NCBI GenBank assembly: GCA_963708075.1
Contig: OY970194.1
Coordinates: 1,824,001 to 1,888,000 of the forward strand
Length of the DNA stretch: 64,000 nt
Direction of reading: 5' to 3'
DNA from: Sedimentisphaerales bacterium
Lineage (GTDB): Bacteria; Planctomycetota; Phycisphaerae; Sedimentisphaerales; Anaerobacaceae
Part shown: positions 1 to 64,000 of the stretch, piece after piece
How positions within the stretch are numbered: position 1 is the first letter of the stretch
Layout: each line of letters begins with the position of its first letter
Translations under genes and position numbers: made by a program
The notes under the pieces: generated by a model
What the model was told of the DNA's origin: nothing
The model's database searches: none
What the model saw: only the letters and a program-made list of their open reading frames with translations

Positions 1-281
1 CACAACTCGTTCCACGCCACCTGGAACGTCGCACACCACAGGACGTTCTTATCGCCCCTGATCGCGCACTCCAGGTGAGGTGTCACGATGGTACCTTTCA
101 ACGACTCAGCATCGAGCCTTCGCAAAGGCGACCCGCCGGCGGGTGCATACGTTGCCGGCTTCGTGTTTCGAGGCGAACCACCTCGCCACATACGGAGCGT
201 CCGCGGGAGGTAGATCGCCCACAAAACGGCGGTGGCCGCCAACAGGGCCACACCCAACGCGTACTTCGCTCGAATAGACAT
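1..281 (-). CDS. Hypothetical membrane-anchored or secreted protein, 5' part only (runs off the window edge)
   Basis: Hand-translated, absent from the ORF track: MSIRAKYALGVALLAATAVLWAIYLP...TIVTPHLECAIRGDKNVLWCATFQVAWNEL. GGGAG SD upstream of ATG 281; hydrophobic N-terminus; follows polA on the same strand. Confidence 0.75.
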   Translation of the reverse strand, partial: MSIRAKYALGVALLAATAVLWAIYLPRTLRMWRGGSPRNTKPATYAPAGGSPLRRLDAESLKGTIVTPHLECAIRGDKNVLWCATFQVAWNEL

Positions 282-339
282 TCCAGCGATCTCCCACAAT
301 AGTCAGACCAAGTTTCGTCCCGGGCGCAACCGAATACTC

Positions 340-3108
340 CTACTTGTCCGCGAGCCAGGAGGGGCCGCAGGTGGTGTCCACTTTGATGGGGACGTCGAAC
401 TGGATGGCCGCGGACATGGCCTCGGAGATCCATTTGGCGTGGTCCCCGGCCTCGGCGGCGGGCAGCTCGAAGACCAGTTCATCGTGAACCTGCAGGATCA
501 TCTGTATCGGAAGGTGCTCCGCCTCGATCCGCCGGTGGATGGTGAGCATGGCAAGCTTGATCATGTCCGCGGCGGAGCCCTGGATGACGGTATTGACGGC
601 GAGACGCTCTGCCTGGGCCCGGCGGCCGGGGTTCTTGCTCTTGATGTCCAGGATTTGGCGCTTACGGCCGAGGATCGTCTCCGCGTAACCTGTTCGGCGG
701 GCCTTCGCGATGCACTCGTCGATGAACGCCCGGATCGAGCCGTAGCGGGCGAAGTATTGCTCGATAAACTGCTTCGCCTCCGCGGGGCTGATGTGGATCG
801 TGCGGGCCAGGCCCTGGGCCCCTTGCCCGTAGATGATGCCGAAATTGACGGTCTTGCACCGCGAGCGCATCTCGCTGGTCACCTTGTCCAGCGCCACATT
901 GTAGATTTGCGACGCCACGAAGCGGTGAATATCCTGATCCGCGGCAAATGCCGCCCGCATCGCTTCATCTTTCGAGAAATGGGCGAGTAGCCGCAGCTCG
1001 ATCTGGCTGTAATCGGCGCTCAGGATGCAGTCGCCCTTCTTCGCCGGCACGAAGGCGGCCCGGATCTTGCGGCCGAGCTCCGTGCGGGCGGGGATGTTCT
1101 GCAGATTCGGATTGCTGGAGGACAGCCGGCCCGTCGCCGTGATCGTCTGATTGAACGAAGCGTGCAGCCGGTGCGTCCTTGGATCGATCAGCGAAGGAAG
1201 CTTGTCCACATACGTGTTCTTCAGTTTCGCCAGCGTGCGATATTCCAGGACCATCTCCGCGATCGGATGCTGGTCTGTAAGCTGTTCGAGAATCTCTGCG
1301 TCTGTGCTGCGGCCGCCCTTGCCGAACTGCCTCGACATAAGCTTGAGCCGGTCGAACAGCACTTCCGCGAGCTGCTTGGGCGAGTCGATGTTGAAGACTG
1401 TCCCCGCCTGTTCATAGATCCGCTCGGCGACATGATTCAGCGCCTCATCCAGTTCGCCGGACATTTGCCGCAGCATGCTGGTGTCGATGGAGACGCCGTT
1501 GTATTCCATCTCCGCCAGCACCTCGACCAGCGGCATCTCGACCTCGTGGAACAGCTTGCTGAGCTGCGGCTCGCGCTCCAACTTCTCCTTGAGACACAGG
1601 TAAAGCTGGTACGTAATATCGGCATCCTCCGCCGAGTATTCGCAGGCAGCAGCCAGATCGACCAGGTCGAACGTCAACTGGTTCTTCCCCTTGCCGATCA
1701 GGGCAACGATAGGCACACATTCGTATGCCAGAAAGTCCATCGCCAGGTTGTCCATCGAATGCGACATGCGCTCGGGATCGAGGCAATAGGAGGCCACCAT
1801 CGTATCGAAATAGACGCCCCGGACGGGCATCTGGGCATTTCGCAGCACGATCAAGTCGTACTTCAGGTTCTGGCCTATCTTCTGGACGCGCTCATCGGCC
1901 AGGATCGGGGCTAATTCCCGGCGGACCGTCGCAACATCCAGATGCGACGAGCCCAGCGGGCCTTTGACGGGCACATAGAACGCCCGATGTGGCTGCCAGC
2001 ACAGACTTACTCCGACCAGCTCCGCCCGTACCGCATTGACCGAGGTCGTCTCTGTATCGACGGAAATGAGCTTCTGCTTTCGCAGCTCCGCCATCATGGC
2101 CGCCAGCTTCTCGGCCGTATCGACCAGCGTGTACTGATGCGCCGTGGTCCCTGCGGAGGCCGGTTTCATGGAGTCGCGAGGGAGCAGCGGCGGCGGAAGT
2201 GGCGGCGCCTCGACTGCCGGCGCAGGATTGCCCGGGCTCTCTGCGGGGCTTTCCTGCGGATTGAGCTTGCTCAGAAGCCGATGGAATCCGAGCTCGCTGA
2301 AGACCGCCGTGAGTTTCTCCTTGTCCGGCTCCTTCACCGCAAACGCCTCGTAGTCCATCTCCAGCGGAACCTCGCAATCGAGTGTGACGAGGCCCCGACT
2401 GACGTATGCCTGTTCCCTGGAGCTACGAAGGTTCTCGCCCCGCTTGCCTTTGATCTCGTCGATATGGGTGTAAAGGTTATCGAGGTCGCCGTAGGTGCGG
2501 ATCAGCTCCCGGGCGGTCTTCTCCCCGATCAGAGGCACGCCGGGCACGTTGTCCACGGCGTCGCCCTCCAGGGCCAGGCAATCAACGATCTGCCCCGGCG
2601 TGATCCCCATCTCCGCCTTCATCACTTGACTGTCGATCACCTTGCCCGTCTTGACATCGAACACCCGTATATGACCGTCGAGCAGTTGCAGAATGTCCTT
2701 ATCCTTCGAGCAGATGAACACCTCGACTCCGTCGGCGGCGGCCTTCCTCGCCAGCGTCCCGATGATGTCGTCCGCCTCGAAGCCGTCCATCCGCAAGACC
2801 GGGATCCGCATCGCCTCCAGGACCTGCTCGATCCGCTTGACCTGCACGGGCATATCATCCGGCATCGGCGGCCGGTGGGCCTTGTACTCCGCAAAGACGG
2901 TGCTCCGGTGCGTCGGGGCGGCACTATCCAGGGCCACGACGAGCATGTCCGGCTTCTGCTTCTCCAGGAGCCCAACCATGGCCGTCGTGAAGATATACGT
3001 CGCCTTGGTCGGCTCGCCGCTCGGGCTGGTCAGCCGCTGCTTCATCGGAGCGTAGTAAGCCGCGTAGATGTGAGCGTGGCCATCGATGATATAGAGTGTC
3101 TTCGCCAT
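340..3108 (-). CDS. polA: DNA polymerase I
   Basis: 5'-3' exonuclease (IIDGHAHIYAAYY, EADDIIGT), 3'-5' exonuclease (VDTET), PolA motifs DYSQIELR, KTVNFGIIYG and QVHDELVFE. Start set at MAKTLY. Confidence 0.98.
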   Translation of the reverse strand: MAKTLYIIDGHAHIYAAYYAPMKQRLTSPSGEPTKATYIFTTAMVGLLEKQKPDMLVVALDSAAPTHRSTVFAEYKAHRPPMPDDMPVQVKRIEQVLEAMRIPVLRMDGFEADDIIGTLARKAAADGVEVFICSKDKDILQLLDGHIRVFDVKTGKVIDSQVMKAEMGITPGQIVDCLALEGDAVDNVPGVPLIGEKTARELIRTYGDLDNLYTHIDEIKGKRGENLRSSREQAYVSRGLVTLDCEVPLEMDYEAFAVKEPDKEKLTAVFSELGFHRLLSKLNPQESPAESPGNPAPAVEAPPLPPPLLPRDSMKPASAGTTAHQYTLVDTAEKLAAMMAELRKQKLISVDTETTSVNAVRAELVGVSLCWQPHRAFYVPVKGPLGSSHLDVATVRRELAPILADERVQKIGQNLKYDLIVLRNAQMPVRGVYFDTMVASYCLDPERMSHSMDNLAMDFLAYECVPIVALIGKGKNQLTFDLVDLAAACEYSAEDADITYQLYLCLKEKLEREPQLSKLFHEVEMPLVEVLAEMEYNGVSIDTSMLRQMSGELDEALNHVAERIYEQAGTVFNIDSPKQLAEVLFDRLKLMSRQFGKGGRSTDAEILEQLTDQHPIAEMVLEYRTLAKLKNTYVDKLPSLIDPRTHRLHASFNQTITATGRLSSSNPNLQNIPARTELGRKIRAAFVPAKKGDCILSADYSQIELRLLAHFSKDEAMRAAFAADQDIHRFVASQIYNVALDKVTSEMRSRCKTVNFGIIYGQGAQGLARTIHISPAEAKQFIEQYFARYGSIRAFIDECIAKARRTGYAETILGRKRQILDIKSKNPGRRAQAERLAVNTVIQGSAADMIKLAMLTIHRRIEAEHLPIQMILQVHDELVFELPAAEAGDHAKWISEAMSAAIQFDVPIKVDTTCGPSWLADK

Positions 3109-3115
3109 CCATAGT

Positions 3116-3144
3116 ATTCTACGAATCCGGGTTCGCCCCGTCAA
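3116..3144 (-). promoter_or_regulatory. Sigma70-type promoter of polA (probably leaderless)
   Basis: TTGACG-17 nt-TAGAAT on the minus strand; ATG 3108 lies 7 nt after the -10. Confidence 0.6.
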
Positions 3145-3171
3145 GGCACCCGCCGTTCAGCAATCGCCCTG

Positions 3172-3200
3172 TTGACAACGCACGCCTGCCGTCGTATCAT
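3172..3200 (+). promoter_or_regulatory. Sigma70-type promoter of the divergent beta-barrel gene
   Basis: TTGACA-17 nt-TATCAT. Confidence 0.6.
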
Positions 3201-3265
3201 CACCGCCCGTAGTGCCGGAGCGTTCCGGCATTATAGAGTTTGGAGGTCCTTGTTTGGAGAAAAGT

Positions 3266-4012
3266 ATGAGCATGTCTGTCAAGTCTTGTGGTATTGTCCT
3301 GGGGTTGGTTTCTGCGCTGCTTGTGCCCGCGGCAGCCAATGAAGCCGTATCCACGACCAATTTCATGGTCGATGGCTTCTACGGGAACATCGATGGCGAA
3401 ACGGGCAAAGGCGTCGGTGGTCTGGCGGCGGTTCCCCTCGGCGACAGTTACGGCCTGCAGGTCGATGGCCTGTACGGCGAGGTCAACCCGGACGATATCA
3501 AGGGGGCCGGCCTGCATACCTTCTGGCGCAAGTCCACGCTGGGACTTGTCGGGCTGACCGCCAGTCTGGCGGAATGGGAGAATAGCGAGGCCATCCGGGT
3601 CGGGGCAGAGGGCGAGTACTACTGGGATCAGTTTACATTCGGCGGCTTCGGGGGGCATCAGAGTGGCGACGTCGACGACTCATGGTACGGCGGGCTCGTA
3701 GGCCGCTTCTATCCGCTCGAGGATCTGATGTTGTCGGCGGCAGCCACGACAACGGACGATTTCGAAGTATACATCTTCGGGGTCGAATACCAGACCCCCG
3801 TTCCCGGCCTGTGCGTTTTCGCGACCGTGGCAGCGGGCGAAGATGATTACGACCACACCCTTTTCGGCGTGCAGTACTACTTCGGCGGCTCTCAGAAGAC
3901 GCTCATTCGGCGGCACCGCGAGGACAACGTCGCCGTCAATCTCTTTGGCAATCTGCTCGGGGCGGTGGCAGGCGTGAGCGAACCGCCGGTGCCGGAGCCA
4001 GAGCCGGACTGA
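3266..4012 (+). CDS. Secreted, probable outer-membrane beta-barrel protein
   Basis: Signal peptide (GIVLGLVSALLVPAAA), alternating amphipathic strands rich in G/Y/F, Pro-Glu tail; GGAG upstream of ATG 3266. Confidence 0.6.
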   Translation: MSMSVKSCGIVLGLVSALLVPAAANEAVSTTNFMVDGFYGNIDGETGKGVGGLAAVPLGDSYGLQVDGLYGEVNPDDIKGAGLHTFWRKSTLGLVGLTASLAEWENSEAIRVGAEGEYYWDQFTFGGFGGHQSGDVDDSWYGGLVGRFYPLEDLMLSAAATTTDDFEVYIFGVEYQTPVPGLCVFATVAAGEDDYDHTLFGVQYYFGGSQKTLIRRHREDNVAVNLFGNLLGAVAGVSEPPVPEPEPD

Positions 4013-4062
4013 TCAAGTCTGTGAACGGCCAGACACGGCGCGTGAATTCGCTAAACTCGCGA

Positions 4063-4091
4063 TTGACAGCAGCCGAGAATTCTGGTAGAAA
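4063..4091 (+). promoter_or_regulatory. Candidate promoter of the ileS leader
   Basis: TTGACA-17 nt-TAGAAA. Confidence 0.45.
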
Positions 4092-4124
4092 CGTGATGAG
4101 ATGTACGTTCGTAGAAAGATTCAC

Positions 4125-4226
4125 ATGCGAACAGTGATGGGTAGACAATTCAGGGCGGTGATCGGGACCGAGCGGATCGCTATCGGTCTGATCATAATTA
4201 TTGGCGGGAGAAGAAAGCTGCCCTGA
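4125..4226 (+). CDS. Ile-rich leader peptide of an ileS attenuator
   Basis: MRTVMGRQFRAVIGTERIAIGLIIIIGGRRKLP*: 7 Ile, four consecutive (ATC ATA ATT ATT, 4191-4202). In-frame alternative starts at 4101 and 4137. Confidence 0.8.
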   Translation: MRTVMGRQFRAVIGTERIAIGLIIIIGGRRKLP

Positions 4227-4250
4227 GAATGCTTATATCGAGTTGACGTG

Positions 4251-4290
4251 AAGCCTTCCAGAGCAGCAGACTCCGGAAGGCTTTTTTATT
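4251..4290 (+). terminator. Intrinsic terminator of the attenuator
   Basis: AAGCCTTCC (4251-4259) pairs with GGAAGGCTT (4275-4283), followed by TTTTATT; the 5' arm can alternatively pair with 4217-4234. Confidence 0.85.
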
Positions 4291-4302
4291 GGAGCAGAGA
4301 CG

Positions 4303-4407
4303 ATGCAGACGCAGGCAGTGATCCGCAAGGCGACGCGGCGGGATCTGGATGCGATCGTCGCGCTGGCACAGGAGTTGATGGACTTCCACAAGGCCCTCGA
4401 CCTGTAG
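4303..4407 (+). pseudogene. N-terminal fragment of a GNAT acetyltransferase (34 aa)
   Basis: GGAG SD then MQTQAVIRKATRRDLDAIVALAQELMDFHKALDL*; typical GNAT N-terminus, then stop. Confidence 0.55.
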
Positions 4408-4436
4408 TTGACATAGGCGTCGTGCAGACTTATGAT
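4408..4436 (+). promoter_or_regulatory. Proximal sigma70 promoter of ileS
   Basis: TTGACA-17 nt-TATGAT, downstream of the attenuator. Confidence 0.65.
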
Positions 4437-4474
4437 GCGTCATTTACTCTTGGGAGCCTTTGAGGACGTTGATA

Positions 4475-7340
4475 ATGTCGGATGACCAGAAGCATAATTA
4501 TCGCGATACATTGAATCTGCCTCAGACGAGCTTTGCGATGAAGGCGAACCTGGTGCAGCGCGAGCCGCAGATGCGCAAGCGCTGGGCTGAGCAGAAGATT
4601 TACGCCCGGATTCGCGAGGCCCGCAAGGGCGCTCCGCTCTATATCCTGCACGACGGCCCGCCGTACGCCAACGGCGACATCCACATGGGCCACGTGATCA
4701 ACAAGGTCCTCAAGGATTTCGTGGTCAAGTACCGGACGATGATGGGCTTCGACGCGCCGTACATCCCCGGCTGGGACTGCCACGGGCTGCCCATCGAGTC
4801 GAAGGTGATGACCGATCTCGGCGAGAAGGCCAAATCCATGCCCAAGCAGGAAATCCGCCGGGACTGCATGAAGTACGCGGGCAAGTACGTGAAGATCCAG
4901 AGCCGGCAGTTCCAGGACCTCGGCGTGTTCGGAGACTTCGACAACCCGTACCTGACGTTCAAGCCGAGCTACGAGGCGGGAATCCTCGAAGTCTTCGCCG
5001 AGATGGTCGGCAAGGGTCTCGTCTATAAGCAGCTCAAGCCGATCCACTGGTGCATCGGGTGCGAGACGGCCCTGGCGGAGGCGGAACTGGAGTACAAGGA
5101 TGTTGCCTCGCCGAGCATCTTCGTCAATTTCCCCACCACGGATGAGACGACAAAGCGACTGGTCGAAATGGGCTTGGTGACAAGCGAGCAGGCGCAGCAG
5201 GCCCAGGTCTGTCTCATGATCTGGACGACGACGCCGTGGACGCTGGCGGCAAACCTGGCGGTCGCCGTGCACCCATTCCTCGATTACACGGCTATCAGCT
5301 ACCAGAAAGACGGCCGCAAATTCGTGTCCGTCGTCGCCACCGAGCGTGTCAATGCCGTGGTGCGGGCCGGCGGGCTAAAGGAAGGTGAGTATCACGTCGC
5401 CGAAGCGAAGGTACGTGGCAGCGATTTGGAGGGCTTGCGATACAAGCACCCATTCGTCGACTGGAATCCGACCGACAAAGACGCCTATATGGTGGTCCTG
5501 GCCGACTACGTCACTATCGAGGACGGCACCGGCCTCGTGCACACGGCGCCCGGGCACGGCCTGGAAGACTACATGTCGGGCCAGAAATATGGCTTGGCGG
5601 TGTATTCGCCGGTCATGGACGACGGCCGGTACGACGATACGGTACCGCCATGGCTTCGCGGCCGGTGCGTGCTCGACGTGGAAAAAGACGTGAACAACTA
5701 CCTGCGCGAGCACGGCTGGCTGTTCGCCCAGGGCGAGATCCAGCACAGCTATCCGCACTGCTGGCGAAGCCGGGACCCCGTGATCTTTCGCGCGACGGAG
5801 CAGTGGTTTGTCGGCGTGGACAAGCCCCTGCCCGATGTCGGCAAGACCCTTCGCCAGATGGCGATGGAGAGCGTCGAGCAAGTCCAGTGGATTCCCGCGT
5901 GGGGCCAGAAGCGAATCGCGGGCATGCTCGAATCGCGCCCGGACTGGTGCATCAGCCGCCAGCGAAGCTGGGGCCTGCCGATCCCGGTCTTTGTCATGCC
6001 GGATGGCCGGCCGCTGCTGACAAAGGAATCGGTCCTGGCCGTCGCCCGCCATACCGAGAAGCACGGCTCCGATAGCTGGTTCACGCACTCGCCTCGACAA
6101 ATCCTTGGCGACGATTTCCCGCTGCCGGCGGGCTTCAACCTCGACGAACTCCAAAAGGAAGAGAACATCTTCGATGTGTGGTTCGAGTCCGGCTGCAGTT
6201 GGTACAGCGTCTGCCAGCGACGCGAGCACTGGCCCGTGCCGGTGGATATGTACCTTGAAGGCTCGGACCAGCACCGCGGCTGGTTCCAGCTCTCCCTGCT
6301 GCCTGCACTCGGGGCCATCGAGAAGCCTCCGTTTAGGAGCGTCCTGACTCACGGCTTCACCGTCGATGAGAAGGGAATGAAGCAATCGAAATCGCTCGGC
6401 AATTACGTGAATGCGCAAGATGAGATCACCAAGTACGGCTCTGATATCCTGCGACTGTGGGTTCTCGAGCGTAAACTACCAGGAGGATGTTCGCTGCACG
6501 GACGAGTTGATCGGCAGGACGCAGGACGCGTATCGCAAAATTCGCAACACGCTGCGATACCTCTTCGGCAACATCGACGACTTCGATCCGGGCAAAGACG
6601 CCGTGCCCTACGAGCAGATGCTCGAGATCGACCAGTGGGCCATGCAGCGGCTTCAAAAGCTTATCGCCGAGGTCACCGAGGCGTACGACAGCTTCACGTT
6701 CCATCGCGTCTTCTCGCTGGCGTACAACTTCTGCTCCGTCGAGATGAGCAGCATCTACATGGACGTGCTGAAGGACCGCATGTATTGCGACCCGGCGGGC
6801 AGCCCCTCCCGCCGCAGCGGCCAAACGGCCATGTATCATGTCCTCAGCACAGTTGTGCGAATGTTCGCGCCGGTCCTCGTGCACACGGCGGAAGAGGCCT
6901 GGGAGGCGATGAAGGTCAAGCCCGAGGCCTGCGACAGCGTTCACCTGGCCCACATGCCCAAGGTCGATCCTTCCATCGACTACGCCGGTCAGGAACCGAA
7001 GTGGGAAAAGTTGATGGGCTTGCGTGATGAAGTCCTGCGGGTCCTCGAAGGCCTGCGCCGCGACAAGATCATCGCGAGCAATCAGGAGGCCTCCATCACG
7101 ATGCATTGCACGCCGGAAGACGCCGAGGCGTTGAAGCAGTTCGGCATCCCGCAATTCGCTGCCCTGTGCATCGTCAGCGAGGTCAAGCTCGAAGAAGGCG
7201 CTGTGCAAACGACCGTCACCGCCGGCAAGAGCCCCCATCCCAAGTGCCAGCGTTGCTGGAACTACTGGCCGAGCGTGGGTACGAGCGCCGAGCACCCCGA
7301 CATCTGCGACCGCTGCGCCAGCGTGGTTCGCGGGCGGTAG
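4475..7340 (+). CDS. ileS: Isoleucine--tRNA ligase (type 1); +1 frameshift near 6462, probably a sequencing error
   Basis: HDGPPYANG-HMGH, WTTTPWT, GTGLVH, DWCISRQR, EGSDQHRGWF, KQSKS, C-terminal CQRC...CDRC zinc finger. Removing one base near 6462 restores RLWVSSVNYQED and joins the two ORFs. Confidence 0.97.
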
Positions 7341-7381
7341 GCCGGAGCCAAAGGACTGACTGCCATGACCAGATGCAGTTG

Positions 7382-7762
7382 CTACACCATGAAGAGCCGA
7401 TCCACATGCTTTCTGGTCAGCCGGTAGTCGCTGAGCCTGGCGCAGCCTCTTGGGGCTGTGCTGACCATGCTCTTCGGGATAAGAAATACCTGGGAGCTGT
7501 TAAGGCAAACCTCCCCGTTGCTAGCACAGAGCTTTACGACCGCCAAGATGTGATATCGTTCAGGAAGATCCCTGGCACTGTACGAGTTCCCTGTCGTGGT
7601 CTTGACCTGGATTGCCTTGAACACTCCCTTGCGAACCGCGATGAGGTCATTACCCGAGTCTTTCAGTGGTGGGGCAGCCTGAACCCCGAATTGGAGCAGG
7701 CGAATCTGGACAAGTAATTCCCCAAGTGCACCTGTGTTCATTTTATCCGGAAGGTCATTCAT
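7382..7762 (-). CDS. Small PD-(D/E)XK-family nuclease
   Basis: GALGELLV...DSGNDLIA...IQVKT pattern (E...D...QxK); start uncertain (7762 or 7741). Confidence 0.65.
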   Translation of the reverse strand: MNDLPDKMNTGALGELLVQIRLLQFGVQAAPPLKDSGNDLIAVRKGVFKAIQVKTTTGNSYSARDLPERYHILAVVKLCASNGEVCLNSSQVFLIPKSMVSTAPRGCARLSDYRLTRKHVDRLFMV

Positions 7763-7815
7763 CTTTGCTGTTCCCGACATCTGACATAGTAAGAAAGACG
7801 TTAGGATGCTCATCT

Positions 7816-8400
7816 TCAAATCTGACTGGTCTGCGATGACGGTTGCTTCGCGCGATCCAGAAGAGATTGCACAAATTCAATGGTCCCTTCATAATCTGGG
7901 GAATTGGCGCCGACTGTCAAGCCATCAATCAGTGTCTGCACATCGTCGAGAGAAGGCGACAGGACATAACCGAGGACCTTCTCTTCCACCATGTTCAGGG
8001 TGTGATCGATGATTTTCTGGCTGACTCCAAGACTCCTAAGGAGACTCACAACAGGCTCTCGATTGCCACCCACAAACATGCGTTTCTCGAATATAACGAA
8101 GTGGCCTTTTCTTAGCTCCCAGTCACCTGGCTCTATCCAGAATCTCCAGCCGCAGAAACCTGGAATGTTGCTGAGGAAAGAGCCCAATGTATCCAGACCA
8201 TCATAATCGTCTCCTTCTGCAACTTGCACTTGTGCAGATGCATCCTGGCTGGCAAACAGCCCAAGGTGTACCATTTTCTCCGTGCCTTCATATGGGACCG
8301 CTTCATACCAAGGGTCGGCATGTATACCGCTCTCGCTCATACATCTGAAGAACTCCCTGCATTGCTCTAAGGTCAGTTCGTTTCTGATGTCCATCATCAT
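7816..8400 (-). CDS. Hypothetical protein (lower GC)
   Basis: Open frame with GGGAGG SD before ATG 8400; no recognised motif. Confidence 0.55.
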   Translation of the reverse strand: MMMDIRNELTLEQCREFFRCMSESGIHADPWYEAVPYEGTEKMVHLGLFASQDASAQVQVAEGDDYDGLDTLGSFLSNIPGFCGWRFWIEPGDWELRKGHFVIFEKRMFVGGNREPVVSLLRSLGVSQKIIDHTLNMVEEKVLGYVLSPSLDDVQTLIDGLTVGANSPDYEGTIEFVQSLLDRAKQPSSQTSQI

Positions 8401-8558
8401 GCCTCCCAACACAAACGCACTTCCGTAGGCAGTCTTCGCGCAATCACACTATATCGGACCGATTCCGTGGCGACTTGAGGATCGCCCGAGAGCTGTCAGA
8501 GAATTGGGCCGTAGAAAGGCTGCACCGCGAGGTCAATGAGGCGGCAGATTTGCAGATA

Positions 8559-9626
8559 TTACCTGCGATCTCCGGTGTCCAAGTTCCTACCCGAGAGTTG
8601 CTCGACGACTCTGGTGTAGACCTCTTCGAGGGTGACGTGCTGGATGGCGTGCCGGGGGTTGGGGCTTTTGATGGCCAGGCCTCTGCTGGATATGTCACGG
8701 GCGACGATGCATTCCGGCCGGTGGTAAGGACCGACCCGCAGAGGGTTGGACCAACTGAACATCATGACCAACGGTCTGCCGAGCGCAGCGGCGATATGAC
8801 CGGGGCCGGTGTCATTGCTCACCACGAGCCTGGCCACCCGAAGCACCTCCGTCAACTCGGGAAGTGACGTGCGGCCGGCGAGGTTGGCGATGGGGTGCTT
8901 TGCCAGAGCCTGGATTTGTTCGATCATCCCGCCCTCGGATTTGCTGCCCGTGGCAGCGACGGTCAAGCCATGATCCGACGCGAGCCTGTCGACCAGGGCG
9001 GCGAATCGCTCGGCGGGCCAGCATTTACTGACTTGAGCCGAGCCAGGAATAATCACCGCATAGCGGTCGAGGTTCACGCCGTGACGCGAGAGCAGATCGC
9101 GTGCGGCTGCGGCTGCGTCCGGTTTCTGGGGCAGCACGAATTCCACGCGCAGGTCGGCGCCGCCCATTGCTTCGATGAGCTTAAGGTAATAGTCAACCAC
9201 ATGGACCCATTCGAGCCGAGGTGGGATGGCCGTGGTGTAGAAATAGTGGGCCAGCTCCTTGCGCCAAATCGGGCCGAAACGCTGTTTGCAGCCGGAGAGC
9301 CAGGCCAGGGATGCGGATCGGAAAAGCCCCTGGAGGTCGAGCACGGCGTCAAAATGGCTGCGACGAAGCCTGGAAACCAGAGAGGTCAACTCCCGCAGGG
9401 CTGTCGGATGTCGCCACGCCCTACCTAGCGACTTGCGGTCGAATGGGATGATCTCATCGAGGTGCGGGTGTCCCTCAATCAGCGGGGCAAACTCCGGGCG
9501 AACCAGCCAGCTTATCCGCGCCTGTGGGAGACTTCTGCGCAGCGCCGACAGCGCCGGCAGGGCCATCACGACATCGCCCAGCGAACTGGGCTTGATCAAC
9601 AAGATATTCTTGTATGATGCGGTCAT
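8559..9626 (-). CDS. Glycosyltransferase family 9 (LPS heptosyltransferase, WaaC/WaaF-like)
   Basis: ILLIKPSSLGDVV, DLQGLFRS, KCWP, VSNDTGPGHIAAALG. Confidence 0.92.
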   Translation of the reverse strand: MTASYKNILLIKPSSLGDVVMALPALSALRRSLPQARISWLVRPEFAPLIEGHPHLDEIIPFDRKSLGRAWRHPTALRELTSLVSRLRRSHFDAVLDLQGLFRSASLAWLSGCKQRFGPIWRKELAHYFYTTAIPPRLEWVHVVDYYLKLIEAMGGADLRVEFVLPQKPDAAAAARDLLSRHGVNLDRYAVIIPGSAQVSKCWPAERFAALVDRLASDHGLTVAATGSKSEGGMIEQIQALAKHPIANLAGRTSLPELTEVLRVARLVVSNDTGPGHIAAALGRPLVMMFSWSNPLRVGPYHRPECIVARDISSRGLAIKSPNPRHAIQHVTLEEVYTRVVEQLSGRNLDTGDRR

Positions 9627-9765
9627 AAGTTGTGAATTGTACGCGATGGCGGAGCCCAAGGCAATCGTTGCCGGAACTCGATACTTGCGGTCTCTAATTT
9701 CGGGCATAGAATGGTGTTTGGACATCTGTACATTCGCGCACGCTGATCTGAAGGAGTCAACGGGC

Positions 9766-10242
9766 ATGGCGGAGCAAGGTAAATACGTCTACGATTGGCC
9801 ACGGCCAATGGTTACGGCGGATGCGGCGGTCTTTGCATTTTTCGACGGCAAGCCCCGGCTGCTGCTAATCCAGCGGAAACGTGAACCCTTCCAAGATCGC
9901 TGGGCGTTGCCGGGCGGATTCGTCGAGATCGAGGAAGACCTGCCCGAGGCGGTAGCCCGCGAGCTTGCGGAGGAGACGGGGCTGACGGGTGTCCCCCTGG
10001 AGCAGCTTCGCACGTTTGGCAAGCCCGGCCGCGACCCGCGAGGACGCACGATCACAGTCGCCTACTTCGGCATCGCCGGAAAAAACCCGGAACAAGTCAA
10101 AGCCGCCGATGATGCCGCCAATGTCCAGTGGTTCGATATCGAGCACCTGCCCGCCCTGGCCTTCGACCACAATGAAATCGCCCGCTATGCCATCGAGAGA
10201 CTGAAGCAGACGCCGGAGTACCGAAAGCATGTGCGCCGGTAA
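9766..10242 (+). CDS. NUDIX hydrolase
   Basis: WALPGGFVEIEEDLPEAVARELAEETG Nudix box, RDPRGR, LAFDH; AAGGAG SD. Confidence 0.93.
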   Translation: MAEQGKYVYDWPRPMVTADAAVFAFFDGKPRLLLIQRKREPFQDRWALPGGFVEIEEDLPEAVARELAEETGLTGVPLEQLRTFGKPGRDPRGRTITVAYFGIAGKNPEQVKAADDAANVQWFDIEHLPALAFDHNEIARYAIERLKQTPEYRKHVRR

Positions 10243-10280
10243 ACAGCCTGGGCCTGTACGACTCGCAGCACAAATGCGCG

Positions 10281-12206
10281 TTAGGGCTTGGGCTCGTTCA
10301 ACTGCTGATTGAAGTGCGCCAACTGGGCTTCGATGGAGCTGAGGGCCCAGTCGATGTAGTGGAGGTTGTGGGCCGGGCGGCGGTGACGCTCGTGCATAAG
10401 TCCCTGGCGGACGACATCGAGAAATCGGCTGATGGTCTGCCGGCCGATTTCCGTGGGCCGGGCCGCCCATTCCTTCAGTTCCTGGTAGTCGCGGGCCAGT
10501 CGCGGATCGGCCTGCATCTGCTCGGGCCGCAGGTAATCGCCCGGATTGAAACCCAACTGCAGCCCCTTGAGGCACAGGATCAGGGGCTCATAGTTCGTGC
10601 TCTTCTCCAGCCGAATGAACTTGTACTGCTGAATGTGTGTGGTGGCCTGGGCGGGTGGCCTGTCGCCGATGTCATCGCCGCCGAGATACCAGTTGCGCCG
10701 GCTGGTCCGGGCAAAGACCAACTCCTCATCGGTGGTGACCTGCGTGATCTCCCCCTGGCACAGGCGCGAGATCCAGATCCCATGCGGCCCGGGCGCTGGG
10801 CCTCCGCCGAGCGCCAGCAGGCATTTGACGAAGCCCAGAGGCAGCACCCGCTGTTCGTCGATCTGGTTTCTGCGCAACTGGAATGACAAGTGCAGGCTAT
10901 GGGGACGGACCTGGAAGAACGCGACCAACTGATTGATCAATTGGCTCAGGAGCCACGGGTCGGCAGTGGCCGGCCGCGACAGCTCGCCCGCCACGCTGAG
11001 CCGGCCCGGAGCGATCTCGAAGAACCCGCGCCGGCGGGGACGGTCCGTGTACCCGCTGTGGTCGTCAATGTAGCCGCCCAATTTCCAGCACAGCACGTCC
11101 AGGTGAAAATCATAGAAGTACCGGAAGCCGTCATAGACCGGATCCACGGCCTTCGTCGCGCTTCGCAGAGGCTCGACGGCGCCGGCGCCGACGTTGCTCA
11201 GCTCCAGCTCGCAGCCCAGCGGAACCAGTCCGGGTTGCAGGTTGGATCGAATCCGGTTCAAATGATCCTCGATCACCCGGCGTTCGAAGATGCTCTTCGA
11301 TGCCCGGACCGCGTATTTCACATAATCGATCAGATCGTGCTTTTCAAACGGCATGGCGTCGAGACCTTTCTGGATAATAGGCTCGACAATAGCGCGATTC
11401 GTGTTGATCATCTGCAGGGCCGCCAGCAGGCTGATCGTGCGGGCGAAGTACCGCTGACTGACCCGCATATGCTCCAGCTCGAACCGGTAGCGGCCCTGGA
11501 TCTGCTCGTCGAACTGATTGAGCAGCACCTGCGCGACGACCATGGCCAGGTAGTTGCGAACGTAGGGCGGGGCCTCGGGCTCCTCGTACAGGTGCTTGAT
11601 GCTGGGCCGGGGCCGATCCAGCTCGTGCTCGAGGCAGTAATCGCTGATGGCATCGCGACGATAATGGGTCATGACGAGATCTCGCTCGGTGGTCGCGAGC
11701 AGCTCGCGATCCGCCTGGCGCTCGATCTCGGCGTCGGGCGTGCGCTCGCCCGGACGGGTGCGCTTCTTCAGGAACCTGTTGATTCGCTTGCGAAGCCACA
11801 GCTCGTGAATGAGATTGACGTGGAAGCGATCGCCGAAGTGCTTTCGCATCGACTCCGCCGTGACCAGGTACGCTTGCGCTTCCACGAGCCCATGCGAGGT
11901 GTGGACTCGAACCGTGTCTCTGTCGTAGCGTTTGCCCTCGTAGCGATCGATCTCGGCCATGGCGGCCGACGAAACATCGTGGATGACGAGTCCCTCGATC
12001 CTCGACGCCGGGGCCTCTACAGCGTAGAAATAGACGTTGTCCGGACTGACCCTGCGGTAATGCGGCAGAAACGCCGGCTCGGCGAAGAGCGTCCTGCTGT
12101 CGAGCCGTGACGGCCTGCGGGTGAACGCGAAGCCGCTGACCGACTGAAAAATCCGACTGTCGCGAAGCGAGCCGTAGACGAACAGATTGACCCTCTGGTT
12201 CAGCAT
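10281..12206 (-). CDS. Gamma-glutamylcyclotransferase (AIG2-like) domain fused to a large C-terminal domain, possibly a COOH-NH2 ligase
   Basis: N-terminal LFVYGSL...IDRYEG; C-terminal LGCELELSN, FFEIAPG and HSLHLS motifs. Confidence 0.75.
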   Translation of the reverse strand: MLNQRVNLFVYGSLRDSRIFQSVSGFAFTRRPSRLDSRTLFAEPAFLPHYRRVSPDNVYFYAVEAPASRIEGLVIHDVSSAAMAEIDRYEGKRYDRDTVRVHTSHGLVEAQAYLVTAESMRKHFGDRFHVNLIHELWLRKRINRFLKKRTRPGERTPDAEIERQADRELLATTERDLVMTHYRRDAISDYCLEHELDRPRPSIKHLYEEPEAPPYVRNYLAMVVAQVLLNQFDEQIQGRYRFELEHMRVSQRYFARTISLLAALQMINTNRAIVEPIIQKGLDAMPFEKHDLIDYVKYAVRASKSIFERRVIEDHLNRIRSNLQPGLVPLGCELELSNVGAGAVEPLRSATKAVDPVYDGFRYFYDFHLDVLCWKLGGYIDDHSGYTDRPRRRGFFEIAPGRLSVAGELSRPATADPWLLSQLINQLVAFFQVRPHSLHLSFQLRRNQIDEQRVLPLGFVKCLLALGGGPAPGPHGIWISRLCQGEITQVTTDEELVFARTSRRNWYLGGDDIGDRPPAQATTHIQQYKFIRLEKSTNYEPLILCLKGLQLGFNPGDYLRPEQMQADPRLARDYQELKEWAARPTEIGRQTISRFLDVVRQGLMHERHRRPAHNLHYIDWALSSIEAQLAHFNQQLNEPKP

Positions 12207-12208
12207 GG

Positions 12209-12940
12209 CTACTGCCCGGCCAGGATACGTTTTCGCAGTTTCAAGAGCTCGCGGAAGGCACGGACGATGACCCTGGGATTGGCGCCGGTCTGCCTCCCGG
12301 CCGTTCGCGGGTAGTGGTGCACACCCCTCTGCGTCACCTTGTAGCCCTTTCGCACGGCACGCGCCAGGATCTCCGTGGAGATCAGCGCCCCTGTGCTGTC
12401 CATCCGGATATCGTCGAAAATCGCCCGCCTGTAGAGCTTGAAAGCGCAATCCACGTCGCGGACCTTCAGTGAGAAGGCGAACCGGACCAGCGTTGTCCAG
12501 GCCCAGCCGTTGAACTTGCGGATCAGATTGTCCTGCCGATTCATCCGATAGCAACTGACGATGTCGTACTGGTTCATCAGGGGCAGCAAGGGCGGCATCT
12601 CGGCGAGGTCGAACTGGCCGTCGCCATCCGTGTAGAAGACAAACTCCTTGGCGGCCGCGCGGAACCCGGACTGCAGGGCCGCGCCGTACCCAAGGTTGTG
12701 AGGATGATGGATCGCCCGCACCCGGCCATGGCCGGCCGCGACTTCGTCCGCGATCTGCCCCGTGGCGTCGGAGCTGCCATCGTCCACAACGAGAATCTCG
12801 TAATCGGCCCTGAGCTTCTCCAAGACGTCGATCGCCTGCTCCACAACGCGGCGGACATTGCCCTGCTCGTTGTAACAAGGGAAGAAAACGGTGATCGAAA
12901 TGGGATGCGCCGGATCGGCCGGCCCGTGCTTTTCAGCCAT
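12209..12940 (-). CDS. Glycosyltransferase family 2 (DPM1/polyprenol-phosphate type)
   Basis: FPCYNE, VDDGSSD, NLGYGAA, TDGDGQ, DVDCAFKL. Confidence 0.93.
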   Translation of the reverse strand: MAEKHGPADPAHPISITVFFPCYNEQGNVRRVVEQAIDVLEKLRADYEILVVDDGSSDATGQIADEVAAGHGRVRAIHHPHNLGYGAALQSGFRAAAKEFVFYTDGDGQFDLAEMPPLLPLMNQYDIVSCYRMNRQDNLIRKFNGWAWTTLVRFAFSLKVRDVDCAFKLYRRAIFDDIRMDSTGALISTEILARAVRKGYKVTQRGVHHYPRTAGRQTGANPRVIVRAFRELLKLRKRILAGQ

Positions 12941-12943
12941 GCA

Positions 12944-15656
12944 TCACCACCTCTTCTTTGTCGAAAGCCTGTCCCTCTCTCGCTCGTACATCTGGCACGT
13001 GTTCCTGTGCGCCTGGGCCGCGTGGGCATCACCCCGGGCCCTCGCCACCTGCTCCAGCCGCAACAGCACCAGCCGGCCTGCTTCCAGCCGAAGATTGTAG
13101 CCATTCTGCTGCGCGTAGGTCTTCTGATTCTTCGCAAAATCCTCCGCGTACTGCGTGCATACCTGATCGATGCGTGCCACGAGCTCCGGATATCGCCCCG
13201 CGATCAGGAGCATCTCAATCACGGCGGCCGGCGAAGGCGTCTCGTTGAACGCTTTGACAATCAGTTCGAGGCCCTTTTTCCGCTGCGCGGGGTCCGCCAG
13301 CAACAAGAGATTGTGCCCCAGGGCCATGTCGCCCGAGTACGGATCCGGATACGCGGTCTGCCCGGTGAATATGCCCTCGTAGAGTCTCCTGCCCTGCGGT
13401 GTCTCGATATCGACGAAGAGCTTCTGCTTGTCGTCGAGGTAGACGACGGGCCACTCCGTATTCTTATGTTCCAGGCCCCTGACGAATGGCTTGTCAAACT
13501 GATTAGCGGGCATCAGGACGACCCAGACATTCTCTGCGCGGAGCTGCTCGCTGATCCAGTTGCCGATCTCGATGTAATCCTTTGTGGTCAGTTCCTGGCC
13601 AGTGGTGACCGCCCGTCGGACGGTGGGCCCGCCGGACATGATCTGGGTCCACAGGTCGAACGCCTTTACGTTATACGCCGCCTGCGCTCGGCCATCCATG
13701 AACAACTGCAGCGGAGTGCGCCCGGTGTTGGGGTCGGGTTCTTCGCCCCAGGCGATGAAGCCGCCCTCGGTCCAGTAGTTGAACATCTTGCCGCGCAATT
13801 GATTCATGCAGATAAACTGGGAAGCGGCGAACGGTTTGGCATCCGACGCCGTCATCCGCATGAACACCGATGCCAGCGTGGGATCGGCCGGCCAGGGATC
13901 GACGTACACATATTTGAATTGGAGACCCCACCACAGGCCAATGAACGCGACGAGCCCCGTCCCGAGGAAGGTAAGGAATGCACGTGCCCAGTCAGCCATG
14001 CGTGGGACTTCGAGCCGTTTCGACGGATCGGACACGACGACCGCGGCGATACCTCGGATCATCTGATCGGCCAACCAGGCCAGGATGGGACAGGCGGCAA
14101 ACGCGGCAATCGGGATGAACCGCCGTGACCGGATGGCCATGTAGATCGTCATCGCGGCGAGGACCAGCATAGCCAAGTCCACTTTCGGCCATGCATAGGG
14201 CTCCTCCTGGACCTTGACTCGCTTCCTGGCGGACTGATCCTTTCTGCGGGATATCCACACGAAAAGGACCACCCAGCCAACAAGGAGCAGCCAACCGAGG
14301 AGATACATCACCAGGAACGGTACCGCCGTGCCGACGGGGTTTTCCCAATCGAAGGCCCGGTGCCACTCGTGCACGTCCCGCCATCGCTCCGCATGTTTGC
14401 TGACGGAGATCTCGAACGTGTGGGTCAGGTTCGTCAGGTGGAACGGGTTGAAGATAACCATCGCCACAAAGGCGACGGCGCTGCGCCAATCGTGTGGAGG
14501 ATCGCCCGCGGCGGCATCACGTGCACGATCTTCTCCCGCAGGGGAACGACAACCGCACCGAGGAGCATGGCAAACGTGAAGACGCCCAGGTAGGAAAGCC
14601 GTGCCAGCCCGAAATCGACCAGCAGAACATCTTTCTCGCGGCTATTGAGATTGATCGGCATCGGCGGGAAGAATCGCGTCAGAAACAGCAAGAACAGGAT
14701 GCACGCCACGGCCGCGTGGAAACCAATGAGTCCGCCGTCGCTGATCTGCCTGCTTCGCGTCAGTGCAAGACTGCCTGCGACGGCCAGCAACAGCAGGTAA
14801 AAGGCCCAGTCGTGTGAGACGGCGACGGGCTTGAGGTACTCGTGGTGGAGGAATCGATTGGCCATGCCGAAGAGGGCCAGCCACATCAGGATGCTGTAAG
14901 CGGCGATCGTCCATCGCTTCGGCAGGTTCATGATCGCGTGCCAGACCACGAACGGCACGAGCATGAGAAACGCATAGATGTAACCGCCGTGGACGTTGGA
15001 CCAGAAAACCACCAGGGGCACGAGGAGCCAGATATACAGCTTGTTCCTGTAGCTGGCCAGCGCGAGCACCAGCGTGAAGACAGCAACCAGTAGATTTGAG
15101 AATCCGGCCGGACGGACGTCGTAGAACGATCTGCCGATGAACAACGCGAAACACACGAAGACCACCGCCACCGACCGGTTCACGCCATAGATTCGCGTCG
15201 TGAAGTACAGGCATACGGCGGCCAGAATGTAGATGGCGAACTTCCACAGGACAAGGGCATCGAAATACGGCTGTTGCTCGGAGCCCAGCGTGGTCGTGAG
15301 CCAGTAGAACATGACGTGCGTCAGCCAGTTTTGGTTGACCCAGCCGGTCGGATGCCAATAGCGGACGGTATCCAAGCCCACCGTATTCGTGATTGCCTGC
15401 GCCCATTTCGGCCAGGTTTTCACTTCTTCGGCCGTCGGCCCGGCCTTGTGCGAGTTGGCGCTGAATGGCTCGACGGTATCGACGCCGTGGTTGACGAAAT
15501 GCCGCCCGCAGGCCATCGCCACCCATGTATCACCGGCGGCGACCATATGCGTACAAGAGTGCAGCGCAAAAATCACCATCGCCGTCCAGCCGATAATCAT
15601 CGGCCAGCCGGCGAATGCCCCCCGGCTCTCAGGTCCGAGAAGAAGTCCCTCAGCAT
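12944..15656 (-). CDS. Large polytopic membrane protein, GT-C-like with helical C-terminus; apparent frameshifts near 14480 and 15620
   Basis: DTWVAMACGRH, NQNWL, DVRP, WSNVHGG, FNPF, EW and FMDGRA motifs; many TM helices. ORFs 14434..15600 and 12944..14467 join with one added base; the ATG at 15656 needs one more base in the 6-C run at 15618-15623. Confidence 0.7.
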
Positions 15657-15911
15657 TATCTGCCTGTTTCAGCTCGATGCGAAAACCTCAGGTTATCCAG
15701 CAACAAAGGATGCGACAAAAATACGCCTTTCCTCCTATATCGTCAAGAATATCCTTTTTGTTCAGCAGTACCCGCGATTGAAGGCAGATTGCCGCTACTG
15801 TTCCCTACTATGACGTTCAGGAAGCCCATCTGTATCGCTGGGTGCCAGCGGACCAACGGTTTCTTCCCGATACTGGCCGCGGAGCAGGCCGACGAATTGG
15901 AATGACGGAGA

Positions 15912-17351
15912 TCAGGATTCAGGCTCCGTCGTTTCCGAGGGCAAATCGCCGCCCCCGCCTAACGCAGCGTAAAGCCTCACCTGATTGGCGAGTCTGGCCA
16001 GACGCAGGGAAACGAGCCCCTGCTGGGCTGCATACAGAGAGCGTTGCGCGTCGAGAACGCTCAGGTAGCTGTCAATCCCCCTATCGTAACGGATAGTAGA
16101 CAGGCGGTAGGTTTCCGCAACCGCGTGGACCAGGGACTCCTGTGCCGATACCTGCTGGTCCACGGTCCCATGCACGGCCAAGGCGTCGGCCACTTCCCGG
16201 AAGGCATTTTGAATCGCGCCCTCGTATTGGGTCAGGGCAATTTCCCTCTGCACTTTCGTGACCTTAAGCGCGAGCCATGCGCGAGTATCGAAGATCGGCA
16301 TCGCCGCCTGCGGCGCATAGCTCCAGGTGCCCGAGCCGGATTCGAAGAGTCCCGACAGTTCACTGCTTGCGGTGCCGACTGCGGCGGTCAGGGAAATGCG
16401 GGGGAACAACGTTGCACGGGCGGCGCCGATGTCGGCATAGGCGGCTCTGAGCAGACTCTCGGCCGCGAGAACATCGGGCCGGCGCAGGAGCACCTCGGAC
16501 GATACGCCCGGAGAGATTTCTTCGGGAGAGGCAACGTCGTTCAACCCGGTTGGCAGTAACTCGCCCGGTGCCGAAGCGCCAAGCAGAAGGTTCAGTGCGT
16601 TCTCATCCTGCGCCACCAGTTGTACAAACCTGGCGACATCTCCGCGGGCGGTGTCCACCTGCGTCTGGGCGCGATAGAGATCCAGTTCGGGCGCCAGTCC
16701 GAGGTCATAGCTCCGCTTGACCAGATTGTAGGCGCCCTGCTGGTTCACCAGAGTGGTTTCGGCCAGGGACAGGCCCTCGTGATCGGCAGCAAGGACTAGA
16801 TACGCATTGGCGACGGAAGAGACAAGCAGAATCTGCGCACTGCGTCGCCCCTCCTCCGTGGCCAGATACTCCTCCAGAGCTCGCCGTTCCAAGTTGCGGA
16901 TGCGTCCGAAGAAGTCGAGTTCCCAGGAGAAGACGCCAAGATTGACACTGTATTGTTCCACGGTCGCGCGTTTTCCCGTGGCCGAGAGATCGGCGGGCAC
17001 GCGCTGCCTGATCCCGCCGGCAGTGGCATCGACCGTGGGCAACAGCTCGGCTCGCTGGATGCCGTACAGTGCCCGGGCCCGCTCCACATTCAGGGCGGCC
17101 AGCCGCAGGTCACGATTATTCGTCAACGCCAGCTCGATGAGCCCCTGAAGCTTCTCGTCGGAGAAGAACTCCTGCCATGCCAGTTCCGGGGCTTGCGTAG
17201 CATCCGTCGCGGTCTGGGGCTCGCGGTAAGCCTCACCGCGTGGCCATTCGGCCGGCACCGGAGCCTCGGGCTGAGCGTACCTCGGAGCCAGATTACAGCC
17301 GGCCAGGAGGATGGCAATTCCAGGCACTAAGAGAGAGATGCTCTTGTTCAT
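15912..17351 (-). CDS. RND efflux outer-membrane lipoprotein (OprM/NodT family)
   Basis: Lipobox LAGC, NNRDLR, WELDFFG, RRPDV, FREVADAL, LYAALGGG. Confidence 0.95.
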   Translation of the reverse strand: MNKSISLLVPGIAILLAGCNLAPRYAQPEAPVPAEWPRGEAYREPQTATDATQAPELAWQEFFSDEKLQGLIELALTNNRDLRLAALNVERARALYGIQRAELLPTVDATAGGIRQRVPADLSATGKRATVEQYSVNLGVFSWELDFFGRIRNLERRALEEYLATEEGRRSAQILLVSSVANAYLVLAADHEGLSLAETTLVNQQGAYNLVKRSYDLGLAPELDLYRAQTQVDTARGDVARFVQLVAQDENALNLLLGASAPGELLPTGLNDVASPEEISPGVSSEVLLRRPDVLAAESLLRAAYADIGAARATLFPRISLTAAVGTASSELSGLFESGSGTWSYAPQAAMPIFDTRAWLALKVTKVQREIALTQYEGAIQNAFREVADALAVHGTVDQQVSAQESLVHAVAETYRLSTIRYDRGIDSYLSVLDAQRSLYAAQQGLVSLRLARLANQVRLYAALGGGGDLPSETTEPES

Positions 17352-17352
17352 G

Positions 17353-20300
17353 TTATGGATTCCCAGATGGATTTGGCTCGGCGATCTCAGCCGCTTGTTG
17401 GCGGTTGCGCTTGCCAAGGGTCTTTTGGATCAACACATAGAACAGTGGTGCAAATAGGGTCACCAGGAACGTTGAGGTGATCACGCCGCCCAACACCGCA
17501 GTGCCGATGGCCTTTTGCGCGCCTGCGCCCGCCCCGTTGGCAAAGGCCAGCGGCAGAACGCCGAATCCGAAGGCCAGTGAGGTCATGACGATGGGACGCA
17601 GTCGCAGCTTTGCCCCTTCCAGAGTCGCCTCGATCAGACCCATTCCCTGCTCCACCCGCGCCTTGGCGAACTGGACGATCAGGATGGCGTTCTTGGTCGT
17701 CAAGCCCAGAGTCGTCAGCAGTCCGATCTGGAAGTAGACATCGTTGGGCAATCCGCGGAGAGTTGAGCCGATCACGCCGCCAATGGCTCCCAAAGGCAGG
17801 GCCAGAAGGATGGAGATCGGGATGGGCCAGCTCTCATAGAGAGCGGCCAGGCACAGGAAGATCACCAGGATGGAAAAGGCGTACAGCGGAGCTGCCTGAG
17901 CGCCGGCTTGCCGCTCCTGGTAGGATAGTCCTGTCCAGTCAAAGCCGACTCCCTGCGGCAGGTTCTTCACGAATCCTTCCATGGCCTGCATGGCTTCACC
18001 GGAACTTCGGCCCGGGGCCGACTCGCCCAGGACGTTGATCGAAGGAAATCCGTTGTACCGCTCCAGCTTGGGAGAGCCGGAACTCCAGTGACCGGAGGCA
18101 AAGGAAGAAAAAGGAGCCATCTTGCCCGCATTGTTGCGCACGTAGAGCTTTTCCAGATCGTTGGGCAGCATGCGATACGGTGCATCTGCCTGGACGTACA
18201 CCCTCTTGACCCGTCCGCCCTGAATGAAGTCATTGACGTACGCGCTGCCGAAGGCCGCTGAGATAGTGTTGTGAATCGAGGTGATCGGCAGGCCCAGGGC
18301 CCCGGCCTTCTCCCAGTCCACGTCAATGCGATACTGCGGCACGTCTTCCAGACCGTTGGGACGGACCTTGGCCAGTACGCGGTCCTGCATCGCCATGCCG
18401 AGGAGCTGGTTACGGGCTGCCATGAGATCAGCGTGGCCCAAGCCCCCGCGGTCCAGCAGTTGAAAATCAAATCCCTTGGCGGTACCGAGTTCAAGGACAG
18501 CCGGCGGCGCGAAGGCAAACACCATGGCGTTACGGATCTGGGAGAACGCCCCCATAGCCCTTGCGGCGACCGCGCCGACCTTCAGGTCCGGCCGTTCGCG
18601 AAGCTTCCAGTCCTTGAGCTTGACAAACGACATGCCCGCGTTCTGTCCCCGTCCGGAGAAATTGAAGCCGGAGACGGTCATGCACGATGCCACCGCATCC
18701 TTCTCTCCCTCCAGAAAATGGTTCTTCACCTGCTCCATGATCTTCTCAGTCTGCTCCAGCGTCGAGTTCGGCGGAAGCAGAACCTGCACCATGAGGATTC
18801 CCTGGTCTTCATCCGGAAGGTAAGCGGTAGGCATCTGCCGGAAGAGGTAGACCATTGCCCCCACGATCAGAACAAAGGCCAGCACGTAGCGGATTCTGTG
18901 GGCGAGCGACCGGCCGACCAATTTCAGATACTGATCTCTGGACCAGAAGAACAGGCGATCAAACCATCGAAAGAATGGCCGCAGGAGCCAAAAGCCCCCC
19001 TCGGCGGGCTCATGTCCCTTGGGTACCGGCTTAAGAAGCGATGCGCACAGCACCGGCGTCAGGATCAACGCCACCAGCACCGAAAGGAGCATCGAGGCGA
19101 TGATGGTCACGGAGAACTGGCGGTAGATGACGCCCGTGGACCCCTTGAAAAACGCCATCGGGCCGAAGACCGCCGACAGCACCAGCCCAATGCCGATCAG
19201 GGCGCTGGTGATCTGGTCCATGCTCTTACGCGTGGCCTCTTTGGGCGAGATGCCTTCCTCGCTCATGATCCGCTCGACGTTCTCCACCACGACGATGGCA
19301 TCGTCCACCAGAAGGCCGATAGCCAGCACCATGGCGAACATGGTCAGCATATTGATGGAGAAGCCGAGAATCCCCAGCACCGCAAAGGTTCCCAGGATCA
19401 CCACGGGCACCGCAATCGTCGGGATCAACGTGGCCCGCATGTTCCCCAGGAACAGATACATCACCAGGAACACCAGCAGGATCGCTTCCAGCAGAGTCTT
19501 GACGACCTCTTCGATGGCCACCTCGACAAAGGGCGTGGTGTCATAGGGATACACGATCCGCATGCCGGCGGGGAAGAACTCGCTCATCTCGTTCATCTTG
19601 GCCCGGATGGCATCGGCCGTATCCAGAGCATTGGCCCCGGCTGCCTGTCGGACCGCCAGGATGGCAGAGGGCTTGCCGTTATAGTAGGCCTGCATGTCAT
19701 AGAACTCGGTGCCCAATTCCGCCCGTCCCACGTCTTTGACCCGCACGATGGAGCCATTCGGATTGCTGCGGAGCGGGATTGAGGCGAATTCCTCGGGCGT
19801 CTTGAGCAGGCTTTGGACGATGATGGCCGCGTTGAGACGCTGGCCCGGCGCCGCAGGCATTCCGCCGAACTGGCCCGCGGATACCTCCACGTTGTAGGCC
19901 CTCATGGCCAAGATGACGTCTGCGACCGTCATCTGGTACTCGGTCAGCTTGTCGGGGTTTAGCCAGATGCGCATGGCGTACTGGCTGCCGAAAACCTCCA
20001 CCTCGCCTACCCCTGGCACTCGCGAAAGCACCTTCTCGATGTTGGATTGGGCATAGTCCCGCAAATCGTCGCCATTGAGGCTGGCGTCTTCCGAGATCAG
20101 GCCCACCATGAGCAGGTAGTTCCGGGTGGATTTGGACACCCTGATGCCTGATCGCTGCACCACCTCCGGCAGGCTGGCCATCGCGAGCTGGAGTTTGTTC
20201 TGCACCTGAGCCCACGCCAGGTCCGGATCGGTCCCCGGAGCAAAGGTCAACTCGACGCGTGCCGAGCCCGACGAATCGCTGTTCGCGGACAGGTACAGCA

Positions 20301-20526
20301 TCTTGTCAAAGCCGGTCATCTTCTGCTCGATGATCTGCGTGACGCTGTTTTCCACCGTCTCGGCCGAGGCCCCTGGATAGAAAGCGGTGATGGCGATGGA
20401 CGGCGGAGCGATAGGAGGATACTGCGATATGGGCAGCGTGAGGATTGCCAAGCCACCTGCAACCATCAGAATAATGGCGATGACCCAGGCGAAGACCGGA
20501 CGCTCCAGAAAGAATCTCGATAACAT
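17353..20526 (-). CDS. RND efflux permease (AcrB/MexB family)
   Basis: RPVFAWVIAI, GLLVDDAIVVVENVER, KNAILIV, RLRPIVMTS; 1057 aa. Confidence 0.97.
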   Translation of the reverse strand: MLSRFFLERPVFAWVIAIILMVAGGLAILTLPISQYPPIAPPSIAITAFYPGASAETVENSVTQIIEQKMTGFDKMLYLSANSDSSGSARVELTFAPGTDPDLAWAQVQNKLQLAMASLPEVVQRSGIRVSKSTRNYLLMVGLISEDASLNGDDLRDYAQSNIEKVLSRVPGVGEVEVFGSQYAMRIWLNPDKLTEYQMTVADVILAMRAYNVEVSAGQFGGMPAAPGQRLNAAIIVQSLLKTPEEFASIPLRSNPNGSIVRVKDVGRAELGTEFYDMQAYYNGKPSAILAVRQAAGANALDTADAIRAKMNEMSEFFPAGMRIVYPYDTTPFVEVAIEEVVKTLLEAILLVFLVMYLFLGNMRATLIPTIAVPVVILGTFAVLGILGFSINMLTMFAMVLAIGLLVDDAIVVVENVERIMSEEGISPKEATRKSMDQITSALIGIGLVLSAVFGPMAFFKGSTGVIYRQFSVTIIASMLLSVLVALILTPVLCASLLKPVPKGHEPAEGGFWLLRPFFRWFDRLFFWSRDQYLKLVGRSLAHRIRYVLAFVLIVGAMVYLFRQMPTAYLPDEDQGILMVQVLLPPNSTLEQTEKIMEQVKNHFLEGEKDAVASCMTVSGFNFSGRGQNAGMSFVKLKDWKLRERPDLKVGAVAARAMGAFSQIRNAMVFAFAPPAVLELGTAKGFDFQLLDRGGLGHADLMAARNQLLGMAMQDRVLAKVRPNGLEDVPQYRIDVDWEKAGALGLPITSIHNTISAAFGSAYVNDFIQGGRVKRVYVQADAPYRMLPNDLEKLYVRNNAGKMAPFSSFASGHWSSGSPKLERYNGFPSINVLGESAPGRSSGEAMQAMEGFVKNLPQGVGFDWTGLSYQERQAGAQAAPLYAFSILVIFLCLAALYESWPIPISILLALPLGAIGGVIGSTLRGLPNDVYFQIGLLTTLGLTTKNAILIVQFAKARVEQGMGLIEATLEGAKLRLRPIVMTSLAFGFGVLPLAFANGAGAGAQKAIGTAVLGGVITSTFLVTLFAPLFYVLIQKTLGKRNRQQAAEIAEPNPSGNP

Positions 20527-20538
20527 GGTGAGCCTCCG

Positions 20539-21747
20539 TTACTTCGATGTGGGGGCCGGCTGGGCCGCTTTGCCTGGTTCCGTCCCCTGCTTTGTGCCGC
20601 TCTCAAAGGGGACTTCTTTGACGGCAGCACCAGGACGCACTTTCTGCATACCCTCTACGACCACCCGGTCGCCGGGCATCAGACCCGTCGAGACGAGCCA
20701 CTGGTCGCCGATGGCTCGGTCAAGGCTGAGCATCCGTTGTTCAACCTTGCCCTCGCCACCTACGACCAGGGCCATCGGATTGCCTCTCGGATCGCGCGAC
20801 ACCGCTTGTTGGGGAATCAGGATGGCCTGTTCATTGACGCCTTCCTTCGCGACCCCACGGACGAACATGCCCGGCAGGAGGATGCCGTCCGGATTCGGGA
20901 ACACCGCCCGGAGAATCACGGAACCCGTCATCGGATCCACAGAAATATCCCGGAACTGGAGCGTACCGTCCAAAGGATAAAGAGTACCGTCTTCCAGTTT
21001 GAGCTGCACCTTGTTCTGGTCGGTCCCGTCGCGGTTGAGGCTTTTCTCCTTCAGGCGCTGCTGTAAACGCAGCAACTCGGCCGTGGATTGAGGTACATCG
21101 ACGTAGATGGGGTCCAATTGCTGAATCGTGGCCAAAGGCACGGGCTGATAGGCTGTCACGATGGCACCGTCCGTCACGGTGGATCTGCCAATGCGCCCGG
21201 AGATCGGCGAAACGACCCGTGCATAGGCAAGGTTGATGCTTGCCGTCTCTACCGTGGCGCGCCAGAACAGGACATCGGCCTCCGCCTGTTTCAGGGCGGC
21301 ATTCGCATCGTCGAGGGCCTGCTGACTGACCGCTCTGTCGACCACGGCCTCCTTGAAGCGGTCGGCCTTCAACTGAATGGCGGGCAGAGTGGCCTCGGCC
21401 CGACCCAGGGCGGCCTTGGCATTGTTGAGTACCGCCTGGAAGGGGGCGGGATCGATCTGGTAGAGTTCCTGGCCGGCCTGAACATCGGAACCTTCCGTGA
21501 ACAGACGTTTCTGTATGAGGCCGTTGACCTGAGGCCGGATCTCCGCAACGCGATACGCAGATGTGCGCCCCGGCAATTCCGTGGTCAGCACGACCTGTCG
21601 CGGCTGAACTGTCATGACAGCAACTTCGGGGACAGGGGGCGGGGGCGCAGCTTGCTGCCGGCGGTCGCAGCTACTCGGCAAGAGACCGCCAACCAGGAAC
21701 GTCGAAACGAGCATCGCTCTAACCACCAACCTTGCACGGAATTCCAT
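20539..21747 (-). CDS. RND periplasmic adaptor (AcrA/MexA family)
   Basis: ELPGRTSAYRVAEIRPQV, SPISGRIG, LLPGMFVR. Confidence 0.96.
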   Translation of the reverse strand: MEFRARLVVRAMLVSTFLVGGLLPSSCDRRQQAAPPPPVPEVAVMTVQPRQVVLTTELPGRTSAYRVAEIRPQVNGLIQKRLFTEGSDVQAGQELYQIDPAPFQAVLNNAKAALGRAEATLPAIQLKADRFKEAVVDRAVSQQALDDANAALKQAEADVLFWRATVETASINLAYARVVSPISGRIGRSTVTDGAIVTAYQPVPLATIQQLDPIYVDVPQSTAELLRLQQRLKEKSLNRDGTDQNKVQLKLEDGTLYPLDGTLQFRDISVDPMTGSVILRAVFPNPDGILLPGMFVRGVAKEGVNEQAILIPQQAVSRDPRGNPMALVVGGEGKVEQRMLSLDRAIGDQWLVSTGLMPGDRVVVEGMQKVRPGAAVKEVPFESGTKQGTEPGKAAQPAPTSK

Positions 21748-21862
21748 CAGGAACCTCCAAGAATCTCCACGAAGTCAACTGCCTTCAACAACTGAGGGGC
21801 TAATCATAGTCTCAGTCAAAAGCAGAATCACCAGAAATGCTATCGGGGGCATCGACAGGGTG

Positions 21863-22495
21863 TTATACGTCACGGCTGTCTCCCGACGATTTCGAAATCC
21901 CCCTGAAGAACACGGCCTCGACCTTATTGAGGTCCTCCCGTAAATCTATCCCCTGTGGATCGGCGAGGATCATCGATTCCAGCGTGGCCTGCAAGCATTT
22001 CGCCGCGATGAGCGGATCGATGTTGTTGAACAACCCCTTGCGAACACCCGCCGCAATCACGTCCGAGAGCCGGGAGATCACCTGCTCGTCGATCTCCTTC
22101 TTCTTGGCCTCGACTTTCGGTCCGGGCAGATACCGTCCGCGGCTCTCCAGCAGGTACAATTGGATAGCCACCGCCTGCTCCACGGCGATCCGCTCGTGAA
22201 CCCGGATGAATCGAGCCAGCTTCTCTCCCTCGTCGCCGGGACCGTCCAGCGCGTCCAGAACCAAAGCGATGCTCTCCTCAGCACAGGACACCAGCACCTC
22301 GAAGAACAGGTCCTCCTTGCTCGGAAAGAAGTTGTACAGGGTCCCCGTGGCGAACTCCGCCGCTTTCGCGATTTCCTGCATGGAGACGTTGTAGAATCCC
22401 CGCTCCGCGAACAGGCGCAGCGCCGCCGAGAGAATCTCCTCACGGTGCCGCAAGCGCTCACGCTCTTTTCGCGGTGGTTTTGCCGCAGGCATCAT
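21863..22495 (-). CDS. TetR/AcrR family regulator
   Basis: ILSAALRLFAERGF...IAKAAEFATGTLYNFFPSKEDLF HTH; lies upstream of the efflux genes. Confidence 0.93.
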   Translation of the reverse strand: MMPAAKPPRKERERLRHREEILSAALRLFAERGFYNVSMQEIAKAAEFATGTLYNFFPSKEDLFFEVLVSCAEESIALVLDALDGPGDEGEKLARFIRVHERIAVEQAVAIQLYLLESRGRYLPGPKVEAKKKEIDEQVISRLSDVIAAGVRKGLFNNIDPLIAAKCLQATLESMILADPQGIDLREDLNKVEAVFFRGISKSSGDSRDV

Positions 22496-22562
22496 ACATA
22501 GGTCTCCACATCGCAACACACAGTAGCCGAACCTGTGTTCTTTCCTTTGACGATGGGTTCGG

Positions 22563-22591
22563 ATTATGAATAGCAGTTCATCCGATTGCAA
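22563..22591 (-). promoter_or_regulatory. tetR promoter with a palindromic operator candidate
   Basis: TTGCAA-17 nt-CATAAT on the minus strand; ATGAA-N6-TTCAT palindrome (22566-22581) overlaps the spacer and -10. Confidence 0.55.
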
Positions 22592-22764
22592 GACCTTTCT
22601 GCTCACATCCCACAAATTCTCCGCATGCCTGGTGCTACGGTTTGGCTACTTCGACGAAAAGTCTGTGTCACACAAGGCGACAGTTGCCTTGCCTCAAATT
22701 GCCGGGTAAGATTGGGGTGAACCGAAGGTACACATCGGCTGACCTGCTAGTTTTTGGGCATTAT

Positions 22765-23886
22765 ATGGTGCGTTCTTCGCTGACCGTCTGGGCACTACTG
22801 CTGCTTCTGCTCGGCATGAGCGGTTGCCAGAGTACGAGCACCCTGGTGGGAGCGGTGGCGTGCCAAGGGCTCAGCCGGCCTGCGAAATCCGGCTCGCCGG
22901 AAGAATGGACCTTCCGGGGCCTCGATGCCAGGATCGCGCCGCGAATCCGGCCGGGGTCCTATCCCACCGCGAGCCATGCCGTGCGATTCATAGGGCTCGA
23001 AGACTTGGGATCGCACCGGTACTGGCTCGATGGGGCAGAGGGCAACGGCATCCTATACACCTGTCATGCCGGGCACATTGACATTGCCCATGTGCGCAAA
23101 GCGGCCGATTGGACTGGCTTTCTCGCGGCCCTGACATTCGAGCACCTTCGCCGGCAGCAGACAACGTTCCTATTCAAGTCGAGAGAGCCTTCACGCTACT
23201 TCGTGGAACTGACGTACCCGCGAGACTGGGATTCTCGGCCCATCGCCGAGAAGGAGCGTGTGGCACGCGACGTCTCACGGCAACTCGGACAGTATCTCGC
23301 CTTCACGGCGATGACCTGGCATGAGATGCTCACCTGGTTTGACTTCAGGCCCAAGGCATACGAGTCGGACTTCCAGTCGGCCTTCTCCTGGGAGGACAGC
23401 TACTCGAACCTGCTCGGAACGTGTGTCGGGGTGGCGGCCCTGCAGGACCAGGAGCGCACGTTCAGTGACGCCGTGACGCTGGTTCTGCGAGAGCAGCTTG
23501 AATTGCTCGGCCCGCAGCCGGCGGCCGTATCCAGACAGGCCTCCGAGTCAGTTCGGGGCGATTGGTACTCTACGCGGTGGTTTAGCCAGGTGATCCGCAA
23601 AAGGAACTTCGACATCGGTCTGGATGATGGCCAGGTCACGCCCTGCCTCTTGCGTTCCGTGTCTGCCTGTGAAGACGCTGAGACTCGCCCCTTGACGGTT
23701 CCCACGCTCGATGGGCTGACGCAATATGGCTTCTCGGCACGCGTGACGATCGAGCCGCGAGTGTGGGAAGCGGGCAAGATTTTCAAGACCCTGTACGGCG
23801 ACCGCAGGCCCGCGACAAGAAGGCTGGACCCGAGCGTCCACTTCGCCCTGCTCATCGATCGCATGAAACAAGCCAGTTCCTACTGA
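22765..23886 (+). CDS. DUF4056-family lipoprotein
   Basis: Lipobox MSGC; GILYTCHAGHIDIAHVR, WHEMLTW, SAFSWEDSYSNLLG. Confidence 0.75.
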   Translation: MVRSSLTVWALLLLLLGMSGCQSTSTLVGAVACQGLSRPAKSGSPEEWTFRGLDARIAPRIRPGSYPTASHAVRFIGLEDLGSHRYWLDGAEGNGILYTCHAGHIDIAHVRKAADWTGFLAALTFEHLRRQQTTFLFKSREPSRYFVELTYPRDWDSRPIAEKERVARDVSRQLGQYLAFTAMTWHEMLTWFDFRPKAYESDFQSAFSWEDSYSNLLGTCVGVAALQDQERTFSDAVTLVLREQLELLGPQPAAVSRQASESVRGDWYSTRWFSQVIRKRNFDIGLDDGQVTPCLLRSVSACEDAETRPLTVPTLDGLTQYGFSARVTIEPRVWEAGKIFKTLYGDRRPATRRLDPSVHFALLIDRMKQASSY

Positions 23887-25070
23887 CTCAGCCACTTCTC
23901 CATCCGGTCGAGACCTTTGGTAATCTGCTCCATGGAGCAGGCAAAGCTCAGACGGACATTCGCATCACAGCCGAAAGGCAAACCAGGCACGACGCCGACA
24001 TTGGCCTGTTCCAGCAAAGCCTTGGCAAAGCTATCGCTGCCGGTGATCTTGAGCCCGCCTATGGTCCGGCCGTAGTGAGCCGACACGTCAGGGAAGCAGT
24101 AGAACGCACCCGTCGGCTCGGTGCATTCGACGTCCTTCATGGCCCGCAGGCGGTCGGTCATGTACCGGGCACGCTTTTCAAACTCGACCCGCATCTTCTC
24201 GATAGTACCCGCCGACTGGGGCCCCATCGCCGCGATAGCAGCGTACTGGGCGAACGTCACCGGATTCGACGTCATATGGTCCTGCAGCCGACTCATCGCC
24301 TTGATGACCTCCACAGGTCCTGCCGTGTAGCCGAGACGCCAGCCTGTCATCGAGTACGTCTTGCTCAAGCCATTCAGTGTCAGCGTTCGCTTATACGCAT
24401 CCTCGCTCAACGCCGCGAAGCTGATGAACTTCGTGTCGCCATAGATGAGCTTCTCGTAGATCTCATCCGACATTACGCAGACATTCGTGCCTTCGAGGGC
24501 CTTGGCCAGTGCCCGCAGCTCATCGGGAGTATAGCTGAAGCCGCCGGGATTGTTCGGCGAGTTCAGCACGAGCATGGCCGTCTTGCCCGTGATCGCCTTC
24601 TTCAACTGCTCGGGCGTGATCTTGTAGCTGTTCTTCTTGTTCGTCTCCATGATCTTGACGGTGGCGCCGGCCAGTTTGGCCGCCTCGGGATACGTCACCC
24701 AGAAAGGCGCAGGCAGGAGCACCTCATCGCCCGGGTCGAGCACGGCTTGCATCGCCTCGTACACGGAGTGCTTGCCGCCGATGTTGACGACGATCTGCTC
24801 GGGGGCATACTTCAGGCCGTTCTCCGTCTCAAGCTTCTTCGCGATGGCCGCCTTCAACTCCGGGATGCCGGACGCAGGCGTGTACTTCGTCTTGCCCTCT
24901 TTCAGGGCCTTGATCGCAGCTTCCTTGATGTAGTCCGGCGTATCGAAATCCGGCTCGCCGGCCCCGAAACCCACGACATCCTTGCCCTGGGCCTTGAGTT
25001 CTTTGGCCCTGTTGGTTACGGCCAATGTCGCCGACGGTGGAACACTCTGTGCCCTGTGACTGACCTTCAT
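23880..25070 (-). CDS. PLP-dependent class I/II aminotransferase (aspartate aminotransferase-like)
   Basis: GEPDFDTP, NSPNNP, SDEIY, GLSKTYSMTGWRLGY. Confidence 0.95.
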   Translation of the reverse strand: MKVSHRAQSVPPSATLAVTNRAKELKAQGKDVVGFGAGEPDFDTPDYIKEAAIKALKEGKTKYTPASGIPELKAAIAKKLETENGLKYAPEQIVVNIGGKHSVYEAMQAVLDPGDEVLLPAPFWVTYPEAAKLAGATVKIMETNKKNSYKITPEQLKKAITGKTAMLVLNSPNNPGGFSYTPDELRALAKALEGTNVCVMSDEIYEKLIYGDTKFISFAALSEDAYKRTLTLNGLSKTYSMTGWRLGYTAGPVEVIKAMSRLQDHMTSNPVTFAQYAAIAAMGPQSAGTIEKMRVEFEKRARYMTDRLRAMKDVECTEPTGAFYCFPDVSAHYGRTIGGLKITGSDSFAKALLEQANVGVVPGLPFGCDANVRLSFACSMEQITKGLDRMEKWLSQ

Positions 25071-25311
25071 TGTGCGCAGCCCTTTCCAATGCATAGCCCG
25101 TAGTCTGGAGTCTTCGGTCTGCCGTTGGCGGCCCGTGGGCGAGTTCCCGCAGGCTCCGGCCTTTTACCGTCAGACCAAATCTGCGGCATATGTATGCGAA
25201 ACGGCTGCCCTCGTCAAGGGAAATCAACACATCAGGAAGAAGTGCGGAGTATAGAGTTCCCGGATTGAGTTCCGGGTCGCAGCAACCTCGGGGGAATCCT
25301 CGGCATTAAGA

Positions 25312-28245
25312 CTACTGCCAGAGAACTACGACATAAACGCGATCCACGAACGTCGCTTTCTGGCCGTTGTTCTTGACCTGCACCTGAATGCTATTGATAC
25401 GTTCCGGCGTGCTGGCCAGACCATTCAGATCCCATGCGACAGTCCCTTTGTTGCGCTGCCCGTCGTACACGGAAGGAGTGAGGGACACCCAGGAAGACGG
25501 ACTGGCCGGCCAGCCTGTGCCCACCTTCCATTCCAGCTTGCCGGACCCGAATTGCGATTCCTCGAAGTGCCTGACGTACAGGACGACCGATGAGATCTTG
25601 GCGCCCTCCGGAATGGACACTTTCGAGAAATCGAACACCGTGAAAGCCCCTCCCGGGATCTGGCACGCCTCGTCGTCCGCAGCCTGGATCCGTTGCAGGT
25701 CGCCGGCGGAGAGCTTCTTCTGGCTGCTCTGATCGTAGCCGCCCGATACAGTCAGGATCGTCTTCTCAGGCGTACGGGGCCCCACTGTGACATCGAAGGA
25801 CTGCCTGCCTGAGGCCGGTGTCGCGCTGTTATCCACGACTTCCACCACGACGTTGTGGGTTCCCATCTGGGCCTCGGTCGGAACCCACTGGATCGACCCG
25901 CTGGCGGGATCCAGAGACATCCCCTGCGGCTTTTCGATCAAGGCGTAGGTCAGTGCATCTCCCTCATCGGGATCCGTCGCATCGACATCGTAGGTGTACT
26001 GCCGGCCCGCTACCGCGGAAGTCACCGGCTCAGAGCCGATCAGAGGCGCATCATTGGCCCGGCCGACCTGAACGGTCAGCGTGGCGCTGACGGTTCCGCC
26101 TTTGCCGTCACGGACTTCATAGGTGAACGCATCGGTGCCGTTGAAATTCGCTTTGGGGACGTATCGCAGGTTGGGCGCGGCCCCTTCCAGAGTCCCATTT
26201 GCCGGACCCTTCGTGACAACGTACGTGAGCTTATCCTTGTCCGCATCGGTCGCCGCCAGCGTGATGGCCACCGGCGCATCTTCCTGCGTCGTCATGGTCC
26301 CTTCCCCGGCCACCGGCGGTCTGTTCAGGTGAACGACCTCCATCGCCACGGCGGCGGGGCTGGAGTCTATCGTGCCGTCATTCACTTTGAACGTGAGACT
26401 GTCCGGACCGACGAAACCACTTTGAGGCGTGTAGACGAGTTTCCCATCGCTGGCAAACTGAGGGCCGGGCGCGAGCGTGCCGTGCTTCGGCTGATTGACG
26501 ATGCTGAACCTCAGCCGGTCGTCGTCAGCATCGCTGGCTTTCAACGTGATGGCCATCGACTTGCTGTCTTCCACCTGAACGGACTGGACGGTGGCGACAG
26601 GGACGTCGTTCTTGGCGGTGACCGTAATGGAAACCGTGGCCGGCTCGCTATCCACCCTGCCGTCATTGGCAATGAAGGTGAAGCTGTCGGGGCCACTGTA
26701 ATTCGCTGCGGGACGATAGACCACCTCGGGCAGGGTCCCGCTCAATTGGCCATGCGACGGATCCTGCACGACGTGGTAAGTCAGATGGTCGCGGTTCCGA
26801 TCTCTTGCCGCCAGGGTGGCCGTCAGCGGCGTGTCTTCCTGCGTGACCAGTCTGGCCGGGGTGGCGATCGGCGCTCCGTTTATCAAACCCAGGCCGGCGA
26901 TCACGCCCACCGTTACCAGGACGAGAACAACCGCCACCGTCAAACCGAGAAGGATTCGTCTGCCCTTTCCCTGCCAGCGACCCACGGGTTCAGAAGATGG
27001 CACAAGGAATCCGGCACCGCGTGCTGCCATTGTGGCCACGCGCGGCTCAGGAGCCTTCGGTCCCTCCTGATCAGATCGCGGCTGTCCGACGGGGGTAGAC
27101 GGCAAGGGAGATGCCGCATGTGAAGGAGCATTCGCCCATTGAGGCTCAACCGTCTTGCCTGTCGTTTGCTCAGCCGGTCGCTTAGCCCCGGCAAGAGATC
27201 GCTTGCGGGGTTTGGCCGGCACGCGGGCCTTTGGCAGCTTGTGACTGCGAGGTTTCGACGCCGCGGACCTTGATCGCTGCGCCGAGGCATCGCCAAGGGC
27301 CCTGCGCCTTGCGGCGGCAGGTCTCTCAGGAGCAGGAGCCTGTGAGTCTTCAAAAACATCAGGATGTACGACGTCAGGTGCAGCGGCAGCGGACAACTGG
27401 ACAGACTCCGCCTGTCCCAAGCCCAGGGCATTCCGGGCCATCGCAGCCACTTCCAGGAGCGCCTCCTCCTCCATCGGCTCTCCCTCCTGGCCGATCAATT
27501 CTTCGGCCAGTTTCCGGTACTCGGCGGCGGCGACGCAGGAAGGCGCATACGTGAGAGCCGCCTGGCCTGCCGCCAGCGACTCCGCCAAGACAACCGTACG
27601 GTGAATGACTGTCTTGAGAACCAGGTCCCCGAACAGCTCATGCATCTGCCGCCGGGTCCGCTTGCTCAACGCGCCCTTGTCCTCTACATAGGTCATCACA
27701 AGCCGAAGATTTCCCGCGCAGTAGCGATGGAACCGCTGCCGGATGATCAGGACGGTCTCGAGCAGCCGCTGCGCGCACGTCAGTGCGTAGGAATCCGCCT
27801 GGATCGGAACGATCACATCCGTGCTGGCGACCAGCGCGTTGAGCGTCAGCACGCCCAGAGAAGGCGGACAATCGATTACACATACCTCGTAATTGTCGCG
27901 TACCGTCCTGAACGCCCGCGCTATACGCAGTTCCCTGCCGGGCTTGCCGAGCAAATTCATCTCTGCCGCCGCAAGCGAGACATTGCTTGGCACCAGGTCA
28001 AGCTGCTCTATATGCGTTTGCACAACGACGGCGGACAGGGGGATCTCGGTGCTCATCAGCGGATGATATACGGTTGCAGCGGCAGCGTCCGGCTCGCCAT
28101 AGAGAGCCTGAGTCGCGCACGCCTGCGGATCAAGATCGACAAGCAGTGCCTTGTAGCCCATTTGAACCAGGGCCGCCGCGAGGTTGACGGCAGTCGTCGT
28201 CTTGCCACAGCCGCCCTTTTGGTTCGCTATTGCTATTGTTCTCAT
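25312..28245 (-). CDS. ParA/Soj-family ATPase fused to a linker, a TM helix and tandem Ig/cadherin-like domains
   Basis: NQKGGCGKTTT, DLDPQ, IDCPPSLG; TM ILLGLTVAVVLVLVTVGVIAGLGL; three P.HG.L...Y.P...F.G.D.F.F repeats plus a putative-Ig domain. Confidence 0.85.
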   Translation of the reverse strand: MRTIAIANQKGGCGKTTTAVNLAAALVQMGYKALLVDLDPQACATQALYGEPDAAAATVYHPLMSTEIPLSAVVVQTHIEQLDLVPSNVSLAAAEMNLLGKPGRELRIARAFRTVRDNYEVCVIDCPPSLGVLTLNALVASTDVIVPIQADSYALTCAQRLLETVLIIRQRFHRYCAGNLRLVMTYVEDKGALSKRTRRQMHELFGDLVLKTVIHRTVVLAESLAAGQAALTYAPSCVAAAEYRKLAEELIGQEGEPMEEEALLEVAAMARNALGLGQAESVQLSAAAAPDVVHPDVFEDSQAPAPERPAAARRRALGDASAQRSRSAASKPRSHKLPKARVPAKPRKRSLAGAKRPAEQTTGKTVEPQWANAPSHAASPLPSTPVGQPRSDQEGPKAPEPRVATMAARGAGFLVPSSEPVGRWQGKGRRILLGLTVAVVLVLVTVGVIAGLGLINGAPIATPARLVTQEDTPLTATLAARDRNRDHLTYHVVQDPSHGQLSGTLPEVVYRPAANYSGPDSFTFIANDGRVDSEPATVSITVTAKNDVPVATVQSVQVEDSKSMAITLKASDADDDRLRFSIVNQPKHGTLAPGPQFASDGKLVYTPQSGFVGPDSLTFKVNDGTIDSSPAAVAMEVVHLNRPPVAGEGTMTTQEDAPVAITLAATDADKDKLTYVVTKGPANGTLEGAAPNLRYVPKANFNGTDAFTYEVRDGKGGTVSATLTVQVGRANDAPLIGSEPVTSAVAGRQYTYDVDATDPDEGDALTYALIEKPQGMSLDPASGSIQWVPTEAQMGTHNVVVEVVDNSATPASGRQSFDVTVGPRTPEKTILTVSGGYDQSSQKKLSAGDLQRIQAADDEACQIPGGAFTVFDFSKVSIPEGAKISSVVLYVRHFEESQFGSGKLEWKVGTGWPASPSSWVSLTPSVYDGQRNKGTVAWDLNGLASTPERINSIQVQVKNNGQKATFVDRVYVVVLWQ

Positions 28246-28666
28246 TTTTTGACCGAACCAGCACCAGCAACCGACACCTGCACAGGGCGCCGATCTCTGC
28301 TTTCGGACGTTTTCAGGCCTGCCTTAACTACTTTCCGTGACATCTGCGAGAACCGGCAGGAAACCACCTGAACGCAATAATAGTACGTCCGCTTTGTCCC
28401 ATCATTGTCGATCTATCACATCGCCAGGCTTGGGGCGGGCTCTTCTGAGAGCCCATGCCGGTCAGGATGCCGGGAGTGTCTCCTCACGGATGTCCTGATC
28501 CTGGGGCTCCCTGCCCGCCGCGCATGAACCCAGCGCAAGTACCGTTTGGCAGTCCCTCCATACCTCAGGGAACCCGGCCTCCATCCGTGCCGCTTGAAGT
28601 CGTGCACACAAGATGATCGAATTCATCACCCTTGGCAGTCAATCCATGTCCACGCTTGCGAGAGTC

Positions 28667-28825
28667 TCAGCCGACCAGAGGGTTCGACCAATTGCTCACA
28701 TTCGTCTCACGGATTCTCTCTGCTACGTCACGGAGCGCCCGGATGAGCGACGGCTCAACCCTGAGCCCCTCAGCCAATGCCAATTCCTGCTCCGTGTACG
28801 GCGTATGGTTCGTTCGGGGCACCAT
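28667..28825 (-). CDS. Small hypothetical protein
   Basis: MVPRTNHTPYTEQELALAEGLRVEPSLIRALRDVAERIRETNVSNWSNPLVG with GGAGG immediately upstream; alternative starts 28834 and 28852; promoter upstream. Confidence 0.4.
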   Translation of the reverse strand: MVPRTNHTPYTEQELALAEGLRVEPSLIRALRDVAERIRETNVSNWSNPLVG

Positions 28826-28918
28826 ATCCTCCATGACATGCGCCTTTCGCATTATGGTCAGGCACGGGCGGCACCTCCTGTACCGAACGTGCTCAACCTT
28901 ATACTCAATATATGCCTT

Positions 28919-28947
28919 ACCATAGCAGATTTCCCCCCTGCTGTCAA
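28919..28947 (-). promoter_or_regulatory. Sigma70 promoter facing the small ORF and the ParA fusion
   Basis: TTGACA-17 nt-TATGGT with extended TG. Confidence 0.55.
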
Positions 28948-29123
28948 GAGCATTTCGGGACATTTCCAGGTCTTTCACCGCTCCAGAGGCCAATTTCCGG
29001 CTTGACAGGCAGGCTTGCCGGCGTTTTTACTTCATTCCCGTTTGTCACGGGTGCCGCAGGCAGGGTGTGGATCGTGTGGGATCCGCCACTCCCGGCACCC
29101 GATGAGTGGGGGGCATCTGCACG

Positions 29124-30351
29124 ATGGGCAACCCATGTGGCTATGACGTGGCCGTGGTCGGCGGCGGGATCGTCGGCCTGGCCGTCGCATACAGGATCGT
29201 CAATCGCCATCCTGGACTGCATCTGTGCGTCCTGGAGAAGGAAAGCTCGCTGGCCTCCCACCAGACGGGCCACAACTCGGGCGTCATCCATTCGGGGCTC
29301 TACTATAAACCGGGGTCGGCCAAGGCCAGGATGTGCACGCAGGGACGCCGGGAGCTGATCGAGTTTGCCCGCGACCATGGCGTGCCGTTCAGGATCTGCG
29401 GCAAGATCGTCGTGGCGACCGAGGAACGCGAGATGCCCCACATGCGCAGGATTCTCGACTACGCCCGGGCCAACGGCGTTGAGGCCATCGAGGAGATCGG
29501 CCCGGAGCGAATCCGGGAAACCGAGCCGGCCTGCCGGGGAATACGCGGGCTCCACGTGCCGGGTACCGGAATTATCGACTTCACACAGGTGGCCGGAGGC
29601 TCTCTCTCAGCTTATCGGACGGGCGGGCGGGGATAACCGGATTCTGCTGAATCACGAGGTCGTGGGCTTTCAACGTAACGGCTCGGGGGCCATCGCGGTG
29701 ACCCGCCAGGGCGAGATCAGAGCGAGACTCGTGATCAACTGTGCCGGGCTCAACTGCGACCGTGTGGCTAGACTGGATGGCGTCCATCCCGGCATCCGGA
29801 TCATCCCGTTTCGCGGTGACTACTACGACCTGGCCCCGCAGGCAGCCGAGAAGGTCCGGGCTCTGATCTACCCCGTGCCGGACCCGAGATTTCCGTTCCT
29901 CGGGATTCACTATACACGCAAGATCAGCGGCACCGTCGATTGCGGCCCCAACGCGGTCTTCGCGTTCAAGCGAGAGGGATATACGAAGACATCGTTCAGC
30001 CTGAGGGACACCGCGGCCTCATTAAGCTACCCGGGGACATGGGTCCTCTTCGCCAGGAATGCTCGCTACGGCCTGCATGAGTACGCGCGAGCGATCTCCA
30101 GGCGGCTTTTCCTGCGGACGCTGCGGCGATTCATCCCCACCATCGAGCCACAGGATATTCGCCCGGGCAAGATCGGCGTCCGTGCCCAGGCCGTCGGTCC
30201 CTGGGGCCAGACCCTCGACGACTTCAAGATCGAGATCAGCGACCACGCGATCCACGTCCTCAACGCACCCTCCCCCGCCGCCACCGCGTGCCTGGCCATC
30301 GGCGACCACGTCCGCGATCTGGCCGCCAAGCACCTGGGACTACCCTCCTGA
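29124..30351 (+). CDS. lhgO: L-2-hydroxyglutarate oxidase family flavoprotein; +1 frameshift near 29596
   Basis: GGGIVGLA, HQTGHNSGVIHSGLYYKPGS, YPVPDPRFPFLGIH, GVRAQA, NAPSPAAT; the two ORFs join if one G is removed. Confidence 0.92.
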
Positions 30352-30379
30352 GAACGCACCCCCGCCGAGGTGAGAAATG

Positions 30380-30475
30380 TGGGTGGCAGCGGCAAGCGGA
30401 GCCTTCGAAGCTTGCCGATGGTGTTGACGCATATTCCACGAGCCATCGGCAAGCTGCGCTTGCCGCTGCCACCCA
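30380..30475. repeat. Nested palindromic REP-like element between convergent genes
   Basis: Perfect 19-bp outer IR (30380-30398/30457-30475) and perfect 13-bp inner IR (30409-30421/30443-30455); related copy at 56299-56344. Confidence 0.8.
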
Positions 30476-30581
30476 TCATGAGTTTTGAATCCGGAACAGC
30501 CGCGGAACTCGCTTACACACGCGTAAGCATGCCACCCTGTCTATGACGAGCCGCCCAGAAAGGCTGCCTCCCTGACCCGTG

Positions 30582-31709
30582 TCAACCCGCTCTGTGCTGC
30601 GACAGGATCTCACAAATCCGAGTAGCGGCATCGCCATTTCCGTACACGCCGCCGCCGGACACGGCTTGAGGCGCAGGCGCGTTCACCGCCGCCGCAATCG
30701 CGTCCTTATCCGATCCGACCAGGGTGTTCCAGCCGACCTCAACCGTCTCCACCCACTCCGTCTCCTCGCGCAGGGTCACGCAGGGCACGCCGAGGAAGTA
30801 TGCCTCCTTCTGGACACCGCCGGAGTCGGTGAGGACTTTCAGCGCGTTCTTCTCAAGAACGACCATCTCCAGGTACGAGGCGGGGTCGATGATCCTCACG
30901 GCACGGCTGATCTGAAGACCGTACTGATGAATGTACTTGACCGTCCGCGGGTGCAGCGGGACGACGACCGGACAGACCTGCGTGGCGATTTCATCAAAGG
31001 CGGCGAATATGCCGGTCAGCCGTTCCCGATTATCCGTGTTCTCCGCTCTGTGCACGGTCGCCAGATAGAACGACTTCGGGGCGATCCCCAACCGCCGCAG
31101 CATGTTCTCGTCGAGCGATGTCACCTTCCGGGCATAGAAGAGCGTGCTGTCATACATCACATCGCCCACTTGATGGACACCCCTGTCGATTCCCTCATGA
31201 GCCAGATTCGTCACGGCCGTTGGCGTCGGACAGAACAGCAGATCGGAAACGTGATCGGTGAGAACGCGATTGATCTCCTCCGGCATCGCTCGGACGAAGG
31301 AGCGCAGGCCGGCCTCGACGTGGGCGACGGGGATGTGCAGCTTGGCCGCCGCCAACGCGCCGGCGAGCGTTGAGTTCGTGTCGCCGTACACGAGCGTCAG
31401 ATCGGGCTTTTCGCTGAGCAAGACATGCTCGATAAGCCCGAGCATGCGGCCGGTTTGCTCGCCGTGCGAGCCGCTGCCAACGCCCAGGTTGTACGCCGGC
31501 TGAGGGATTTCCAGCTCCTCGAAAAAGACCGCCGACATGTTGTCATCGTAGTGCTGGCCGGTGTGGACCAGCTTCTCTTGGAGCGCTGGGCTCGGCCCGG
31601 TTTCGTTATGTGCGGCGATGGCTCGACTGACGGTCGCTGCCTTTATGAACTGCGGCCTCGCCCCGACAATCGACACGATCCGCACAGGCTTATCCGTGGG
31701 AACTCGCAT
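30582..31709 (-). CDS. wecB: UDP-N-acetylglucosamine 2-epimerase (non-hydrolysing; WecB/WbpI)
   Basis: GARPQFIK, HTGQHYD, GDTNSTLA, HVEAGLRS, TDSGGVQKEA. Confidence 0.95.
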   Translation of the reverse strand: MRVPTDKPVRIVSIVGARPQFIKAATVSRAIAAHNETGPSPALQEKLVHTGQHYDDNMSAVFFEELEIPQPAYNLGVGSGSHGEQTGRMLGLIEHVLLSEKPDLTLVYGDTNSTLAGALAAAKLHIPVAHVEAGLRSFVRAMPEEINRVLTDHVSDLLFCPTPTAVTNLAHEGIDRGVHQVGDVMYDSTLFYARKVTSLDENMLRRLGIAPKSFYLATVHRAENTDNRERLTGIFAAFDEIATQVCPVVVPLHPRTVKYIHQYGLQISRAVRIIDPASYLEMVVLEKNALKVLTDSGGVQKEAYFLGVPCVTLREETEWVETVEVGWNTLVGSDKDAIAAAVNAPAPQAVSGGGVYGNGDAATRICEILSQHRAG

Positions 31710-32371
31710 TACGATGTCGCCTTCTTGAGATCACGATAGAGCACCTTGCCGACCGCCATCTCCGGCGGCAGCGGCGTTTCCTCATTCAGATCCAGACACC
31801 GCACTATCCCCGGCGAGACTTCCCGGTATCGAAAGCCGCTCTCCGGGCAGACCATCACGCCCTTCGCATCGGGCTTGGGCAACGGGATGCCATGCCGGCT
31901 GATCCAGCCGGTCCGCCGAGCCGGCACGCCCATCATCAGGGCGTAATCCGGCACGCTTTTGGTGACCACCGCCCCGGCCGACACGAAACAATATCGCCCA
32001 AGCTCCACGCCGCAGACGATCGTCGCGTTGGCCCCGATCGTCGCGCCCCGCCGGATCAGTGTCTTCTCATACAACTCGTGCCGCACGATCTGCGAGCGCG
32101 GGTTGGACACGTTCGTCAGCACACAACTGGGTCCGAGGAACACGTCGTCCTCAATGGTCGTGCCGGTGTAGAGCGAGACGTTGTTCTGGACCTTGACATT
32201 GTTGCCGATGACCACACCATCGGCGACAAGGACGTTCTGGCCGAAGATGCAGCGTTCGCCGATCACGGCCCCTTTCATGATGTGGCAGAAATGCCAGATC
32301 TTCGTCCCCCTGCCGATCCGGCAGCCATCGTCCACATACGCCGATTCATGGGCAAAGTACGCCTTTTCCAT
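31709..32371 (-). CDS. Hexapeptide-repeat sugar N-acetyltransferase (WbpD/WlbB-like)
   Basis: [37 protein letters not shown]-terminal CPESG. Confidence 0.9.
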
Positions 32372-32464
32372 TCCCGACTACCTTCCAAAGGTCATCGAAT
32401 TCGGTCCTATCCGTCGCAATGATCTTACTCTGCCCGGACATTCCACGCAACAGCCCCTTCCTAC

Positions 32465-32925
32465 AGGCAGGTTTGTATCCGCTTGTGTGGAAGGGAGCGC
32501 CCCGATGGGCTTTCTGCGTGAAAGCCTGCTGGTGCGTCTGAACGACGCGGAGGGCCATGTGCTTCGCATTCCCGTGGTGGCTGAGGTCCGCGGCGAGTAC
32601 AAGGCGTCACCGGCAGGACCGTCCTTTGGCCGGCCGGTCTACGGCGAACGCATCGTTCGCCCTGGTGTGCGTGGGGATAGGACACGGAGCGGACGAGCTT
32701 ACCGCCTTCCAGAAGGAGCAGAACCTGCAGCTTCTCATGGTCCCCGATCCCGAGAAAATCATCTTCCACAGGTTCATCGAGCGCAGCGGCATTCCCCGCA
32801 ACTACGTGATCGACCGCAAGGGCACGATCATTTATGCCTCCAGCGGCTACGAGGAGCAGGGGTTCAGCCGGCTCGTCAGGGTGATCGAGCAGGCGATCAG
32901 CAGGCCGATCGCAGCGCCCCAGTAG
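32465..32925 (+). pseudogene. Chimeric remnant: Ig-like fragment plus C-terminal half of a TlpA/thioredoxin-fold protein
   Basis: One frame reads FLRESLLVRLND...IPVVAEVRG; another reads DPEKIIF...GIPRNYVIDRKG. No CxxC and no clear start. Confidence 0.5.
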
Positions 32926-32974
32926 CAACCGCTGCGCAATCCTTCGAGCACGGGCTACCCGACAGCATCCTGGC

Positions 32975-33862
32975 TTACTTGACCGAGTCGTCTTCGGGCA
33001 GGCCTAGTTTCTTGTAGAGGCCGCGGCGGCCTTCCTTGTCACCGTCCATGATCGCGCGGGCGTACTCGGCGACTTCCCGGGCCTTCTCGCGAGGGACGAC
33101 GACGACGCCGTCGCCGTCGGCCATGATCACGTCGCCGGGCCGGACGAGAACACCGCCGCATTCGATGGGACGGTTGACGGATTCGATCTCGTTGCGGCCG
33201 GGACGAATGCCGCGAGTCACGTGGCGCAGGTACAGCGGCATCTGCTCGGTCGCGATCTCGTCGGTGTCACGGCTTCCAACGTTGGTGACCACGCCAACGC
33301 AACCCTGCAACTTCCAGCCCATGATGTTGTTCGAGCCGATGGTGCCAACATCGGAGTCGGGAGCGTCGTCGATGACCAACGCGGTCCCCTTGCGAATCAG
33401 TGGCGTGAATGGCTCCGGCGTCACCTTGCCGTATGTCTCGCCGACCCATTTGTCGAACGGCGCGGTTTCCATGGCCGGAGCAGGAGGCTTGTTAGTCGGG
33501 ACATAGCGGGCGGTGACAGCAATGCCGACAAAGCGGTGCTTGTAGTGCACGGTGTCCTTCCAGGAAGCTTGGATCTCCGGCGACATCAACATCACGTTCG
33601 TCAGACCCACCTTGTCCAGTCCATCGGAGACATCGGAGACCCGCAGACCCTCGAAGAGCTTGAGAGTCTTCAGGTCGTCCTCCTCCGTATAGACCTTCGT
33701 CTCGATGAAGTTCCTGCCGGTCCGCAGGTCATCCGCCGCCGGCCTGGTGCTTTGCTGAGCCACTACAGGGACCGAAACCAGGGCCATCCATATTACAGTG
33801 ACGATGAGCAGACTCACCGCCACGGCCAGGGTCAACGCTCTTCCACTTCTGCGAGTCATCAT
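32975..33862 (-). CDS. RraA/HMG-aldolase family protein with N-terminal signal peptide
   Basis: VSDVSDGLD, GIAVTARY, SRDTDEI, VRPGDVIMADGDGVVVVP; hydrophobic leader ending VVA-QQ. Confidence 0.88.
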   Translation of the reverse strand: MMTRRSGRALTLAVAVSLLIVTVIWMALVSVPVVAQQSTRPAADDLRTGRNFIETKVYTEEDDLKTLKLFEGLRVSDVSDGLDKVGLTNVMLMSPEIQASWKDTVHYKHRFVGIAVTARYVPTNKPPAPAMETAPFDKWVGETYGKVTPEPFTPLIRKGTALVIDDAPDSDVGTIGSNNIMGWKLQGCVGVVTNVGSRDTDEIATEQMPLYLRHVTRGIRPGRNEIESVNRPIECGGVLVRPGDVIMADGDGVVVVPREKAREVAEYARAIMDGDKEGRRGLYKKLGLPEDDSVK

Positions 33863-34108
33863 TTCTTACCTCCACGCTCCATCGAAGGAACCATTCGTAT
33901 TGCGGCCGGCCCGTCCAGCCCGCGTCACTACTATACCCCCATCCGCCGCCGCCGGAAAGCGGCAAGACAAGTTTTTGCACACCGGGTGGCAGCGTCAAGA
34001 CCGAAGGTCTTGGCGATGGCTCTTTCGCAAAGCCAGAGGACCATCGCCAGACTGCGATTGAGGATGCCCCCCGCCCAGAGAAGAAGCCTGTTGGGATAGG
34101 CTCTCAGC

Positions 34109-35320
34109 TCATCTCGTCGCGGTTCGTGCGGCTTCCAGGGCGGCCAGGAGGGGTGGGAGTTGGATGGCGGTTTTGTAGGTCACGATGTTCTCGCCGAGGA
34201 CGGCGCCTTCACGGAGGGAGCTTTCGGGCACGGCCAGCAGGATGCTGTGCCGGCGGAACTGGCGGAGGGTCTCCCGCTTGGCGGCGAGATATTCCGGCGT
34301 CCAGAAGCCGACAATCTCCAGGAGGACCTCCGTGCCGTCCTCGTGCCGGAAGGTGAAATCCGGGATGAAGGTCTTCTGGCGATCGTAGAGGATTTGCCCT
34401 TCGCGAATCAACTGCCAGCCGTCGCGCTGGGATCCGAACTTCTTCGCAAAGGACTCCTCCAAGGCCGAGTCGAACTCCTGCGCCGCAGGCAAGTGGCTCG
34501 TGAAACCATCCTTTGCCGTGACGATCAGTTTTGCATGGGTCTTCCACGGCGTCTGCAGGATGGCCTCCATGGTCCATCCTTTGCAGGCCAGCAGGGCCGG
34601 CAGGAACTTCGCGAAATCTACGCCGTACCGCCGGGTCTCGCGCAGGACCGAGGCCGGGCCGGTGAACGTGATCCGATACATGGACGGGCCCGCTCGCACG
34701 ATCTCATGCAGCAGCCGGGCGAACTTGGCGTACCGGACGATGGTCTTGAGGTCCCCCCCTGCCGTGACCGTCACCCTCTCGGCCCGGTACAGCGCCGCCT
34801 GGAGCTGGGCCACATTGTAACGGGACAAAAAGGCACCCGGATTCGCATAGCCTGCGAATTCCTCCAACGTCTGGAAAGCCATCACGTCGGCATACAGGGC
34901 CTGCTCGATCTGCTCCCACGACGTGCCAAGCTCCTCCGCGATTCGCGTCTTCGACGCCTGCTCCTCATGCTCGAACAACCGGTCCGACTCGCGAACCAGG
35001 GGGTGAAAACGCGCGGCCCGGGAGAACACTTCGAGCCGCAGCTTCGCGGACTTGCCGGCGTGGTCGCTCTGATATGCGCTCGCATCGTCCAGGAGTTTGC
35101 AGAATGCCTGGATGCGGCGGATGGGACAGTCGGGCTCATTGGCGAACACAGCCTCGATGTCCCGGTGCAGCCAGCGGCGCTGCCGGCCGATGCCTTCGCG
35201 ATAGATGGCGAGCATCCGCTCGGCATGGTCCATGTAATGCCGATGCACGTTCTGCGTCAGGCGGTCGGGGATGGCCCGGCCCGCCCTATACTCGATTATG
35301 GCGTGTTCGCTCGTAAGCAT
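34109..35320 (-). CDS. DUF790 family nuclease (Bax1-like)
   Basis: RYNVAQLQAALY, TGPASVLRETRRYG, FDSALEESF, IPDFTF...LEIVGFWTPEYL. Confidence 0.9.
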   Translation of the reverse strand: MLTSEHAIIEYRAGRAIPDRLTQNVHRHYMDHAERMLAIYREGIGRQRRWLHRDIEAVFANEPDCPIRRIQAFCKLLDDASAYQSDHAGKSAKLRLEVFSRAARFHPLVRESDRLFEHEEQASKTRIAEELGTSWEQIEQALYADVMAFQTLEEFAGYANPGAFLSRYNVAQLQAALYRAERVTVTAGGDLKTIVRYAKFARLLHEIVRAGPSMYRITFTGPASVLRETRRYGVDFAKFLPALLACKGWTMEAILQTPWKTHAKLIVTAKDGFTSHLPAAQEFDSALEESFAKKFGSQRDGWQLIREGQILYDRQKTFIPDFTFRHEDGTEVLLEIVGFWTPEYLAAKRETLRQFRRHSILLAVPESSLREGAVLGENIVTYKTAIQLPPLLAALEAARTATR

Positions 35321-36704
35321 CGGTCCGTCGCCTCTTTCGTGATCGCTCGACCTCCTTCGTATCCTCGCAGACAACCTCGTAGAGCGTGGCCCGGATGCTG
35401 CCGGACCTTCGCAAGACCCGGCCGAGCCGCTGCGTGGCCTGGCGCGTCGAGCCCTGCCCGCCGATCACCACGGCTACCTTCGCCTCGGGCACGTCCACCC
35501 CTTCATCGAGCACGCGGTTGGCCACGAGCACCGTGATCTGCCCTTTCGCAAACGCGTCCAGCATAGCCAGCCGCTCGCGCTTACGCGTGTGAGACAGAAT
35601 TGTCGGCACGAGGAATCGCTTGGAGACCTCGATGGCCATCGCGTTCGAGCCGGCGAAGATGAGGATTTGCTGACCGTTGTGGAGGCGGAAGATATCCTCC
35701 AACACCCGCAGCTTCTCGGCGGCGCGGTTCTCGATGGCCTGCTTGAGGTAGTACGCCTTTTGTGCATGGCGGGCGCGGGGGTCCTTGCCCGATTCCTTGC
35801 ACAGGTCCCGCCAGGAGTAGCCTGGCACTTCCTTGCGCCGGGACGCGAGGAAGTGGCGGACCACGCGGCCGCACTCGTCATAGCTCGCCTGCTCCCGGTC
35901 CGTCAGCGCGACGGGGATTCGCACCACGTCGAAGTCGGCAAGCGTCGAGCCCTTTGCCTCCTTGAACGCCATGCGATAGACAACGGGGCCGATGAGCCAG
36001 TCGAGGTCCGCGTGCAGGTCGTCGCTGCGCTCGGGCGTGGCCGTCAGCCCCAGGCGCATCACAGCCGTGCTGAGAATCGCCGCCTCGCGACGGCACTTGC
36101 CCGGCAGGTGGTGCTCCTCGTCGAAGACCAGCAGACCGAAGCCCGCCCCCATCTTGTCCATGTGAATATAAGCGCTGTCGTACGTGGTCACCGTGACCGG
36201 CTTGATGTCGAAGAGGTTGTCGCCGACAATCCCTGCGTCGTAGCCGAACGCCGCCAGGATGCGGCGATGCCACTGGTACATCAAGTCTCGCACGGGCGCG
36301 ACGACCAGGGTCGCCACCTTTATCTCGGCCATCATCGCAAGGGCCACTTCGGTCTTCCCGGTTCCCGTCGGCATGATGACCTGCCCGCGCCGGCCGCCGC
36401 GCAGCCAGGCCGCCAAAGCCTCCCGTTGTTCCGGCCGCAACGTCGGCAAGTCCGTTTTCGGCCAGCAGACGCGCTCCGGCTGCAACACACCGTCGTGAAA
36501 CCGCGATGCGAAACACCGGCTCAGGATCGTGCGAACCGCCGCATAGTGGATTGCGTCGCATCGCCACGCCCCCACTCGCGGGTCCCACATCCAGATCGAT
36601 GAGCCCGGCTCGGCCGGCAACTGCCCGCGATCGACACCCATCAATAGCAGCGTGCCCCGATTGAACGACAGCGATATTTGATTCGGTAGTTTGCCATCCA
36701 TCAT
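35286..36704 (-). CDS. SF2 DEAD/DEAH helicase, XPB/Rad25-like
   Basis: MPTGTGKT, FDEEHH, GLTATPER, VLDEGVDVP, QRLGRVLR; overlaps the DUF790 gene. Confidence 0.92.
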   Translation of the reverse strand: MMDGKLPNQISLSFNRGTLLLMGVDRGQLPAEPGSSIWMWDPRVGAWRCDAIHYAAVRTILSRCFASRFHDGVLQPERVCWPKTDLPTLRPEQREALAAWLRGGRRGQVIMPTGTGKTEVALAMMAEIKVATLVVAPVRDLMYQWHRRILAAFGYDAGIVGDNLFDIKPVTVTTYDSAYIHMDKMGAGFGLLVFDEEHHLPGKCRREAAILSTAVMRLGLTATPERSDDLHADLDWLIGPVVYRMAFKEAKGSTLADFDVVRIPVALTDREQASYDECGRVVRHFLASRRKEVPGYSWRDLCKESGKDPRARHAQKAYYLKQAIENRAAEKLRVLEDIFRLHNGQQILIFAGSNAMAIEVSKRFLVPTILSHTRKRERLAMLDAFAKGQITVLVANRVLDEGVDVPEAKVAVVIGGQGSTRQATQRLGRVLRRSGSIRATLYEVVCEDTKEVERSRKRRRTDAYERTRHNRV

Positions 36705-36784
36705 CGACGCGTATCATAGCAGCAAGCGATTGGGTCTGCTATACTATGCCGCGATGTCAAATCCTTGTGTGAAGGGGCAGAGAA

Positions 36785-37657
36785 ATGGATATCAGTGAGC
36801 AGGTCCGGCAGAGGCTGCTGGCGTACCAAAGGAGTGAGATCACCGAGCATCACATCTACCGCAAGCTGGCGGGGACGATCAAATCGCCGGAGAATCGCCG
36901 GGTGCTGGAGCACATTGCCGAGGATGAGCTGCGGCATTACCAGCAATGGCGGGCATACACGCAACAGGACGTGGGGCCGGACCGGCGGAGTATCTGGAAG
37001 TATTACCTGATCAGCCGCGTCCTCGGATTCACCTTTGGCGCCAAGCTCATGGAGGGCGCCGAGAGCAACATCCAGGGCGGCTACGAACAACTACGGGACG
37101 TGATCCCCGAGGCCGAGGCCGTGATGAAGGAAGAGCAGGAGCACGAGAAGGCCCTGCTGCAAATGCTCGACGAGGAGAAACTCCGCTACACCGGCTCCAT
37201 CGTGCTGGGGCTCAATGACGCGCTGGTGGAACTGACGGGCGCCTTGGCCGGTTTAACGCTGGCGTTGCAGAATGCCCGGCTGATCGCCCTGACCGGCTCG
37301 ATCACCGGCATCGCCGCCGCCATGTCCATGGCCGCCTCCGAATACCTGTCCACCAAGTCCGAAGGGGGCGCCAAGAGCCCGCTCAAGGCCTCGGTCTATA
37401 CCGGCGTCGCCTATATCCTCACCGTCCTGGTCCTCATCACACCCTACCTGGTCCTGGGCAATTACTACATCAGCCTCGCCTGCACGTTGGTGGCCGCCGT
37501 CCTGATCATCGCAGGATTCAACTACTACATCGCCGTGGCCAAAAGCGAGCCCTTCCGGGGCCGCTTCCTCGAAATGACCGGCCTGAGCCTCAGCGTCGCC
37601 GCTTTCAGCTTCCTCGTCGGCCTGCTCATGCGAGCTCTCCTCGGCGTGGACATCTGA
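36785..37657 (+). CDS. Ferritin/rubrerythrin-like plus VIT1/CCC1 iron transporter fusion
   Basis: EITEH, EDELRH and EQEHE diiron motifs; VLGLNDALVE, SMAASEYLS. Confidence 0.9.
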   Translation: MDISEQVRQRLLAYQRSEITEHHIYRKLAGTIKSPENRRVLEHIAEDELRHYQQWRAYTQQDVGPDRRSIWKYYLISRVLGFTFGAKLMEGAESNIQGGYEQLRDVIPEAEAVMKEEQEHEKALLQMLDEEKLRYTGSIVLGLNDALVELTGALAGLTLALQNARLIALTGSITGIAAAMSMAASEYLSTKSEGGAKSPLKASVYTGVAYILTVLVLITPYLVLGNYYISLACTLVAAVLIIAGFNYYIAVAKSEPFRGRFLEMTGLSLSVAAFSFLVGLLMRALLGVDI

Positions 37658-37787
37658 CGGCCGGCGTGGTATAATCACCGGCGTGAACCGTCCCTGCAGC
37701 ACTGGTCCGGAGGGCGGGACAATTCTGTGCGTGAGGAATAACGAATGCTGTGAGGACTATTCAGCGACAGTTTTGCGGGAGAAAACC

Positions 37788-38960
37788 ATGCCAGCGATTC
37801 ACTGTAGCCGCCGAGGACTAATCTGCCTTCTTTGCTGTATCACCGCCCTATGGACAATAGAAGCAAGGGCCGCCCTGCCACCCGATCCGGACAATGCCGC
37901 TCTACTGTATTACCGCGCGTTTGCGCTTCGCCCCGAGCCGGATACAGCCACATTCCTGCTTCTGAAGAATGTTCTGCTCCGTGCGGAACCGAACCAGCAG
38001 GTCCGGGCACACATGAAGAAATGTCAAGATACGATCAGACTCGCCGACGCAGGGACACGTCTTTCACAATGCAATTGGGGAATCATGTACTCGCAGGGGG
38101 ACAGCTTCTCGACGGACACGCTGGGCTCATTGAATCAGCTCGCCTTTCTTCTTGAGGTGGATGCGCACATTCTCGCCGCCGATGGAGATTGTCGGGGAGC
38201 CTTCGATAGGATCCTGAGCATACGGCGGCTCGCTGCCCAGATCGCTGACGGGGCACTCATGGAGTACTCTATGGCACGGCAGCTTCAGTATTGTCTCCGC
38301 TCTGTTGAGCACATCTTAGGCCTCATGCCGCCGGATATCGATACGCTCATTTGGCTTCAGGTGCAGCTCAGCACAGTGCAGGGGCCGCTGCTGCCGCCCG
38401 GAAGGACGCTCGAAACGACCCTCGAACAGACCCTTCACCCCGCGTACATCGCAAGGTGGAGGGAACAGCTTGCGGACTCCACGGACGTCAGGAACCGAGA
38501 TTGGCTCCTGGGCGTGACCGAGCCGGCGGCGGTTGACCGCGCGAGGGTGCTGGGTGGCGAGTTCGTGACGGCCGGCCAGCGAGTAATTGGCAGTGACAAG
38601 CCATACGCCGAAAAGCACGCCGACCTTCAGGTGTTAGCGGACGACTTCAAGGCAAGCGACGATCCCGCCGCGCTCTTTTTATTGGGGCCCTGCTACCTCA
38701 GCCGGATTCATGTGTTCTACGACTTATACGTTCGGCATGTCGCCCATTTCAATGCCGTCAGGGCCGCCATCGAAGTGTACATCGAGATCGCAAAGAGCGG
38801 ACAAGTGCCACAGACGCTCCCGGCGCATCTGCCCAAGGACCCGTTCAGCGGCAAGGATTTCGAATACCAGACTACGGACACCGGTTTCATCCTTCGCTGC
38901 CGGGCCAAAGAGATCGGCGAAGACAGAATCTGGGAGTATGAATTTGCAGTCTCAAAATGA
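37788..38960 (+). CDS. Secreted hypothetical helical protein
   Basis: Signal peptide, PPDPDNAALLYY; C-terminal pseudopilin-like LPKDPFSGKDFEY. Confidence 0.65.
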   Translation: MPAIHCSRRGLICLLCCITALWTIEARAALPPDPDNAALLYYRAFALRPEPDTATFLLLKNVLLRAEPNQQVRAHMKKCQDTIRLADAGTRLSQCNWGIMYSQGDSFSTDTLGSLNQLAFLLEVDAHILAADGDCRGAFDRILSIRRLAAQIADGALMEYSMARQLQYCLRSVEHILGLMPPDIDTLIWLQVQLSTVQGPLLPPGRTLETTLEQTLHPAYIARWREQLADSTDVRNRDWLLGVTEPAAVDRARVLGGEFVTAGQRVIGSDKPYAEKHADLQVLADDFKASDDPAALFLLGPCYLSRIHVFYDLYVRHVAHFNAVRAAIEVYIEIAKSGQVPQTLPAHLPKDPFSGKDFEYQTTDTGFILRCRAKEIGEDRIWEYEFAVSK

Positions 38961-38974
38961 CTGACCGGGTCTGT

Positions 38975-40078
38975 TCAGGCCTCCGGCGGGTGACGCGAGG
39001 GATCGGTGATGGTCAGTTCCACGAGGACGCCGGGTTTTCCGAGCAGGCCGGGGAAATGGCGGAGGCCGGGGGTGATGTACAGGCGAGTGTTTTCAAATTG
39101 AAACCACCCCTCGTCCAGGAACCGGCCATACTTCGAGCCGATGGGGAAACTACCGATCCACGGAAGGGTGAGCTTGCCGGCGTGCGTGTGCCCCGCGAGG
39201 GCAAGCGGGACGTTCAGCCGGCTGAAAACTTTGATGTTGTCCGGCGTGTGAGAAAGGCCGACAGCAAAGGCCGCCTGCGGAGGTGAGGGCAGAACGCCGC
39301 GGTCCCACGGCCACTCCAGACCGACGATCTCGATGCCGAGTGCCGGCACAACATGCGCCGCATTGGAGAGCAGGACCATCGAGTTTTCTTTCGCAAGGCC
39401 GGCGATCAGCCCGGCACGGTTCCGCTCGAAATCGTGGTTGCCTCGGACGCAGAAGATGCCGTACTTCGGGTGCAGACCCGCAATGGCCCGTATCACGTCC
39501 GGCAACAGTGCTGCATTCTCGCCTAAATCCCCAAGCACGAAGACCATGTCATACTTCGCCTCCGGCAGAGCAGCCATGGCAGCACGCAGCTTCTTTAAGT
39601 TAAACTGCCAGGTGCAGTGCAGGTCGGAAAGCACGAGGCACCGAAGCGAGCCGGGACTTGCAGGCGGCAGTTTCTCCTCCACGGTCACACGGCGCAGGAC
39701 GACCCCGCGCGCGAGGCGATCCTGTGCCATCCTCCCCGCCTTGGGATGGAGAGTCCGGATGCCGAAGCGGTACGGGAACAGGAAATGGAGGATGATCAGC
39801 AGATTGAGCAGCGACGACAGGAGAAGCCAGAACCCCGTCCCGTTGCCCGCCTGCGTCAGCGCCAGCAGGAACGGGATCGCCAGCACTGCACAGGTCAGCC
39901 ACACAACGATGTTCCGCATGACGATCCGTGGCAGCGTGCGGACGTAAGTGCCGAGCACCCTGCTGGACAGCTCGGAATAGAGGCAACACTCGCCAAGGAT
40001 CAGCACGACCAGCGACGTCACGAACGGCGCCGTCGTGATTCGCTCGTACCCGCCAATCCATGCCAATAGAGAATCCAT
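38975..40078 (-). CDS. Membrane-anchored metallophosphoesterase (YkuE-like)
   Basis: Three TM helices, SDLH, LGD, GNHD, HTPD, AGHTHAG. Confidence 0.88.
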   Translation of the reverse strand: MDSLLAWIGGYERITTAPFVTSLVVLILGECCLYSELSSRVLGTYVRTLPRIVMRNIVVWLTCAVLAIPFLLALTQAGNGTGFWLLLSSLLNLLIILHFLFPYRFGIRTLHPKAGRMAQDRLARGVVLRRVTVEEKLPPASPGSLRCLVLSDLHCTWQFNLKKLRAAMAALPEAKYDMVFVLGDLGENAALLPDVIRAIAGLHPKYGIFCVRGNHDFERNRAGLIAGLAKENSMVLLSNAAHVVPALGIEIVGLEWPWDRGVLPSPPQAAFAVGLSHTPDNIKVFSRLNVPLALAGHTHAGKLTLPWIGSFPIGSKYGRFLDEGWFQFENTRLYITPGLRHFPGLLGKPGVLVELTITDPSRHPPEA

Positions 40079-40152
40079 GTCTATCCGCTACATTTCAGAA
40101 TTCGTTGATTCAAAGAAAGGGGATACTATCAGAACAGATTGGGACATGCAAG

Positions 40153-41576
40153 CTATCGCAGTTGGCGAAGGATATCCCAGTAGGCGCTCGGGCGCCCCGT
40201 TGGATGGCCTCGACGAGCTCGGTGTTATCGTTGTAGTTGTGATCGGTCGCTTCGGCGCCGGGCTGCTCGGCCATCGGCTCGAAAAACCGCTTGTCGCCGG
40301 CCATGAGATCCTTGACGAGCCTGGCGGGCTCGGGGCCGAGAGCCGGCGAGATGTAGAACGTCGGCCGAAAGAGATCGACCTCGCCCGTGTATTTGCGGCG
40401 CAGGCCCGGATTGTCGATCAAAGACCCCTGCCGTTTCAAGGCATCCACCATGCCTGTGCCGGGATAGATGCGTATGCCGAGGGAGGCGCCGGCGCAGTCG
40501 GGACCGATCTGCTTGACGAAGTTGATCGTCTCGGCAACGGTCTGCGGGGTCTCGCCGGGGCCGCCGAGCAACAGGTCGATCATGACCTTCATGCCGTTCT
40601 CGCGGCACAGGCGGACTGCCGTCGCCAGGTCCTCGCTGCGGTGCGGCTGGCGGTACGTGCTCAGCATCACGCTGCTGGCGGAATCGCCCGTGAAGTTGAT
40701 GCCGACGCAGCCCGCCTTTCGCATGGCGCCGGCAAGGTCCGCGTCGAACGGCGTCACCGCCAAGTATGCGTACCAGCGCACTTTCTCGCCGAGCGAGCGG
40801 CGGATCAGCTCGTCGCAGACCGCCATCGCATGGCTTCGCGGAATGTTGAATTCCGCGTCGCACGTATGCAGCACGTCGATGCCCCGGGCCAGGAGCGACT
40901 CGATCTCATCGGCGATCTCGATGGGTTTTCGCGACCGCGGCACGGGGCCCTTCGCCAGCGGGTCGGCACAGTACAGGCACTGACGATTGCAGCCGCGCTT
41001 CGTCTCGAATCCGCACTGCCCGCCGCGCTCGAAATAGGCGACGTTATCGACCATCTCCCGCCGTGCCGGCAAAGAAAGCTCCGCAGGCCACGCGGGAGCA
41101 TTGCTGTGAATCCGTCCATCCCGGCGCCAGACCAGTCCTTCGACCCGGCTGAAATCGCGTCCGCCCTGCAACTCCCGGTACAGGGAAATCGTCGCCCATT
41201 CGCCGTCGCCGCGAATACCGAAATCCGCGCCGGCGTGCTCGACGATGCGCTCGGCGAACACGGAGAACCCGACGCCGCCGATGACAATCGGTGCGTCGCT
41301 GAGCGTCCGTATCCGTCGCACGAGGTCCGCCAGGTCCGGTACGAACCACTGCGCGCTCGGCCAGAAACAGTCGTCCACGTTGCGAAATGACAAGCCGATG
41401 AGGGCCGGCTCACGAGCGGACAAATGCTCGCGCAGAGCGGCCGCGGGGTCGTCGGCCAGCGCCAAATCCAGGATGCTTACCTCGATGCCCGCGAGGACCG
41501 CCGCCTCGGCTACGTATTCCAGCCCAATCGGCCCAATCGCCGGCACCATCCGATTCGTATTGATCAGCGTCAACAT
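40153..41576 (-). CDS. B12-binding radical SAM protein; apparent frameshift near 40187
   Basis: PIGLEYVA, GLSFRNVDD, TKRGCNRQCLYC, GGPGET. Adding one G gives the C-terminus GARGAYWDILRQLR* ending at 40153. Confidence 0.88.
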
Positions 41577-41786
41577 GAGGCGTATGGTATCGTCGCAGCA
41601 GCCCCAATTCAAGCACGGGGTCAGGGCCGCTCAAGACCCCGATTTCTGTTTATCCCAGGGGATGAATCGGGTACAATGGCTCATAATCGCCGATGATGCC
41701 AGGGGCGGGCACCAGCCCGCATGGAGAGTACGGGTATGGTTCTTTGGGAACCGCCAACATAGACGATTTCCGGGGAGTGGGTCGCC

Positions 41787-42572
41787 ATGCGAACTCGAAA
41801 AGGCTTTACACTCATTGAGCTTCTCGTGGTCATCGCCATTATCGCCCTGCTGATGGGCATCCTGATGCCGGCCCTGATGCGAGCCAAAGAGCATGGCAAA
41901 CGTACGGTCTGCGCCAACAACGTGCGGATCCTGGGGATGGCGAATACCATCTACGCCGATGAATGCGACGGCTGGTATGTCCCGGTCGTACACCGACTGA
42001 CGAGTGAGACTCGGACGTGGCCAGGCAACCAGCTCTTCCGGAGACTGGTGGGATACAAGAACCGGCAAAGCGCGGCGGAGAGCGATTGGCACGCCCCGAA
42101 AGAATTCCTGTGTCCCAGCGATGTGATCTCCCTGAAGCAAATCAAAGACGAGCAGTATGACAATTGGCTCAGCTATGGCTACAACTTCACCGACTGGTAC
42201 TATACCGACTGGTACGCCGCCAAATATGCGGGCCATAAGAACACCACGGTCCCCAACCCGGCCGAAGAGCTCGTATTCACAGAGAGTCACGACTGGTGGG
42301 CCTGGTGGAAGGGCGCCAATTACGTCGACGGGTGGGATGTTCTCGGCCAGGACACCATCATGCCGTACAAGCGGGTCGGCTGTGATGGACCGACACTCTA
42401 TCGGCACGCCGAGGGAGTCAATCTCGCTTTCTACGATGGTCATATCCAGTACATGAAGAAAGAGAGGGTGTACAGCATGAAGGACTACCAGGACGGCAAG
42501 CCCGGCATGTGGTCCACCTTCCGCCATTGGCCGCCGACAGACGCCGAGCAGAAGCGCTTGCCAAGACCGTAA
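41787..42572 (+). CDS. Prepilin-type N-terminal cleavage/methylation protein with H-X9-DG C-terminal motif
   Basis: [40 protein letters not shown]. Confidence 0.92.
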
Positions 42573-42792
42573 CGACCACTGCCTTCCACGCTCAAGCACA
42601 GCATTTCGGATGAACGAAGCTCCTCGCAAGCCGTGATGTATAAGGAATTTCCTTACAGACCATCTGGCAAATCCTTTGTGTATTGATACTATGGTTGGAT
42701 TGCATGAGAGGAACACCCATTTTAGCCTCGTCAGGGGGCAAGACGCGCGTGCAAATGATCGCCAGCAACGTATGCACAAGTGAGGTCGGACA

Positions 42793-44553
42793 ATGGCCAG
42801 TAACGAGCGGAATGCAAAAAGAGTGAAGGCGGCAACCATCAACAACGACAATGAGTCTCACTTTTCGGAAGAACTCATTGAAGACAGGACCTTCCTGTTG
42901 GCGTCGATCGTGGAGTCGTCCGATGATGCCATCATCACGAAAACTTCCAAGGGGATCATCACGTCCTGGAACAGCGGCGCGGAGAAGATCTACGGGTTCG
43001 CCGCCAGGGAGGCCATCGGCAAGCCGATCTCCATTCTGACCCCTCGGGGCTATACCGATGAGGTGCCGGGAATCCTGGAACGCATTCAACAGGGAGAGAG
43101 CATCCGCCACTACGAGACTGTGCGCCGGAGGAAAGACGGCCAGATCATCAATGTGTCCGTGAGTATTTCGCCGGTGAAGGACAAGGACGGGCGGATCATC
43201 GGCGCCTCCACGATCGCACGGGATATCACGGCCGACGTTGAAGATCGGAAGCAGTCGGCCGCCAAGCTCGGCGCCGCCTCGGAGAGGCTGTTTCTTTTGG
43301 CTTCGATCGTGGAATACTCGGACGACGCCATCATCACCAAGACCTCCAAAGGCGTCATCACATCCTGGAACAGCGGCGCGGAGAGGATTTACGGCTATTC
43401 CGCGAAAGAGGTGCTCGAACAGCCGATTTCCATCCTGATTCCTCCAGGCCAGAGCGACGAGGTGCCTGCTCTTCTGGAACGGATCGAACGGGGCGAGAGA
43501 ATCCGCCATTATGAGACCGTCCGAAGGCGCAAGGACGGTCGCCTCATTCACGTCTCACAGAGCATCTCGCCCATCAAGGATAAAGAGGGCCGGCTCATCG
43601 GCGCCTCCACGATCGCGCGGGATATCACGGCGGAAGTTGCAGCTCGAAAGGAGTCGGAAGAGAAGCTGGCGGCTGCCTCGCAATACGCCCGTAGCCTGAT
43701 CGAATCGTCACTCGACCCGCTGGTGACAATCAGCGCCGATGGGAAGATCACCGACGTCAATGAGGCTACGATCAAGGTCACCGGCGTCTCGCGTGAGCAA
43801 CTGATCGGCACGGACTTTTCCAACTATTTCACGGAGCCGGCCAAGGCCCGGGAGGGGTACCAGCAGGTCTTTGCCAAGGGCTTCGTCACCGACTATCCGC
43901 TGACGATTCGCCACCAGGACGGTCGGTTGACGGACGTGCTCTACAACGCCAGCGTTTACAAGGACACCAACGGCAACGTGCTGGGTGTCTTCGCCGCCGC
44001 ACGGGACGTGACGGTCCAGAAACAGGCTTCTCAGTACGCCCGGAGCCTGATCGAGTCCTCGCTTGACCCCCTGGTGACAATCAGCCCCGACGGCAAGATC
44101 ACCGACGTCAATGAGGCCACGATCCGGGTGACCGGCGTGCCCCGTGAGCAACTGATCGGCGCCGATTTTTCCAACTATTTCACGGAGCCGGAAAAGGCCC
44201 GCGAAGGCTACCAGCAGGTCTTTGCCAAGGGCTTCGTCACCGACTATCCGCTGACGATTCGCCACAAGGACGGCCGGCTCACGGACGTGCTGTACAACGC
44301 CAGCGTCTACAAGGACACTCTTGGCAACGTGCTCGGCGTCTTCGCCGCCGCCCGCGATGTGACGGCCAGAAAAAGGATCGAGGAGGAACTGGCCGAGCAG
44401 CGCCGAAGGGAATTGGACCGCCTGGCAGAGCTGGAGAAATTCCAGAAATTGACAGTAGGCCGGGAGCTCAAGATGGTGGAATTGAAAAAGGAGATCGAGG
44501 AACTCAGAAAGAGCAATGAGGACTTTCGAAAGAGGCTGGGCCAGGGCGCATGA
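42793..44553 (+). CDS. Four-PAS sensor protein with C-terminal coiled coil and no kinase domain
   Basis: Two SIVE.SDDAII PAS domains, two ARSLIESSLDPL PAS domains; ends VGRELKMVELKKEIEEL. Confidence 0.9.
   Translation: MASNERNAKRVKAATINNDNESHFSEELIEDRTFLLASIVESSDDAIITKTSKGIITSWNSGAEKIYGFAAREAIGKPISILTPRGYTDEVPGILERIQQGESIRHYETVRRRKDGQIINVSVSISPVKDKDGRIIGASTIARDITADVEDRKQSAAKLGAASERLFLLASIVEYSDDAIITKTSKGVITSWNSGAERIYGYSAKEVLEQPISILIPPGQSDEVPALLERIERGERIRHYETVRRRKDGRLIHVSQSISPIKDKEGRLIGASTIARDITAEVAARKESEEKLAAASQYARSLIESSLDPLVTISADGKITDVNEATIKVTGVSREQLIGTDFSNYFTEPAKAREGYQQVFAKGFVTDYPLTIRHQDGRLTDVLYNASVYKDTNGNVLGVFAAARDVTVQKQASQYARSLIESSLDPLVTISPDGKITDVNEATIRVTGVPREQLIGADFSNYFTEPEKAREGYQQVFAKGFVTDYPLTIRHKDGRLTDVLYNASVYKDTLGNVLGVFAAARDVTARKRIEEELAEQRRRELDRLAELEKFQKLTVGRELKMVELKKEIEELRKSNEDFRKRLGQGA
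43681..44365 (+). repeat. Near-identical tandem duplication of a PAS-coding unit (about 351 bp)
   Basis: Units start near 43681 and 44032 and share long identical DNA stretches. Confidence 0.85.
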
Positions 44554-45581
44554 TCATGGCGGACGAAACACAGACAATCACCGAATCGGCAAACTTGCGA
44601 GAACGTCTTGCAGCTCTGGAAGAGACGCAGCGAGCGACTCTGAATATCCTGGAAGATTTCGATGACGAGAAGGCGAAGCTCCAGCGGCTCCAGCAGGCCA
44701 CGATGAATCTCCTGGAGGATTTCGATGACGAGCGCCGGAATCTCCAGCGGGTGCAGAAGGCGACCCTGAATCTTCTCGAGGACATGAACGAGGAGCGGGC
44801 CAAATTGAGCGAGACGCAACGTGCCCTGATGAATATCCTGGAAGACGTGGAGGTGGAGCGGGCCCGGGCCGAGCAAGCCAGGGCGCTCCTGGAGGCCGTC
44901 AACCGGGAACTGGAGGCGTTCTCCTACTCGGTTTCGCACGACCTGCGGGCGCCGTTGCGTGCGATCAGTGGGTTCGCCCAGGCGGTGGTGGAGGACTACG
45001 CGCCGCGACTCGATGACGAAGGCAAGCGGTTTCTCGGGCTCATCCAGGACAATGCCCACAGGATGGGCCAGCTCATCGACGACCTGCTGACCTTCTCGCG
45101 GCTTGGCCGCCAACAGCTCGTGCAGACGCAGATCGACATGGAGATCCTGACGACCTCCGCGTTCGAGGAGCTGGCTGCCCAAGCCCCGGACCGCAAGATC
45201 AAGCTCGTGATTTGCCCCGCCCCGCCCGCTCTTGGGGACAAAGCGATGATCCGCCAGGTACTGATGAATCTGCTGTCCAACGCGATCAAGTTCACCAGGC
45301 TCCGACAAGAAGCGGTCATCGAGTTCGGCTATCTGCCGGAGCAAGATCAGGGTGCTTACTACGTGAAGGATAACGGGGTCGGGTTCGACATGCAGTATGT
45401 CGCCAAGCTCTTCGGCGTCTTTCAGAGGCTGCACTCCGTGACGGAATTCGAAGGCACGGGCGTGGGCCTGGCGATCGTCTTTCGGATCGTCACACGCCAT
45501 GGGGGACGGGTATGGGCGGAGGGGGAAGTGGACAAGGGGGCGACCTTTTATTTTACCCTCCCGAAAGGAGACGTATCATGA
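44550..45581 (+). CDS. Histidine kinase (HisKA-HATPase) with N-terminal 21-aa repeats
   Basis: FSYSVSHDLRAPLR, NLLSNAIKF, DNGVGF, FQRLH, GTGVGLA; ATGA overlap with the PAS gene. Confidence 0.95.
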   Translation: MIMADETQTITESANLRERLAALEETQRATLNILEDFDDEKAKLQRLQQATMNLLEDFDDERRNLQRVQKATLNLLEDMNEERAKLSETQRALMNILEDVEVERARAEQARALLEAVNRELEAFSYSVSHDLRAPLRAISGFAQAVVEDYAPRLDDEGKRFLGLIQDNAHRMGQLIDDLLTFSRLGRQQLVQTQIDMEILTTSAFEELAAQAPDRKIKLVICPAPPALGDKAMIRQVLMNLLSNAIKFTRLRQEAVIEFGYLPEQDQGAYYVKDNGVGFDMQYVAKLFGVFQRLHSVTEFEGTGVGLAIVFRIVTRHGGRVWAEGEVDKGATFYFTLPKGDVS

Positions 45582-46033
45582 ACGATGAGAAAGTGGATAT
45601 CGTCATTGTGGAGGACGATCCGAGCGATGCGGAACTCATCGCACGGGTCTTCCGCAAGCACAATATGATCAACAATATCGTCGTCTTGAAGGACGGCGCG
45701 GAGGCATTGGATTTCTTCTTCGGGAGAAAGGCCAACGATCACTGCAAGGTCGTCTTACTGGATTTGAAACTCCCCAAGGTCAACGGCATCGAAGTCCTGC
45801 AGCGGCTCAAATCGGACGAGCGAACGAAGGACATCCCGGTGGTGGTCCTGACCTCTTCTGCCGAAAACCAGGATATCAAAGACGCCTACAAATACGGCGT
45901 CAACAGCTATGTGACCAAGCCCATTCGATTCGAGGAGTTTGCCAACGCCGTGACGGAACTGAGGCTCTACTGGTTGCTGCTGAACAAACCTTGCGAAGGA
46001 CAAGTCCCCGCCAACGCGAAGGAGGGCCTTTGA
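45578..46033 (+). CDS. Single-domain response regulator (Rcp1-like)
   Basis: IVEDD, LLDLKLPKVNG, VLTSS, YVTKP. Confidence 0.92.
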   Translation: MNDEKVDIVIVEDDPSDAELIARVFRKHNMINNIVVLKDGAEALDFFFGRKANDHCKVVLLDLKLPKVNGIEVLQRLKSDERTKDIPVVVLTSSAENQDIKDAYKYGVNSYVTKPIRFEEFANAVTELRLYWLLLNKPCEGQVPANAKEGL

Positions 46034-46071
46034 CGATGGCGGACAGGCACATCCATAACGAAGAACTAGCG

Positions 46072-46509
46072 ATGAGCAAGGTCGAGATTGTCATCGTGGA
46101 AGACAATCCGAACGACGCGGAACTGATTCTGCGCGTCTTTCGCAAGCACAACATGGCCAATCAGGTCATCCTTTTGAAAGACGGCGCCGAGGCTCTGGAT
46201 TTCTTCTTTCCGCCGGAAGGCCCTGCGCCCGGTGTCGCCAACGGTGTCCTCAGGGTCATCCTGTTGGATTTGAAGCTGCCCAAAGTCGACGGAATCGAAA
46301 TCCTGCGCCGGCTCAAGGCGAATGAGCGGACCCGGAGTATTCCCGTGGTCGTCTTGACCTCCTCCACGGAGCAGCGGGACCTCAAGGACGCGTACGACCT
46401 GGGCGTCAACAGCTATGTGGCCAAACCCATCAAGTTCGACGAATTTGCCAAAGCCGTAGCGGACCTGGGGTTGTACTGGCTGATGCTGAATAAGCTGCCG
46501 GCTCGGTAG
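46072..46509 (+). CDS. Single-domain response regulator (Rcp1-like), paralogue
   Basis: IVEDN, LLDLKLPKVDG, VLTSS, YVAKP; alternative start 46036. Confidence 0.92.
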   Translation: MSKVEIVIVEDNPNDAELILRVFRKHNMANQVILLKDGAEALDFFFPPEGPAPGVANGVLRVILLDLKLPKVDGIEILRRLKANERTRSIPVVVLTSSTEQRDLKDAYDLGVNSYVAKPIKFDEFAKAVADLGLYWLMLNKLPAR

Positions 46510-46538
46510 GGTTATCGCTGCAACCTGTGAGTGTTCTC

Positions 46539-48577
46539 ATGGATAAATCAATGCATATCTTGATCCTGGAAGACAATGCGGCAGACGCGGAGTTGATGAA
46601 GCGTGAGCTGCGCAAGGCCGGTCTTGATTTCACGGCTCAGTGGGCCCAGGACAAAGGAGCTTTCCTTGCGGCCCTGGAGACCTCAACTCCGGATCTCATC
46701 CTGGCGGACTATTCCTTGCCGGGATTCGACGGGTTGACCGCTCTGACGTTTGCGAGGCAACGATGGGAACATGTTCCGGTGATCATCGTTTCCGGGGCGA
46801 TCGGCGAGGAGGTGGCCATTGAGAACCCTCAAGGCCGGAGCGACCGACTACGTCCTGAAACAGCGGCTGAGCCGGCTCGGCCCCGTGGTCCGCCGGGCCC
46901 TGCAGGAGGCCAACCAGGTAATAGAGCGAAAACAGGCCGAGGCGGCCCTGCGCGACCGGGAAAAAGAACTGCGTCTGATTATGAACGCGGGGCCGACCCT
47001 GATCGCTTACATCGATGCCGACTGCCGGTATCGCTGGGTCAACGAGAACCTACGAGTTGTGGTTCGGTCTTGCGGCCGAGGAGGTCCGGGGTCGGCACGT
47101 GCGCGACATCCTGGGCGAGCCGGCTTGGCAGGTCGTCAGGCCGTACGTGGAAAGAGCGTTGGCAGGAGAGTTGGTCACTTATGAGCAGCAGGTGCCTCTT
47201 CAGAAGGCCTGCACGCGCTGGCTGCATGCAACGTACACACCCGACGCCGACGACTCGGGGCGCATCCAGGGATTCGTCGTGCACAGCGTCGATGTTACCG
47301 AGCGCAGACAAGCCGAGGATGCGCTACGCGAGACGCACCAGCGATTGCAGTTGCAGGCCGAGGAATTGGCGGCCGCCAATGAAGGGCTGCGGGTAAGTCA
47401 ACAGACCCTCCAGGAACTGACAAGGACGCTGGAGACGAAGGTGACCCAGCGGACGGCGGAGCTGGAGTATCGTGCCAGGCAGTTGCAGAAGCTGGCGCTG
47501 GAGCTATCCGAGGCGGAAGACCGCGAGCGCAGGCGTCTGGCGGAGATTCTGCACGACGACCTGCAACAAATCCTGGCGGCGGCGAAGTTCCATTTGAACT
47601 CAGTGAGGAACCGGGTCAAGTACGATCCATCGCTGCAGGCCACAGCCGCCCAGATCGACCACATGCTCAAGGACGCCATCGACAAATCGCGTGGCCTGTC
47701 CCACGAGCTGAGCCCGGCCGTGCTGCATCACGGCGATTTCAGTGAGACCCTCGAATGGCTGGCCGGCCAGATCCGAGCCAAGCATGGCTTGCTTGTCCAC
47801 GTCGATGCGGCCGACAAGATCGACCTGCAATCCGATGCGCTCAAGACCTTTCTGTACAAGGCGGCCCAGGAACTGCTGTTCAACGTGGTCAAGCATGCCC
47901 GGGCCAGCGAGGCCAGAATCCGTGTACGCCGGTGGGGTCGATGCATTTGCCTGGTGATCTCCGATCGTGGCCGCGGCTTTGACCCGCAAAAGCTTGGGGA
48001 AACCGCCGGGTTCGGACTGTTCAGCATCCGCGAGCGCGTCGAATTGCTTGGCGGCCGGATGAAGATCAAGAGTGCCGAAGGCAAAGGAAGCACATTCCAC
48101 ATCGTCGTGCCCAATGGCGATCTCTCCAAGAAGAATATCACAGGAAAGCAGGAGCCGGATGGTCATGTGAAGGAATCCTGGCACACGCAACGGAAGGGCC
48201 AGCGCCGCTTGCGGGTGCTACTAGCGGACGATCACGAGATCGTGCGGGAGGGCCTGGTTTGCCTGTTAGGCGAAGAGCACACCATCGAGGTTGTTGGCAA
48301 GGCGGCCAACGGCCGCGAGGCGGTGGACCTGGCTGGCCGGCTGCAACCGGACGTGGTGATCATGGACGTGGCCATGCCCCTGATCGACGGTGCCGAGGCC
48401 ACACGGCAAATCAAACAGCATCTGCCGAACACACGGATCATCGCGCTTTCCATGCTGGAGGACCCTGACACGGTCGAGAGAATGTACGCGGCCGGCGCGG
48501 AAGCCTATGTACTCAAGACGGTGCCCTCCGAAGAGCTTCTCGCCGCTATCCAAGGCCGCCAGACCATGGCAACCTGA
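46539..48577 (+). CDS. Hybrid kinase REC-PAS-HisKA_3-HATPase-REC; two +1 frameshifts (near 46824 and 47047)
   Basis: LADYSLPGFDG (REC), PAS, ERRRLAEILHDDL, QELLFNVVKHA, LADDH...MDVAMP (REC); three ORFs join after removing one base at each junction. Confidence 0.85.
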
Positions 48578-48597
48578 CACGAAGGCCTTCGACGGTC

Positions 48598-49605
48598 TCA
48601 ATCACTTGTCGTGCCGGCGGCCTCTTCCTGCTCTCTGGCTTTGGCCTTTTTCTCGGCGAAAATGGAAAGAACGATGCCAAGCTCGTAGAGAGCATACAGA
48701 GGCACGAGCAGCGCGAGCATAGTGAACGGATCCGGCGACGGCGTGGCCACAGCAGACAGGAACGCCAGGCCGAGGACCACGTATTTGCGGTGGCGGCGAA
48801 GCGTGGCGATGGAAACCAGACCCGTGCGGACCAGGACGAAAACAGCGATCGGGGTCTGGAATGCGAGGCCGAAGACCAGCATCATAAGCGTGATGAAGGA
48901 CACGTACTTCTGCAGAGTCCAGTTGCTCGCGACGCCGACCATGTCGCCAAAGCCCATGAAGAAGCCCAGCGTTACGCGGGCGATGTAGAAGAGAAAGAAC
49001 AACGCGCCTGCGACGAACAGAGCGGTAGAGAAGGGAATGGCCGTGCGGACGTACTTTCGCTCGCTCTCGTACAGGCCGGCGGCCACAAACATCCAGATCT
49101 GGTAGAACACCCAGGGGGACGTGAGGATCAGGCCTGCGATCAGGGAAACCTTCATATACGCGATGAAGGCGTCCGCGGGTCCCAGGGCGACCAGCCAATA
49201 CTGCCGGGGCAGCGCACGTTTCCCTGTCCCCTGCGTCTTCTCCACCCAGTCGCTTGCCGTCTTCTTCGACACACCCTCGATAAAGGCGACCCGCTTAGGA
49301 TCTATTTCAGGCGCATTGGGGTCTGCGGCCAGGCGCTGCGTGAGGTTCGCGAAGAACAGATCGACGAATGCCTCCACCTCGGACTTCACTCGCGGTCTCT
49401 CCTTCTCCGCAAGCCACTTGTTCATCGTCCAGTAATAAGGATACTCGATGAACTTGAGGATCTGCGTGCCGAAGACCAGACTGGCAACAGTTCCGAGGAG
49501 CAGGCCGAGAACGGCCAGGATCAAGCGGCCGCGGAGTTCATCCAGATGGTCGCCCAGACTCATCGTACAATCGATGGGGTTACGGCTCTTTCTGTTCTCA
49601 GCCAT
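48598..49605 (-). CDS. tatC: Twin-arginine translocase TatC (with an enlarged first periplasmic loop)
   Basis: MSLGDHLDELR, YQIWMFVAAGLY, FGLAFQTP, TPSPDP, LYELG. Confidence 0.95.
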   Translation of the reverse strand: MAENRKSRNPIDCTMSLGDHLDELRGRLILAVLGLLLGTVASLVFGTQILKFIEYPYYWTMNKWLAEKERPRVKSEVEAFVDLFFANLTQRLAADPNAPEIDPKRVAFIEGVSKKTASDWVEKTQGTGKRALPRQYWLVALGPADAFIAYMKVSLIAGLILTSPWVFYQIWMFVAAGLYESERKYVRTAIPFSTALFVAGALFFLFYIARVTLGFFMGFGDMVGVASNWTLQKYVSFITLMMLVFGLAFQTPIAVFVLVRTGLVSIATLRRHRKYVVLGLAFLSAVATPSPDPFTMLALLVPLYALYELGIVLSIFAEKKAKAREQEEAAGTTSD

Positions 49606-49645
49606 TGTGGTGGACGAAATGAAATGAGGTTGGCCGGTGAAACGG

Positions 49646-49912
49646 TCAGTTCGTGTCGTTCACGCCGGAAGCCCGCTTGGCATCGTTCACGACGTCGGTC
49701 TTGATCTGCTTGACGTCGTCCACCACCTCATCGGTGGATTCCTTCGCCTCGTTGATGCCCTTCTTGAATTCCGTCAGGCTCCTGCCCACGCTGCGCGCGA
49801 GCTCCGGCAGCCGCTTGCCGAAGATCAACAGTGCGATCACGAGAATGACCAGCCATTCCGTATGTCCGGGCATGCTCAGAAACGCCAGTGCGTGCTGTGT
49901 CGATCCAACCAT
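49646..49912 (-). CDS. tatA: Twin-arginine translocase TatA
   Basis: [34 protein letters not shown]. Confidence 0.95.
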
Positions 49913-50616
49913 TGTGTTCTCCTTTGAGGCCGTCGCGTCTGAAACGCTAGTGTACTCAATCCTTGGGTTCTACCGGGATTCTTAACTGTGTCCCCCGCTG
50001 CGTAGCGCCTACACGACGCCCTGACAACGCCAAACGAACACGGCTTCAGTGTAGTCATCCCCGGGCCGTGCGTCAAATGAAAATACTACGACTGCCGATT
50101 CGCGCGGGTGCGGAATGGCCCGTTTGCGCCCGGTAAAAGGGCCTCCGATCACCCTGAGAAGCCACCAGCCGTGGTGATTTTGGCATGTTCTTCCACACAC
50201 GCCATGTTCCGTAACTTAAGGTGCTACAATGACTTATGCCTGCCACACAGGATTTTTCTTGCATCGCCGGCCGCTTTTTGCGATAATACACGCGTCGTTA
50301 GAAGTAATAGAATCACTGGGGGGTAGAAACGAATATGGCAAGATTCTACTATAGTACGTGGGTGCCGTTCATATCGCCCAAGAGGAGAATCCTGATCCTG
50401 GCGATCGCCAGCTATCTGGCGCTGTGCTAAGCCTGCGGATGATCCAGCCCCTCACCCGAAATAGCTGCACGGCGCGACCCGCTCCATGCCTGAAGCATGC
50501 GTTTGCAGGCACATTCTTTCCTGCCCTGCGCACGCCCACGGCCGCACGAGGGTTCCCTCCAATCGTTGCTTTGGTATAATCCCCTTCTTTCCAGGATCGA
50601 CCTGTAAGAGGTTCTC

Positions 50617-51162
50617 GTGCCGATTACTCCGTACCATTTCGGCCCCAGCGGCTTCATCGGCCTTCTCCTGAGGAGATGGCTCGATTTGCCCGTCTTCGTG
50701 CTCGCCAACGTGGTAGTCGACATTGAAGTCGCCGCCATCGTCTTATTCCGACTTGGCTATCCGGCCCACCGTTACGCCCATACACTGCTCGGCGGCGCTG
50801 TCGTCGGCATCCTCTGGGGCGTGCTCGCATGGTCGTTGCGGCCCCTGCTCGGCAGACTGATGCGCACGGTCCACCTGCCCTATCAGACCAGTCTTCCCAA
50901 AATGATCCTCTCCGGTGTCCTCGGCGTCTGGCTGCACGTTATCATCGACGCGACGTACCATCCTAACGTCAGACTCGCCTGGCCGATGGATGCCCCGGGC
51001 CTCTGGACGGTCACTTCGCGCTACCTGCCGAGAGATCGTGTCGAGGACATCTGCGTCCTTTTCTTCGTCGCCGGCGTCGTCCTCTACATGGTCCTAATGG
51101 CTATCCAGCGCCGCCGCAACGGGAGCGTGCAAACACAGACGGACCGGACCAAGCAGGCCTGA
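50617..51162 (+). CDS. Membrane protein, DUF4184/membrane metal-dependent hydrolase-like
   Basis: PITPYH, VVVDIE, HRYAHT, LHVIID; several TM helices. Confidence 0.7.
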   Translation: MPITPYHFGPSGFIGLLLRRWLDLPVFVLANVVVDIEVAAIVLFRLGYPAHRYAHTLLGGAVVGILWGVLAWSLRPLLGRLMRTVHLPYQTSLPKMILSGVLGVWLHVIIDATYHPNVRLAWPMDAPGLWTVTSRYLPRDRVEDICVLFFVAGVVLYMVLMAIQRRRNGSVQTQTDRTKQA

Positions 51163-54100
51163 GGGCAGCAGCGGGCTGTCCTTTGTGAAGGGACTCCACG
51201 TACTCCACGCGATGCGTTCTCCCGGCGGCAAAGTCTGATCTCCGATAAGGCGGTTCGGCCACAGGTTGGCGACAGTGATCTCCAGCGTGTTTTCGCCGGG
51301 CTTTGCCGCGTCGGTGACTTCCACCTGGAACGGCTGCCTCCAGAGGATGCCCAGATCCTGACCGTTGAGCTTCACCCGGGCACAGACAGCCACTTGGCCG
51401 AGATCGAGCGTCAGCTTCGAATTCTTCGGATCGAGTGCTGGGTCAAGTGAAAACGTCGTGCGATAGGTAGCCTGGCCGCTGAAATACTTCACACGCGGAT
51501 CCGCGTGCTCCGACCAGTCGGTGAGCTGCTCCATGACGATCTTCTCCGGAGCGCCCGACCGGGCTGGAACCGGATCTCCCAGGGCCCCTTTATCTCGGTC
51601 TCCACCGGCGCACTCACCACACCCTGCCCCGACTTCGCAGGCGCGGCGGTCTTCCCGCCGAACACCACGAACACCGAACCGGCCGGTTCCAATGACATGT
51701 GCATCACCGTGCGTCCGTTCTTCTCCCGGAATTTGCCTGCAGCGTGCATCGTGCCGGTCACGGGGTCCCAAATCTCGGGTCGTTTTCCCGCCACGCGGAA
51801 CGTGCACTGTGCCTCCACCGGCTTATCCGCCGGATTGGCCACGAAGTAGATGTCCGTTTTGCCCTCTCGGCGGTGTATGTACCGCAGGGTCGCATCCGAT
51901 TCAAAGTCCGGCGGGACGCCCAGTCGGGCGAGCACTTCGGCAACTGATTCATACGAGCCGTACAACTCCGGAAGCGGCTGCGAGTCGGCCTTGTCGATCA
52001 TGCCCCACGGACGCATGCCCAACTCACCGAGTTCCATCGCCCGCTTACCGGCCTCGACACATTCCCATGTACGGTCGGTCACGATCTTGATCTCGCGGCC
52101 GTCACCAAGGCGGACAAACAGGGCGCCGATCAAGCCGGCCGGGTTAGGCGTGTCGCCACCGTTCCGAGCCAGCACACTCACCCGGTTCGTGCCCGGCTTC
52201 AGCAGCGGTTTCAGGTCAAACGCATATGTCTGCTTGAAGTTGTCTCCCTCGCCAACAGGCTTGTCATTCACTTGTACCTCGAAGGCGTTATCCGCCGTCA
52301 TCACCAGCCAGGCGGATTCCACCGCAGTCCCCTCGTCCAGGTCAAACACGCGATGGAATAGCCGTGTGCCAACCGCGGCACTGGCGGATGGAGCGCCCTC
52401 CGGGTACCAGATCCAGCGAGCCTCGGCAGGAAGCGACGGCCGCTCGGACAGCTTGACAGCGCTCGATGTGGGCTGCTTCACCATCACCACTCGACCCCTG
52501 CCAACCTTGTGTTCTGCCGTATGTTTTCCGTCAGGAGAATCGGGACCCCACAACTCCGCCGCCAGACGCTGCACCTGCTGGTCGCATCTCGGGTAGTCGC
52601 TCAAGCCGGGAGATTTGAGCGGGCGCGGACCGATCACCGTGGCGCCGGCCTTGACCAGGTCCCGAATCTTGCGCAACAATGCAGGGGTCATGGTCTCCAT
52701 GTCCGGCAGAACCAGCACGCGATAGATCGCCCCACTGGGCAGTACTAGTTGCCCCCGCTTGACGGTTGCTCCTGCCAACAACGTCTCAGGCGCGCAGCCA
52801 TCGAAGTTGTAGCCCTTACGGTCGGGGACTGGCCCGGTTCCCGCCAGCGCGGAGGCAGGCGGCCGAAACACGTAGGGAGCGCCTTGCGGTGCGAGGTAAC
52901 AGATGTCCGCCACGGGCCGGCCCCGCCGCAGCATGGCTTGGCAACGGGCAAGGTACGTGTGCCATGCCCCCACCATGGGCCACCAGGTCTGTGTGCGCTC
53001 GTAGTGGACGCCGTAAGGCCCCATCGTCATGCCGGGCCAGCGGTCCAGCCACGGCTGGTGGGCGTAGCGATGGAACACCAGCCGATTGATGCCCATGCAG
53101 AAGGCCCAATCCGCCTGCGGCTTCATCGCCCCCGGGTGCAGTCGCCAGGCCTCCTTGTCGTCGGACGTGAACGACTCTGCCGCCACCACCGGCCGGCCGA
53201 GGGTGTGCGCGATCGAAACCGCCTCGATGCAACTGAACGCGGTATTGAAGCCGTAGCCCTGTGCCCAGAACTCACACATGGGGACATCCGCGACGCCCCC
53301 GAGGCTCAAATCGGAACATGGGTTCATGTCGTAGGGCTCGATAGACAAGCCAAAGCCGTGGCGACGCCCTAAGGCCTTGAGATGCTGAGCATGATTCTCG
53401 ACGACCAACTCCTGGGCCGTCTGGCGGATGTCCCACAGGAATCGTTCGGAGATTTCGAGGCTTTCCACAATCCGGCCGGTCATCGCAGGGAGATACGGGA
53501 GCGGATCGTACCCACGGCGACGCTGAAACTCTTCGCGGAACTTCGCAGTCCAGTTCTGAGCGCCCATCTCCCAACTGTCGATATGCAGCATTGTCCAGCC
53601 CGCCGTGCGATTGCTCGGACGCGGGCCGATTTCGCGCAGCAGCGTGCCGATGAACACATCGAAATGCGCGTCGAGTGCGGCCGGATCGAATTTGTCCGAC
53701 TCAAAGCCCAGTGCCGGCTGAGGCGCCGGTCGCGTGTTGGCTCCCGTGCTTACGCGACCAAAACGCAGAATCGTCCAGCGGCCCTCGGGCACATCCCACG
53801 TGAGCCTGCCGTCGGGCTGCAGACGATCCGTCAAGACCACAATGCGATCACGGGCAATCGCCGCCCCGGCAGGCAGCGCAGGGTATTGTGCCGGAGCGGG
53901 CAAGTACGGTTTCACGCCGGGCTGCGACGAATAGGGCGCTCGCACATACAACGCTTTGTCGTCCAGATCGGTGATACGGTGCTCGCCCTCGGGGGATGGG
54001 AACGCGAGAACGGCGACATCGCGGTAGAAGCTCGCCCAAGACGCTTCCATTTCCTTTGGCACAGGGCCGAAGAATGGCGGCCGCGGTTGCGGCTGCGGAA

Positions 54101-54617
54101 GAATGGCATCGAAATGTTGTCCCCCTGTGACACTGGTTTCGCTGGCGACGATGTGCTGCATGGACTGCTCCGGCTTGACCCACGGGCCCCCGCTGCCCGT
54201 CCAGCCCGGACCGGCGTTCAGCGTGATTTGCAGGCCCAAACGCTCAGCCTCAGTCACCGCGTGTTTGAACAGGGCCCGCCACGGCTCGCTCATGAACTTG
54301 ACCGGGCCCGGCGGAATGCCCACATCCACCTCCATCAGGATCACCCCGCCAATGCCGGCCTGTTGCATCGCTTCAAGGTCCGCCGTGATGCCCTCGCGGC
54401 TGATATTGCCGTCCATGAAAAACCAATATACCCAGGGACGCGCCGATACCGGCGGGTTGCGGAAGTTGTCCGCCGGCTCCCCCGCCCATCCGCGCAAGGA
54501 GATCGCCAGCAGCAGTACAAGAGCCCCCCTTTTCAACCACGTGCCTCCGAAACAAGAACGTTGTACGATGGTTGTCGCGAATCCATTCGCCCGGGTTGAG
54601 TTCAAACTACGACTCAT
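51094..54617 (-). CDS. Glycoside hydrolase family 106 (alpha-L-rhamnosidase-like); frameshift near 51554
   Basis: ARPWVYWFFMDGN, ITADLEAM, HIDSWEMG, DVPMCEFW, AAESFT, SGLLGPVRL. Adding one G restores PGRGAPEK. Confidence 0.9.
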
Positions 54618-54719
54618 CTCTGTCAAACCTCCCACACTCTCATCGTGTCACGGCAAACCCGCGTCGCCGGCTGCCATAAGCTCTATCAGAATCCCGTCCG
54701 CCTGTCACGGATGAATTCC

Positions 54720-55530
54720 TTTCTCCCCCGCGGGGGGGTGCGGTCGGCATTTGGTGGCGGATTCGGATTCCACCCGACACAAGAGCGCAGCCCAGTCTTC
54801 TTTCGCCCCTGCGGGGCTTTGAGATAGGATTGACTATCGTACCCACCGTTGAAACGGTGGGCTAGTGTCGATCGCCCCCGTGGGGCGGACGGGCCGACGC
54901 AAGAGGACTGGAGCGAAGTCCAAGCCCGCAGGGCGATAGAGAATAGCCTTCAGTTTGACAGGACCACGAAGCTCAGCCATGGCGCAGTCCAAGCCCGCAG
55001 GGCGATAGAGAATAGCCCAGCGATTTATCGCTGGGGAACCGGGGCCGAGGACAAAAGCCAGTCCCGTAAGGGACGAAAGAGGCGCAGTCCGCACACGGCG
55101 GCTGCACGCCGCCACCGAATTCCGACCACACCCACAGGGGCGATGCGGCCGCCATTCGGTGGCGGATTCGGGGCTCCGCGTAGGACGAGCGTCCTCGCTC
55201 GTCCTCTTTCGGCTGTGGCCTTGTACAGGATCCAGTCCGTTGCAAGGGCCCGGACTGGTCGTGCGGGGACGCACGACCTACGAAGAGGCTCGCCGATTGC
55301 CACCGTATTCCGACCACACCCCCCCGCGGGGCGTCGTTGGAATATGCCGGCGGTCCACAGAGAAATACCTGCAATTCCCCTATGAGCGGTGTCTGTGAAA
55401 ATAGTAACCGCGTGGGTCAAGGACCCACCCTACGAGCCTCGATGGGGCCTGCCCACGGGCAAACGAGCCGTTTTGAGATAGTTTCCAGACAGGGACCGGG
55501 CAAGCCCACGCTGCGGATGTCCCCATGCAA
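54720..55530. repeat. Mosaic of several REP-like palindromic families (BIME-like cluster)
   Basis: Hairpins at 54842-54861, 55016-55035 and 55182-55205; 32-bp direct repeat at 54917-54948 and 54986-55017; recurring GGTGGCGGATTCGG and TTCCGACCACACCC units. Confidence 0.75.
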
Positions 55531-55740
55531 AAAAGCGGGGCTGTAAGTCTCTTCGCCACAGGCACTTGCATGTATTGTCACTATATAACAGATATTTCTG
55601 TAACATTCTGCCCCCGGGAGCGTCTATTCTGTATGGTCTTATGCCCATTGTATGCCCGGCGCGGCCGCGTACAGCCAGACCTGCGGCCATGTTCAAATCA
55701 AAACTCAAACATCAAAAATCATAGATTCCGGAGGTTTCCC

Positions 55741-56694
55741 ATGAGTAGCCAGGCACGAGTCGCCGCCAATCGTCGTAACGCCGCCAAATCCACCGGACCC
55801 CGCACCACAGAGGGCAAGGCCGTCGTGGCCCAGAACGCCGTCAAGCATGGCCTGTGGGCCCGCCAGGCCGTGCTCAGGAACGAAGATCCGCAGGAATTCG
55901 AGCTGCACCGCACCCGGATGCTCCAGAAACTGGCTCCGGATGGGCCGGAGGAAGAGGCGATGGCCGAACGCATCGTGGCCTTGTGGTGGCGGCTCAAACG
56001 GGCCGAACGCATGCAGGATGAGGCCCTCGATTATCTGATCGAGGCGGATCGCCGCGATGGCTGGGTCAAGTGCCGCCGGGAGGACGGCGATCCATCGGCC
56101 AGGGCCGAGTTGGCCTTCGGGCGGGTGGTCGCACGCGACTTCGCCGAGACAAGGACCCTCGACCGGCTATCGATGCACGAACGGCGGATCGAGAGCAGCC
56201 TGTACCGGACGATGAAGGAGCTTCGGCATGTCCGGCGGGAGCAAGAAGGGCAGGATGGGCACGGGGCATCGAGTGCGCACAATTTGAGGAATCACGACGG
56301 GTGGCAGCGGCAAGCGCAGCCTGCGGAGCTTGACGATGCCACCCGGGAGGGGACGCGCGATTGTGTGAAACAAAGCCAATCGGGGGCAGTTTCAAGTTTG
56401 AAGTGTGAAGTGCCAAGTGGGGCTGGTGCGGCGGCCGAGGATAGACCTTCGCGCGAAACAAAGCCAATGGAGGGGGGCATTTCAAGTTTGAGGTGTCAAG
56501 TGTCAAGCAGCGATCCTGCACTTCAAACTTCACACTTGAAACTTGACGCTTTCGGCCAAGCACCTTGCGGCGTCACTACGAACGCGGGCAGCGATGCGAA
56601 ACAAAGCCAATGGCGCGGGCCTGCCGCCGGGGTCGTGCTGCGGACTCGGCCGCGGGTCGCATATCGTTACCATAACGTGGCTAGTTCGTGTTGA
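55741..56694 (+). CDS. Hypothetical protein of the NRxNAxKSTGPRTxEGK...NAxKHGL type with a repeat-derived C-terminus
   Basis: N-terminal motif, WRLKRA, ERRIESSLYR; GGAGG SD; 3' third built from DNA repeats. Confidence 0.75.
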   Translation: MSSQARVAANRRNAAKSTGPRTTEGKAVVAQNAVKHGLWARQAVLRNEDPQEFELHRTRMLQKLAPDGPEEEAMAERIVALWWRLKRAERMQDEALDYLIEADRRDGWVKCRREDGDPSARAELAFGRVVARDFAETRTLDRLSMHERRIESSLYRTMKELRHVRREQEGQDGHGASSAHNLRNHDGWQRQAQPAELDDATREGTRDCVKQSQSGAVSSLKCEVPSGAGAAAEDRPSRETKPMEGGISSLRCQVSSSDPALQTSHLKLDAFGQAPCGVTTNAGSDAKQSQWRGPAAGVVLRTRPRVAYRYHNVASSC

Positions 56695-56884
56695 CCGCCG
56701 GTAAAGACCATCAACAGGCTCGAATCCGCCACCGGCGGCCGGCCGCACCCCTGTGAGCGGTGGTATCCGTGTTCTCATTGACCGTGCCCCCTTGGTGCGA
56801 TAGGATCGGCGACCATCTCCGTTGGACATCAGTGAATGCGATCAAGATGACTGGTATGAAGGTATTCTGTGAAGGGCGAACACC

Positions 56885-58204
56885 ATGCGGGCGAAGGGGA
56901 AGATGCGTCGAATCCTGAACTCTGTAGCGGGTCTTTTCGCCATGCTCTGGCTCTCCGGCGCGGCTTCAAGTGCCCTCGCGGAGGCGCCGAAGGCGCCTAA
57001 AGCCTATGCCGACCTCTACATGCAACTCGAAGCCAAGCTGCGAAGGACGTCTGAGCGAATCGATCGGCAGTGGGACAAGAGCATAGCGCCCGTCGATTTC
57101 TCGGCTGAGATGCTGACGGCGAACTCCAATCGCGGCGTCCAGCTCCTGCAGCCTGTCGCGCTGTCCGGCGTGCGACTGGAGATGCAGCGGCTTGCGGAAC
57201 TGGGAGTCAAGGCCGTGACGCTCAGCATCAACTTCCCGGTGCTGTACGAGCCTTTTCATCAATTCAACGGCACGGACTACCAGGCGTTCCTCGATTTCTA
57301 CAAGCGCGTGGTCGAGGACGCCCGCACGCGCAAGCTGAAGGTGATCATCGAGATGGGGTCGGGCATCTTCCCCGGCGTTTATTCGCGCGGGTCCGGCCTT
57401 AACGCCAAAGGGTTCTACGCCAAGATCAAATCGAATGACGAGTACCGCGATCAGCGCACGGCTATGGCGCTCGCCATCGCCCAGGAGCTGCGCCCGGACT
57501 ACCTGTCCCTCGGCGAGGAACCCGACACAGAAGCGAAGCTGACCGGGCTGCGCGTGAACGATCCGCGGACCTGCACGCAGATCGTGGCCTACGAGGTGAA
57601 GAAACTGCGTGAAGTGGGGATTGGGACGATGAAGATCGGCGCGGGCGTGGGCACGTGGCAGCGCCAGGCCGACGACTGGGTGAGGCGCGATGCGCGGGAC
57701 ACGGGGGTGGACTACATCGCGTTGCACGTCTATCCGGTCAATTCGCTGAGCCCGTCCGGTCGGTACGACCTCCTGTGGCAACTGTTCACGCTGACGGACA
57801 TCGCCGCCGCGAGCGGCAAGCCGGTCGGCGTGGGCGAGTGCTGGCTCCACAAGACGCGGGACCGCGAGCTGCAACGGATCAACAGCGTCACCGATCCTAC
57901 ACTCTTCGAGCGTGACATCTACAGCTTTTGGGAACCGCTCGACGCCGAGTTTCTCCGCGTGATGGTGAAGGGCGCCCACTGGAAGCGATTCGCCTTCCTC
58001 TCGCCGTTCTGGACCCGGATGCTCTACGGCGGGTACGTGGATTACGACGAGGCCCAGCGGGTCACTCGCGGTCCGGAAGGTGCGGTCCGGCTGTTCGCCT
58101 TATCCAACCGCAAGGCCGCCGAAGGCTTGAAGGCCGGTACTTTCAGCCAAACCGGCCAAGTCTACCGCCGGATGATCCAAGGCGACTTCGACGAACGCCA
58201 ATAG
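56885..58204 (+). CDS. Secreted protein, probable clan GH-A TIM-barrel glycoside hydrolase
   Basis: Signal peptide; LGEEPD, DYIALHVYP and VGVGECW resemble the acid/base, His-Tyr and nucleophile segments. Confidence 0.55.
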   Translation: MRAKGKMRRILNSVAGLFAMLWLSGAASSALAEAPKAPKAYADLYMQLEAKLRRTSERIDRQWDKSIAPVDFSAEMLTANSNRGVQLLQPVALSGVRLEMQRLAELGVKAVTLSINFPVLYEPFHQFNGTDYQAFLDFYKRVVEDARTRKLKVIIEMGSGIFPGVYSRGSGLNAKGFYAKIKSNDEYRDQRTAMALAIAQELRPDYLSLGEEPDTEAKLTGLRVNDPRTCTQIVAYEVKKLREVGIGTMKIGAGVGTWQRQADDWVRRDARDTGVDYIALHVYPVNSLSPSGRYDLLWQLFTLTDIAAASGKPVGVGECWLHKTRDRELQRINSVTDPTLFERDIYSFWEPLDAEFLRVMVKGAHWKRFAFLSPFWTRMLYGGYVDYDEAQRVTRGPEGAVRLFALSNRKAAEGLKAGTFSQTGQVYRRMIQGDFDERQ

Positions 58205-58273
58205 GGTTCCCGGCATACCCTATTCACTGCGCGACGAAACGAGCAACGCGTCCCGCAGGATTCCACATGGCGA

Positions 58274-58666
58274 TCAGATATCGACGATGATCTTGAAGCC
58301 GCCGTAGCTCATGCGTTTCATGTCGAAAGGCATCGCCTTCGGGTCCATCATCTCGGCCAAGCGAGGGTCCTTCATCACCTTGGCGTTGACACGGTCACGA
58401 TGCGCTCGCGATTTGTACACGATCCACGAGAAGACCACGGTCTCACCGGGCTTGAGCTTGACCAGGCGAGGAAACGGCAGGCCCATCTCCACGTCCAGGT
58501 CGTCGCCGATGCATTCGCGGTACTCCAGGGCGCCGTGCTCCCGCCAGACCTTGCCCGCCGTCCGCGCCTGTCGGCGATAGGCATCGAGCTTGCCCTCCGG
58601 AATGACTATGACGAATCCGTCGATGTAGCGACCCGTGCCCACATCGGTTTTGTTGCTCTTTGCCAT
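58274..58666 (-). CDS. DUF1428 family protein
   Basis: YIDGFV, HGALEYREC, ETVVFSWI, MPFDMKRMSYGGF. Confidence 0.9.
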   Translation of the reverse strand: MAKSNKTDVGTGRYIDGFVIVIPEGKLDAYRRQARTAGKVWREHGALEYRECIGDDLDVEMGLPFPRLVKLKPGETVVFSWIVYKSRAHRDRVNAKVMKDPRLAEMMDPKAMPFDMKRMSYGGFKIIVDI

Positions 58667-58980
58667 GATGTTCTCTCCTTTCCCCCGGCTCAATTCTGAG
58701 ACACCGGGGTGTCCGCGTACACTGACGTGGCCCTTCATGTTTTCCTGTTGCTGATCATAGCCATTCGCCTGCATGAGGATATAGGGAAAAGGATTGCCCG
58801 GCCTGCCATGCAAAGCCACTTTGCGACCATGATTAGGAATAGGGCCGGTTTGCATGGGCGGGTATAATCCCTCCAAAAGATTTTTGTCTTTCCGCGCTCA
58901 TTTGGGGCGCGGGGGTACACATATATACGAAAGCTGACGCTGATATCAGCACACCGGTGAGAAGCAGCAAGGTTTGACAC

Positions 58981-59586
58981 ATGAGAATCGAGTCTCTGGA
59001 ACAGAGTGATGCGGTTTTGGTCGAGGCGGCCCAGCAAGGCCGGCTGGACAGCTTCGGCGCTCTTTACCAACGGTATCACAACCCCATTGTGGCCCTGGCG
59101 TACGCCCAGTTGGGCGACAAGCACTCGGCGGAAGATGCGGCACAAGAGGCTTTCGCCATCGCCTGCCGGGACCTGCGGTCGCTGCGGGACCGGGACAAGT
59201 TCGGGGCCTGGCTCGGCGGCATCTGTCGCAATGTGACAAAGCAGATGCTGCGAATCAAGACCCGAACCGCCCCCCTGCCGTGTAGCCCAGCGGCCCCCGG
59301 CTGGGTATCCGACGGGATCACCCCCGAGGGCGGGGGTGCTACAGGGTTGGGCCACGTGGAGCGGGAAGAGCAGTGGGACGCCGTGCGAAAGGCCGTATGG
59401 AAGCTGCCGGAAGCCGAGCGGGAACTGGTCGTGATGAGATACTTCAACGGGTTCTCACAAGCCAAGATCTCCCAGGTGCTGGATATGACCCCGGCGGCAG
59501 TCAACGGCCGGCTCACACGGGCAAAGCGTAGAATCGCAGAGTTGCTGGAACGTGATGGTTTCGGGAGTGAATCATGGGACGCGTAA
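58981..59586 (+). CDS. ECF RNA polymerase sigma factor (with in-frame REP insert)
   Basis: AEDAAQEAF, FGAWLGGICRN; sigma4 LPEAERELV...VNGRLTRAK. Confidence 0.92.
   Translation: MRIESLEQSDAVLVEAAQQGRLDSFGALYQRYHNPIVALAYAQLGDKHSAEDAAQEAFAIACRDLRSLRDRDKFGAWLGGICRNVTKQMLRIKTRTAPLPCSPAAPGWVSDGITPEGGGATGLGHVEREEQWDAVRKAVWKLPEAERELVVMRYFNGFSQAKISQVLDMTPAAVNGRLTRAKRRIAELLERDGFGSESWDA
59281..59343. repeat. Inverted GTAG-type REP doublet inside the ECF gene
   Basis: GTAG-CCCAGC...GCTGGG on the plus strand and GTAG-CACCCCCG-CCCT-CGGGGGTG on the minus strand; 63 bp = 21 codons. Confidence 0.75.
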
Positions 59587-60674
59587 ATGACGACAAATGG
59601 CTGGAAGAGGTATTGAACAAGGCCATCCACTCGGACGACACGCGACCCGACTTCGAGAAGTGGAAGGCGAGTCACCCCGAGGCCGTGGAGATGCTCACCT
59701 CGCGGACGCCGCAAATGCAGCGGCCGCATGTGATATGGAGAATGATCATGAACGCTACACTAGTGAAACTCGCGGCCGCCGCCGTGATTGTCATCGCAGC
59801 CATTGTCGGAATCGCCAAATTCACTCACAACCCCACGAACAATCCGGCCATTATCTCCGATGTCCTCGTGGACGCCAGTCAAAAGATCGTGGGGCCGGCG
59901 ACACACACGTTCGCCGACGGATCCGGCGTCAAGCTGGCTGAGGGCGCAAGCATCCGCGTCTTCCCCCCGGAATCACGGGCCGTACGAGGCTTCGAGCACG
60001 TCGCCGGCCGAATTGAAGTCACCGTCGCCAAGGGCAAAAGCGAGTTCGTCGTCAACAGCCGCTATGGCGACGTGAAGGCCCTCGGCACGCAGTTCACGAT
60101 GGACGTGATGGATGAGGTCGCCGCCAACACGAAAGAACGCGTGCGGTTGCTCGCCGTCAAGGTGACGGAAGGTTCCGTTGAAGTTCGCAGCCGCAAGGGG
60201 ATCACGACTCTGACCGAGAATCAGGACATCATCGTGGTGGCCAATGCCGCCCCGTACGACTTCAACAAGGATGAGAAGCTGCCGAAGGAGCTCAGGGCCC
60301 GGATTCAGTCGATGATCGACGCCCTGAAGGCCAAAGACGGCGCCGCCTGGGTCGCCAACTACAACCTGCCCTATCTGTACAAACTCGCCAAGGGCCAGGT
60401 CGCCTATGATCCGAACCTCTTCGGCGGGACCGCCGAGGATGCCCAGAACTTCCAGAAAGGACTCGGCAATGTCGCCAGTGCTGAGGAACTGGGCAAGATC
60501 GTGGCGTCGAGCCTCAACAGTGACGGCGGCGACATTTACATCACCGCGATCACGATAAGCAAGGCCGGCGACCATGCCATTGCCAAGTGCGTCAGTAAGA
60601 ACGGGAATCGCACGGTCGTCCACAGCCCCCAGTGGCACGACTTCGGCGGCGGCTGGTGGCAGATCGACGACTGA
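59574..60674 (+). CDS. Anti-sigma factor with TM helix and FecR-like domain
   Basis: Overlaps the sigma stop; TM helix; FADGSGVKL, VKALGTQF, VTEGSVEV. Confidence 0.85.
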   Translation: MGRVNDDKWLEEVLNKAIHSDDTRPDFEKWKASHPEAVEMLTSRTPQMQRPHVIWRMIMNATLVKLAAAAVIVIAAIVGIAKFTHNPTNNPAIISDVLVDASQKIVGPATHTFADGSGVKLAEGASIRVFPPESRAVRGFEHVAGRIEVTVAKGKSEFVVNSRYGDVKALGTQFTMDVMDEVAANTKERVRLLAVKVTEGSVEVRSRKGITTLTENQDIIVVANAAPYDFNKDEKLPKELRARIQSMIDALKAKDGAAWVANYNLPYLYKLAKGQVAYDPNLFGGTAEDAQNFQKGLGNVASAEELGKIVASSLNSDGGDIYITAITISKAGDHAIAKCVSKNGNRTVVHSPQWHDFGGGWWQIDD

Positions 60675-60700
60675 TCGTCGCCGTGTACAATCGAGTCTCC

Positions 60701-60731
60701 GAGCCGGGCTTCTCTCAAGCCCGGCTTTTTT
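60701..60731 (+). terminator. Intrinsic terminator
   Basis: GAGCCGGGCTT/AAGCCCGGCTT hairpin plus T-tract. Confidence 0.85.
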
Positions 60732-60838
60732 GTTGCGCCCGCTCCATGCGGGAATCGTTCCCGCCCTGGGAAAACAAAATGCAACTTTCTGAGGTCTCGT
60801 GCATTATGATAGGTGAAGACTGACTCCGGAGCAGTGCG

Positions 60839-61441
60839 ATGGCTGACGACGCGGTAGAGTGCAGCTTGGAATCCAGGACTGAGATGCTCGACGAGGACCA
60901 GACGCTGGTCTCTGCGGCCCGTCAGGACACAGAGGCGGCGGGCCGGCTCTACGACAAGTATTACGGCGAGATCCTTGGCTATATCTACCATTGCACGCTC
61001 AATCGCACAGTGACTGAGGACCTCACGTCGAACGTCTTTCTGGCAGCCTTCCGGCACCTGGATCGCTACAGATGGCAGCAGATTTCCTTCCGGCCGTGGC
61101 TGTACCGGATCGCCACGAACGAGGTGCGGATGCACTACCGCAGGCACAAGCGAATCCGGTCCGTCAGTCTTCAGCCGGAGCATGAGGCCCTCGCCGCTCC
61201 CGCGCCGCCGGATGGCGAAGGGCCGGCGGCCGAGGAAGAGTTTCGCCTGGTGCACAAGGCGCTGCTGCAACTGCGACTGAAGTATCGCACGGCGATCATC
61301 CTGCGGTACTTCGAGGACAAGACAATCGCCGAAATCGCGACGATCACCGGCAATAGAGAAGGCACGATCCGATCCCATCTGCACCGCGGGCTGGCCCAGT
61401 TACAGGAGATCCTGGTGCGTTGGGGCGTTCTGCCGGACTGA
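60839..61441 (+). CDS. ECF RNA polymerase sigma factor
   Basis: EDLTSNVF, WLYRIATN, IAEIA...TIRSHLHRG. Confidence 0.92.
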   Translation: MADDAVECSLESRTEMLDEDQTLVSAARQDTEAAGRLYDKYYGEILGYIYHCTLNRTVTEDLTSNVFLAAFRHLDRYRWQQISFRPWLYRIATNEVRMHYRRHKRIRSVSLQPEHEALAAPAPPDGEGPAAEEEFRLVHKALLQLRLKYRTAIILRYFEDKTIAEIATITGNREGTIRSHLHRGLAQLQEILVRWGVLPD

Positions 61442-61456
61442 AACAGGAACGAAACC

Positions 61457-62596
61457 ATGGACAACAACATCGAGAGAATTGAGCGGTACCTGGAGGGCAT
61501 TGTCCCGCCGGTGCATGAATCCGATCGGCATCGCCAACAGTTGCGCCGGCAGGTCCTCACGGGACTCGCAAGGAGAGTTCTTATGCCTGTGAATGCAAGA
61601 ACATGGAAAGTGGCCGCGGTCATTGCTGCCCTGGTGTGCACCGCCGCCGCGGCAACAGCCGTGGTCGGTGTGAAGATTCGTCAATACTATTTCGAGGGAC
61701 AGGACAAGGAGGGTACCTATTTCTTCCGCAGCGAGCCGGAGGCCATCCATGAGAAGACCTATGTGGACGCGAACGGTGTCACGGTGGGTGTGTCCGTGAC
61801 ATCAGGTGGCTCCGTCAGCATGAGGCCGGACAGTCCCGATGAAGCGAACGTCGAGCAGATGCAACGGGATCTGGCGGAAATCGAGATCCTGCGGCAGCAG
61901 GATGCCAGGGAACTGGTGGGCGTCCGTGACGTGAGCGTGAACGGCAACCCATGGAGGGTGTTCACGTTCAAGTACGTGCTTGCCGGCGGCCGGATTCATA
62001 CGGTGAATGAAGCCGACCCCGATGCAGAAAAGCCCGCGCCGCCCGACCAGAAGGACTTCGAGGAGGCCGCGCGTCAGCGAGCCCAGGGCATCAGGGACAT
62101 CGTCGGGGTGATCGACACGGAGGTCGATGGCCAGATGCATCGCACGCTGCAATGCCGGTACGTGCTCAGTGACGGCCGGGAGTTCGAGATGGGCGAGGCG
62201 GACTCCGCCCTGACGCCGCCGACGAAGACACTGAGCCCAGAGCAAATCGATGAGATCTGGCGTCTGAAAATACTGGGCCAGGCGGAGACCCTTGAGCCCG
62301 TCGAGACAGCCATGTACGGCAAGACCTTCGTCTTCGAAAGACACCTGTGCACGCTCGCCGATGGAACAGTCGCAACGCTCTCCGTCGGCAAACTCAAGGG
62401 CGCCGGCAAGAAGAACCTGACCGACGCGGATTGGAAGGAACTGCGTGCCCTCATCGACGCCAACGCCGGTGAATTCCTCGACACCTATGAGCAGGAGATC
62501 AGAGGCAAGGTCTTCGCCTTCGAGCGCAAGCGTTACACTCTGAGCGACGGCACCGAGGTCATCCGGGCCGACGGCACACCCAAAGACAGCCAATAA
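61457..62596 (+). CDS. Putative anti-sigma factor with repeated extracytoplasmic modules
   Basis: Directly after the ECF gene; short N-domain, TM helix, four Y/CxLxxG repeats. Confidence 0.7.
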   Translation: MDNNIERIERYLEGIVPPVHESDRHRQQLRRQVLTGLARRVLMPVNARTWKVAAVIAALVCTAAAATAVVGVKIRQYYFEGQDKEGTYFFRSEPEAIHEKTYVDANGVTVGVSVTSGGSVSMRPDSPDEANVEQMQRDLAEIEILRQQDARELVGVRDVSVNGNPWRVFTFKYVLAGGRIHTVNEADPDAEKPAPPDQKDFEEAARQRAQGIRDIVGVIDTEVDGQMHRTLQCRYVLSDGREFEMGEADSALTPPTKTLSPEQIDEIWRLKILGQAETLEPVETAMYGKTFVFERHLCTLADGTVATLSVGKLKGAGKKNLTDADWKELRALIDANAGEFLDTYEQEIRGKVFAFERKRYTLSDGTEVIRADGTPKDSQ

Positions 62597-62614
62597 ACCC
62601 ATTCCCGAGCGACC

Positions 62615-62655
62615 AGCGAGAGCGGCCATAGCGGAGGTCGCTCTCGCTTTCTTGT
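62615..62655 (+). terminator. Probable intrinsic terminator
   Basis: AGCGAGAGCGGCC/GGTCGCTCTCGCT hairpin then TTCTTGT. Confidence 0.65.
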
Positions 62656-62791
62656 TCTTGCCCCGCCCCTTTTCTCATCGCGAGCTCGCTCTTCCTCTCA
62701 AGAATCTGAAGAATTCCTGTGCCCCAGGCGGGTGTTCATTCGTGATAATAGGGAACAACGATCGTTGTGATGAGAGTAATGGCGTCCGCGA

Positions 62792-63328
62792 ATGATCGAA
62801 GATGAGCTGCTCAAACTGAGATTCAAGGCCGGCAGCATAGACGCGCTGCAGCGGATCTATGAGAAGTACCGCGACTACCTGCTGACGCTGGCGATGGCGT
62901 TGTTGAATGACGCCGCCACGGCCGAGGACGTCGTGCACGATGTGTTCGTCTCCTTCGCGCAGTCCGGCTCACGGTTCCGTCTCTACGGCAGCCTGCGGGC
63001 CTACCTGGCCACCTGCGTGGTCAACCGGATCCGCGACCGGATGCGCAGCCGCAAGCGCCAAGGGCAGACGCTCGACGAACAGATGCCTCTGGAGTCGGAC
63101 TTCGATCCGCCGGACCAGCGTGTCCTGTCCGACGAGCGGTCCCGGCTGGTCGCCCGGGCCCTGGCCCGACTGCCGGACGAGCAGCGGGAAGTCATCGCCC
63201 TGCACCTGAACGGGCAACTGAAGCTCCGGGAAATCGCGCGGCTTCAGGAGGTGCCGCTGACAACGGTGCGCGGCAGGTATCGACATGGAATCGAAAGACT
63301 GCGGTCAATCCTGAATGGGAGGCTCTGA
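62792..63328 (+). CDS. ECF RNA polymerase sigma factor
   Basis: AEDVVHDVF, YLATCVVN, LPDEQREV, TVRGRYRHG. Confidence 0.92.
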   Translation: MIEDELLKLRFKAGSIDALQRIYEKYRDYLLTLAMALLNDAATAEDVVHDVFVSFAQSGSRFRLYGSLRAYLATCVVNRIRDRMRSRKRQGQTLDEQMPLESDFDPPDQRVLSDERSRLVARALARLPDEQREVIALHLNGQLKLREIARLQEVPLTTVRGRYRHGIERLRSILNGRL

Positions 63329-63329
63329 C

Positions 63330-64000
63330 ATGAAACCGGCAGAGGAGATAGAGAGGATCATCAGAGGAATGTCCTTCCGGGCAGGCGATCGAATGGGGCA
63401 GCGACTCTGGGCTGATGCCGCGAAGGCACAGAATGAGTCCGAAAGCGCGAAACGGGTCCCAGACCCGAAGAATACAGGGAGATGGATTATGAAATATCCG
63501 ATCACGAAATTGGCCGCCGCGGCAGCCATAATAACAGCAGCAGTGCTGGGCTTGAACATTGTGGGTGGGCCGGGCATGGCAACCGTTGCGCTGGCGGACG
63601 TAGCAAAGAAGATTGAACAAACAAAGAACTGTGTCTTCAAAAAGACTACAACCGTGTCCTCTGAAGATGGCGTCACTAACGCATTCGATTCACTGGTATA
63701 TTATACCGAAAACGCCGTGAGGGATGATGTCTACGACAATGCGAAGATAATCAGTCAGGTGTATGTCAAATTCCCGGATGGGGTCGTCGTCGCGGTAGAC
63801 CACAAAAGCAGAGTATTCAGGAAGATAAACCTCGCGGATGAGGATATTGAGAGACTGTCTCCGGTAAGCCCAAGGAATCTTGTCGATCTGATCCTGTCAA
63901 AAGGAGAGTACAAGAAGCTGGGCAGAAAGACGGTGGACGGAGTTCTTTCAGAAGGCTTCGAATTTGACGACACAAGAGCAATGCTCAGCATGGATAAAGA
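63330..64000 (+). CDS. Putative anti-sigma factor, 5' part (runs off the window edge)
   Basis: Hand-translated: MKPAEEIERII...GRWIMKYPITKLAAAAAIITAAVLGL...ALADVAKKIEQ; starts 1 nt after the sigma stop with GGGAGG SD. Confidence 0.8.
   Translation, partial: MKPAEEIERIIRGMSFRAGDRMGQRLWADAAKAQNESESAKRVPDPKNTGRWIMKYPITKLAAAAAIITAAVLGLNIVGGPGMATVALADVAKKIEQTKNCVFKKTTTVSSEDGVTNAFDSLVYYTENAVRDDVYDNAKIISQVYVKFPDGVVVAVDHKSRVFRKINLADEDIERLSPVSPRNLVDLILSKGEYKKLGRKTVDGVLSEGFEFDDTRAMLSMDK

Follow-up and report, generated by a model that had tools for sequence, protein, structure and literature searches.

The ileS gene in the window analyzed here—a 64,000-nucleotide stretch of a Sedimentisphaerales genome—is preceded by a conserved leader, which can with considerable confidence be read as an attenuator of transcription that senses Ile-tRNA and supplements a basal ileS transcript with an inducible one. 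As judged by the sequence, the mechanism is a familiar one, here encountered at a new gene, ileS, and in a new phylum, Planctomycetota, and it comes with a two-promoter layout and a sibling family of Ile-less copies. No leader-peptide attenuator of ileS or of Planctomycetota was found in the open-access literature; subscription surveys of attenuators could list ileS. The original prediction of ribosome-mediated attenuation of ileS is supported by the Ile run, the covariation of the helices, and the linkage to ileS. It has to be amended in two respects: most leaders do without a strong protector helix, and ileS has a predicted promoter of its own downstream of the terminator. The leader element is very probably functional.

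The predicted leader promoter (4063–4091, plus strand) consists of a TTGACA hexamer, a 17-nt spacer, and the noncanonical −10 hexamer TAGAAA. The spacer holds a conserved GCCGA-like motif, possibly the site of a regulator. A TTGAC hexamer is found upstream of 89 of 95 leaders, most of which share the spacer motif and have a −10 element starting with TA; the last T of the −10 element is missing in most relatives. Sites of this type occur only three times in the whole genome. The leader-peptide ORF (4125–4226, plus strand) comprises 33 codons, seven of which encode Ile: ATC at 4161, 4176, and 4182, and the regulatory run ATC ATA ATT ATT at 4191–4202, which occupies codons −11 to −8 relative to the stop. 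The uORF with its seven Ile codons, four of them consecutive and with an ATA among them, can be read off the window as originally claimed. In the alignment, relatives start at the position equivalent to 4125; a second ATG in frame at 4101, upstream of 4125, would give a possible 41-codon, nearly leaderless form. Searches of the 41-aa form against Pfam and of the 33-aa form against NCBIfam yielded no match.

The uORF is followed by, and partly overlaps with, a set of mutually exclusive helices. Their complementarity is as predicted: 4149–4159 pairs with 4217–4227 (protector), 4217–4234 with 4251–4267 (antiterminator), and 4251–4259 with 4275–4283 (terminator), after which a run of T extends to 4287. 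Region 2, the 5′ arm of the antiterminator (4217–4234, plus strand), spans the last codons of the uORF and contains its stop at 4224. Regions 3 and 4 (4251–4287, plus strand) make up the intrinsic terminator hairpin and its U tract, with 4251–4267 doubling as the 3′ arm of the antiterminator. The protector, or anti-antiterminator, is lineage-specific; its 5′ arm (4149–4159, plus strand) forms a duplex of −21.4 kcal/mol (z −4.8) at this locus. A simple terminator scan returned no terminator and missed the hairpin at 4251–4287, probably because of the irregular loop.

The unconstrained minimum free energy fold combines protector and terminator at −66.5 kcal/mol (z −2.74), and 2 of 200 shuffles are equally good. 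In constrained folding, the positions occupied by a ribosome were imposed on transcripts ending at 4268 or 4285. On the transcript to 4268, the antiterminator has a probability of 0.62–0.97 with a ribosome at 4194–4200, of 0.11 without a ribosome, and of 0.00 with a ribosome at the stop. With a ribosome at 4191, the protector wins on the same transcript and the antiterminator is at 0.00, rising to 1.00 if a second ribosome queues behind the first. When the transcript is extended to 4285, equilibrium folding favors the terminator in every ribosome setting (P 0.93–1.00). The original proposal that a stalled ribosome leaves 4217 onward free and that a ribosome at the stop covers this region agrees in silico with folding to 4268 for stalls at 4194–4200 and for the stop. 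Since the terminator wins at equilibrium and the protector wins upon stalling at 4191, the switch would have to be controlled kinetically, during transcription, or else depend on a second ribosome queuing behind the first. Co-transcriptional switching is usual for attenuators.

The conservation of the leader was judged on the regions upstream of 110 ileS genes of the order, 80 of them picked out of 150 listed places, with 0.2–2.5 kb fetched for each. A first heuristic scan required three Ile codons and was circular in this respect; 52 leaders were kept by eye on the basis of a stop-to-U-tract spacing of about 55–62 nt and a shared arm, and the other hits were discarded as chance. Two further checks were blind to Ile: a profile built on the stretch that follows the Ile run and an exact pattern without Ile codons, the latter run over all GTDB genomes. 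The core profile identifies a leader at 56 of the 110 ileS loci, namely all 52 earlier leaders and four more: L034, L032, and L100, whose last 16 codons hold three, two, and one Ile, respectively, and the decayed L036. L036 has lost the Ile run and the stop, keeps the helices, and lies directly before ileS; L100 is an Ile-poor leader 750 nt before ileS; both are possible intermediates. At the remaining 54 of the 110 loci, no leader is present within the 0.2–2.5 kb fetched, and in two genomes the leader lies further off, at 3.7–4.1 kb upstream of ileS. The exact pattern gives 55 matches in GTDB genomes, labeled Sedimentisphaerales (10), Phycisphaerae or Phycisphaerales (11), Planctomycetota (8), "uncultured Pirellulales" (25), and other (1). 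In these counts, which stem from related genomes and are thus nonindependent trials, 54 of the 55 matches carry at least three Ile within the last 16 codons; ileS lies within 1.5 kb of 51, and the contigs of the other four end within 450 nt. Among the strongest model matches, 42 of 48 are located less than 5 kb upstream of ileS on the same strand, with one more coming from a separate search.

Alignment of the ileS upstream regions of relatives, which had been proposed as a check, shows the Ile run at a fixed distance from the stop and covariation in both switch helices. Codons −12 to −8 of 95 distinct leaders hold on average 4.07 Ile out of 5, and these are mostly ATT (237 of 387)—in contrast to the Ile codons of ileS and polA in the window, 72 of 85 of which are ATC. 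In the 52 aligned leaders, 96.6% of the terminator cells are paired, with 58 double changes versus 20.1 in shuffles, distributed over 7 of 13 pairs. The antiterminator is paired in 83.6% of its cells, compared with 31–44% in slid controls, and features 18 double changes versus 8.8 in shuffles. The 2:3 duplex has a mean energy of −19.7 kcal/mol and a z below −2 in 48 of 52 leaders, two mis-parsed arms (L069 and L072) being scored as misses, and the cognate 2:3 pair is stronger than the noncognate mean in 46 of 52. Where parsing was correct (50 leaders), the terminator arm begins 23–30 nt 3′ of the stop.

The protector, complementary and strong at the locus itself, is not a general component: its z is below −2 in 23 of 93 leaders—8 of 12 in the same genus and 15 of the remaining 81 (4 of 28 in other leaders of the same family, 0 of 5 and 1 of 6 in two other families, and 10 of 42 GTDB hits). 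A general three-helix model was dropped on these counts. The 5′ arm of the protector sits 30–40 nt upstream of the Ile run and does not overlap with the regulatory codons, so that a single stalled ribosome would not cover it. The 1:2 protector is absent from the definition of many described attenuators, and its lack marks a variant.

The ileS gene (isoleucine–tRNA ligase; 4475–7340, plus strand) matches TIGR00392 with 706.7 bits, above the cutoff, has Pfam matches on both halves, and is the sole ileS-level match in the 7.5-Mb genome. One extra base near 6462–6464 causes a frameshift compared with 19 orthologues of the same genus. Because a related contig is without one base at 6462 and a further gene of the assembly is frameshifted at about G000:C1:5997200, this is most likely an assembly error.

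Between terminator and ileS lies what remains of a GNAT acetyltransferase gene, 34 codons long (4303–4407, plus strand). This remnant gives a GNAT family match and is identical at 25 of 33 positions to the 159-aa GNAT of locus L006 (E 3e-15); in relatives, the gene is whole. It is followed by a predicted proximal ileS promoter of the sigma70 type, TTGACA-17-TATGAT (4408–4436, plus strand; 11/12 match). Leader and ileS are linked on the same strand, and a predicted proximal promoter with a match of at least 9/12 intervenes at 48 of the 56 loci with a leader; such a promoter is present at 51 of the 54 loci without one, versus 11.8% of shuffles. The site at 4408–4436 has the appearance of an original ileS promoter upstream of which the leader cassette was inserted later. 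As it lies downstream of the terminator, the attenuator at this locus probably gates only an extra transcript on top of basal ileS expression. At L006 and L009, where the stop of the GNAT gene overlaps with the start of ileS, a proximal promoter was not found; there, ileS would be wholly dependent on the attenuator.

We infer transcription starts, stalling, termination, and induction at the leader from these features, and the proposed course of events is as follows. Transcription would start near 4098. When Ile-tRNA is ample, the ribosome would reach the stop at 4224 and cover region 2, allowing for the formation of the 3:4 terminator, and the RNA would end near 4287. When Ile-tRNA is scarce—upon Ile starvation or inhibition of IleRS—the ribosome would stall at 4191–4202 with its leading edge short of 4217. 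Region 2 would then be free to form the 2:3 antiterminator, and the polymerase would continue across the GNAT remnant into ileS. A protector, if there is one, would keep an untranslated leader switched off, and the predicted proximal promoter would provide constitutive ileS expression regardless of the attenuator.

The 7.5-Mb genome contains exactly one more good model match (L112; G000:C1:5999987–6000108, minus strand). This paralogue features the same module with a 47-codon uORF devoid of an amino-acid run, is conserved in the genus, and is placed between a dapE-like gene and a methyltransferase–GNAT–PhzF-like cassette that ends in a dapF-like gene. Similar copies are distributed across the order and the class, where they precede GNATs, SAM methyltransferases, and EamA and ABC transporters, as judged from 29 scanned ORFs out of 79 listed. 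Among the 31 paralogue leaders with a recognizable uORF—30 located away from ileS, and L100—28 keep the 2:3 helix and two are Ile-rich, with at least three Ile. Their mean Ile content at codons −12 to −8 is 0.65/5 versus 4.07/5 in the ileS-linked leaders. Since the paralogues keep the 2:3 helix but lose the Ile run, the run appears to be tied to ileS, and the Ile-less copies constitute the best control for its putative service to this gene. For the paralogues themselves, we infer that general ribosome stalling would be the signal. A sample of 150 genomes of the phylum contains seven outside the order with weak model matches. In two of these, module and uORF lie directly before tRNA arrays with at least 10 (L210) and at least 14 (L212) tRNA genes within 1.5 kb, and in two more, L209 and L213, the module precedes one tRNA gene and an SPFH gene; others resemble ordinary terminators. 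A generic scan of the genome for other codon-run attenuators gave 17 candidates; two were inspected, and neither lies before a fitting gene. The Ile-less leaders L196 and L197 contain many Phe, Tyr, Trp, and Cys codons, and the gene after them has no Pfam match at E 1e-8.

A second type of Ile leader is found in another family of the Phycisphaerae. Of 30 ileS genes examined in other families of the Phycisphaerae, one was without upstream DNA; the core profile detects nothing convincing in front of these genes, and one of the regions, L232, bears an Ile leader. L232 is not matched by the profile, the leaders of its family being distinct in sequence. Within this family, 9 of 28 ileS regions feature an Ile leader (L232, L247–L249, L251, L257, L258, L266, and L268); two further matches of the script were discarded as chance. 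These leaders consist of a short uORF with Ile codons 4–16 codons before the stop and a terminator about 30 nt later, and the 2:3 duplex has a z below −2 in seven of the nine. They may be either distant homologues or the result of convergence. Two families of the order itself, f2 and f3, carry a longer ileS that is only about 30% identical to the one in the window, and no Ile leader with a terminator is present upstream of ileS at the seven loci examined in them.

The Ile-less copies suggest another reading of the leader, in which it is, like its paralogues, a general sensor of stalling caused by antibiotics or starvation; the GNAT and methyltransferase cargo would be its target, ileS a bystander, and the copy in the window, next to a GNAT stub, vestigial. 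The occurrence of the same module before GNAT and methyltransferase cassettes elsewhere fits this reading, as do the cargo genes that often lie between leader and ileS and the proximal promoter that precedes ileS at 48 of 56 leader loci. However, the cargo varies whereas ileS is constant, many leaders end 60–250 nt before ileS with no cargo gene between, the Ile run is all but restricted to the copies linked to ileS, and in a second family Ile leaders lie immediately upstream of ileS. A general stall sensor is thus improbable at this locus.

The hydrophobic stretch of the leader peptide, the basic residues that follow, its conserved K-L-P end, and the predicted promoter of its own could point instead to a small transcript with a constitutive terminator, the Ile-rich peptide being the product and ileS being transcribed from the proximal promoter only. 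The length of the peptide—about 16 to 45 codons—and its N terminus are highly variable, its K-L-P end is accounted for by the base pairing of region 2, Leu or Val seldom replace Ile at −8 to −11, and the antiterminator covaries; all of this speaks against a functional peptide and makes it very unlikely. Still less weight falls on a switch without a ribosome sensor, be it a protein-binding one, such as autoregulation by IleRS via an RNA mimic, or a diverged T-box. Precedents exist in the T-box control of ileS in Actinobacteria reported in PMC1262725 and in synthetases that can autoregulate, such as E. coli thrS, mentioned in PMC2965389. At the leader, the features defining T-boxes, Stem I with a specifier and the T-box bulge, are absent, and a search of the genome for RF00230 found none (the positive control was detected in 5 of 14). 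Between positions 3500 and 4800, no Rfam family matches beyond two chance-level hits. Moreover, conservation between the helices of the 52 aligned leaders is limited to the in-frame Ile codons and the stop.

Attenuators of synthetase genes are known from other phyla; the pheST attenuator of E. coli carries the pheM leader. The survey in PMC1262725 describes a pheST attenuator and predicts leader-peptide attenuators for Streptomyces leuS and trpS. With these systems, the element shares a leader peptide of cognate codons and a terminator/antiterminator pair upstream of a synthetase gene. It differs from them, as they are presented there, in its gene and phylum, in the second promoter and variable cargo between terminator and synthetase, and in an anti-antiterminator that is not conserved and does not overlap with the regulatory codons. 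In Bacillus, His leader peptides precede hisS paralogues (PMC2965389), which likewise have a leader peptide in place of a T-box, the sensing system having been switched at one locus. That case concerns His and Firmicutes instead of Ile, and the main text of PMC2965389 contains neither ileS nor planctomycetes. The ileS T-boxes (RF00230; PMC1262725) act on the same gene and respond to the same signal, the charging state of tRNA-Ile, but those of Firmicutes and Actinobacteria bind uncharged tRNA directly, and none was found in this genome. The Ile-less paralogues, in which the 2:3/3:4 module stands before GNAT, methyltransferase, transporter, and SPFH genes and tRNA arrays, resemble two other systems: lmo0919, an amino-acid-nonspecific, antibiotic-responsive uORF attenuator (as cited in PMC5314783), and the long tRNA L-array of Anabaena, which is stress-induced (PMC8421152). 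Unlike the lmo0919-type attenuators, the ileS copy carries a run of cognate codons; the main text of PMC8421152 is without the string "attenuat," and attenuator control of such arrays is not shown there.

Taken together, these likenesses allow for a wider reading, which is rated just short of an even chance: Planctomycetota would possess a mobile, as yet undescribed attenuator chassis, of which the ileS leader is one tuned member. The shared terminator module, with the uORF stop inside the antiterminator, would act as a general translation-stress sensor before acetyltransferase/methyltransferase cassettes and long tRNA arrays, and it would have been made Ile-specific, possibly twice in Phycisphaerae, by gaining the Ile run after landing upstream of the existing ileS promoter. 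If so, the family would represent a natural series of amino-acid-specific attenuators arising from antibiotic-type stall sensors, and attenuation would be added to the controls of bacterial tRNA arrays. The about 95 natural variants of fixed geometry and the sibling copies without a codon run open the origin of attenuator specificity to leader-codon swaps. The two-promoter layout, in turn, keeps basal and induced expression apart. A further prediction is that mupirocin and other IleRS inhibitors would induce ileS in bacteria that carry the leader.

The neighborhood of leader and ileS in the window comprises three further ORFs. Upstream of the leader promoter, 3212–4012 (plus strand) encodes a predicted exported protein of 266 aa that has no Pfam match. 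Downstream, two ORFs on the minus strand converge on ileS: in the references scanned, the one at 7816–8412 has no match, and the one at 7382–7819 weakly matches a PD-(D/E)XK endonuclease (E 0.011).

Follow-up and report, generated by a model that had tools for sequence, protein, structure and literature searches.

A ParA-type ATPase fused to a membrane-anchored cadherin-like stalk in sediment planctomycetes, and its kinship with pilus-operon ParAs

The architecture studied here, an intracellular ParA domain followed by one transmembrane (TM) helix, tandem cadherin domains and a C-terminal beta-sandwich in Phycisphaerae, has already been catalogued in print as ConB3, a match that we make by text description. 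The 2026 preprint concerned (Li, Burroughs, Aravind) gives it one paragraph, in section 28, where it is proposed, from its architecture and its likeness to PCTM and TIR-ParA receptors, to be a 'standalone' immune receptor of Phycisphaerae; the words 'pili', 'pilus', 'secretin' and 'type IV' are absent from the main text. PCTM/receptor-like TIR-ParA proteins (ConB2) have the type II plan of the fusion: a single TM helix, with ParA in the cytoplasm and a variable domain outside. In ConB2, Arg replaces the Walker A Lys, PG follows sensor-1 and an effector gene lies upstream, whereas our fusion keeps K10 and K15, has DPQAC instead of PG and has no effector gene among the neighbours scanned.

The closest solved structures are those of chromosomal ParA/Soj proteins (1WCV/2BEK; 8RAY, PMC12462528; E 1e-40), which share with the fusion the deviant Walker A, the DxD motif and Walker B, and with its relatives a short, basic, amphipathic N-terminal partner peptide. 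Unlike them, the fusion is membrane-tethered, has lost the DNA-binding Arg and has no parB or parS nearby. TadZ/CpaE of Tad pili and BcsQ (PMC11407121) are likewise ParA/MinD ATPases encoded with an envelope machine that they are thought to place, but they are MinD-like and soluble or peripheral, whereas the lineage of the fusion is Soj-like, accompanies PilMNO-type genes and has a TM helix and an Ig stalk attached to it. MinD/TadZ-type proteins have a C-terminal amphipathic membrane helix and a Ser before Walker A (PriB2); the fusion has instead a true TM helix after a long linker, and an Asn in that position. Finally, ExeA of Aeromonas (PMC4098917) spans the membrane once, with its ATPase in the cytoplasm and a domain that binds peptidoglycan in the periplasm, and is required together with ExeB for secretin assembly. 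Common to both systems are a single-TM ATPase with a periplasmic glycan-binding domain (predicted in our case) and a bitopic partner adjoining the secretin; ExeA is an AAA ATPase and the fusion a SIMIBI ParA with cadherin repeats, and the comparison serves as a working analogy only.

The window, that is, the whole stretch of 64,000 nucleotides analysed, comes from a Sedimentisphaerales bacterium, lies at 1.82-1.89 Mb and contains the following features:

25312..28245, minus strand: whole fusion gene, ParA-linker-TM-(Big_9)x3-He_PIG-cap, 977 aa, placed in the short-form subgroup (support 100/100)
27490..28245, minus strand: ParA/Soj-type ATPase domain, residues 1-252 (Pfam and alignment)
27427..27486, minus strand: predicted helix behind the ParA domain, residues 254-273 (AlphaFold2 model)
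26956..27489, minus strand: cytoplasmic linker of 178 aa, rich in Pro, Ala and basic residues, predicted disordered
26881..26955, minus strand: single predicted TM helix, residues 431-455 (hydropathy and AlphaFold2)
26056..26880, minus strand: three tandem Big_9/cadherin-like repeats, residues 456-730 (Pfam and AlphaFold2)
25783..26046, minus strand: He_PIG (putative Ig) domain, residues 734-821 (Pfam)
25312..25770, minus strand: C-terminal cap, an unnamed jelly-roll domain of CBM-like predicted fold (CBM96/7VBO, 8WAB)
28667..28834, minus strand: small gene of 55 aa, 421 bp upstream of the fusion, conserved and short-form-specific
28919..28947, minus strand: sigma-70-like promoter, TTGACA-17-TATGGT with TG extension, the TTGACA invariant in 9 aligned loci
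28246..28666, minus strand: conserved intergenic region between small gene and fusion, with no Rfam match at E<=1

An earlier note, made from the letters alone, had read here a single uninterrupted ORF with a ParA domain, a linker of about 180 aa, a TM helix preceded by RR at 26881-26955, three Ig-like repeats, a putative Ig domain and a beta-sandwich, and the analysis confirms this reading. The ORF has no internal stops. Pfam places AAA_31 at residues 1-172 (E 1e-52), Big_9 in four stretches and He_PIG at 734-821. The sole hydrophobic segment (best 19-residue window 431-449, Kyte-Doolittle 3.0) has RR just before it, and AlphaFold2 models a helix at 430-452. The full-length AlphaFold2 model is weak (mean 60.4, pTM 0.30), its ParA and cap domains being unusable and residues 254-430 of low confidence, and the block pLDDT of the three Ig repeats and He_PIG is mostly 74-92. 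Each of the Big_9 repeats contains a DxDxD-type motif through which it may bind Ca2+. The basic residues N-terminal of the TM helix point to a type II topology, judged from hydropathy and charge, and the periplasm is the likeliest location of the cap because no part of the fusion crosses the outer membrane. Thus, of the two alternatives in the note, an adhesin is not borne out, and an envelope tether, a type II membrane protein coupling a cytoplasmic ParA switch to an outside Ig stalk, is supported.

The fusion is a genuine, conserved protein of sediment planctomycetes. We found 346 homologues at E<=1e-10, and among the best 120 the Walker A motif is present in 117, a TM window with KD>=2.2 in 119, and K/R are richer before the TM than after it in all 120; the conserved Walker A and TM rule out the artefactual fusion against which the note had warned. 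Those with names belong to Sedimentisphaerales/Planctomycetota, in agreement with the Phycisphaerae origin of ConB3. In public sequencing runs, the ParA-linker and the linker-TM-Ig junctions are each covered by separate short contigs; none spans the complete gene, and read-level support is weak. One run, X1, is possibly the source sample itself. One RNA run gave a single near-identical contig of 230 bases, uninformative on expression. Counts at residue level refer to 99 long-form and 18 short-form fusions, and the window's protein belongs to a derived short subgroup of the family. Locus L082, a 200-bp filler, was left out of the counts. The linker is the least conserved part (median identity 30% among 15 relatives), and within the short group the ParA domain is the best conserved (median 75% vs 63-67%).

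The soluble sister ParAs are found in pilM-pilN-pilO-parA-partner-secretin operons at 41 of 50 genome loci, picked from the best matches, and are pil-linked at 57 of 66 metagenome loci. Their partner, which has a weak T2SSC match, bears the N-terminal peptide GL[HQ]Kx[IV]SxIF, and a profile of this peptide scores at least 21.8 in 41/41 pilus partners, 35 of which served as its training set. The small gene downstream of the long-form fusions, which stood outside that training, bears the same peptide at 20/20 loci (scores 26-44); its 97-aa product gave no useful Pfam match. Furthermore, peptide and ParA were lost together, since the partners in six out of six pil operons without parA, five of them from one genus, are peptide-less (scores <= -8.4), and a split form, represented by one protein (P0128), has the peptide (41.3), a coiled coil, a TM helix, Big_9 and the cap but no ParA. 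Of 117 fusions, 86 carry a degenerate in-cis copy of the peptide at residue 254, with p<=0.05 vs shuffles in 83; it is undetectable in the window's protein (p 0.56), and the peptide partner is absent from the window's genome, where the best profile score is 15.3.

Phylogenetic analysis clustered fused and orphan ParAs with 7 pilus ParAs at 99/99, and the grouping reached an SH-aLRT of 96 in a further tree. AU tests, based like the 99/99 tree on a random subset of 40 rows, reject neither a tree in which the pilus ParAs form one clade and the fusions its sister (p 0.37) nor one in which all fusions form a single clade (p 0.19). The fusion ParA is nested in, or sister to, the pilus-operon ParAs of Sedimentisphaerales, and the fused gene itself lies outside pil operons at 20/20 genome loci and in the window. 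A literature search, which was not exhaustive and also missed the ConB3 preprint, found no ParA inside a planctomycete pilMNO-secretin operon. The earlier note saw the architecture but overlooked its ConB3 listing, the pilus lineage with its peptide partner and the conserved 55-aa upstream gene.

A complex prediction suggests that the 97-aa protein of the long forms binds the dimer of ParA via its peptide. For one long-form relative (L005), the complex of ParA dimer, ATP/Mg and its own peptide scored 0.73, against 0.01 for the best of 3 controls, the runs agreeing in at least 78% of contacts with a partner pLDDT of at least 63. Of 157 solved pairs 116 clear the mark used, and of 215 mismatched pairs 2 do, counts only roughly valid here, and a prediction made for L005, not for the window's protein, might echo solved ParA/MinD-partner complexes. 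The predicted interface covers ParA residues 152-170, 191-208 and 218-234 and includes 0 of 10 mapped ParB-pocket residues. This site is altered in the window's protein; changes of the short group as a whole are not significantly enriched in it (5/15 vs 17/102, p 0.15), and those of the soluble orphan ParAs are (p 0.008).

The window's ParA keeps K10, K15, T16, D37, D39, D125 and E222; the deviant Walker A and Walker B had been noted as intact before. K10, K15, D37, D39 and D125 are conserved in at least 116 of 117 fusions. The signature of the ParA clade (PriB1-type) is present, NQKGGCGKTT with Asn first and D37-L-D39-P-Q41; Walker B reads E120...D125, its first Asp being Glu here and Asp in 102/117. 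Compared to long forms and pilus ParAs, the window's protein carries H43C, Y152S, E156T, G157C, L158A, P224L and S225A, and across the short group 22 otherwise conserved positions are altered, including H43C, G157C and P224L.

The cap has no Pfam or PDB match by sequence, and we predict from its modelled fold a sugar-binding, CBM-like domain. Its fold matches are moderate (Z 10.3-10.7, 8-10% identity), and its top VIA match is PAPP-A. The predicted jelly roll is shared with CBM96/DNRLRE (7VBO, PMC9971899; Z 10.3) and the chondroitin-binding CBM (8WAB; Z 9.9, Foldseek E 5e-5), at 5-9% identity; the window's cap has 0 matches to Pfam CBM96, and 1 of 30 relatives has one (E 9e-4). Elsewhere the domain is carried by secreted proteases, phosphatases and a sulfatase, and a search of genome contigs gave one distant homologue only.

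Our tentative reading, to which we give a little less than an even chance, is that the fusion is an ATP-dependent dimerisation switch, built on a pilus-lineage ParA, that clusters a cadherin stalk with predicted sugar binding and anchors it in the envelope. This is more likely than an immune receptor because most of its nearest relatives without the fusion are encoded in type IV pilus operons, and in this best reading the fusion acts neither as a nucleoid ratchet nor as a division protein nor as a phage sensor. A bolder version is rather unlikely: a repurposed pilus-positioning ParA would dock a glycan-binding stalk of 3-23 repeats on pilus/secretin machines by the shared peptide, at a site like that of MinE and not like that of ParB, with small soluble proteins (the 97-aa carrier, or in the window's subgroup the 55-aa protein) tuning release.

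That the fusion is a standalone anti-phage receptor, as section 28 of the preprint proposes from architecture and likeness to PCTM and TIR-ParA receptors, we consider unlikely. A CBM-like cap, a Big_9 repeat number that varies across the family from 1-3 up to 23 and a patchy distribution in the window's genus (cap in 1/15 by the tool's tally) would suit a receptor, but in genus g8 the cap is present in 14/14 genomes, and long forms are syntenic with the housekeeping genes pfk, RNase Y, glyoxalase and secretin. ConB3 is described as 'standalone', which the lack of an effector gene would suit, but long forms have the peptide-partner gene downstream and short forms the 55-aa gene upstream; the preprint's main text is silent on pili and secretin. 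No defence-island context and no effector gene appeared among the neighbours scanned: 34 proteins, comprising the fusion and selected neighbours at the window's locus and at 13 others, were run through PADLOC, which returned generic helicase, TPR, HD and methyltransferase domain matches only, and none for the fusion. In nine pairs, dN/dS was 0.11-0.28 for the cap and 0.07-0.25 for the neighbours, and 0.12-0.40 for the Ig part (8 of 9 computable); one near-identical pair gave noisy values (0.72 for ParA, 0.85 for the small gene). These pairs show no sign that the cap is under diversifying selection, and the low values of cap and Ig therefore speak against a fast-evolving sensor. In contrast to the immune proposal, the fused ParA derives from or is sister to pilus-operon ParAs, lacks defence context among the neighbours scanned and evolves under purifying selection.

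An ExeA-like assembly factor, a bitopic ATPase whose cap grips peptidoglycan or another periplasmic glycan and which aids secretin assembly or retention, is in our view decidedly unlikely. Besides the domain plan that ExeA presents and the weak T2SSC match of the ancestral partner, it would fit the 14 of 18 long-form genome loci that have a same-strand GspD-type secretin gene upstream. However, secretin and fusion are kept apart by pfk, by a glyoxalase gene transcribed divergently, or by both, no secretin was found near the fusion at 16 short-form loci, of which several are on short contigs, ExeA is not a ParA, and the fusion has no peptidoglycan-binding Pfam domain.

Very unlikely is a strong form of the self-positioning idea of the earlier note, in which an adhesin or nucleoid-to-envelope tether would exploit a gradient of ParA along DNA and might serve the division of a cell without FtsZ. 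The host does appear to be the FtsZ-less planctomycete that the note had supposed, with no tubulin/FtsZ match in a 92.8%-complete genome, and the core is Soj-like with its signature Lys. The note had also read K and V at the positions matching the DNA-binding R189 and R218 of B. subtilis Soj. They are K190 and V219, which our alignment equates with R182 and R211 of T. thermophilus Soj, and V219 aligns with R238 of M. xanthus ParA (with a numbering offset deduced from the D60A mutation in 8RAY), where the R238E change abolishes DNA binding (PMC12462528). Position 219 is R/K in 43/44 pilus-operon ParAs but in 0/99 long-form and 1/18 short-form fusions, being S/T/A in 99/99 long forms. The fused ParAs have lost this nucleoid-binding Arg, so a nucleoid ratchet seems unlikely and self-positioning is weakened. 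In the short group, K190, K195 and R216 stay basic and the median net charge of residues 186-250 is 0 (-5 in long forms), and with K190 and R216 some DNA binding may be left; however, a ParA bound to its own cargo would presumably be incapable of a free gradient. No link with cell division was found, and the cap, present in 63/251 genomes of the family and in 0/287 sampled genomes of the class's other families, has a narrower distribution than a core division gene should have. The absence of a nearby parB stands as the note had it: ParB_N matches lie at 5.09, 6.10 and 7.10 Mb, and a separate ParA, ParB and parS (a perfect site at 5,089,564) sit together at 5.07-5.09 Mb, ~3.2 Mb off. It is highly improbable that in the short subgroup ParA is a catalytically weak scaffold in a membrane-anchored Ig/CBM protein, like the ParA-less TM-Big_9-cap paralogues (~470 aa) that share genomes with long forms, as the 22 changed positions might suggest, since 17-18 of 18 members retain Walker A, D37/D39 and Walker B, ParA is the group's best conserved part, and Cys at position 43 also occurs in the mycobacterial ParA-like structure 4PFS.

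Returning to the ATP-switched envelope anchor, its possible origin would concern the family in three steps and the window's copy in a fourth. The ancestral soluble ParA would bind the nucleoid and, on a bitopic PilP/GspC-like partner, the N-terminal GL[HQ]Kx[IV]SxIF peptide, thereby positioning the pilus machine. A duplicate parA would then have been joined to a TM-Big_9-cap gene, the trimmed partner remaining adjacent as a 97-aa soluble peptide carrier. Once tethered, ParA would have lost nucleoid binding and ATP would now pair two stalks, while docking or resetting of the dimer is the likely role of the peptide; this may happen at pilus/secretin sites, given that in long-form genomes the pilus partner still bears the peptide. 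In the subgroup of the window's protein the site for the peptide has changed and the peptide has gone from the genome, and the window's copy is therefore likely uncoupled from pili. Here the 55-aa upstream protein, encoded at 12 of 15 other short-form loci and with no useful Pfam or usable ESM Atlas match, is a candidate regulator of the fusion that may act instead.

The family has its intermediates still visible, from pilus-operon ParA with peptide partner through peptide-TM-Ig-cap and long fusions with a trimmed partner to short fusions without it. It allows a direct test between anti-phage receptor and envelope-organising switch in a class so far only catalogued, for which the ParA domain, the 55-aa protein, the 20-residue peptide and the unnamed CBM-like cap would be the reagents. 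ParA/MinD ATPases usually place their cargo in trans, on DNA or membrane, whereas here the ATPase is fixed to its own membrane cargo. If the bolder version given above is true, an FtsZ-less bacterium would here use a ParA system independent of the nucleoid to sort its envelope proteins by means of a peptide code.

The fusion gene of the window is open throughout, as the earlier note had claimed for its uninterrupted 977-aa ORF, and its product, a real and odd protein, has one prominent hydrophobic segment (residues 431-449, KD 3.0) preceded by RR, which agrees with the single TM helix proposed there. The two genes of interest are:

25312-28245, - strand: ParA fusion (977 aa); Pfam domains AAA_31 (1-172), Big_9 (four stretches) and He_PIG (734-821)
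421 bp upstream of the fusion: gene for a 55-aa protein, behind a conserved sigma-70-like promoter

The alignment places K190 and V219 at T. thermophilus Soj R182 and R211, bearing out the K and V read by eye at the DNA-binding positions, whose B. subtilis equivalents we take to be R189 and R218. The 7.5-Mb genome, a single contig at 92.8% completeness, contains a further five ParA-like genes. Its ParB, with a perfect parS, lies at about 5.09 Mb, a long way from the window. No tubulin/FtsZ match was found in this 92.8% complete sequence. The genome also carries 14 ORFs matching the secretin profile and two dnaA copies. Elsewhere in the window, a FAD-dependent oxidoreductase gene (29106-30351, + strand) is broken across two frames; a 99%-identical metagenome contig (L105:41-1384) reads in a single frame, so the break is either recent or due to misassembly. 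An SF2 helicase beside a 421-aa ORF (34109-36704, - strand) gave partial, probably generic PADLOC matches (PbeA and others).

A protein search returned 346 homologues at E<=1e-10. Among the best 120, Walker A is present in 117 (the other three begin within the ParA domain), a TM window of KD>=2.2 in 119 and a second TM in none, and all 120 have a K/R excess on the pre-TM versus the post-TM side. The artefactual fusion that the earlier note gave as a refuting case is rejected, as the fusion is kept across homologues; public contigs bridge the junctions piecewise, and no contig spans the gene. The few named homologues are from Sedimentisphaerales or Planctomycetota. The cap, the C-terminal jelly-roll domain, occurs in 63 of the 251 genomes of the window's family, the complete fusion being confirmed in 22 of these, and was not found in any of the 287 genomes sampled from the class's other families; an automated tally gave 14/14 genomes for genus g8 and 1/15 for the window's own genus. 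Two subgroups are fully supported in the tree: long forms (99/117), with a median of 1155 aa, and short forms (18, the window's copy among them), with a median of 977 aa. Big_9 repeats vary from 1-3 up to 23. Giant fusions have coiled-coil-like cytoplasmic linkers (L029:3842-10396, with its TM at residue 1158; P0037, P0057, P0012) or up to 23 Big_9 repeats (L030).

A ParA match at E<=1e-30 is present in each of the 201 genomes sampled from the order, and many contain a closer class (43-58% identity), mostly short and soluble. We took 50 loci of this class from the 150 matches listed, picked to cover families: 41 lie in pilM-pilN-pilO-parA-partner-secretin operons (Pfam PilM_2, T2SSM_b, Secretin, T2SSF, N_methyl) and nine are orphans from two genera. 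A pil-linked soluble ParA was also present in 57 of 66 further metagenome loci. In a 40-row tree, fused and orphan ParAs group together (92/86) within a 99/99 clade to which seven pilus ParAs also belong; a sister position (p 0.37) is not rejected by the AU test, and nor is a single fused clade (p 0.19). The operon is conserved across the order (L034-L039, L042-L071, L078-L080, L083-L084 and many of L111-L176) and was not found in the published papers searched. Some operons have tandem parA copies (L034, L117, L118, L121, L035, L036, L120, L122, L127), four of them with a hybrid gene joining the partner peptide to a PilO-like protein, and three pilus ParAs have an unannotated C-terminal extension of ~190-210 aa (L037:6207-7598, L038:2529-3863, L039:6237-7571). 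The window's genome also has three orphan soluble ParAs of the same lineage (C1:929761, 1120120, 3095539), ~50% identical to the fused domain and with no partner gene; they may have separated from a fused ancestor.

The gene following parA encodes a bitopic, PilP/GspC-like partner with the N-terminus MAKxKxGL[HQ]Kx[IV]SxIFxG, found in 35 of 41 pilus partners by strict pattern and in 41/41 by profile. In pil operons lacking parA, the window's genome included, the partner lacks this peptide (6/6), representing one or two loss events because five of the six belong to one genus. The window's genome has a rearranged operon (L085, C1:7161438-7166088), with pilMNO on one strand facing a shortened partner and secretin on the other, and no parA between the halves. 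A 97-aa soluble protein with the peptide lies downstream of the long form in 20/20 loci examined, and a degenerate copy directly follows the fused ParA domain (best score at residue 254 in 86/117 fusions; p<=0.05 in 83). One database protein, P0128, is a split form consisting of peptide, coiled coil, TM, Big_9 and cap. In three loci (L126:6782-7147, L155:6752-7105, L166:3011-3247), a small ORF carrying the peptide comes directly after a soluble ParA, away from pilO.

For the long-form locus L005, ESMFold2 docked the peptide onto the fused ParA encoded there, modelled as an ATP-bound dimer, and scored the complex at 0.73 (best of three controls, 0.01), with at least 78% of contacts shared among runs and partner pLDDT of at least 63. 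The score mark was reached by 116/157 solved and 2/215 mismatched pairs, counts that apply only roughly here. This model supports peptide binding to the long-form dimer. Of the ten M. xanthus ParB-pocket residues mapped via 8RAY (PMC12462528), not one falls within the predicted site (152-170, 191-208, 218-234). The site occupies the dimer's C-terminal side, as MinE does on MinD in that paper, and we infer that it is MinE-like.

In short forms, 22 positions that are conserved elsewhere have changed. They include Y152, E156, L158 and S225 in the predicted site, with no significant enrichment there (p 0.15); even so, ParA is the best-conserved part of these proteins. The peptide is absent from 16/16 short-form loci (seven with at least 1 kb downstream) and from the window's genome. 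The 55-aa gene occurs in 12 of the 15 other short-form loci (two have too little upstream DNA and some are near-copies) and in none of the other collected loci. Its profile matched strongly, among 251 family genomes, only the three with the closest caps, on a separate contig in one of them, and weakly and partially two more. Two unannotated proteins of 272 and 324 aa (L180:838-1656, L181:727-1701) resemble its first helix pair in their N-terminal part.

AlphaFold2 folds the cap as a jelly roll (pLDDT 89.7) matching PAPP-A (Z 10.7), 7VBO (Z 10.3, rmsd 2.9, 132 aligned), an alginate-binding CBM96 (PMC9971899), and chondroitin-binding 8WAB (Z 9.9; Foldseek E 5e-5); sugar binding is predicted. Cap domains make up a small, mobile family with 229 representatives (E<=1e-3), and the 34 carriers scanned include six S8 proteases, three metallophosphatases, a sulfatase and two CBM96 proteins. 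TM-Big_9-cap proteins without ParA occur in genomes with long forms. The architecture is already catalogued: in their preprint, Li, Burroughs and Aravind (bioRxiv 10.64898/2026.10.19.760177) list it in Phycisphaerae among the 'standalone receptor-like proteins' of ConB3 and propose that carbohydrate changes caused by infection are sensed in a calcium-dependent way, in a section without experiment. A term search of the main text gave no 'pilus', 'pili', 'secretin', 'type IV' or 'T2SS'. To this catalogue entry the present analysis adds a pilus origin for the fused ParA, the partner genes, the split form and evidence that speaks against a simple immune interpretation. An immune receptor is unlikely, and PADLOC on 34 proteins gave only generic domain matches. 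Outside the window, a ParA with a C-terminal domain resembling CBM48/AMPK1_CBM by eye (C1:5056474-5058030) fits the preprint's ConB5 description.

Long forms are syntenic, with an upstream GspD-type secretin in 14/18 loci, pfk and/or a divergent glyoxalase in between, and RNase Y or a zincin downstream; an ExeA-like helper of the secretin (compare PMC4098917) is slightly less probable still than an immune receptor. Position 219 is R/K in 43/44 pilus ParAs, S/T/A in 99/99 long forms and R in 1/18 short forms, and is the counterpart of M. xanthus R238, where a Glu substitution abolishes non-specific DNA binding (PMC12462528); a nucleoid ratchet or division tether is improbable. The catalytic residues are retained, and the slimmest chance is left to an inert scaffold. 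In nine pairs of long forms, dN/dS ranges over 0.05-0.25 in ParA (0.72 in one near-identical pair), 0.12-0.40 in the Ig repeats and 0.11-0.28 in the cap, against 0.07-0.25 in neighbour genes.

The reading that we favour, at a little under even chances, is that ATP would drive dimerisation of the membrane-tethered ParA (for the general ParA/MinD cycle and the comparison with TadZ/BcsQ, see PMC11407121), and that this would cluster and anchor the stalk, for which glycan binding is predicted. The stalk would probably lie in the periplasm, small partner proteins would exert control, and the nucleoid would play no part.

Follow-up and report, generated by a model that had tools for sequence, protein, structure and literature searches.

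Three anti-sigma genes in the window (the whole 64,000-nucleotide stretch of DNA analysed here) each contain, just ahead of the region encoding a transmembrane (TM) helix, a GGAG placed 7 nt upstream of an in-frame ATG. Codon constraint, chance counts and a start-like sequence context together indicate that selection acts on this signal as DNA. Internal initiation of translation, yielding an isoform that lacks the sigma-binding domain, would be the likeliest reason, to which we give a probability of roughly 70%. This reading was put forward in a preliminary description of the sequence, and is supported by the test of codon bias, with AGR (AGA or AGG) arginine codons at the site in 22 of 24 paralogues and 71 of 71 homologues.

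Three sigma/anti-sigma loci

The three loci follow one another on the forward strand, with the features listed here.

58981..59586, forward strand: ECF sigma factor 1 (Pfam Sigma70_r2 2.2e-13, Sigma70_r4_2 5.1e-13)
59574..60674, forward strand: anti-sigma gene 1, an ORF of 366 aa whose start overlaps the sigma factor 1 stop; N-terminal 58 aa, TM segment, FecR domain (Pfam 1e-08, residues 109-203)
59737..59750, forward strand: gene 1 internal GGAG-N7-ATG, TGG AGA ATG ATC ATG (GGAG 59737-40, ATG 59748-50, Met codon 59)
59769..59816, forward strand: gene 1 hydrophobic TM or signal-like core, LAAAAVIVIAAIVGIA (translation, hydropathy scan)
60701..60737, forward strand: terminator-like hairpin and T run 3' of gene 1 (11-pair stem, 7 GC pairs)
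60839..61441, forward strand: ECF sigma factor 2 (Pfam Sigma70_r2 1.2e-14, r4_2 1e-14)
61457..62596, forward strand: anti-sigma gene 2, an ORF of 379 aa (family HMM E 0.0013)
61571..61585, forward strand: gene 2 internal AGGAG-N7-ATG, AGG AGA GTT CTT ATG (AGGAG 61571-75, ATG 61583-85, Met codon 43)
61610..61672, forward strand: gene 2 hydrophobic TM core, VAAVIAALVCTAAAATAVVGV (translation, hydropathy scan)
62615..62658, forward strand: terminator-like hairpin 3' of gene 2 (13-pair stem, 9 GC pairs)
62792..63328, forward strand: ECF sigma factor 3 (Pfam Sigma70_r2 2.9e-14, r4_2 6.7e-09)
63330..64000, forward strand: anti-sigma gene 3 (locus L002), an ORF that continues past the window end, the whole gene being 372 aa; N-terminal 53 aa, TM segment, LolA/RseB-like domain, PDZ domain (Pfam PDZ on L002)
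63477..63491, forward strand: gene 3 internal GGGAG-N7-ATG, GGG AGA TGG ATT ATG (GGGAG 63477-81, ATG 63489-91, Met codon 54)
63510..63563, forward strand: gene 3 hydrophobic TM or signal-like core, LAAAAAIITAAVLGLNIV (translation)

Reading the sequence directly, we found the GGAG, the 7-nt spacing and the in-frame ATG ahead of the TM helix in all three genes, as the preliminary description had claimed, and the Shine-Dalgarno (SD) sequence is in each case built from NGG-AGA codons (Trp-Arg, TGG AGA; Arg-Arg, AGG AGA; Gly-Arg, GGG AGA). The description had also called the genes otherwise dissimilar, which does not hold, as a juxtamembrane/TM block of roughly 40 residues is common to them and to 23 further paralogues. 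All three internal Met residues are followed by a basic stretch and then a hydrophobic one. Gene 1 has an additional in-frame ATG at 59742, 1 nt past the GGAG. At the 5' starts, GGGAG lies 6 nt upstream of ATG 59574 in gene 1 and GGGAGG precedes ATG 63330 in gene 3. Gene 2 is the family's most divergent member and had no match above cut-off in the Pfam search.

In ORFs of at least 300 aa in this genome, a GGAG at spacer 7 precedes 40 of 26,201 in-frame ATGs within the distal 60% (0.15%) and 328 of 13,612 ATGs within the first quarter (2.4%, the peak of the distribution). Thus, the internal GGAG-N7-ATG is far above chance expectation. A search of Rfam over positions 58900-64000, at E values up to 1, returned two chance-level matches alone (SorY, 0.55; sR2, 0.54). 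A crude promoter scanner found one promoter-like site against 1.5 expected, at 60664-60691 at the 3' end of gene 1 and spanning its stop codon, and none inside the N-terminal coding parts.

Codon choice and start-like context

We assembled 26 sigma-adjacent genes of this genome that have the juxtamembrane block in common, the window's three included. A co-oriented sigma-70-family ORF lies directly upstream in 26 of 26, with the 5' starts at most 17 nt from the sigma stop and the internal Met 133-306 nt from it. A further locus, L026 (-_3054781), was dropped from the family (HMM E 0.0015, motif absent). For the search profile, A1, we used 22 of 27 loci, leaving out L019, L020, L025, L026 and L027 for register or weak fit. 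The codon counts given here for this genome come from a hand-anchored table; automated tallies were distorted by alignment register (L019, L025).

GGAG stands 7 nt ahead of the ATG in 22 of the 26 paralogues. At codon -3 we counted AGA 19 times, AGG 3, CGG 2, AGT 1 and ACC 1. The check on Arg codon bias that had been proposed for this position thus came out clearly: AGA or AGG is used in 22 of the 24 paralogues with Arg, compared to 22.5% elsewhere in the same genes (binomial P about 1e-12); over 3,031 long ORFs genome-wide, AGA makes up 4.6% and AGG 8.2% of Arg codons. Codon -4 is TGG in 13, GGG in 8 and AGG in 5 paralogues, that is, NGG in 26 of 26, encoding Trp, Gly or Arg; where it encodes Gly, GGG is used in 8 of 8 versus 19.5% elsewhere (P 2e-6). 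For conserved Ala and Leu residues in the TM segment every synonymous codon is in use, so AGA has not merely been inherited unchanged. Furthermore, GGAG is kept despite residue changes, as in Gly-Ser (GGG AGT; L024, L068), Trp-Ser (TGG AGC; L094, L095, L103), Arg-Ser (AGG AGT; L118) and Gly-Glu (GGA GAG; L040). The AGR bias, the invariant NGG and these GGAG-keeping substitutions argue that the constraint on the xRxxM block acts on its DNA. The block looks like a ribosome-binding site, and the suggestion that it is one is borne out insofar as it predicted a constraint at this level.

One exception, L027, has an ATG without GGAG (TGG ACC GAG ATC ATG). In two others, L022 and L023, GTG replaces ATG and Arg is retained as CGG, so the conservation of Arg and Met is probably in part at the protein level. 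The positive-inside rule offers a possible protein-level reason for a juxtamembrane Arg, and signal sequences have a bias to non-optimal codons. Could the block then be a mere juxtamembrane protein motif, [W/G/R]-R-x-x-M, whose rare codons reflect a preference for such codons close to signal-like sequences? The alignments show hardly any variation at Arg and Met, and Arg stays in the two GTG-bearing genes. However, Trp, Gly and Arg at -4 are chemically unlike and have NGG in common; Gly is GGG in every case though GGG is not the rarest Gly codon; and Ser and Glu replace Arg solely via AGY or GAG, which preserve GGAG. We therefore regard this explanation as highly improbable.

The same pattern was found in other genomes. 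Of 87 sigma-adjacent homologues, retrieved with an amino-acid profile from motif-bearing members that under-samples divergent motif-less ones, and drawn from related genomes that are non-independent samples, 80 have the ATG; among these, GGAG is found at 7 nt in 76, at 8 nt in 1, at 10 nt in 1 and not in the remaining 2 (L096 and L080). We found GGAG in 0 of the 7 sigma-adjacent homologues without the ATG. Where the ATG-bearing homologues have Arg at -3, its codon is AGR in 71 of 71, in genes that span several families of the order and class. Divided by GC content, the counts are 37/37, 23/23 and 11/11, compared to 21%, 24% and 37% in the same ORFs. These alignments indicate that the internal GGAG-N7-ATG is conserved across an order of Phycisphaerae. 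Two matches were dropped: L081, which encodes a Skp-like protein bearing an ordinary signal peptide and adjoins BamA-like and LpxD-like ORFs, and L054, in which the profile match begins past the motif. Synonymous conservation among nine gene-3 orthologues (the commonest codon averaging 0.80 over 160 conserved columns, in relatives that are AT-richer and unsaturated) gave little discrimination, since AGA is fixed at further Arg columns too.

The surroundings of the internal sites also have the character of a start region. The spacing of GGAG at 5'-proximal ATGs of this genome has its mode at 7 nt, and the tail of its 16S rRNA reads CACCTCCTTTCT. In analyses of 23 of 27 loci (leaving out L022, L023, L026 and L027, which lack GGAG), the SD:anti-SD duplex was -8.3 kcal/mol at internal sites, -8.4 at the 5' starts of the same genes and -4.3 at 208 other in-frame ATGs, with Trp-type sites pairing over 4 nt only (GGAG). 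From codon -6 to +6, GC3 is 0.43 versus 0.74 elsewhere (P 2e-24), AGY encodes 17 of 18 Ser residues, and ATA, CCA and AAA are enriched. Predicted folding is weaker at internal sites (-11.6 versus -15.7 kcal/mol in a 60-nt window). Local GC3, predicted folding and anti-SD pairing are thus like those of a true start.

SD-like sequences have also been proposed as sites of elongation pausing. The GGAG could act in this way before the membrane segment, aiding targeting or the folding or binding of the sigma-binding domain, with the Met conserved for the protein; ribosome pausing is the subject of a review (PMC7829197). The GGAG always lies directly 5' of the TM-coding segment, and one orthologue of gene 3, L128, retains TGG AGA with ATA where ATG is expected, and so has GGAG without the ATG. 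Yet pausing does not call for a start codon at a set distance, whereas 76 of 80 sites have the genome's modal start spacing and GGAG is missing from all 7 sigma-adjacent homologues that lack the ATG. In addition, the A/T-rich codon choice extends 3' of the ATG and the weak local structure is start-like, and at the pause position the TM segment would be unmade, and hence unrecognisable. We consider pausing unlikely, though the least so of the alternatives, and a second translation initiation region the better explanation.

Predicted products of the two starts

The segment that an internal start would leave out is, in the window genes, a two-helix N-terminus of roughly 50 aa. Pfam detected an anti-sigma domain in 0 of these three genes; zf-HC2 is above cut-off in 3 of the 26 paralogues (L009, L016 and L027). 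When the N-terminal 50 aa of gene 3 were modelled in complex with sigma factor 3, the score was 0.79, with 0.00 for the best of three controls; by rough counts (own alignments used), among solved complexes 116 of 157 attain this mark, and among mismatched pairs 2 of 215. At least 95% of contacts recur between runs, the partner has a pLDDT of 74 or more, and the modelled interface involves sigma regions 2 and 4. The model may have passed partly through likeness to solved sigma/anti-sigma complexes. Together, zf-HC2 in three paralogues and this complex model suggest that sigma binding resides in the N-terminus that would be lost.

What would remain begins, in all members, with a basic stretch and a hydrophobic core of 16-21 aa, long enough to be a TM helix as readily as the core of a cleavable Sec signal peptide, and 16 of 26 members have an A-x-A, a candidate small-x-small cleavage site, 25-42 residues past the internal Met. 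In gene 3 this motif lies in VALA, followed by DV, after the hydrophobic core and just ahead of the folded domain. The predicted structure of gene 3 (pLDDT 71.1, pTM 0.62) falls below a pLDDT of 50 for residues 1-83, and its folded domain, from residue 88, has the open beta-sheet and helical plug of a LolA/RseB-like fold. Foldseek matched the model to LolA (2.7e-09 to 1e-08, TMt up to 0.66) and to RseB (2p4b, 3e-08), as well as to PDZ domains of DegP/DegS.

In the E. coli sigma-E operon, the RseB-like domain is encoded by a separate gene. This raises the possibility that the block is a relic of gene fusion, a now functionless ribosome-binding site from the time when the sensor gene stood alone, copied or swapped along with its module. 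The matches to RseB fit such an origin, as does the position of the block: orthologues of gene 3 have three types of N-terminal module (53-aa, zf-HC2 and multi-TM) joined at the same block, which is exactly where close orthologues differ. Nevertheless, AGA to CGA is one synonymous change, and AGR has been kept in 71 of 71 homologues and in 22 of 24 paralogues, although synonymous sites elsewhere in the latter are scrambled, with Gly as GGG and Ser as AGY likewise kept. A functionless relic is thus improbable, more so than a pause.

We propose instead that a second translation initiation region, held by selection, lies where the cytoplasmic sigma-binding module meets the membrane segment. The joining of different N-terminal modules at this block in gene 3 orthologues also speaks for it, as does the choice of the internal Met by public gene callers in some homologues. 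Initiation at the 5' start, which abuts or overlaps the ECF sigma stop, would give the full anti-sigma factor. Initiation at the internal site would give an N-terminally truncated protein with only the basic stretch, the signal-peptide-like hydrophobic segment and the extracytoplasmic sensor part, which for gene 3 would hold the LolA/RseB-like and PDZ domains. This short product would presumably be inserted in the membrane or exported, and might form a sigma-free pool of sensor domains that acts as a decoy or as an RseB-like partner tuning the cleavage of the full-length protein, the weakest step of the proposal. Ribosomes arriving from the 5' start could occlude the internal site, which counts against internal initiation.

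More broadly, and tentatively, at somewhat less than even odds, a clade of ECF anti-sigma genes in Sedimentisphaerales-like Phycisphaerae may be two genes in one frame: a sigma-coupled 5' start for the anti-sigma factor and an internal junction start for a free sensor (RseB/LolA-like in gene 3) that modulates its full-length sibling, with the start block serving as the breakpoint for exchange of N-terminal modules. The usual model of an ECF sigma/anti-sigma pair has one sigma factor matched by one anti-sigma protein at a constant ratio. A sigma-free sensor isoform from dozens of genes per genome, if made, would change the stoichiometry, threshold and feedback of these pathways. Gene annotation would then need revision, and public gene callers are already divided between the two starts, placing the start at the internal Met in 6 of 120 homologues among the matches listed. 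The block would also illustrate clearly how an apparent protein "motif" can in truth be a signal in the nucleic acid, visible from codon choice alone, and its recurrence in 26 paralogues makes for a readily testable system.

Comparison with known systems

The E. coli rpoE-rseA-rseB module consists of an ECF sigma factor, a single-pass anti-sigma factor and a LolA-like periplasmic protein, and a PDZ domain takes part in sensing. The loci described here resemble it in having an ECF sigma factor, a single-pass anti-sigma factor, a LolA-like domain and a PDZ domain. They differ in that the RseB/LolA-like and PDZ domains lie in the anti-sigma reading frame, with the internal start signal the sole sign of a separate product. 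The gene 3 model matched the RseB structures 2p4b, 2v42 and 3m4w in Foldseek; the likeness seen is at the level of structure, with identities of 8-17%. Similar to single-pass ECF anti-sigma factors of the zf-HC2 type (PF13490), these genes directly follow the sigma gene and encode a cytoplasmic domain at the N-terminus, a single TM segment and an outer domain that varies, but the three in the window differ from that type in having no anti-sigma domain detectable with Pfam. In the literature searched, mostly outside subscription journals, nothing was found on internal starts within anti-sigma genes.

One report describes in-frame internal translation initiation sites in arcB, giving ArcB-C, and in rpn genes, with ArcB-C demonstrated by ribosome profiling and western blot (10.1101/520783). 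The sites described here are like those of arcB and rpn in having an SD-like sequence and an in-frame start at a domain boundary, in a membrane signalling gene, conserved in relatives and with an N-terminally truncated product, here a predicted one. They are unlike them in that this short product would keep its membrane or signal segment together with the extracytoplasmic sensor and lack the cytoplasmic sigma-binding part, and in that the site, known from comparative sequence alone, recurs in 26 paralogues of one genome and in relatives across the order.

Three anti-sigma genes of one paralogue family

The preliminary description claimed that a GGAG, a 7-nt spacer and an in-frame ATG lie just 5' of the segment coding for the transmembrane (TM) helix in all three anti-sigma genes of the window. 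Reading the sequence directly, we found all three where it had placed them.

59574-60674, +, anti-sigma gene 1
GGAG 59737-40, ATG 59748 (codon 59), +, internal site of gene 1: TGG AGA ATG ATC ATG
61457-62596, +, anti-sigma gene 2
AGGAG 61571-75, ATG 61583 (codon 43), +, internal site of gene 2: AGG AGA GTT CTT ATG
63330 to past the window end, +, anti-sigma gene 3
GGGAG 63477-81, ATG 63489 (codon 54, counted from ATG 63330), +, internal site of gene 3: GGG AGA TGG ATT ATG

Upstream of each stands an ECF sigma gene in which Pfam identifies regions 2 and 4. Because terminator-like hairpins lie 3' of genes 1 and 2, each sigma/anti-sigma pair looks like an operon of its own. Gene 1 has in-frame ATGs at codons 57 and 59 (59742-59750), with the 7-nt spacing only at the second, and two further family loci (L013 and L125) carry another ATG one or two codons upstream of the conserved one. 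The window belongs to a single contig of 7.52 Mb (60.4% GC), on which its three pairs come first in a cluster of six such ECF pairs over ~16 kb (genome 1882980-1898385; sigma ORFs starting at 1882980, 1884838, 1886791, 1888804, 1894315 and 1896757). The internal GGAG-N7-ATG is found in five of the six; the exception, L027 (1894833), has the ATG preceded by TGG ACC GAG, with no GGAG.

Profile searches of the whole genome found 91 sigma-70-family ORFs and 27 ORFs matching the juxtamembrane block, from which we removed L026 (a weak match with no motif), leaving 26 paralogues. A sigma gene lies directly upstream of all 26, their 5' starts being at most 17 nt from its stop and, in about ten, overlapping it as ATGA. 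The paralogues have [W/G/R]-R-x-x-M-x-S-x-x-x-K-L-A-A-A-A-V in common and little further similarity: their N-termini are zf-HC2 (L009, L016 and L027) or else a ~50-aa segment without a Pfam match, and their outer domains are FecR, PDZ, TPR, DUF2092, DUF1571 or none assigned. Genes 1-3, previously taken to be otherwise dissimilar, are by these profile matches paralogues within the juxtamembrane block and not independent inventions.

Codon choice and start-like context of the internal site

The preliminary description had proposed comparing AGA with CGN codons at the arginine three codons before the internal Met (site -3) across the anti-sigma paralogues. This codon is AGA in 19 of the 26, AGG in 3, CGG in 2, AGT in 1 and ACC in 1, placing AGR (AGA or AGG) far above background (binomial P = 1e-12 for AGR and 2e-15 for AGA): in the remainder of the same genes AGR makes up 22.5% and AGA 9.8% of Arg codons, and in 3,031 long ORFs of the genome AGA accounts for 4.6% and AGG for 8.2%. 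One codon further upstream (site -4) stand TGG (13), GGG (8) and AGG (5), three unlike amino acids whose sole common feature is NGG; Gly at this site is GGG in 8/8 cases versus 19.5% elsewhere (P = 2e-6), and Arg is AGG in 5/5. The paralogue L024 encodes Gly-Ser as GGG AGT, preserving GGGAG. Within the TM segment, conserved Ala columns contain GCC, GCG, GCA and GCT and the Leu column contains CTT, CTC, CTG, TTG and TTA; synonymous sites have therefore been scrambled, and AGA is more than mere inheritance. That the block is purely a protein motif is thus highly improbable. The arginine nonetheless probably matters for the protein too, because it persists as CGG in L022 and L023, both with GTG in place of ATG (as in L021, with AGA).

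For the chance expectation, GGAG was counted at every spacing 5' of in-frame ATGs in ORFs of at least 300 aa. Among 13,612 first-quarter ATGs the spacing peaks at 7 nt (328, or 2.4%), followed by 6, 8 and 9 nt; the distal 60% holds 26,201 ATGs, of which 40 (0.15%) have GGAG at 7 nt. The phase of this spacer demands the codon pair xGG-AGx. The 16S rRNA ends in ...GGATCACCTCCTTTCTAGG, and the genome therefore has a canonical anti-SD, used at 7-nt spacing.

The context analysis covered the 23 loci that have GGAG among the 27. From codon -6 to +6, GC3 is 0.43 versus 0.74 in the remaining gene (P = 2e-24), and codon choice around the ATG is skewed as well, with AGY for Ser in 17/18 cases, ATA for Ile in 12/34, CCA for Pro in 7/12 and AAA for Lys in 16/27, all far above their shares elsewhere. 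GC content from -18 to +18 is 0.444 versus 0.594, and the folding energy over 60 nt is -11.6 versus -15.7 kcal/mol (P = 1e-5). Pairing with the 16S tail is nearly as strong at the internal sites (-8.3 kcal/mol) as at the 5' starts of these genes (-8.4), and 208 other in-frame ATGs give -4.3. Such pairing could also belong to an SD-like elongation pause, a reading that we consider unlikely beside the ATG at 7 nt and the surrounding start-like composition and folding.

Conservation in other genomes

The block is present in 27 of 31 genomes including the window's own (18/18 other members of the genus and 8/12 from the order's other families), and in 28 of 201 genomes sampled from the class, again including the window's own. 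The named records of close homologues are MAGs of Sedimentisphaerales, Phycisphaerae or Planctomycetota. Outside the window's genome we collected 94 non-redundant homologous sites, 87 of them with a sigma gene at most 700 nt upstream. ATG stands at 80 of these 87, with GGAG at 7 nt in 76, at 8 nt in one (L040, where GGA GAG encodes Gly-Glu), at 10 nt in one and absent from two, counts drawn from related and hence non-independent genomes with a profile that under-samples members lacking W-R and M. The seven sites without ATG (GTT, GTG, CTG three times, AAT and ATC) have GGAG in 0/7 and are low-scoring matches, five of them with extrapolated placements. As the profile works at the amino-acid level, it is blind to synonymous codon choice; Arg at -3 is AGR in 71/71 cases (37/37, 23/23 and 11/11 by local-GC stratum, versus 21%, 24% and 37% in the same ORFs), and Ser there is AGT or AGC in 5/5.

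Departures from the pattern include L096 and L080, with ATG and no GGAG, and two gene 3 orthologues: L128 (L128:1654) preserves TGG AGA with ATA replacing the Met codon, and L129 (L129:1510) has lost both GGAG and ATG (CTG AGA ... ACG). Across nine gene 3 orthologues, from relatives richer in AT, further Arg columns are likewise fixed as AGA, and the commonest codon averages 0.80 over 160 conserved columns.

The module junction and the two predicted products

Gene 3 homologues sharing 60-90% identity across the TM and outer domains fall into several length classes, and the W-R-x-I-M block is the joining point in every class.

Length classes of gene 3 homologues
372 aa: 53-aa N-terminus
411-414 aa: zf-HC2 N-terminus
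543-557 aa: multi-TM N-terminus
319-323 aa: gene call beginning at the internal Met (6/120 among the matches listed)

In three close homologues (P0025, P0045 and P0107), the place of the 53-aa domain of gene 3 is taken by ~225 aa of additional N-terminal sequence, which contains several hydrophobic segments and opens with an MDNxKKLSE..ADGIDP segment, as in the own-genome paralogue L006. In one MAG (L038:922-1888, minus), a zf-HC2 ORF and a TM-plus-sensor ORF lie in different frames, the sole possible start of the latter being the conserved GGG AGA ACG ATC ATG; this could equally reflect a genuinely split gene or a misassembly.

A joining point would also suit a relic of gene fusion, which the codon choice maintained across paralogues and genomes leaves as a rather remote explanation. 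Our comparative evidence shows GGAG-N7-ATG to be under selection as nucleotides, in start-typical context and geometry, at a module junction. The earlier view of xRxxM as really a conserved ribosome-binding site is supported as regards nucleotide-level selection, and the Arg kept as CGG probably has a role in the protein as well. We consider it likely (probability about 0.7) that ribosomes initiate at the internal ATG, which would yield a short form without the sigma-binding domain.

As proposed for this form, the chain from the internal Met onwards resembles a signal peptide, with a basic stretch followed by a 16-21-aa hydrophobic core, a segment that might be cleaved off or might equally remain as a membrane anchor. 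In 16 of 26 paralogues an A-x-A lies 25-42 residues past this Met, just ahead of the folded domain. A Skp/OmpH-like protein beside BamA-like and LpxD-like ORFs (L081:973-1602, minus) matched the family profile weakly via its ordinary signal peptide, which illustrates the likeness of the family TM block to signal peptides.

For gene 3, the first 50 aa were placed by modelling between regions 2 and 4 of its sigma factor, with a score of 0.79 (best of three controls 0.00). This mark is reached by 116/157 solved complexes and 2/215 mismatched pairs, counts that apply roughly here because we used our own alignments; the score may in part be likeness to known complexes, because sigma/anti-sigma complexes have already been solved. 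Contacts agreed between runs to at least 95%, with partner pLDDT of at least 74. In the model of the whole protein (pLDDT 71.1, residues 1-83 below 50), Foldseek assigned a LolA/RseB-like domain (~88-270) and a PDZ domain (~290-366). Less surely, the short form may provide sensor domain that is no longer tied to sigma; this could act as a competitor for the signal or the site-1 protease or, alternatively, pair with the full-length protein in the way that RseB pairs with RseA.

Our literature search, limited in coverage, found no report of an internal start in anti-sigma genes. In-frame internal starts are well known, with arcB/ArcB-C and the rpn genes among the examples (10.1101/520783).
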